A stretch of 27,245 nt of DNA from an uncultured Anaerolineae bacterium (GCA_964628875.1 CAZVQE010000002.1:1-27245), one strand, 5' to 3'; shown: positions 1 to 27,245, counted from the first letter of the stretch. Made by a program: numbers and translations. The notes: generated by a model not told the origin, from the letters alone.

Positions 1-364
1 GTTCACGCAGATGCAGCGCCATTTGCCAGACGGTCGAGCCTGAGCCGAGATAGATTGCCTCGCCGTTTTGCACGAGGGTTGCCGCCGCCTGACCGATGCT
101 GGCTTTTTCGGTGGTTTGCTGAATCTGGCGTTGCAAGATCGGAGGCTCAGCGGCTATGGGTTGAATCGCAATCGCGCCACCATGCACGCGCTGAATTTTG
201 CCGCTCTCAGCCAAATACTCTAGGTCGCGGCGGATAGTCGGCGCGCTGACCGGAAATTGGCGCATCAAGTCATCAATTGTCACATGGCGTGATTGCGCAA
301 TATGAGCCAACACGCGTTCACGCCGTGCGCTATTTGAGCGGTCACTGTGAATGACTTCCTGCAT
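1..364 (-). CDS. DeoR/GlpR-family transcriptional regulator (3' end runs off the window; absent from the supplied ORF track)
   Basis: Manual translation from ATG at 364: MQEVIHSDRSNSARRERVLAHIAQSRHVTIDDLMRQFPVSAPTIRRDLEYLAESGKIQRVHGGA...EKASIGQAAATLVQNGEAIYLGSGST. This has the DeoR HTH (VSxxTIRRDL, RVHGGA) and the start of the sensor domain (EKxxI..AA, IxLxSGST). Confidence 0.92.
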   Translation of the reverse strand, partial: MQEVIHSDRSNSARRERVLAHIAQSRHVTIDDLMRQFPVSAPTIRRDLEYLAESGKIQRVHGGAIAIQPIAAEPPILQRQIQQTTEKASIGQAAATLVQNGEAIYLGSGSTVWQMALHLRE

Positions 365-382
365 TAGAGCTTGCTTAATTTG

Positions 383-410
383 ATTATATTCGACAGTGTG
401 TATTTGTCAA
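383..410 (-). promoter_or_regulatory. Consensus sigma70-type promoter of the DeoR gene
   Basis: Minus strand TTGACA (410-405), 16-nt spacer, TATAAT (388-383), 18 nt before the ATG at 364. Confidence 0.7.
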
Positions 411-430
411 TACGCTCAGTGCAATGATAT

Positions 431-476
431 TTTTGATCACAAACGATCAAAATAGTGTGCGTTGCGATCAAAATAG
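431..476. promoter_or_regulatory. Candidate operator array (GATCAAAA half-sites)
   Basis: Inverted repeat TTTTGATC-N6-GATCAAAA (431-452) plus exact direct repeat CGATCAAAATAG at 444-455 and 465-476 (21-bp period). Confidence 0.45.
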
Positions 477-486
477 CCTTTGGCTG

Positions 487-503
487 GCTGAGCTTGTCGA
501 AGC
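487..503. repeat. Half-copy of a GCTGAGCTTGTCGAAG-type extragenic repeat
   Basis: GCTGAGCTTGTCGAAGC just downstream of the rdgB stop resembles a widespread REP-like motif (recalled, not searched). CTGGCTGAGCTT at 484-495 recurs exactly at 13121-13132, also intergenic. Confidence 0.4.
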
Positions 504-523
504 GAACGGACTTATGCAAGGGT

Positions 524-1138
524 CTATTGCAAAAAATCAGCACACTTCTCAGCTGCGATGCCTCGATGACTCACGCGATGTTTTTCATTGGCAGATAGCT
601 CCGCCATGCAGCGGTTGCGTGCATCGGCGGCGACGATAAACACCGGATCAAATCCAAATCCGCCTGCGCCACGCTTCTCATGACTGATGGCACCCTCACA
701 GATGCCCTCAAACACATGCTCCTGACCCTCAGGTGTGATCAGCACAATCACCGCATAAAACCGCCCTGTGCGCTGCGCATCTGGCACGCCGCGCATTTCA
801 TTCAACAAAGCCGCGCACCCATCACCGTGTGGCGCTTGCTTGTGATAGCGCGCCGACAATACGCCGGGTCGCCCACCGAGCGCATCCACATCGAGACCGC
901 TATCGTCCGCCAGCACATACATGGCGTTTCGGTTTTTGCGAATGGCATCGTAGAAGGCGCGCGCTTTGATCTGCGAGTTACCGACGTAAGTGTGCGCGGT
1001 TTCATCTGGCTCGAGCTCGATTCCCATCTCACGCGGTGTGTGCAGCACAGCGTCTATGCCGTGCTGTACAAATATCTCTCGAAACTCTTGATGTTTGTGT
1101 GCGTTGTTTGAGGCGATCAAAATGTGTAATGTCTGCAT
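524..1138 (-). CDS. rdgB: RdgB/HAM1-family non-canonical purine NTP pyrophosphatase (dITP/XTP)
   Basis: Motifs ASNNAHK, LADDSGLxVDALGGxPGVxSARY, GFGFDPVF, SHRG; 204 aa. Confidence 0.95.
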   Translation of the reverse strand: MQTLHILIASNNAHKHQEFREIFVQHGIDAVLHTPREMGIELEPDETAHTYVGNSQIKARAFYDAIRKNRNAMYVLADDSGLDVDALGGRPGVLSARYHKQAPHGDGCAALLNEMRGVPDAQRTGRFYAVIVLITPEGQEHVFEGICEGAISHEKRGAGGFGFDPVFIVAADARNRCMAELSANEKHRVSHRGIAAEKCADFLQ

Positions 1139-1169
1139 GTCAAATCCATTGCGCGTATAGGCGCGAAGA

Positions 1170-1185
1170 TATTTTAGCTAAAATA
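1170..1185. promoter_or_regulatory. Palindromic divergent promoter/operator element
   Basis: Perfect 16-bp palindrome TATTTTAGCTAAAATA between divergent genes; it gives a TAAAAT -10-like box on each strand. Confidence 0.45.
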
Positions 1186-1192
1186 GCAGACT

Positions 1193-2446
1193 ATGTCCCA
1201 CCTTGATGTGCAAAAAGTTCGTGCGCAGTTTCCTGCGCTCTCGCGCCAAATGAATGGCAAACCCCTCGTGTTTTTTGATGCGCCAGCTGGCACCCAAGTG
1301 CCAAAGCAATGTATCAGCGGCGTGTCCAATTACTTCAAAAAGATGAACGCCAATACGCACGGCGCGTTTATCACTGCGATTGAGAGCGATAAGGTCATCG
1401 AGCAGTCTCATACATTTGCGGCGGACTTTTTGAATGCCAAGAGCGCGCAAGAGGTGTTTTTTGGCGCAAACATGACCACGCTGACTTTTGCGTTTAGCCG
1501 CTCTATCGGACAAACGCTCAAAGAGGGCGATGAAATTATTTTGAGCAGCCTCGATCACGACGCCAACTTTTCGCCGTGGCATCTGATGGCAAAAGAGCGC
1601 GGCGTCAAAGTCAATGTCGTAGATGTCAACCAAGCCGACTGCACCCTCAACCTCGATGACTTTGAGCGCTATCTCAATAGCAAAACAAAGCTGGTTGCAG
1701 TCGGTCTCGTCTCAAACGCGGTCGGCACGATCAACCCAGTCAAGCAGATCATTGGAATGGCGCACGCAGCGGGCGCGATGACCTTTATTGATGCGGTGGC
1801 GGGCGCGCCGCATGTGCCAATTGACGTGCAAGAGCTGGACACCGATTTTCTAGCATGTTCGCCGTATAAATTTTGGGCGCCGCATCTCGGCATCATCTAT
1901 GGCAAAAAACATCTGCTCGAAAAACTACCCGCTTACAAAGTGCGCCCATCAGACAATGCGCTGCCAAACAAATTTGAAACAGGCACAAAGCCACATGAGC
2001 TACTCGCAGGCTTTAATGGCACGATGAAGTATCTGGATTGGTTTGCCAAAAACTACGGCGTCGGACAATCGGAGCGCAAGCAACGCAGCCCGCGCGCTGA
2101 GCGATTTCACGCAGCCATGCGCGCCTCACAAGCCTATGAGGCTGAGCTGAGCGAGCGTATGATCGCCGGACTTAAATCCATCGCGGGCGTGCGCATCTAC
2201 GGCATCACTGACCCCGCGCGTATGAGCCAACGCGCGCCGACGTTTGCCATTCGCTACAAAGACGAGCACCCGCGTGCGACGGCTGAGCGGCTCGCGGCGC
2301 AGGGCATCTGTGTGTGGGACGGCAACTACTATGCGCTCAATCTGACTGAGCGACTCGGCGTCGAAGAGAGCGGTGGCATGGTGCGCATCGGTCTCTCGCA
2401 CTACAGCAGCGCCGAAGAAGTAGATCGCTTTTTGAACGCGCTTTAA
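1193..2446 (+). CDS. Cysteine desulfurase-like protein (class V PLP aminotransferase, VC1184/TIGR01976-like)
   Basis: FFDAPAGTQVP, LDHDANFSPW, IDAV..APH, PLP lysine in CSPYKF, GGMVRIGLSHY; 417 aa. Confidence 0.9.
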   Translation: MSHLDVQKVRAQFPALSRQMNGKPLVFFDAPAGTQVPKQCISGVSNYFKKMNANTHGAFITAIESDKVIEQSHTFAADFLNAKSAQEVFFGANMTTLTFAFSRSIGQTLKEGDEIILSSLDHDANFSPWHLMAKERGVKVNVVDVNQADCTLNLDDFERYLNSKTKLVAVGLVSNAVGTINPVKQIIGMAHAAGAMTFIDAVAGAPHVPIDVQELDTDFLACSPYKFWAPHLGIIYGKKHLLEKLPAYKVRPSDNALPNKFETGTKPHELLAGFNGTMKYLDWFAKNYGVGQSERKQRSPRAERFHAAMRASQAYEAELSERMIAGLKSIAGVRIYGITDPARMSQRAPTFAIRYKDEHPRATAERLAAQGICVWDGNYYALNLTERLGVEESGGMVRIGLSHYSSAEEVDRFLNAL

Positions 2447-2456
2447 GTGCAGGTTT

Positions 2457-2484
2457 GTAGGGGTTGCTCGCGAGCAACCCCTAC
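2457..2484. repeat. GTAG-type REP-like perfect palindrome
   Basis: GTAGGGGTTGCTCGCGAGCAACCCCTAC is its own reverse complement (28 bp); it lies 10 nt after the stop at 2446. Confidence 0.8.
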
Positions 2485-2553
2485 TACATTCGATGTGACC
2501 TATTCGATCCGTAGTGGATACTGAAAGTTAAAACTCGATCATCCTCCAACCCG

Positions 2554-5136
2554 TTGAGATTGACAGTAGGTAGCGCCCTCATCGCACTTGCCGTCATCGT
2601 TATCGGGGCAACATGGAAGCTCGCGCTGGGCGGACGCATTATCGCGCGTGGTGACCTGTTGCTCTATTTTTATCCGTTGCGCGATTTTGCGGCGCAAGCC
2701 ATCCGCGAATGGCGGATCCCGTTGTGGAATCCATACACGTTTATGGGCGCGCCATTTTTAGCCAACTCGCAAGTTGGCTTTTTTTATCCGCCAAATGTGC
2801 TCATGGCGTGGCTGCCGACCGAGCGCGCGGTCTCGCTCAGCATCACGTTGCATTTGCTGATTGCGGCGTTTGGCATGTTTGCGTTGGCGCAGCGGGGAAT
2901 GGGGCTTCGTGCGAGCGCGGCTTTTGTATCAGCGGTTGCGTTTGCGCTAGGCGGCTATCTCGGCGCGCAGATCGAGCATCTCAATCAACTACAGGTGCTG
3001 AGCTGGTTGCCACTGCAAGTGCTGATCGTGTTGCGCTTTGACACACTCAACATACGCAAACTCGCTGCATCTATCGCGGCGCTGGCTTTGCTCATTGCGC
3101 TGCAAGTGTTGGCGGGTCACACGCAATCGCTCTACATCTGCATGGTTACGCTCGGCATCGTTGTGATTACGCACAATGCACATCGAGCCGCGCCGCTGAC
3201 TTTCGCGCGCCGACAAATTCCCCTGATCTACGTCGCACTCGCTGGCGCGCTGGCGGCGCTGATATGCGCGGCTCAATTGCTGCCGACCTATGAGTTGAGC
3301 CAAGCCTCCGCGCGTGCAGGCGGCTTAGCATTTAACGAGGTCGGCTCTTTTTCGTGGCGACCGTGGGTAATCGGTCGTGCGCTGTTGCCGACGTATGGCG
3401 ATCCGTTGTTTGCGGAGTATGTCGCGTATCTCGGCGCGGGCGGCATGGCGTTGGCGCTGTTGGGGGCGATCAATGGCGTAGGGGCAGGTGGTCGGCGCGT
3501 GGCGCTTGTGCTTTGCGTGGCGGGTATTGTTTTGGCGCTGGGCGTCGTCACGCCACTCTTTAATGTGTTGTATCGCGTGTTGCCCGGCTTTAATTTGTTT
3601 CGGGCGCAGGCGCGTTGGTTGATCTTGTTTGCGCTCGGCACGAGCATGCTGATCGGTCTCGGCGCCCAGCATATTGCTGACGGGGTGAATCGCGCCGCAC
3701 GCAGGCGATGGCTCGTAGCTTGGCTGGTGACGTCACTTGTGATCGCAGTTGCTGTTTGGCTCGGCGCGCGATTCTCACCTGAGGCGGAGTACCGCGCGCT
3801 GCCTGAGTCGCGCGTGATGCTGGGCTGGCTCATTGCGTGGGGCGTGGCGACGCTGTGTATCGTTGCGCCGCGTGTGTCGCTGTTGTTGCCAATAGCATGC
3901 ATTGTGGAGCTACTTGTGGCGTCGCAGTTTCAGCCGTATGCGCGCGCGGCAGATGCACAAGCGCTAACAAGTTTGCGCCCAGCGACGGCGCACCTGCTGA
4001 ATGAAAATCTCAGCGAGGGTCGCGTGCTGTCGCTGTCGGCGTTGACCTTTGATCCGGGCGACCGCGCCGAGCAGAGTCTCATTTACACGACTACGCTCAG
4101 CGCTGACGAACTCTATGATCGCATCATCGCCTCAAAATACAAAGAGATTTTGTCGCCTAATCTGGCGCTGTATTACCGCCTGCCGAGTGTCGACGGCTAC
4201 GATGGCGGGCTGCTGCCGACACGCGCGTTTAATCAATTTGTCGCGCGCGCGACGACGCTCACCAATAGCGATAAACGAGTGGCGAGCGATGGACGTCTGC
4301 GCGAATTTTTGAGCGATATGCCGAGCGAGCAATTTTTGCGCGAGAGCGCCACGCGCTACATCATCGCCGATAAGACGCAAGACATCTTTGTCGAAGATGT
4401 CTACTACGACACGCTACTGCACGCGCGGGCGGGAGACAACATCGCGTTGCCGCTAACGCCATATCGCGCGACGGCGCTCGGTGTGTTGTTGCGTGCGCCG
4501 AGTGAGATCACGGCGACGGTGGCGTTTGAGGATGGCACGACGCAGACTTTTGTGCAGCAGGCGCGAGCGCACACCGCCGCAAATACAGGGCTGCAATACG
4601 GCTATGCGCGCCTTGAGTTTGATTCTCCAAAGCCAGCGACGCAACTGACGATCTCGGCGCGCGTCGATGTAATCGGACTAAGCAGCATTGACGCGCGTGA
4701 CCGCACGTTTGTGTCGCAGCCGGTATGGGGCGAGCATCGCTTCAAGATGGTGTATTCGGGCGACGTCAAGATCTATGAGAATCAAAATGTCACGTCGCGT
4801 GTGTCATGGCGTGATGCAACGTCACAGTCGGCGCGGATCACAGATGTGTCGCCTGAGCATGTGCGTGTACAACTCGATGCGCCGCTGAGCGCGGCTAATC
4901 AGATGATCTTGCGCGATGCGTGCTATGCGGGCTGGCAAGCAAGCATAGATGGACAGCCTGCGGCGGTCACCTGCAGTGATGGCATCTTTCGCGCGGTGGA
5001 TGTGCCTGCGGGCGCGCGTGTGATTGATTTTGAGTTTCGCTCGGCGTCATTTGAATGGGGCATCAGGCTGAGCGCGCTTGGCGTGTTGATTTGGCTTGCG
5101 CTGTTGATAGCGGCGCGCTTCATTCGCAAAAAATAA
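2554..5136 (+). CDS. YfhO-family polytopic membrane protein (predicted GT-C glycosyltransferase); TTG start uncertain
   Basis: N-terminal GDLLLYFYP and PLWNPYxFxGxPFLAN, many TM segments, C-terminal YAGWQASIDG...IFRAVDVPAG...FEF plus a terminal TM, typical of YfhO; 860 aa. Confidence 0.8.
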   Translation: MRLTVGSALIALAVIVIGATWKLALGGRIIARGDLLLYFYPLRDFAAQAIREWRIPLWNPYTFMGAPFLANSQVGFFYPPNVLMAWLPTERAVSLSITLHLLIAAFGMFALAQRGMGLRASAAFVSAVAFALGGYLGAQIEHLNQLQVLSWLPLQVLIVLRFDTLNIRKLAASIAALALLIALQVLAGHTQSLYICMVTLGIVVITHNAHRAAPLTFARRQIPLIYVALAGALAALICAAQLLPTYELSQASARAGGLAFNEVGSFSWRPWVIGRALLPTYGDPLFAEYVAYLGAGGMALALLGAINGVGAGGRRVALVLCVAGIVLALGVVTPLFNVLYRVLPGFNLFRAQARWLILFALGTSMLIGLGAQHIADGVNRAARRRWLVAWLVTSLVIAVAVWLGARFSPEAEYRALPESRVMLGWLIAWGVATLCIVAPRVSLLLPIACIVELLVASQFQPYARAADAQALTSLRPATAHLLNENLSEGRVLSLSALTFDPGDRAEQSLIYTTTLSADELYDRIIASKYKEILSPNLALYYRLPSVDGYDGGLLPTRAFNQFVARATTLTNSDKRVASDGRLREFLSDMPSEQFLRESATRYIIADKTQDIFVEDVYYDTLLHARAGDNIALPLTPYRATALGVLLRAPSEITATVAFEDGTTQTFVQQARAHTAANTGLQYGYARLEFDSPKPATQLTISARVDVIGLSSIDARDRTFVSQPVWGEHRFKMVYSGDVKIYENQNVTSRVSWRDATSQSARITDVSPEHVRVQLDAPLSAANQMILRDACYAGWQASIDGQPAAVTCSDGIFRAVDVPAGARVIDFEFRSASFEWGIRLSALGVLIWLALLIAARFIRKK

Positions 5137-5168
5137 AAAACCCCGTCGCTGAATCAGGACGGGGTTTT
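5137..5168. terminator. Bidirectional intrinsic terminator between convergent yfhO-like and oppC-like genes
   Basis: AAAACCCCGTC-gctgaatcag-GACGGGGTTTT: GC-rich stem with an A tract on one side and a T tract on the other. Confidence 0.85.
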
Positions 5169-5183
5169 GTGTTGCAGTTTTGA

Positions 5184-6107
5184 CTAGCGCTTGCTGCGTG
5201 GATCAAGCGCGTCGCGTAAGCCGTCACCGACGAAATTTACACACAAGACGGTGAGGAAGATCAAAAACGCGGGCGGCAAAATCACATGGTCGAGGATGCC
5301 GAGCCATGTGCTGTAGTCGGCGACGAGCTTGCCCCATGTCGGCGTATCTGACGGAAATCCGACGCCAAGAAATGACAACACTGACTCTGAGATGATGGCT
5401 TGCCCGACATTGAGCGTGGCGGCAACGACGATGGGTCCGATGGCGTTTGGCAATATGTGTGTAAACATGATTGGCAAGCGCCCTTGACCCAATGAGCGGG
5501 AGGCTTCGACAAATTCGCGTCCACGTAGCTCAAGGAATGAACTACGCACGAGACGCGCATTTGCCATCCAGTTGAGTCCGCCGATAACGGCGACGATCAT
5601 GATGAATGGACCTAAGAGCGTGCCAAAAGTCTTTGTGAGTGTTTCGCGGAAAAGAAATGAGATCAGCAAGGTGATTGGCACGGCGGGCAACGACAGAAAT
5701 AAATCGGTGATGCGCATCAGCACAAAATCCACTTTGCCGCCAAAGAAACCTGAAAATGCGCCGACGATGGTGCCAATGATCACAGCGGCTAGCATTGCGG
5801 CGATGCCGACGGCTATCGAGATGCGCCCGCCAAACAACACGCGCGCAAGCACATCGCGTCCGAGGTCGTCTGCGCCCAGCAGAGGCGAAAATGGTTTTTT
5901 GAATGCGAGGGCTGCATTTGGTTTGATCGGGTCAACGGTGTAAATAAACGGCCCTAGCATCGTAACAAGAAAGAGGATGCCAAATAACACCAAACCAAAT
6001 ATGGCAAGGCGGTTGCGTAAAAAACGCCGCCAAGCCAATTCTCCTAATGAACGGACTTTTTGCGGTTGCGCGATTGCCCTAGGAACTGCTGGAGCGAGTG
6101 TTGTCAT
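5184..6107 (-). CDS. Peptide/nickel ABC transporter permease, OppC/DppC type (start moved to ATG 6107)
   Basis: AWRRFLRNRLA, LLGADDLGRDVLARVLFGGRISI, EAA loop REFVEASRSLG..IMFTHILPN, NFVGDGLRDALDP. The ORF-track start at 6203 overlaps the upstream permease. Confidence 0.92.
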   Translation of the reverse strand: MTTLAPAVPRAIAQPQKVRSLGELAWRRFLRNRLAIFGLVLFGILFLVTMLGPFIYTVDPIKPNAALAFKKPFSPLLGADDLGRDVLARVLFGGRISIAVGIAAMLAAVIIGTIVGAFSGFFGGKVDFVLMRITDLFLSLPAVPITLLISFLFRETLTKTFGTLLGPFIMIVAVIGGLNWMANARLVRSSFLELRGREFVEASRSLGQGRLPIMFTHILPNAIGPIVVAATLNVGQAIISESVLSFLGVGFPSDTPTWGKLVADYSTWLGILDHVILPPAFLIFLTVLCVNFVGDGLRDALDPRSKR

Positions 6108-6124
6108 TATTATTAGGATTCCAA

Positions 6125-7084
6125 TTATGATAGCTTGATACGTGGGTCCAAGATGCCATAAAGCAGATCGGCGATGAGACCACAAACGACGATCAGCACA
6201 CAAAACATGAAGACGATACCCATGATGACGGGGGTGTCGCTGATTTGAATGGATTTGATGAGCAGGTCACCGATGCCATTGACGCGAAATATTTGCTCGG
6301 TGATGATTGCGCCAGCGAAGACGCCCGGTAATTGGAGCGCGATCAGCGTCACGACGGGAATCAAACTGTTGCGGAATGCGTGGCGCACGACAACAGCCCA
6401 TTCCAATAAACCTTTGGCGCGAGCCGTGCGCACATAGTCGGAAGGTAAGCTATCAAGCATCGAAGAGCGCATAAATCGAGTGAGCGCTCCTGCCTGAAAG
6501 AAGGCTAATACTGCGACAGGCATGATGCTTTGCTTAATAAGCTTCCAAAGTGAGGCGGGGTCAGTGGCTTTGAGCGTGGTGTCATAAATCATCGGCAGCC
6601 AACCGAGATATACGCTAAATACCAAGATCAGAAGAGTGCCAGTCACAAAGGTTGGCATCGAGATGCCTGCCATTGATAGCACTTGCACGATATAGCTAAA
6701 TGCGCTGCGCGGACGATAAGCCGTGTATACGCCGACGGGAATGGCGATGAGTAACGCAACTAGATAAGCTGTGCCGACGACGCCGAGCGTCTGTGGCAAG
6801 CGTTGCATGATGAGTCCTAGCACGCCGGTGCGCGCTGAGAATGAAAAGCCCCAATCACCGCGAAATATGCCGGACAGCCATAACACATAGCGGATGTACC
6901 AAGGCTGGTCAAGTCCCAATGACCGTTTAATATTTTCGCGCACTTCGAGAGGCACTTCAGGGTTTGCGGCAAACTGAGAAAGCGGATCGCCGGGCGCCAA
7001 CGCCAAAATACCGTAGATTACAAAACTCATCGCGATGAGCGTCGGAATCGAAACCAAAATACGGCTTATAAAGTAAGTGCTCAT
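6125..7084 (-). CDS. Peptide/nickel ABC transporter permease, OppB/DppB type
   Basis: LAPGDP, GLDQPW..RY..W, GDWGFS, EAA loop DYVRTARAKGL..HAFRNSL, DLLYGILDPRI. Confidence 0.93.
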   Translation of the reverse strand: MSTYFISRILVSIPTLIAMSFVIYGILALAPGDPLSQFAANPEVPLEVRENIKRSLGLDQPWYIRYVLWLSGIFRGDWGFSFSARTGVLGLIMQRLPQTLGVVGTAYLVALLIAIPVGVYTAYRPRSAFSYIVQVLSMAGISMPTFVTGTLLILVFSVYLGWLPMIYDTTLKATDPASLWKLIKQSIMPVAVLAFFQAGALTRFMRSSMLDSLPSDYVRTARAKGLLEWAVVVRHAFRNSLIPVVTLIALQLPGVFAGAIITEQIFRVNGIGDLLIKSIQISDTPVIMGIVFMFCVLIVVCGLIADLLYGILDPRIKLS

Positions 7085-7105
7085 TTTTTGTCGAGGTTAG
7101 ATTTG

Positions 7106-7150
7106 TGCAACGAGTGCAATACACATCTACTGCGCATTGCACTCGTCGCA
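7106..7150. other. Intercistronic stem-loop between SBP and permease genes
   Basis: ACGAGTGCAAT (7110-7120) pairs with ATTGCACTCGT (7136-7146). No U tract follows on the coding (minus) strand. Confidence 0.6.
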
Positions 7151-7180
7151 AACTGAATCGTTACTTGCGATTGCGGTGGA

Positions 7181-8995
7181 CTATTTGCTCCATGAAGCAA
7201 TATTCCACATTTCGCTGTCCCATGGGCTGAGCGCTACACCCTTGAGGTCTTTTGCGATTCCAGAGGGTGACTTGCGTGCAACCAATGGCACAACAATGTA
7301 GTCATTAACCAAGAGGTCGTTCATCTTCAAGACGATCTCTTTGTTCTTTGCGGCGTCGGTGGTCTTTTCGAGCTCCTCGCACAGCTTGTCAAACTCGGCA
7401 TTCTTGTAGCGCACGTTGTTTGCCTTGCGCCAGCCATTGTCCTTGCCCGCGATGTCGCGGCTGTGCCAACCACAAATGTAATCGGTAGCATCTGGTACGC
7501 CTGAGCCGTTGGTGTACATCTGGATGTCATGATAGAACTTGCCGATCGTGTCTGGACTGTTGGCATCTGTGCTGAAGTACACGCCGGCGTCCACGCTCTT
7601 TAGCTCGGTGTCAATGCCTAGTTTTGCCCAAGCCTCTTTCATCAGGGCTTGCTCTTTTTGACGCAATGGGTTGATCGAAGTAATAAAGTCAATCTTGAAC
7701 TTCTTACCATCTTTTTCTAGGATGCCATCCGCGCCTTTCTTCCAACCCGCATCCGCGAGCAACTTTGCGGCGCCATCAAAATCTGCCGTAGAGCATTTGT
7801 TGCGTCCGCCGTGCAATTGATCAGGAGCCATATAGGGCTGCCAAGTGATGATTTCGCAGGTGGGGTCACCGGCCGGTCCATACAGCGTCTCTGCCATGAC
7901 TTTGCGATCAATCACCATTGACATGGCTTGGCGCACGCGCTTGTCGCTAAAGAAGAAGTTGGTTGTGCCGACTTCGGCGCGCTTGTCACCAGCGGCGGCG
8001 GTGTTATCTGTCGTGTTAAACATGATGCGCTCTACGTTTGAACCGCTTGAGCTCATCAATGTGCCTTTGCCGCCCTGTTGCAATTGAGCCAAGACCGCGG
8101 CTTCGACTTGCAAGTTCCAACCATAGTCGGTGTCGCCCGTTTGGAACACGGCGCGCGCGGCGCTAGTAGCATCGCCACCACCCTTAAAGATCACATCCTT
8201 GAAGAAGGGCTGATCGGCGACGTGATAATTCATATTCACATCATAGGTCACCGTGTCGCCACTCTTAAATTCTTTGAGCTTATAGGGTCCTGTGCCAATA
8301 GGTGCGTTGTTTGCCTTTTGGCAGGCTTCGTCTTTGCTGGCGGCTGCGCCGATGCACTTTTCAAATTGCTTCTTTTGCAAGATGGCTGCGCCCGAGCTAA
8401 CAAAGGTCTTGTAGAAGTAACCTTGTGGAGCCTCATAAGTAATCTTTACCGTCGTAGGATCCACTGCTTCGACTTTGGTCACACCACCAAACTTGCTTGA
8501 GTTGGTGCAGCCGGTGTCTTTGTCGGTGCAATATTTCCAAGTAAAAACAACGTCATCGGCGGTGAAGTCTGTGCCATCTGTCCACTTCACGCCCTTCTTT
8601 AGCTTCCATGTAATTTCTTTGCCATCCGCCGACACGCCACCGTTGGCTTTTGTTGGAATCTCAGCCGCAAGCACAGGCACGGGGCTGCCGTTTGGAGCGA
8701 TGGCTGCCAATGGCTCGAGCATCAAGCGTGATGCGTCATAGTCCTTGGTGCCGTTTGCCAAGTGCACGTTGAGGATGGTTGGCGCCTGCCAATACAAAAT
8801 GCGCAGTGTGCCACCCGTGCCGCGCTTGCCCGTTGCCGGTGCAGCTGGCGCCGCCGGTGCGGCTGGAGCAGCGGGAGCTGCAGGCGCGGCTGGTGCCGCG
8901 GGTGCTGCAGGCTTGGCTGGCTCTGGTGTTGGCGATGCGCATGCCGCCAACACAATGGCGACCGCGCTGGTTGCAAATAACCATTGCTTATTCAT
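7181..8995 (-). CDS. Family-5 (Opp/Dpp) ABC solute-binding lipoprotein, canonical domain order (start moved to ATG 8995)
   Basis: AGGAG RBS before MNKQWLF; lipobox LAAC; GGTLRIL, WKLKKGVKWTDG..FTADDVVFTW, IGTGPYKL, DKRVRQAMSMVIDR. Confidence 0.93.
   Translation of the reverse strand: MNKQWLFATSAVAIVLAACASPTPEPAKPAAPAAPAAPAAPAAPAAPAAPAAPATGKRGTGGTLRILYWQAPTILNVHLANGTKDYDASRLMLEPLAAIAPNGSPVPVLAAEIPTKANGGVSADGKEITWKLKKGVKWTDGTDFTADDVVFTWKYCTDKDTGCTNSSKFGGVTKVEAVDPTTVKITYEAPQGYFYKTFVSSGAAILQKKQFEKCIGAAASKDEACQKANNAPIGTGPYKLKEFKSGDTVTYDVNMNYHVADQPFFKDVIFKGGGDATSAARAVFQTGDTDYGWNLQVEAAVLAQLQQGGKGTLMSSSGSNVERIMFNTTDNTAAAGDKRAEVGTTNFFFSDKRVRQAMSMVIDRKVMAETLYGPAGDPTCEIITWQPYMAPDQLHGGRNKCSTADFDGAAKLLADAGWKKGADGILEKDGKKFKIDFITSINPLRQKEQALMKEAWAKLGIDTELKSVDAGVYFSTDANSPDTIGKFYHDIQMYTNGSGVPDATDYICGWHSRDIAGKDNGWRKANNVRYKNAEFDKLCEELEKTTDAAKNKEIVLKMNDLLVNDYIVVPLVARKSPSGIAKDLKGVALSPWDSEMWNIASWSK
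8840..8911 (-). repeat. (Pro-Ala-Ala)x8 linker repeat in the SBP
   Basis: Eight 9-bp units encode PAA with almost fully diversified synonymous codons. Confidence 0.9.
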
Positions 8996-9043
8996 TTGAA
9001 ACTCTTCTCCTTGAATTAATGTTTTTAATGCGCAGAATGCAAA

Positions 9044-9124
9044 ACGCCGCAATGAAGCCACTCGACTTGTTATTCGAGGGCACTCATCGCGGCGTATGTG
9101 TTCTGAGCAATGCGCGCGATTATA
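9044..9124 (-). promoter_or_regulatory. Putative -10 box plus long leader hairpin upstream of the first SBP
   Basis: TATAAT at 9124-9119; 52-nt imperfect hairpin 9095-9044 (ACGCCGC/GCGGCGT outer stem, CTCGA/TCGAG inner stem) running into TTTT. Confidence 0.5.
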
Positions 9125-9177
9125 TACGAGTCTTTAGGATTTTTGGTGAATAAATATTGTGAGTGCCGAAATTGGTA

Positions 9178-10119
9178 TCAGGCGCGGCGTGCATCGAGCG
9201 CATCACGTAAACCATCGCCGAGTAAATTAAACGCCAATACAGTGATGATGATAGCGATGCCGGGAAATATCAGTAGATGCGGCGCGCTAAAAACGCTCGC
9301 GCGTTCGTCGCCCAGCATCAAGCCCCATTCTGGCAAAGGTGGCTGCGCACCCAAACCAAGAAACGACAAACCGGCTGCCTCAAGGATCGTCGTTGCGATT
9401 CCCAGCGTGCCCTGCACGATGATCGGTGTGAGTGAATTGGGTAGCAAGCGCGTGAAAAGGATGCGCATCTTTGAGGCGCCTAGCGCAGTAGAGGCTGATA
9501 TGAAATCTAACTCACGGATGCTGAGCACCGCCGCGCGCACGATACGCGCATAAACGGGAATCGAAACGATGCCGACGGCGAGTAGCGTGTTAATTAGTCC
9601 GTTGCCTAGCACGGTGACGATGGCAATCGCGAGTAGCAAACTCGGAAACGCCAACAGCACGTCCATGATGCGCATGATGATGTTGTCAAGCCAGCCGCCG
9701 ACATAGCCCGCAATTGCGCCCAATAGCGTGCCGATCAAGATCGCAAAACCTGTCGTGACGAATCCGATTTGCAAAGACAAGCGCGATCCGTAAATCACGC
9801 GCGAAAAAACGTCGCGCCTGTTGCTGTCGAGTCCAAAGAGTGACTCGGGTTTATCCGCATCGCAACCACCCAAAATATGCACACACGGCGCGTATCGCGT
9901 CGTCGTGCCGGGTATGCGAATTTGATCTTCGTAACTGTGAGGTGCAATAAAGTCCGCAAAGATGGCGACAAACACAACAAATCCGAGCAGCGCCATTCCA
10001 ATCTGTGCCGAGTGGTGTCGCAATAGCCGCCGCATCATGCGGCGAAATGGCGATTGTGTTTTGACCTTTGACGCGGCGTGAATCGAAGCGGATGAGGATG
10101 TGGCAGTGGCTAAACGCAT
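9178..10119 (-). CDS. Peptide ABC transporter permease, DppC type
   Basis: RDVFSRVIYGSRLSL, IIMRIMDVLLAFPSLLLAI, EAA loop DFISASTALG..ILFTRLLPN, NLLGDGLRDALD. Confidence 0.93.
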   Translation of the reverse strand: MRLATATSSSASIHAASKVKTQSPFRRMMRRLLRHHSAQIGMALLGFVVFVAIFADFIAPHSYEDQIRIPGTTTRYAPCVHILGGCDADKPESLFGLDSNRRDVFSRVIYGSRLSLQIGFVTTGFAILIGTLLGAIAGYVGGWLDNIIMRIMDVLLAFPSLLLAIAIVTVLGNGLINTLLAVGIVSIPVYARIVRAAVLSIRELDFISASTALGASKMRILFTRLLPNSLTPIIVQGTLGIATTILEAAGLSFLGLGAQPPLPEWGLMLGDERASVFSAPHLLIFPGIAIIITVLAFNLLGDGLRDALDARRA

Positions 10120-10136
10120 GATTTTGCTGATGTCAT

Positions 10137-11213
10137 TTATTGCACGCGGATGCGCGGATTCAAATAAGCGTACGAAAAGTCCACAGCCAGATTCACCAAA
10201 ACAAACATGAGCGCAATCACAACTGTAAAGCCTTGTACGACGGGATAGTCGCGTGACAAGATTGCGTCAATGAGTTTGGTGCCCATGCCGGGCAGCGCAA
10301 AGGTCGTCTCGGTCAGCACTGCGCCCGACAGCAAGCCGCCAAATTGCAAACCGATGACGGTCACAATGGGGACGAGAGCATTACGAAATGCGTGCTTCAT
10401 GATGACCACCCACTCGCGCAGTCCTTTGGCGCGCGCGACTCGGATGTAGTCTTGTGTAAAGACATCAAGCATAGCGGCGCGGGTCATGCGCGCGATGATG
10501 GCTAATGAGACTGTGCCAACTGTGACCGTCGGCAATATAAGGTGTCGTAGCGCATCAACAAAAACATTCCATTTGCCCTGTATCGCGCTGTTGAGCAACA
10601 CCGAGTTAGACGCAAACAGCAGGATGAATCGGCGCGCACCTTCGGGGTTTTCGATGTTCCAGTATTTCAGCAGTGAGGGCAGGTCCGTGCCGGGTTGTAG
10701 GCGCGCCGAGGGCGGCAATTGCAATGGCGTGCCAGCCAATGTGAGCGCAAAAAAATAAGCGAGTAAGAGCCCAAGCCAAAAAATCGGCATTGAGATGCCC
10801 ACATTTGCAAAAACCATTGAGGCAATATCAACGGCGCTGTTGTGCCGCACCGCTGAGATGACCCCCAGCGTGACCCCAAGCATCGTCGAAAATAATGTCG
10901 CAAAAACGGTCAGTTCAATGGTCATCGGCAGGCGTTCGGCAATGACGTCAGTGACAGCACGGCCTTCTTTGATCGAGTTGCCGAGGTCGCCCTGCGCCAA
11001 ATTCTGCAGATAGCGCCCAAATTGGACGGGGATGCTGTCATTCAAGCCAAAGCGCTCCTTAAATGCAAAGCACTTTTCTGGTGTGGCTTTTTCGCCGAGC
11101 ATCACGACGCATGGATCGCCCGGAATCAAACGCGCCAGCGTAAATGTCATCACCAAGATGCCTATAAGTACGGGAATGAGTAGCGCCATTCGGCGTATGA
11201 GAAATTGCGACAT
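10137..11213 (-). CDS. Peptide ABC transporter permease, DppB type
   Basis: LIPGDP, GDLGNSI, RLPMTIEL, HLILPTVT, EAA loop DYIRVARAKGL..HAFRNAL, RDYPVVQG, LNPRIR. Confidence 0.93.
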   Translation of the reverse strand: MSQFLIRRMALLIPVLIGILVMTFTLARLIPGDPCVVMLGEKATPEKCFAFKERFGLNDSIPVQFGRYLQNLAQGDLGNSIKEGRAVTDVIAERLPMTIELTVFATLFSTMLGVTLGVISAVRHNSAVDIASMVFANVGISMPIFWLGLLLAYFFALTLAGTPLQLPPSARLQPGTDLPSLLKYWNIENPEGARRFILLFASNSVLLNSAIQGKWNVFVDALRHLILPTVTVGTVSLAIIARMTRAAMLDVFTQDYIRVARAKGLREWVVIMKHAFRNALVPIVTVIGLQFGGLLSGAVLTETTFALPGMGTKLIDAILSRDYPVVQGFTVVIALMFVLVNLAVDFSYAYLNPRIRVQ

Positions 11214-11220
11214 GGGCTGT

Positions 11221-11259
11221 AAAAAAACTCGGAGGTCAATTCAACCCCCGAGTTTTTTT
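11221..11259 (-). terminator. Intrinsic terminator-like hairpin between the SBP and dppB-like gene
   Basis: Minus strand A7-CTCGGGGGT-loop-ACCTCCGAG-T7; one G-U pair on the coding strand. Confidence 0.75.
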
Positions 11260-11275
11260 GATCAAAAATGTGAGG

Positions 11276-13030
11276 TTATTTCTTGGCGTTCAAAAAGTCG
11301 CCGAAGTAGCCGCTCCAATACTCAAACGTGCCGGTGTCACCCTTGTGCAGGGGGTGTGAGGCATCCCACATGCGCGCAAATGACAACACAACATCATTGG
11401 CATCCAATACTGCGCCATTGGTGAATTTCACACCCTTGCGGAGGGTGAATGTCCACTCGGTCGCGTCTGGATTGGCTTTGTATTCCGTAGCCAATTGCGG
11501 CGCCAATTCCACCGTGCCTGGCTTGAAGCCAAGCAGTTGCTCGTAGATCTGACCGCACGCGCTAAAGGTCTCACCGTCGCTCTCGTCTGCGCAATCGAGG
11601 CTGATCGGCTCAGCCGCTTGCACGTAAACAAAGGTGTCCTTCGCGCCTTTCATCTTCGAATACTCATTTGGCGTCAGCGGGTTGGCGTGTGCGCCATCAA
11701 CTGAGGCTTGAAATGCCTGAGCCGAGTAGCCATGAGCCACTGGAATCATCGGCACGTGCGTCTTGAGCAATTCATTCAGTTTGTCATACGCGGCTTGGCG
11801 CTTGGCGCCATCGCTGTTGGTTGCGCCGATCTTGATCTGCTCAAGGATGTCTGGGAACGGCTTCCCAAATTGCTTGCTGCCTGTGCCAAAGTGATAGTCA
11901 AAAAAGTTGGTCGCATCCGGATAGTCCGCGCCCCAACCCAGCAAATAAAATGGCTCTTCGCCGGCTGACGCGCTCTTGATAAACGTGCCGCTCTCCTTCG
12001 GGGTCAGCTTCACCTTGACGCCGATTTGCTTGAGCTGTGCCTGAATCTCTTGCGCAACTTTGGCGGGCGAGGGCAAGTACACGCGCACGACTTCGCGGTA
12101 GCTCAGCGGCACTTCTTGATTGAAGTCGAATTTGGCTTCCTCGAGCAATGCTTTGGCTTTCTTGGCGTCAAAGTCCGACCACGGAATATTTGGCGACGCA
12201 CCCGGCTTAAAGCTGGGCGGCACGAAATTCGTCGCCACCAATGAACCGGCTGGATAGTAGTCATCTACGATCTTCTTGCGGTCGAGCGCCATTGCAAATG
12301 CTTGGCGCACTTTCTCATTGTTAAATGGCGCTTTGTCAACTTGGAAGCCAACATACATGATGTTGAGTGGCTCGACAGGCACGAGTTTGAGCTTGGCGTC
12401 CTTCTTGACCGCGTCAAAATCTTCGGTCGCAACCTTTTCGATGCCGTCGGCGTTGCCCGACTTTAGCTCGAGCAGCGCTTGAGCGGCTTCTTTGCTCCAG
12501 CGCAATACAAGCCCTTTGTTTTTGAGCGCGCCGCCCCACCAATCTGAGTTGGCTTCAAACGTCAGGCTGTCGCCGCGCTTCCACTCTTTGAGCTTGTATG
12601 GGCCCGTGCCGATGGCCATATCGTTGATCTTCTTGGCGTCGCCGCCGGTCTTCTCCAGCACATCCTTTTGGAGAATGGCAAATGCGGAGGTCGTGACCTT
12701 ATATGGCAGCGCAGGGTCTGGATCGCACACGGTGAACTTCACCGTATTCGCATCAATAGCTTCGATGGATTTCATCGCTCCGCCATACTTGCAGTCAGGC
12801 GCAGCTACCTTCATGCCCTTAAACTCAGCGGGCTTGGGCGCGTCGGTTGGCTTGGGGGCTGCGGTCGGCGCGGGCGCAGTTGTTGGCGCAGGCGCTGCGG
12901 TTGGCGCCGCAGGCTTCGGAGCATCGGTTGGCTTTGGCGCTGCGGTCGGCGTGGGTGACGCGCATGCTGCCAAAACCATCGAGGTCGCCGCAATCATTCC
13001 AGCGACCGTCATCACTCGGTTTTGTTTCAT
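11276..13030 (-). CDS. DppA-like family-5 ABC solute-binding lipoprotein, circularly permuted
   Basis: AAGGAG RBS, lipobox LAAC, Pro/Thr/Ala linker, IGTGPYKLKEW and KVRQAFAMALDR. The usual N-terminal block (TFVY..EPxSLD, IYEQL, WTFTLRKGVKF.NG..LDANDVVLSF) is at the C-terminus. Confidence 0.92.
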   Translation of the reverse strand: MKQNRVMTVAGMIAATSMVLAACASPTPTAAPKPTDAPKPAAPTAAPAPTTAPAPTAAPKPTDAPKPAEFKGMKVAAPDCKYGGAMKSIEAIDANTVKFTVCDPDPALPYKVTTSAFAILQKDVLEKTGGDAKKINDMAIGTGPYKLKEWKRGDSLTFEANSDWWGGALKNKGLVLRWSKEAAQALLELKSGNADGIEKVATEDFDAVKKDAKLKLVPVEPLNIMYVGFQVDKAPFNNEKVRQAFAMALDRKKIVDDYYPAGSLVATNFVPPSFKPGASPNIPWSDFDAKKAKALLEEAKFDFNQEVPLSYREVVRVYLPSPAKVAQEIQAQLKQIGVKVKLTPKESGTFIKSASAGEEPFYLLGWGADYPDATNFFDYHFGTGSKQFGKPFPDILEQIKIGATNSDGAKRQAAYDKLNELLKTHVPMIPVAHGYSAQAFQASVDGAHANPLTPNEYSKMKGAKDTFVYVQAAEPISLDCADESDGETFSACGQIYEQLLGFKPGTVELAPQLATEYKANPDATEWTFTLRKGVKFTNGAVLDANDVVLSFARMWDASHPLHKGDTGTFEYWSGYFGDFLNAKK

Positions 13031-13063
13031 TCTATTTTCTCCTTCTGTTGATTAACAAAAACA

Positions 13064-13104
13064 CGCGAGCGACATCGCTCGCGCACTAAAGCAAAAACAT
13101 TATA
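13064..13104 (-). promoter_or_regulatory. Putative -10 box plus short leader hairpin upstream of the second SBP
   Basis: TATAAT at 13104-13099; CGCGAGCG-atgt-CGCTCGCG (13083-13064) followed by TGTTTTTGTT. Confidence 0.45.
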
Positions 13105-13163
13105 GTCCTTTGTCAGCATGCTGGCTGAGCTTCTACAGAGACTTCCTAAATGGGCAGGGTGAC

Positions 13164-13238
13164 GTCATTCCCGCGAAAGCGGGAATCCAGTATGCCGCTT
13201 AGATTTGCGCACTGCATGCCCGCCTACGGACGCATGAC
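13164..13238. repeat. GTCAT...ATGAC palindromic element with a dRS3-like core
   Basis: GTCATTCCCGCGAAAGCGGGAATCCAG...degenerate right arm CATGCCCGCCTACGGACGCATGAC; contains ATTCCC-N8-GGGAAT. Confidence 0.75.
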
Positions 13239-13263
13239 AGTTATTCGTTACCTTTCCATTTCC

Positions 13264-15519
13264 TCACCGCACATCAAATTTTGTCAGCACGACCTCGCGC
13301 CCCGCAAAGACGCCATCCGCGCTGTATGCGCCTGCGCGCGTAAAGGGCTCGCGCGCCTCATACAGCACCAGCATCAAGCGATAAGCGCCCGGCTTCGCAT
13401 TGGAGTCAATCTTGAGTGTGTGTGACATGCGAATGTCAGTCGCTTGCTTGGGCAGTCCGAGGTCTTGTTGGGCGATCTTGTTGGCGCGCTCGTCCAACAA
13501 TTGCAATGACACATTCATGTTATCGGCGTTTGTATTGACCCACATGGTCTCTATTCTGATCGTGCCGCCTGCACGCGTGTCTTTTTGACTGATGTCGTAT
13601 TGCCGCAACTGCGCGCCGTTGTCATAGCGCAGTAGGGCGTTTTGTGAATCGCGCTTGATCAGATTGACTGTGCCAAATTCAACCCACTCTGCGCCGCGCG
13701 AGGTTTTTAGCCGCGCTCCGGAGGCTGCATCATAAATGCCGACGCGCCAATGCAATGTTTTGGGCGCGAACTCAAGGCTCGATATTCGTAACGTATAGTG
13801 ATCGCTCCAAATACGCGGCGCATTGAGTTGGCTTGTCGCCAAATTCCCCTGACCCGGATGCATATCACGCTGTGCCACGATCACGCCCGACTCATCCACC
13901 AGATGCACAAACACGCTGTAATTTTTATTGAGCGCTTTGTCGAGTTGCCAATTGAGCCGCAGCGTTACAGTCGCGTCGGGTTGCACCTGAGCCGTGTCTG
14001 CGCCTGCATTGGTGAGTGTGAGGGCATCGCCAAATGTGGCATTGATGGCAATCGGCAGCCGCGTCTGCCACACATTTTGTGGTGGCGCGTAGGTCGGCGC
14101 AATGATCCAAAACGGCACCGCAAACGCGAGCGTGATCATCAGCGCGGATGCCATTAACAAAATCACACGATGAATGCGCGCCAAGCCATACGCCATCGCC
14201 GCGCCAATCACAGCGATGCACGGAAACATCAGCCGCCCTTGTGATGCAGGTGTGAGCGACGTCCAGCGGATCAGCGCGACAAAAATCAGCGCGACCCAAA
14301 ACAACGCGAGTAAAACAGCGGCTCTGTCATTCCGAACGGCGCACTTTGTGCGCAAGTGAGGAATCCCTGCGTTGTTACTTTGATCGAATACAGAAAAATT
14401 GCAACGTGATATGACAGCTTTTATCAAGCCAATAAATGCCAATGCTGCCATGACATTGAGCGCGGTGTAGAGCCACTCGGGCAACAACACATTGAGCGTG
14501 CCAAACACGCCCCAATATGAATCCGCAAATCCGCCGCGTTCGCTCCACAGTTGCGCCCAAGTCATCGCGCCATCGCGGCGCCCGACCGCGTCCAAAAATC
14601 CATTCCAGCCGAGCCAGTCGCCGTATAGCGTGATGTTGCGCACAAACCACCAACCACTGATGAGCAACGTCACTGTGAGCATCACGCCATTAAATTTGAT
14701 GAGCGTGAGCAGTGTGCTTTTGTTGAATCGCGCGTGTGGCGTGTGTCGCCAGAGCGTCATCAGTGACGCGACGCCAAACAGCCCGAGCAGTCCGAGCGCG
14801 CTCGATTTGCTCAGCGCGCCGCATGCGGTGATTACGCCCGCAATAATCCCCGCGCGCACAGACAAATTCACCTGACGCAACAACCGCAACGCAAACCAAA
14901 AACCGAGCGTGCTAAAAAATACGGCGGCGTTGTCATTGTTGATTGAGCCGCTGATAAATGCAAACATCGGCACGCAGGCGACAAACACCATCGTCGTCAG
15001 CCGCAACAGTGCATCGCGCCCATCTACGCGCGTAAAAAATTCGCCTGCGATGAGATAGGCAAATAGCATGGTCAACGTGCTGAGTAACACCGATGCAAAT
15101 CGCGCGGCATGGATTGCCAATGCCGCGCCGCGCCAAGGAAAATCCTCTGCGGCGGTGTGCAACATGGCGTTGGCGTTGCCGTCGGCAGTTGGCACGCCCA
15201 TATCGCTGTGTATGTTTGGCTGACGCACAGCGCGCCATTGGCTGTGATCAAAGGGCGCAGAGATCAGCGCCGCAAAATAATAGTAGAGCGGAGGTTGGCT
15301 GCCTTCTTGCCGCCACGGCGCGTCGGCATCGCTCGCGCCTTTTTGTTGAATGGGCAACCCATTCCCCGACAAAATGCGCTGAACAACAGGGTAATGCCAT
15401 AGCTCATCTGACGCCTCGAACAATGGTGTGATGGCGCTATAAATCGAAAACAAAACAAACGAAGCCGCGATAAAAAGTGAGGCGATGCGACGTTCGTTTT
15501 TGAGCAGCACGTCAAACAC
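13264..15519 (-). CDS. GT-C fold (GT39/PMT_2/ArnT-like) membrane glycosyltransferase with C-terminal extracytoplasmic domains
   Basis: First TM followed by acidic DE motif (EASDELWHY), QPPLYY, INNDN, GALSKSSAL, SQGRLMFP; C-terminal YSVFVHL..AQRD repeats. GTG start abuts the upstream stop. Confidence 0.8.
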   Translation of the reverse strand: MFDVLLKNERRIASLFIAASFVLFSIYSAITPLFEASDELWHYPVVQRILSGNGLPIQQKGASDADAPWRQEGSQPPLYYYFAALISAPFDHSQWRAVRQPNIHSDMGVPTADGNANAMLHTAAEDFPWRGAALAIHAARFASVLLSTLTMLFAYLIAGEFFTRVDGRDALLRLTTMVFVACVPMFAFISGSINNDNAAVFFSTLGFWFALRLLRQVNLSVRAGIIAGVITACGALSKSSALGLLGLFGVASLMTLWRHTPHARFNKSTLLTLIKFNGVMLTVTLLISGWWFVRNITLYGDWLGWNGFLDAVGRRDGAMTWAQLWSERGGFADSYWGVFGTLNVLLPEWLYTALNVMAALAFIGLIKAVISRCNFSVFDQSNNAGIPHLRTKCAVRNDRAAVLLALFWVALIFVALIRWTSLTPASQGRLMFPCIAVIGAAMAYGLARIHRVILLMASALMITLAFAVPFWIIAPTYAPPQNVWQTRLPIAINATFGDALTLTNAGADTAQVQPDATVTLRLNWQLDKALNKNYSVFVHLVDESGVIVAQRDMHPGQGNLATSQLNAPRIWSDHYTLRISSLEFAPKTLHWRVGIYDAASGARLKTSRGAEWVEFGTVNLIKRDSQNALLRYDNGAQLRQYDISQKDTRAGGTIRIETMWVNTNADNMNVSLQLLDERANKIAQQDLGLPKQATDIRMSHTLKIDSNAKPGAYRLMLVLYEAREPFTRAGAYSADGVFAGREVVLTKFDVR
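14326..14415. repeat. Palindromic GTCAT...ATGAC element inserted in frame inside the glycosyltransferase CDS
   Basis: 90 bp, 7-bp terminal inverted repeat CTGTCAT/ATGACAG. The arm GTCATTCCGAACG..GAGGAATC closely matches the intergenic copy at 23893-23976. Confidence 0.75.
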
Positions 15520-16020
15520 TTAGGATTGATCAGGCGGAGCGAGTTGATCGAAGTTTGCTACCCCGGTGCGTTCGGCGCGGCTATGCTCTAGCTTGGCAAT
15601 GCCATTGTGTGCGCTGGTGATCAGTCGCTCAAACTCGGCGCTGAGTTGCTTGAGTGTGTCAATGGCATATGTGTCGGCATCAATGCGCAGTCGAGCCGCC
15701 TCTTGACGCGCGCGCTCCTCAATATGCACGGCGCGCGATTGCGCCAGTTGCATGATATTGGCGTGATCTGCCATACGTGCGGCTTCATCTTGCGCCAATG
15801 CGCGGATGCGCTCACCTTCTTCGCGCGCCTGTGCGATGATGCGGTCGCGCTCTTGCTCGATACTTTGTGCGCGTTTGATTTCTTCGGGGATCGCTAGCAC
15901 CATCTGGTCAATCAGTTGAAAACACTTTTGCGCATCCACGAGGCGCATTTGCGTGCCGGGCACCTTGCGGCTATCCATGATGATGGCTTCGAGTCGTCCA
16001 AGCAGATGTTGAATATCCAT
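15520..16020 (-). CDS. DivIVA/SepIVA-like coiled-coil protein typically found downstream of coaD
   Basis: IPEEIKRAQ..ERDRII..AREEGERI..A; ADTYA..L; coiled-coil composition; conserved position after coaD. Confidence 0.7.
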   Translation of the reverse strand: MDIQHLLGRLEAIIMDSRKVPGTQMRLVDAQKCFQLIDQMVLAIPEEIKRAQSIEQERDRIIAQAREEGERIRALAQDEAARMADHANIMQLAQSRAVHIEERARQEAARLRIDADTYAIDTLKQLSAEFERLITSAHNGIAKLEHSRAERTGVANFDQLAPPDQS

Positions 16021-16050
16021 CCTTAAAAAATTTTATCACCGATGCGTGAT

Positions 16051-16533
16051 TTAGGCGGACTTTTTGAGCGCGCGCGCAACGTTGTCAGGCACGAGCGGGC
16101 TGATATCACCACCGAGCTGAGCCACCTCGCGCACCAGCGTCGCACTCAAAAATGTATGAGGGCTGGTGGCGAAAAGTGACACGATCTCGATGTCGGGCGC
16201 CAGCCAATAATTGGTCAGCGCGAGTTGCAGTTCATAGTCAAAATCAACACTGTTGCGCAAGCCGCGGATCATGACCTTTGCGCCAACCTCGCGCGCAAAA
16301 TTAACCGTCAGTCCACTGTAACCAACCACGCGGATGTTGTGGCGCGTGTTGATTTTTTCAATGGCTTCTGCGGCGAGTGCGATGCGTTGCTTTTGATCAA
16401 AGAGTAGCTTTTTGTTGGGCAGGTCGTACACGCCGATGACAAGCCGATCGAACATAGCTGCCGCGCGATGAGCAAGATCCAGATGTCCGTTGTGGATCGG
16501 GTCAAATGTGCCCGGATAGAGTGCGGTGGTCAT
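16051..16533 (-). CDS. coaD: Phosphopantetheine adenylyltransferase
   Basis: ALYPGTFDPIHNGHLD, IRGLR..DFDYE, LSATLVREVAQLGGD. Confidence 0.96.
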   Translation of the reverse strand: MTTALYPGTFDPIHNGHLDLAHRAAAMFDRLVIGVYDLPNKKLLFDQKQRIALAAEAIEKINTRHNIRVVGYSGLTVNFAREVGAKVMIRGLRNSVDFDYELQLALTNYWLAPDIEIVSLFATSPHTFLSATLVREVAQLGGDISPLVPDNVARALKKSA

Positions 16534-16796
16534 TTTGTTTTATAGGCTTCGCGTCGGTGTGCGACTTGAATAATAAGGACGTAAAGAATGCTATCTTTGA
16601 TCTGATAAATAATGCGATAGTCGCCAACACGCACACGCCAGCGATCTACACTGCCACTGAGTTTTTTTGCGCCGTGCGGACGCGGATTTGTTTTTAGGTT
16701 TTCTAACTCGGGAAATATCCGTTTTTGGATGTCGCTAGGAAGTTTGTTCAGATTTCGAGCGGCGGCGCGGGTTATTTCAACTTGATACTGATTCAT
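16530..16796 (-). CDS. RelE/ParE-superfamily (RelE/StbE-like) type II toxin
   Basis: 88 aa; YQVEIT..A...L.KL, NPRPHGAKKL, WRVRVGDYRIIYQI, V..VAHRREAY. Its stop overlaps the coaD start (ATGA). Confidence 0.92.
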   Translation of the reverse strand: MNQYQVEITRAAARNLNKLPSDIQKRIFPELENLKTNPRPHGAKKLSGSVDRWRVRVGDYRIIYQIKDSILYVLIIQVAHRREAYKTK

Positions 16797-16824
16797 TGGT
16801 TGTGCGCACTCCGCAAGTTTGTGA

Positions 16825-17085
16825 TTAGGCTGACGACTTCGTTGATTTCATAAATTCATCAAGCGTGATCTTTTCGCTACCTTCATTCAACGCATCGTCA
16901 GCCAAAAGATTATCTACTGCGTCTTGCAGGTGTGTGGGTAGTTGCTCCCAGTCAGCCGAATGCGCCAGCACACGCAGATCATCAATGGACAAAATCACAT
17001 CTGTAATGCGCCCCTTGTCGTTTTGAATCCAACGCGGTGGCTCGCCGCGCCGAATAGATTTTGAATGTGTAGATGTGCGAATCAT
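16825..17085 (-). CDS. Putative antitoxin (start moved to ATG 17085)
   Basis: 86 aa directly upstream of the toxin; NDKGRITDVILSIDD segment and acidic C-terminus ending ITLDEF. TATAAT at 17100-17095. Confidence 0.7.
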   Translation of the reverse strand: MIRTSTHSKSIRRGEPPRWIQNDKGRITDVILSIDDLRVLAHSADWEQLPTHLQDAVDNLLADDALNEGSEKITLDEFMKSTKSSA

Positions 17086-17111
17086 CTTGCGAAGATTATA
17101 TGCGCGCGACG

Positions 17112-19664
17112 CTAACTTGCGTCGCCGACTTTTTCGCGGTTGAGCCAAAATTTGCTGACTTTGTCGGCGAGTAATTTGTGCTGAGGCTGGCTCAGCGCTG
17201 AGTCAGCGCCGATCACACGCTCAGCTTGCTCGCGCGCTTGCTCTAGCAAATCGCGGTCGCCGATGCCGACCAATCGCAACTCAGGCTCACCGCTCTGTCG
17301 CGTGCCAAAAAACTCGCCGGGTCCGCGAATCTGCAAGTCAATGTCCGCCAGCTTAAAGCCATCTTGCGTGCTGACGATGGCTTGCAGTCGCTCATCGCTC
17401 AGTGCGCTGCTCGAGTCCGCCAGCAAAAGACAAAATGAAGGATGCTGTCCGCGTCCGACGCGCCCGCGAAACTGATGCAACTGCGACAAGCCAAAGCGAT
17501 TGGCGCCCTCGATCATCATCACGGTTGCGTTTGGCACGTCAATGCCGACCTCGACGACAGAGGTCGAGACCAACACCTGTAGCTCATTGCGCGCAAATGC
17601 GCTCATCACTTCTTCTTTCTCGCTGGCTTTCATGCGGCCATGCAATAAGCCAAGTTTTAGATTTGGAAACACATCGCGTTGCAATCGCGCATGTTCTTCG
17701 ATCGCGGCTTTGGCTTCTACTTTTTCGCTCTCTTCGACCAACGGGCAAATGATGAATGCTTGTCGGCCTTCATTCACCTGCGAACGCACAAATGCGTAGG
17801 CACGCTCGCGCTCGGCGGGTGCAAACCAGTGCGTCGTAATCGGTTGCCTGCCGGGTGGCAATTCATCCAAGATCGTGTTGTCGAGATCGCCGTACATCGT
17901 CAGCGCGAGGGTGCGGGGAATGGGTGTCGCTGTCATGTACAACGTATGTGGATTGGTCGTGCTGCCCTTTTGACGCAACGCCTTGCGCTGCTCGACACCA
18001 AAGCGGTGTTGCTCATCCACCACTACAAAGCCTAGATTCTTAAATTGCACCGCGTCCTGAATCAGCGCGTGTGTGCCGACGATGACATTGATCTCGCCAC
18101 TCGCAAGCTGCTCATAGATGTCGCGCTTGTCGGCGGCTTTGACGCTGCCGGTCAGTAGCTGGATGTTGATCTTTGGCAACATCATTTGCAGCGCGCCATG
18201 CGCCGCAAAGCCCTCAAACAACTTTTGCAGATTTTTATAGTGCTGCTCCGCCAAAATCTCGGTCGGCGCCATGATCGCAGCTTGCGCCCCTACGCTGACA
18301 GCGAGCGCCATTCCAAGCGCTGCCACGACTGTCTTGCCCGCGCCGACATCGCCTTGCAGCAGACGGCGCATGCCGACCGGCTGGCGAATGTCGCTGCTGA
18401 TGCGCTCAATCGCGCGGCGTTGTGCGGTGGTGAGCGAGTAGGGCAGCGCCGCAATCAAGCGAGGCAATAAGTCGGCGTTGTATTCGAGCGGTTGCGCTGG
18501 CTCGCCGCGCCATAGTTGGCGCTGTTTGAGCACAGCCATCTGCAACACAAATAGCTCATCAAACGCCAAGCGACGTCGCGCATTTTCTTTAGTGCGCGGA
18601 TCACGCGGAAAATGAATCTCGCGCAACGCATCGGGTAGTGGCATCAGATTCGCGGCGCGGCGCACATCGTCGGGCATAAACTCTGGCGCGCGTTGCGACC
18701 AATATTCTGATACACGCTTCATGACGCGGCGCAGCAGCAGCGGTTGCAATCCTTCGGTCAGCGGATAGATTGGCACGATGCGCCCGCCGGTGATCCATTC
18801 ACGCTCAGCTGGCTCAAACGTCGGATTTTGAAAAATCAATTTGCCAAGATACTCGCTGACCTTGCCGCTGATGACGACCTCGCGCCCGACTTGCATATTT
18901 TTTTGCATGTTATCGGCCGCGCGTTCATTGGTAAACCAACGGCACTCGATCATGCCTGAGGCGTCTTCGACGACAGCCGTGAAGATGATCAAGTTTGTTT
19001 TTGTCTTGCGTTTGTAGGCGCTGGCGACACGCGCGATCAGCGTGACCTGATCGTTGTACTCGAGCTGATTGATCGGGCGCAATGCGCTGTAGTCATCGTA
19101 GCGCGCTGGAAAAAAGTAGAGCAAGTCGCCAATTGTTTTGACGCCGAGCTTTTCGAGGCGCGCGGCGTTGGCATCGCCAATGCCTGCGATTTTGGTGACA
19201 GATGCGTCGAGCCCCAGTCCCGCCTGTTGCGGCATCACGCGCGATGTATAGCGCGTCTCGTCGGGACGAGCGTTGTCGGATCGCATTTCACGGCGTGGTT
19301 CTTCGCGCCGCGCGTCTTCGCGCCGCGTATCCTCGCGCCGTGCGGGTTGTTGCGCGGGCTTTTCTTTTTGTTCTTGTGGAATGGCGCTTGCGCCGAAGGA
19401 CGGCGTTGCGTTTGGATTTTGTAGTTTGTCAATCAACGCGGTGAGCGCGGTGCGACGCGCATCGCCGTCGGTGAGTGTGCTGTAGTCACGCATCATTTGC
19501 GCCACTTGCTCGGCAAATGCGCTATCAATTGAGTTGCGTGCGGCGTCATTGAGCCACGCCGCCGAGAATGAAGCAAGCCCGCGCGTCACGGCTTTGTCTT
19601 GATAGCCAGTTTGTGCTTCGAGCTTGAGGATCTTGATGAGTTTGTCAGTCGCTGGGTTCGGCAT
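17112..19664 (-). CDS. recG: ATP-dependent DNA helicase RecG with a ~150-aa N-terminal extension
   Basis: LLQGDVGAGKT, MAPTEILAEQH, DEQHRFGV, MTATPIPRTL, LHGRMK, EVGIDVPNAT, QLHQFRGRVGRG. Confidence 0.96.
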   Translation of the reverse strand: MPNPATDKLIKILKLEAQTGYQDKAVTRGLASFSAAWLNDAARNSIDSAFAEQVAQMMRDYSTLTDGDARRTALTALIDKLQNPNATPSFGASAIPQEQKEKPAQQPARREDTRREDARREEPRREMRSDNARPDETRYTSRVMPQQAGLGLDASVTKIAGIGDANAARLEKLGVKTIGDLLYFFPARYDDYSALRPINQLEYNDQVTLIARVASAYKRKTKTNLIIFTAVVEDASGMIECRWFTNERAADNMQKNMQVGREVVISGKVSEYLGKLIFQNPTFEPAEREWITGGRIVPIYPLTEGLQPLLLRRVMKRVSEYWSQRAPEFMPDDVRRAANLMPLPDALREIHFPRDPRTKENARRRLAFDELFVLQMAVLKQRQLWRGEPAQPLEYNADLLPRLIAALPYSLTTAQRRAIERISSDIRQPVGMRRLLQGDVGAGKTVVAALGMALAVSVGAQAAIMAPTEILAEQHYKNLQKLFEGFAAHGALQMMLPKINIQLLTGSVKAADKRDIYEQLASGEINVIVGTHALIQDAVQFKNLGFVVVDEQHRFGVEQRKALRQKGSTTNPHTLYMTATPIPRTLALTMYGDLDNTILDELPPGRQPITTHWFAPAERERAYAFVRSQVNEGRQAFIICPLVEESEKVEAKAAIEEHARLQRDVFPNLKLGLLHGRMKASEKEEVMSAFARNELQVLVSTSVVEVGIDVPNATVMMIEGANRFGLSQLHQFRGRVGRGQHPSFCLLLADSSSALSDERLQAIVSTQDGFKLADIDLQIRGPGEFFGTRQSGEPELRLVGIGDRDLLEQAREQAERVIGADSALSQPQHKLLADKVSKFWLNREKVGDAS
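19300..19344 (-). repeat. 15-bp tandem repeat x3 encoding RRE(D/E)x in the RecG linker
   Basis: TCTTCGCGCCGCGCG / TCTTCGCGCCGCGTA / TCCTCGCGCCGTGCG; the protein reads ARREDTRREDARREEPRRE. Confidence 0.85.
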
Positions 19665-19699
19665 TGAATTGATGATTATATGTGGCGCACATGATCCGC

Positions 19700-19798
19700 T
19701 TTGTCATTCTGAGGCTCGAAGAGCTGAAGAATCTCTATGACTGCAAATAATTGCTACTGTATTTCATAAAGATTCTGAGCGAAGCGAAGAATGACAAA
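19700..19798. repeat. GTCAT...ATGAC palindromic element
   Basis: 11-bp terminal inverted repeat TTTGTCATTCT/AGAATGACAAA; internal GAAGAATCT...AGATTCT; CTGAGCGAAGCGAAGAAT motif. Confidence 0.75.
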
Positions 19799-19815
19799 CA
19801 CACGCGCAAAATTTA

Positions 19816-19879
19816 ATGTAAAGGTTACTTGACATTTGGTGAGTGGATTTGTATCATGCTGTGTAAAGGATGCTTGACA
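19816..19879 (+). promoter_or_regulatory. Sigma70 promoter overlapped and followed by two XRE-type operators
   Basis: TTGACA (19829-34), 17 nt, TATCAT (19852-57). Near-palindromes TGTAAAG-gtta-CTTGACA (19817-34) and TGTAAAG-gatg-CTTGACA (19862-79). Confidence 0.8.
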
Positions 19880-19913
19880 TCAAAATTTGCAAACAGGTTA
19901 ATCGGAAGGTAAA

Positions 19914-20312
19914 TTGAACAACACAATCAAACACACGAATTTCACCGCGATCAAAGTGACCGCCGCAATAGATGCAGCTTATTGCTTCTTTTGGGGCGGC
20001 AAATTTGCGAGTGACTCATCAGCACTTGGCGCACAGATCGGCATAAACTCAACGATCTTGTTGATCGTAGGAATTGGGCTCATGCTTTACAGCATTGCGA
20101 TTTTGGCGGCCATATGGCGCACACAAAAGGTAAATTCACTCCTCAACATCAACAGCTTGTTGATTACGCTAAACATGATTTGGATGATCGGAACTTCGCT
20201 ATTGGCGTATTTTGGCATCCTTTCACTCTACGGCGTAACGCTCAATACGCTAGTCAATATTGGTATCGCATTGATTGCGCTGATTCAATTTGCGGTGCGC
20301 ATTAAAAACTAA
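19914..20312 (+). CDS. Hypothetical ~4-TM membrane protein (TTG start)
   Basis: 132 aa, strongly hydrophobic; GGAAGG RBS; first gene after the promoter; visibly AT-richer than its neighbours. Confidence 0.7.
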   Translation: MNNTIKHTNFTAIKVTAAIDAAYCFFWGGKFASDSSALGAQIGINSTILLIVGIGLMLYSIAILAAIWRTQKVNSLLNINSLLITLNMIWMIGTSLLAYFGILSLYGVTLNTLVNIGIALIALIQFAVRIKN

Positions 20313-20321
20313 ATTACTAAC

Positions 20322-20723
20322 ATGAACACAAATTCAAAACTGTATTTACGCGAATTCATACCTGCTATGGCGCTGTATGTGATAGTTGTGCTGATCACGC
20401 TGCCGATCCTGCGCGCAAATCCAACCGCCGAGTGGCGTTATCTTGTTGCATTGTTGCCGCTCGTCCCGGTAGGTTTGGCATTGCTGGCGGTGATCAGACA
20501 TGTGCGTAGGCTTGATGAGTTTCAGCAACGCATTCAGCTTGAGGCAATCGCCTTCGCCTTTGTGGACACGTTGTTGATGGCGTTTGCATATGGCTTTTTA
20601 GAGATTGCTGGCTTTCCGCAGATTGGCATGTTGTGGGTGCTGCCCTATGGCATATTTGCATGGGTTCTCGGACAGTGGATTGCCAATCGCCGATATCGCA
20701 CAAATGCAAAACAACCTGCGTGA
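20322..20723 (+). CDS. Hypothetical ~4-TM membrane protein of the type paired with small XRE regulators
   Basis: 133 aa; RRLDEFQQRIQLEA..FAF and YGFLEIAGFP; overlaps the downstream HTH start. Confidence 0.8.
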   Translation: MNTNSKLYLREFIPAMALYVIVVLITLPILRANPTAEWRYLVALLPLVPVGLALLAVIRHVRRLDEFQQRIQLEAIAFAFVDTLLMAFAYGFLEIAGFPQIGMLWVLPYGIFAWVLGQWIANRRYRTNAKQPA

Positions 20724-20898
20724 GCTGCGCGCCAAACGCGAATGGTCGCAGCAAGACCTCGCCGACAAACTCAACGTATCGCGTCAAACCGTAAACGCCA
20801 TCGAGACCGGCAAATACGATCCGAGCTTGCCACTTGCGTTCAAGATCGCCAAAGTATTTGGCAAACGCATCGAAGACATCTTTGAGGCTGAGTCGTGA
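20704..20898 (+). CDS. XRE-family (HTH_3) transcriptional regulator (start moved to ATG 20704)
   Basis: MQNNLRELRAKREWSQQDLADKLNVSRQTVNAIETGKYDPSLPLAFKIAKVFG..IEDIF; 64 aa. Confidence 0.93.
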   Translation: MQNNLRELRAKREWSQQDLADKLNVSRQTVNAIETGKYDPSLPLAFKIAKVFGKRIEDIFEAES

Positions 20899-20901
20899 TC
20901 G

Positions 20902-21633
20902 CTACGGTTGCAGATACGGATTGGTTGGCACGTCCGTGTTGTCAATGGCGCTGGCGACGATCATCATCGTATGTTCGCCTTTGAGCGTCGTTTGAGTCAG
21001 TTTGCCGCGCACGCGCACCCAAGTGTCGGGCTTGAGATCAGCCGCATTATCCATTCGCACGAGGATGCCGACCGCACTCGCATCCGCCACACAACAGCTG
21101 ATGACAAACCGCGCCACCCAAAATTGATTTGTCGCCACACGTTTGTCATGAAACACAAATCCAGTCACATCAATCGTCTGCCCTTCAAAAACGCTGAGGT
21201 CTTTGGTCGCTCCAAATTCGCGCAGCCAATCCATCATTGTCTTTTCGCCGCGAATGGCGCTTACGCCAAAGTCAGACGCCGCGCGACCCGGGATGACCGT
21301 TAGGCTGCGTGTGCCGACCGCTGCCGCGCCGAGTGGTCGAGCGGGAATCATCAAACCAAACACAATCGGCAAAATCAGCAATGCAATCGTCGCCGTGCCA
21401 AGCGCATGTGAATGGGTGTGCGTGTGTACGGGCGATTCAGTGCGGCGCGCATACAACGATGACACCTGCGTCAGTGCGAGCGCCGTTAGCATCAGCAAAG
21501 CCACATACGGCAACCAAAAAAATCGCGCGTTGATGTAATAGCCGAGTGTGCCGCTGGCGATCTTGGCATACAGCATCAACGCCAGCCCGCCAAGGAGTGT
21601 GGCTTTGATGATAGAAGAAAGTGAGTTGCTCAT
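20902..21633 (-). CDS. TIGR03943/YcgQ (DUF1980)-like putative permease subunit
   Basis: GTLGYYINARF, His-rich HTHTHSH, GFVF, F.VARFVISCCVADA, DTWVRVRG. Confidence 0.85.
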   Translation of the reverse strand: MSNSLSSIIKATLLGGLALMLYAKIASGTLGYYINARFFWLPYVALLMLTALALTQVSSLYARRTESPVHTHTHSHALGTATIALLILPIVFGLMIPARPLGAAAVGTRSLTVIPGRAASDFGVSAIRGEKTMMDWLREFGATKDLSVFEGQTIDVTGFVFHDKRVATNQFWVARFVISCCVADASAVGILVRMDNAADLKPDTWVRVRGKLTQTTLKGEHTMMIVASAIDNTDVPTNPYLQP

Positions 21634-21700
21634 GTGTGCTGAGAAGTGAGACGTCTGACATCCGATGTCTCATGTCTGCAAGTGTCCGATAATCTAGCGT

Positions 21701-23884
21701 ATGGGTTCGCTCAACACTGATCTATTGGATGCTAACACACGTACACTGCTCTCGCGCGCGGCGGATGTCATGCGCAGCCGCGCCATGCCGCTCATGATGC
21801 CCGAGCATGCGTTGTTTGCGATTTTGCGCATGCCCGAGTCCACCGCAAATCGCGCCTTACAACGCTTGTCACAGACGCGCGGATTTAAGCTGACCGACCT
21901 TGAAAATGAGCTCGACACACAACTCAAGACGCGCGTCGGGCGCAGCGCCAACTTTACATTTACCACCGATCAAAACTCACCCGTTAGTCTGAGTGACGAG
22001 ATGCTCATCGCTATTGATGAGGCGCGCAGTATCGCGCTGGCTGCGGGCGAAATTTATATCGCTACCGAAGACCTGCTCGGCGCACTAGCGCAACCGGGCG
22101 TCAGTACGGCTGGCATGCTGCAAAAGCGCGGTATCACGCCCGCCGCCATCGGCGCACTCGTCAACGAAGGCATCGTCAGCAAACGCAACACGATCAGCGA
22201 TTGGGTGCAACAAGCCAAGCGCGGTCAGCTCGCGCCGCTGTATATGCGCGATGCGTTGTTGCGCGATCTGGTGTCACTGCTGTCGCTGGCGCAAGATCGC
22301 AATGTGATCTTGATCGGTGCGGCAGGCAGCGGACGGCGCAGTCTCGCGCAGTCGTTGGCGATGCTGATTGCTGAGAATAAGGGTCCGCGCGAAGTGAACT
22401 CAATCGTTGAAGTTAGTGACGTCGCATGGCTCGATAACCCGACTACGGCGATACAGATCGCGCTAAAGCAAGCCAGCGGCGGCGCATTATTCGTGCCAAA
22501 CATCCATCGTTTTTTTTCGCGTGAGCCAAAGCTGGACGCTGCCGCCAAAGAGTTGCAAAAAGCTATCGTCGCGGACGTGCTGACGCCGATCATCATCGGC
22601 ACCTGCACTGAGGCGGAGTACAACGAGCGCATACGCAACAACGCCATGATCGAGAGTCATGTGCATGTGTTGCGTGTGCCGCCCGCTACCAACGATGAGT
22701 GCACCAAGATGCTGACCATCAGCAAGCCGCTCTTTGTGCGCGACTATAACCTGACGATCAGCGACGGCGCGATTAAAACAGCGACGACGCTCGCTGGGCG
22801 CTATATCGGTGATATGCCATTGCCCGGCTCAGCCGCGACAGTCTTGCACCGCGCATGTGCCATTGCCAAAAGCGCAGACAACGCACAAACCAACCCACCG
22901 CGATCTGCCATTGACAACGATGACGTGACGCTGGCGATCAGCATGATGACCGGCATCCCCGCCAGCAAACTCGGCGCGGATGAGCGCAGTAAGTTTGCGC
23001 AGATGACGCAGACGCTCCAACAGCGCGTGATCGGACAAGATGACGCAGTGCTGTCGCTCAGCCGCGCCGTCAAGAGCGCGCGTGTCGGACTCAAAGACCC
23101 CAAGCGCCCGATTGGGTCGTTTTTATTTTTGGGACCCAGTGGCGTCGGTAAGACTGAGCTGGCGCGCGCACTCGCCGAATTTTTATTTGGCAGCGAGGAC
23201 GCGATGGTTGCCATTGACATGAGCGAGTATCAAAAAGACGACACCATCAATCGGCTGATCGGCGCGCCGCCCGGCTACGTCGGCTACGAGGGCGGCGGGC
23301 AGCTCACTGAGCGCATCCTCAAGTCGCCGTATGCGGTGGTGCTATTTGACGAAGTCGAAAAAGCGCATCCACGCATCCTCGATATATTGCTGCAGGTGAT
23401 GGAGGAGGGGCGGCTCACCGACGGACAGGGGCGCGTCGCAAATTTTAGCGAGACTGTGATTATTTTGACCAGCAACCTCGGCGCGATTTATTTGAATGAC
23501 CCTTCGCTCGGCGCACGCTCGCGCGACCTAGCCATGTCAGATGTGCGCGCGTTTTTCCGTCCCGAGTTTTTGAATCGCTTGGATGACATCGTCATGTTCT
23601 CGCCGTTGTCGCAGGATTCGCTGCGCAAGATTTTGGATCTGATGATCGTCAAAGAAGCCAAGCTCGCCAAAGAGCGCGGCATTGGTCTCGAGGTGACGCC
23701 TGCGGCGCGCGATTGGCTGATGAGCCAAAACACCGAGATCGGCATGGGCGCGCGCCCGCTGCGGCGTATCTTGCAGCGCAATGTGCGCGACAAGCTCGCG
23801 GATTATCTGCTCACACTCGACGCACCGCCGAGCAAAGTCGTTGTTGATGCGGATGCGGGCGCGTTGAAGTTTGGCGTGGGGTGA
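21701..23884 (+). CDS. Atypical Clp/Hsp100 ATPase (Clp-N repeats, degenerate AAA-1, intact AAA-2)
   Basis: Two Clp-N repeats (PEHALFAIL, TEDLLGAL); AAA-2 with GPSGVGKTELA, LIGAPPGYVGY, LFDEVEKAHP, FRPEFLNRLD; AAA-1 motifs altered. Confidence 0.9.
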   Translation: MGSLNTDLLDANTRTLLSRAADVMRSRAMPLMMPEHALFAILRMPESTANRALQRLSQTRGFKLTDLENELDTQLKTRVGRSANFTFTTDQNSPVSLSDEMLIAIDEARSIALAAGEIYIATEDLLGALAQPGVSTAGMLQKRGITPAAIGALVNEGIVSKRNTISDWVQQAKRGQLAPLYMRDALLRDLVSLLSLAQDRNVILIGAAGSGRRSLAQSLAMLIAENKGPREVNSIVEVSDVAWLDNPTTAIQIALKQASGGALFVPNIHRFFSREPKLDAAAKELQKAIVADVLTPIIIGTCTEAEYNERIRNNAMIESHVHVLRVPPATNDECTKMLTISKPLFVRDYNLTISDGAIKTATTLAGRYIGDMPLPGSAATVLHRACAIAKSADNAQTNPPRSAIDNDDVTLAISMMTGIPASKLGADERSKFAQMTQTLQQRVIGQDDAVLSLSRAVKSARVGLKDPKRPIGSFLFLGPSGVGKTELARALAEFLFGSEDAMVAIDMSEYQKDDTINRLIGAPPGYVGYEGGGQLTERILKSPYAVVLFDEVEKAHPRILDILLQVMEEGRLTDGQGRVANFSETVIILTSNLGAIYLNDPSLGARSRDLAMSDVRAFFRPEFLNRLDDIVMFSPLSQDSLRKILDLMIVKEAKLAKERGIGLEVTPAARDWLMSQNTEIGMGARPLRRILQRNVRDKLADYLLTLDAPPSKVVVDADAGALKFGVG

Positions 23885-23892
23885 TGCACATC

Positions 23893-23976
23893 GTCATTTC
23901 GAGCGGAGCGAGAAATCCATGTGAAATTAATTCACAGAGATTCCTCGCGGCGCTGAAGCGCAACGCTCGGAATGAC
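23893..23976. repeat. GTCAT...ATGAC palindromic element
   Basis: GTCATTTCGAGCGGAGCGAGAAATC...GATTCCTCGC..GCTCGGAATGAC; internal TGTGAA/TTCACA hairpin. Confidence 0.8.
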
Positions 23977-23986
23977 ATACGAAAAA

Positions 23987-24556
23987 ATGAAAGTTGAAAT
24001 CGTCCCGTATCAGTCGCGTTGGCGCGATGAGTTTGCGTCCATTGCGCATCAGTTGCGTCACGGCTTGGGCGCGATGGCATTACGCATTGATCACATTGGC
24101 TCGACGTCTGTGCCAGCGCTTGCCGCCAAAGACATCATTGATGTGCAGGTGACTGTAGCCGCGTTGGATGAATCGGTCATGCGGGCAATTTCGGCGCTTG
24201 GCTATCAACATCGCCCGCATATCACGCGCGATCACGTTACGCCTCATTTTGTTGGCGCCGATTCAAATTGGCACAAGCTCTTTTTCCGTGAGCCGCTCGG
24301 CGCGCGACGTATCAATTTACATGCGCGCGCAGCGGGCGCAGCCAATCAGCGTTACCCGATTTTGTTTCGTGATTATTTACGTGCGCATCCGATGAGCGCT
24401 GAGGCATATGCAGAATTGAAACGTCGGCTGGCTGACAATCTCGCTGACCCCGAAACCTATCCGGATGTCAAAGACCCCGCTGTTGATTTGATCTACCTTG
24501 CGGCGGAGGATTGGGCGACTGCGACGGGTTGGCAACTGCCGCCGAGCGATGCGTGA
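23987..24556 (+). CDS. GrpB/UPF0157-family protein (nucleotidyltransferase-like fold); alternative start 23972 lies inside the repeat
   Basis: VEIVPY...W, RIDHIGSTSVPALAAKDIIDVQV, ILFRDYLRAHP...Y..LK. Confidence 0.88.
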   Translation: MKVEIVPYQSRWRDEFASIAHQLRHGLGAMALRIDHIGSTSVPALAAKDIIDVQVTVAALDESVMRAISALGYQHRPHITRDHVTPHFVGADSNWHKLFFREPLGARRINLHARAAGAANQRYPILFRDYLRAHPMSAEAYAELKRRLADNLADPETYPDVKDPAVDLIYLAAEDWATATGWQLPPSDA

Positions 24557-24581
24557 CGCCGCACCGTTATAATTTTCATCA

Positions 24582-24920
24582 ATGGATAGTTCAAATTACG
24601 CGTTGGTGGTTTTATTTACAGCCATCGCGATGGTGTTGTTGTTGATCTGGGTCGTCATTGTTTTGCCGCAGCGCCGCGCCCGCAAAAATCAAGAGCTGGT
24701 GATCGAGGATCTCAAAATCGGCGAGGAGATCGTGACCATCGGCGGCGTGGTTGGCAAGCTGACCTACCTCAACCGCGAAGAAGACCTTGCGCGCATCGAG
24801 GTTGCCAAAGGCATCGAGGTGCGCATCATTCCAGCAGCGATTAGCCACCCGCTCGACTACCTCAAACGCAAAGAAGCCGCCGAGCGTGCTGCCTCACGTG
24901 CGGCGACCAAGAAGAAGTAA
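24582..24920 (+). CDS. yajC: Preprotein translocase subunit YajC-like
   Basis: N-terminal TM, LPQRR..K, LKIGEEIVTIGGVVGK, IEVAKGIEVRI...AI. Confidence 0.85.
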   Translation: MDSSNYALVVLFTAIAMVLLLIWVVIVLPQRRARKNQELVIEDLKIGEEIVTIGGVVGKLTYLNREEDLARIEVAKGIEVRIIPAAISHPLDYLKRKEAAERAASRAATKKK

Positions 24921-24929
24921 TCTCACTGT

Positions 24930-25646
24930 ATGCGCTTCGATGTTTTCACGCTGTTTCCGGCGATGTTTGTCAGTCCATTTGCCGAGAGTATCTTGCAGCG
25001 CGCGGCGCAGTCACGTCTGATTGAGATTCACACGCACAACGTGCGCGATTACACTACCGACAAGCATCATGTGACTGACGACTACGCTTATGGTGGCGGC
25101 GGTGGCATGGTCATGAAGCCCGAGCCGATCTTTAAGGCGGTCGAGAGTGTCATGAGACTTTCGGGCGGTGAATCGCGCTCAGAGCAGGGGACGATTCGTT
25201 TTGTGGAACGCGGCGCAAGCGCGCATACGCCTATCATCCTCATGTCACCGGCGGGACGCACATTTACACACAGCGTCGCCGTCGAGTTGGCGCAATTTAC
25301 GCGCGTTGCATTTGTATGCGGTCACTACGAAGGTGTGGATGAGCGCGTGCGCGATTATCTATGCACCGACGCGATTAGCATCGGCGACTATGTGCTGACG
25401 GGTGGCGAATTGCCGGCGATGGTCATGATGGATGCCATCTCGCGGCAGATCGAGGGCGTGCTGCCTGAGTTTGCGCCGCGCAATGAGTCGCACGTGGACG
25501 GCTCGCTGGAGTATCCGCATTACACACGCCCGTCTGATTTTCGTGGATGGCGCGTGCCTGATGTGTTGCTCAGCGGCGATCACGCGGCGGTTGAGCGTTG
25601 GCGGCGCGAGCAGTCATCACTGAGGACGCGAGAAAGAAACAGTTGA
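24930..25646 (+). CDS. trmD: tRNA (guanine37-N1)-methyltransferase
   Basis: [68 protein letters not shown]. Confidence 0.96.
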
Positions 25647-25725
25647 ACTTGTCATTCCACCCGATGAGAAACATCTTGCATCAGTAACGTTGCGGAGGTT
25701 TCTCCCTGCGTTTGAAATGACAAGT
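25647..25725. repeat. Degenerate GTCAT...ATGAC palindromic element between convergent genes
   Basis: 10-bp terminal inverted repeat ACTTGTCATT/AATGACAAGT; internal GAGAAAC/GTTTCTC. Confidence 0.7.
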
Positions 25726-25730
25726 ACTTG

Positions 25731-26687
25731 TTAAATCATTTCACGCTCGATAATGCCACTCAGGCAGCCAATTGCGCCGGCGGCTTTGCCAAGCTCATCC
25801 ATCTTGACGGGGATGCACTGGATGCCGAGCGACTCGTAAAATTTTTGCGTAGTGTCGTTGCCGGCGCACATGATGATCTTGCGCGGGGCAATGGTGACAA
25901 AATTAAGCGCGAAGCCGTTGCGTGCCTCAAGCTCATTTGGCAAAAATTCGACGCGATAGCCGCGCGCTTTGAGCGCCTCGATGCCACGATGTACGAACCG
26001 ACCGGGCCACGCAATTGCCAAATCTTTATCCACGATGCGCAACATGCCCATCAGGTGCATCGAACCAAATACAAGATCAACTTGCACCACGCTGATGCCC
26101 AATTCACCCAGCAACGTTGCAATCTGTCGCGCGCCCTCATCATTGGTGCGCAAGCCGCGCCCAAGGATGACGGTCTTGGGGTCGAGCCACATCATGTCTG
26201 CGCCCTCAAACGTGCCGCGACCGCCGATGCTGCGCACAATTGGAGCGCCGATATTGGCGAGAGCTTGAGCGGCGATGCGCTCCTCGCCTGCGCGCACGCG
26301 TGAGGCTGGACGCGCCACAATCGCACCCTCAGGCGTCATGACAAATACATCTGCCATAAACATTTGATTGGGCGTTGCAGGCTCAGGTGGCTTGACGTAA
26401 TGTACGTGTATGCCGTTGTTGCGATAGGTTTGCGCGAGCGTGTCATGCTCAGCCTGCGCCTTGGCGATGTCGAGTGAATCGAGCATATTGACGGCGCGTG
26501 GGTCAGCCGATGCCGCTAGCTCAGCGCCCGGACGATGCAGCAGCACTGCGCGCAACGGCGCATATTCACTGTTGATGCCACACTTCGCCCATAGCGTGCC
26601 TAATTCCTCAGAGAGTGATGTCGGACGCAGCGTCCAACCCTCGCCACCATACGCCGATTTTGTGTGTGTATTAGTTCGATCTGCCAT
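25731..26687 (-). CDS. Amidinotransferase / DDAH / arginine-deiminase superfamily hydrolase (start moved to ATG 26687)
   Basis: SEYAPLRAVLLHRPG, R.GEE, FEGAD, RTN..G, MHL, N...I.P, C-terminal GAIGCLS catalytic Cys. Confidence 0.88.
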   Translation of the reverse strand: MADRTNTHTKSAYGGEGWTLRPTSLSEELGTLWAKCGINSEYAPLRAVLLHRPGAELAASADPRAVNMLDSLDIAKAQAEHDTLAQTYRNNGIHVHYVKPPEPATPNQMFMADVFVMTPEGAIVARPASRVRAGEERIAAQALANIGAPIVRSIGGRGTFEGADMMWLDPKTVILGRGLRTNDEGARQIATLLGELGISVVQVDLVFGSMHLMGMLRIVDKDLAIAWPGRFVHRGIEALKARGYRVEFLPNELEARNGFALNFVTIAPRKIIMCAGNDTTQKFYESLGIQCIPVKMDELGKAAGAIGCLSGIIEREMI

Positions 26688-26726
26688 AAATAAAAACTCC
26701 GCTGACACCAGTGTATCAGCGGAGTT
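26688..26726 (-). terminator. Intrinsic terminator after the TRAP solute-binding protein gene
   Basis: 11-bp stem AACTCCGCTGA/TCAGCGGAGTT followed on the minus strand by TTTATTT. Confidence 0.7.
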
Positions 26727-26750
26727 GTAGCTCACGAAGTAGAAATTAAT

Positions 26751-27245
26751 TTACTTCTTCGCCGGATTGACGTAGTTTTGCAAGATTGTTTCAGCTTGGC
26801 TGTGATACTTGCGAATGCCGTCGCGGAAAACCTTCCAGTCGTCGTAGACCATCTTGACATCTGGGTCTTTGGCGGCTTGTTCATCAAGCAACTCATAGGC
26901 TGTCTTTTGTGCGGCTTCTAGCACATCTGCCGGAAATGCCTTGAATGTCACGCCCTCTTTGACGAGCTTCTCATACGCTTCGGGGCATTTTGCATCGTAG
27001 CGTGAGATCATGGTCGTGTTGGCTTCATGTGCAGCAGCTTGGACGATCTCTTTGTATTCTTGCGGCAGCTTGTTAAACTCGTTGATGTTAATGAGAACGT
27101 CGAGTGTGGGGGCTGGCTCCCAGAAGCCCGGGTAGTAGCAAATCTTGGCAACTTTGTAGAAGCCGAGTTTTTCGTCGTCGTAGGGGCCGACCCATTCGGC
27201 TGAATCAACTGCGCCGGTTTGCAAGGCTTGGAAGATTTCGCCACC
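26751..27245 (-). CDS. TRAP transporter solute-binding protein (DctP/TakP-like), 5' end outside the window
   Basis: The frame stays open to the window edge: GGEIFQALQTGAVDSAEWVGPYDDEKLGFYKVAK..YYPGFWEP, N...LP..Y..I. Confidence 0.9.
   Translation of the reverse strand, partial: GGEIFQALQTGAVDSAEWVGPYDDEKLGFYKVAKICYYPGFWEPAPTLDVLININEFNKLPQEYKEIVQAAAHEANTTMISRYDAKCPEAYEKLVKEGVTFKAFPADVLEAAQKTAYELLDEQAAKDPDVKMVYDDWKVFRDGIRKYHSQAETILQNYVNPAKK

Follow-up and report, generated by a model that had tools for sequence, protein, structure and literature searches.

The question raised by this locus is whether a solute-binding protein (SBP) can begin in the middle of its own fold and close with what should be its N-terminus. 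We encountered such a chain in a 27,245-nucleotide stretch of DNA from an uncultured Anaerolineae bacterium (hereafter ‘the window’, meaning the whole of that stretch), in a gene that occupies positions 11276..13030 of the minus strand, stop codon included, and that encodes, exactly as the initial annotation had read it, an open reading frame of 584 amino acids. From the ORF list, Pfam matches and swapped-order alignments with DppA and HbpA, we see that the gene product is a DppA-type (Pfam PF00496, cluster C) solute-binding lipoprotein with a circularly permuted chain. Our explanation taken as a whole, i.e. a functional, membrane-tethered SBP of an Opp/Dpp-type ABC importer whose chain is naturally permuted, we hold to be highly probable.

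Working from the 5′ end of the gene downwards (all features being on the minus strand), a Shine-Dalgarno-like GGAG, read from the sequence at 13039..13042, is located 8 nt 5′ of the ATG at 13030, supporting Met1 as the start. The translation opens with a signal peptide and an L-A-A-C lipobox ending in Cys23 (amino acids 1–23; 12962..13030), a region for which alignment A1 gives the family consensus ..SLxLAAC... This is followed by a flexible Pro/Ala/Thr-rich tether (amino acids 24–70; 12821..12961), recognised by its composition and by pLDDT values below 50 at residues 20–65. The first part of the folded protein, here called segment B (amino acids 71–457; 11660..12820), corresponds to canonical DppA ~119/125–501, by phmmer to 1dpe and VIA-align on 1dpp; it begins with the second half of domain II, continues through domain I and lobe 2 to the final strand of domain I, and contains Cys80, Cys102, Arg316 and Asp369. 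A short joint, in which the old C- and N-termini meet (amino acids 458–466; 11633..11659), is defined by the mapping onto DppA, by junction alignments and by bridging contigs, and is both ordered (pLDDT 91–95) and of constant length across the family. The chain ends with segment A (amino acids 467–584; 11279..11632), equivalent to canonical DppA 3–118 plus a tail (phmmer to 1dpe 3–118, i-E 5e-12; pLDDT 82–98); this supplies the first strand of domain I, the first half of domain II and a conserved, 9-residue C-terminal tail, with Cys480 and Cys492 both falling within it.

Upstream of the gene, ~30 nt from the ribosome-binding site, the same strand carries a strong hairpin, GC-rich and of 12 pairs, with a T-run after it (window 13060-13087); this could terminate the membrane-protein gene that lies upstream, or else serve the transporter operon as a leader / attenuator. 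We also find a database version of the protein (P0001, 499 aa; 100% identity, 85% coverage) that starts at Met86; we judge this entry to be truncated because homologues conserve residues 77–85 upstream of Met86, including the invariant Cys80. With the later start everything up to and including the conserved Cys80 segment is lost, signal peptide and tether alike (window 12773-13030 region), and annotation pipelines may systematically mis-start or split permuted members of the family.

The rearrangement itself is apparent from comparison with canonical relatives. PF00496 matches the window protein strongly (E 2e-81; 274 bits versus a Pfam cut-off of 32.4) and in two stretches, the split SBP_bac_5 match that a profile search had been expected to give; in phmmer alignments with PDB chains, every close relative also produces two stretches, with their order swapped. 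For HbpA, query residues 465–573 align with 8–123 (i-E 3e-13) and 85–452 with 130–502 (i-E 1.5e-44), whilst for E. coli DppA (1dpe, mature numbering) residues 467–575 align with 3–118 and 87–457 with 125–501 (E-values of ~1e-12 and ~1e-40, respectively). The correspondences from which the permutation was originally proposed all reappear in these alignments: the start within an internal region of DppA (MKSIEAID.. matching ..SEVKKVDDNTVQF), the normal C-terminal strand (VDGAHANPL matching VKGYVVDPL) and the continuation of the chain into the normal N-terminus (DTFVYVQ.., matching that of DppA). At this last point DppA 507 (query 463) leads to DppA 3 (query 467) with ~3 residues between.

The DppA chain is covered once, by 3–118 and 121/125–507, with no duplicated part. 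Only ~6 residues at the cut (DppA 119–124) have no sequence match, at most ~6 being unaccounted for. Two contiguous segments, exchanged in order, covering the full chain without duplication, are what defines a natural circular permutant; the canonical topology, in which the N-terminal strand of domain I comes first and its C-terminal strand last, is not the one followed here. The neighbouring SBP (7181-9061) does have the canonical order, as had been noted, giving a single collinear Pfam stretch and aligning with the window protein in swapped order. The NCBIfam model DppA_dipep scores 202 bits against the window protein, far under its equivalog cut-off of 1005, so that it is not a DppA orthologue.

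An AlphaFold2 model, for which 33 homologues were used, has high confidence (pLDDT 86.3, pTM 0.80; residues 70–584 mostly >90). Its residues 83–463 form a bilobed three-domain fold that superposes on solved cluster C members (for 1dpp 121–507, Z 29.4 and rmsd 2.8 Å over 380 residues; VIA-align); Foldseek provides the same picture (best E 1e-28), and the structural neighbours returned by both programs all belong to cluster C. None of the best 50 solved chains aligns with the model past residue 465 in VIA-align, and the last 120 residues are predicted, from the AlphaFold model together with sequence homology, to take up the positions of DppA 3–118 in three dimensions. The path of the chain would then run from the middle of accessory domain II to domain I, through lobe 2 and back to domain I, across the joint of the old termini (~3 residues) and into the first half of domain II; the chain start, on the domain limits that we take DppA and OppA to have, shifting from domain I to accessory domain II.

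In cluster C proteins, lobe 1 consists of the first ~260–290 residues plus the C-terminal tail (PMC10924461), and the same source confirms the premise that the native N- and C-termini are close together in one domain. By these limits the cut at DppA 119–124 is inside lobe 1; the new N-terminus therefore stays in lobe 1, and the suggestion that the tether had moved to another lobe has to be given up. The same position of the cut leaves both hinge crossings between the lobes untouched, so that ‘Venus-flytrap’ closure should work as it does in DppA.

Both of the new chain ends are conserved. In alignment A1 the new N-terminus reads APDC.YGG (A77, C80, Y82, G83, G84) and the new C-terminus F.G..LN (F576, G577, L580, N581). 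Cys80 and Cys102 are found together in 162 of 175 family members; Cys480 and Cys492 are both present in 156 of the 175, both absent in 17 and discordant in 2. Canonical relatives have no Cys opposite Cys102 and, a few exceptions aside, none opposite Cys80, and the DppA and HbpA alignments place no Cys opposite either Cys480 or Cys492. Such a pattern is consistent with Cys80–Cys102 and Cys480–Cys492 being two candidate family-specific disulfides, the former of which would pin the first strand and the new N-terminal segment together. The initial annotation had both pairs perhaps stabilising the new ends; this fits Cys80–Cys102, located at the new N-terminus, but not Cys480–Cys492, which lies 15–27 residues past the joint of the old termini.

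Directly downstream of the permuted gene, and also on the minus strand, are the genes of its two cognate permease partners: one of DppB/OppB-type (10137..11213; Pfam BPD_transp_1 + BPD_transp_1_N) and one of DppC/OppC-type (9178..10119; Pfam BPD_transp_1 + OppC_N), the latter assigned also by conserved synteny. The permuted SBP is followed by orthologues of these permeases (permB/permC) in 73 of 80 related loci, with 50–78% identity for all three genes, and across the 80 loci SBP, permB and permC diverge in step; co-encoding with OppB/C- or DppB/C-type permeases is thus seen well beyond the window. Neither of the SBP–permease modules in the window contains ATPase genes; two OppD/F-type ATPase pairs are found on other contigs (C59 and C190) of the same genome. 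We picture a protein that would be exported via Sec, lipidated at Cys23 and left hanging from its ~45-residue Pro/Ala-rich tether, from which the loaded SBP would dock on the DppB/DppC-like permeases encoded directly downstream, with energy probably supplied by the OppD/F-type ATPases encoded on the other contigs. As a side observation, window 5184-11213 shows two tandem SBP–permease–permease modules, one SBP being permuted and the other canonical. In metatranscriptome runs we recovered only 6–16% of the gene's sampled words, and these possibly from relatives.

What might such an importer carry? Arg316 and Asp369 align with Arg355 and Asp408 of DppA; both are invariant in alignment A1 and are present in 147 and 154, respectively, of the 175 family members. 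In DppA these two residues grip the dipeptide by its carboxylate and its ammonium end. With their equivalents conserved, the ligand is likely to be a dipeptide or a similarly short, peptide-like molecule. We conclude that the window protein is most probably a working, tethered SBP of a peptide-type importer; that its ligand is dipeptide-like is the likeliest reading, and one we hold with moderate confidence. There is an appreciable, although less than even, chance that it serves a working importer with a different cargo, for which candidates would be glutathione or longer peptides, compounds resembling haem or an opine, and metallophores. In favour of this, SapA and the glutathione- and haem-binding HbpA/GbpA stand alongside DppA among the best solved relatives, family-5 SBPs are very diverse in the ligands they bind, and identity to DppA is just ~25%; set against this, close relatives without exception keep the counterparts of Arg355 and Asp408 of DppA.

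A second possibility is that the protein acts mainly as a sensor or receptor, in signalling or chemotaxis, rather than as a component of a transporter. E. coli DppA also serves as a chemoreceptor, and its double role lends this reading some weight. Close homologues of the permuted module are moreover found at the C-terminus of membrane proteins with an N-terminal Ser/Thr kinase, caspase + FHA or TIR part, or preceded by another SBP family (Peripla_BP_6, SBP_bac_3), an arrangement that suggests use of the module as an extracellular sensor in those fusions. The window gene, however, encodes a stand-alone lipoprotein directly before DppB/DppC-type permeases, an order kept in the 73 of 80 loci already described, and we regard a mainly sensory role for it as improbable. 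The fusion proteins seen are P0124, P0128, P0156, P0133, P0145, P0131, P0126 and P0141; of these, P0124 is the only one in which we read a transmembrane segment separating the two parts.

Our preferred reading, that of a working importer component, draws further on the breadth of the family. A word-indexed protein search returned 120 full-length collinear homologues at 51–76% identity, and an exhaustive search of 50%-identity representatives added ~100 further collinear clusters, down to ~30% identity. For the survey the query was divided in two, segment A standing for the canonical N-part and segment B for what remains; of the proteins fetched, 234 have the order B-A and 21 the order A-B. A junction profile, run on a sample of 401 genomes from the phylum, gives junction-spanning matches in ~60, with a concentration in the class of the window plus three further families; a scan of species-representative genomes, with a profile made from a closer alignment set (A3), finds at least 569 loci encoding the permuted form. 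Among the best 80 of these, all those with a taxon name belong to Chloroflexota. Named carriers include Thermoflexus, Roseilinea, Leptolinea, Anaerolinea, Bellilinea, Caldilinea and Ardenticatenia, with Leptolinea isolates amongst them; Leptolinea sp. HRD-7, whose genome is complete, and the type strain L. tardivitalis YMTK-2 both carry the gene. The junction region is near-constant in length (135–138 residues across 40 diverse members). In the source genome there is no second permuted copy, its other family-5 genes being canonical in order.

Two further arrangements deserve mention. Extra permuted SBP copies (57% identity) occur at Thermoflexus loci L034-L038 and L055, at which tblastn (E 1e-20) finds no match to a DppB/C-like permease; these are possible orphan binding proteins, L036 being a 2.6-kb contig that says little. 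At locus L063:5002-8634, two tandem permuted SBP genes, whose products are 51% and 46% identical to the window protein, precede a single permB/permC pair.

The same survey bears on whether the gene is functional at all. Tandem SBP genes and A-B-A-B fusions (see below) do occur in the clade, and from these one could imagine the window gene as the decaying, non-functional remnant of a tandem duplication that happens to have kept an open frame; but the architecture persists at 30–80% identity over ~100 clusters at 50% identity, with invariant ligand-contact residues, conserved new termini, coupled Cys pairs, stable permease synteny and a confident fold prediction, and we consider decay very improbable indeed. 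Contigs from three independent activated-sludge / wastewater metagenome studies cross the joint (nt 11633-11659) with 0–2 mismatches. An assembly chimera, in which the 3′ part of one SBP gene was joined to the 5′ part of another in an order absent from any cell, might be suspected of a fragmented MAG (471 contigs, 87.6% completeness) with numerous family-5 SBP paralogues, but is rejected, its residual likelihood being negligible, by these bridging contigs, by hundreds of homologues, some of them from isolates and one from a complete genome, in which this joint recurs without change of length, and by an open reading frame whose joint is conserved and confidently modelled. We are left with a heritable, conserved arrangement, free of assembly or annotation artefact, and with the central proposal of the initial annotation, a natural circular permutant of a DppA-type family-5 SBP, fully supported.

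How the order arose can be approached from its relatives. When the sequences are re-ordered and a tree is built from them, 82 B-A representatives group in one well-supported clade and the canonical relatives in another (the tree being unrooted). Constraining the B-A and derived forms to a single origin gives p-AU 0.996 and a likelihood better by 134 lnL than that of a short free search, again on an unrooted tree; as far as these sequence comparisons go, a single origin of the B-A order is not rejected. The several origins suggested by a quick free tree we do not claim, given that the constrained single-origin tree scored better.

Within the same clade we see A-B-A-B tandem fusions with a B-to-A joint as long as that of the permuted family. 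In one of them, P0152, the two copies are each other's closest relatives and the joint again has the family length. The family also includes a second-order circular permutant (P0122/P0274, 575 aa; 54% identity to the window protein) whose path starts at query ~306, passes through the family joint and ends at query ~300. In this form the window-type cut is bridged by a linker of 15 residues, in which Cys80 and Cys102 are both retained; its own cut is in lobe 2, and it is there that the tether attaches. It is encoded at loci L072:5698-7218 and L099:3-1343 in the same operon slot, before permB/permC. Fusions and re-permuted forms are what a duplication-and-truncation route predicts, and from these extant architectures, and within the limits of an unrooted tree, we infer duplication followed by truncation as the order of events. 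The permuted order would most likely have had one origin within Chloroflexota, by in-frame tandem duplication (A-B-A-B) and then loss of the outer parts, the SBP having probably been inherited together with its permeases since. Separately, P0152 (1202 aa), P0256 (1036 aa), P0250 (2843 aa) and P0243 (3461 aa) each carry two to four tandem family-5 modules (A-B-A-B and longer) in one polypeptide; these look like extant versions of the fused intermediates that can give rise to permutants.

Among ABC-importer receptors, no class is larger or better studied than the cluster C SBPs, and their solved structures have, as far as we have checked, one chain topology throughout. In searches of the open-access literature we found no natural permutation of a cluster C, family-5 or oligopeptide-binding protein, and thus no published description of a permuted cluster C SBP; AlphaFold DB and NCBI entries for family members carry generic names only. 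The closest canonical comparisons are with DppA of E. coli / Yersinia (1DPP, 1DPE, 5F1Q, 8Z1Y) and HbpA/GbpA of Haemophilus (3TPA, 3M8U), which belong to the same Pfam family (PF00496) and to cluster C. They share the fold of residues 83–463 (Z 29–30, rmsd 2.5–2.8 Å), the Arg355/Asp408 equivalents and DppB/DppC-type permeases; they differ in that the window protein places DppA 1–118 after 125–507, with its termini in domain II and the old ends fused through ~3 residues, and in that it has a lipid anchor, a long Pro/Ala tether, two Cys pairs and an operon without ATPase genes.

Natural permutation of a binding protein is already known from cluster B. TpMglB-2 (Tp0684) of Treponema pallidum is a glucose-binding lipoprotein, naturally circularly permuted with ligand binding kept, and was described as ‘Type Ic / Cluster Bc’ (PMC4990184); the permutation described there is of a cluster B protein only, and among natural SBP permutants it is the one precedent that our literature search returned. 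Like the window protein it is a permuted, ABC-transporter-associated binding lipoprotein, but it binds sugar, belongs to cluster B and another Pfam family, and gains a fourth hinge crossing by its permutation, whereas the cut in the window protein is inside domain II and should leave its two hinge segments unchanged. With PF00496 as its sole Pfam match, the window protein, although it would work in a similar way, falls outside cluster Bc, the hallmarks of which are a cluster B Peripla_BP-type fold and the fourth crossing. The authors of that study found the permuted form mostly in organisms with tethered binding proteins, and asked whether the tether might be what favoured it (PMC4990184).

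Tethering also matters in the M. tuberculosis DppABCD complex, in which the N-terminal loop and lipid anchor of DppA contact DppB and are reported prerequisites for assembly (PMC10954201). Mtb DppA is likewise a lipid-anchored cluster C SBP with DppB/DppC-type permeases, and one that cannot diffuse away (PMC10954201); in the window protein, by contrast, the N-terminus leaves the fold from another domain and via a much longer flexible linker, from which it follows that the Mtb-type contact with DppB cannot form in the same way. The use of engineered permuted binding proteins in biosensors (e.g. PMC6335823) depends on the fold accepting new termini once the native ends are joined; those are laboratory-made and mostly of cluster B, D or F, whereas the family described here is natural, ancient and phylum-wide.

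In practical terms, profile annotation splits the domain and one gene caller cut the gene at Met86, and the family marks a naturally tolerated permutation site, useful for biosensor design on peptide-binding scaffolds. Whether the permutation is adaptive rather than neutral, through relocation of the chain start from a strand in the core of domain I to the accessory domain II surface, is a more speculative matter; we think it unlikely. If adaptive, the move could allow a lipid, a transmembrane helix or upstream domains to carry the module with no load placed on the hinge or on the domain I sheet. This would explain replacement of the canonical form in a whole Chloroflexota transporter lineage, re-permutation via tandem fusions and recruitment by Ser/Thr kinases, caspase-FHA and TIR proteins as their extracellular sensor; the SBP would also dock on the permease, and be tethered there, in a geometry unlike that of M. 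tuberculosis DppABCD. Given the role of the anchor in that complex, the relocated, long-tethered N-terminus is of mechanistic interest, and the question of the tether bears in turn on the M. tuberculosis complex itself, where anchor and N-terminal loop are reported to be required. Taken together, a phylum-wide permutant with its tandem-fusion and re-permuted relatives provides a natural series that bears on how the fold assembles, on what the tether point contributes to docking and on how permutations originate.
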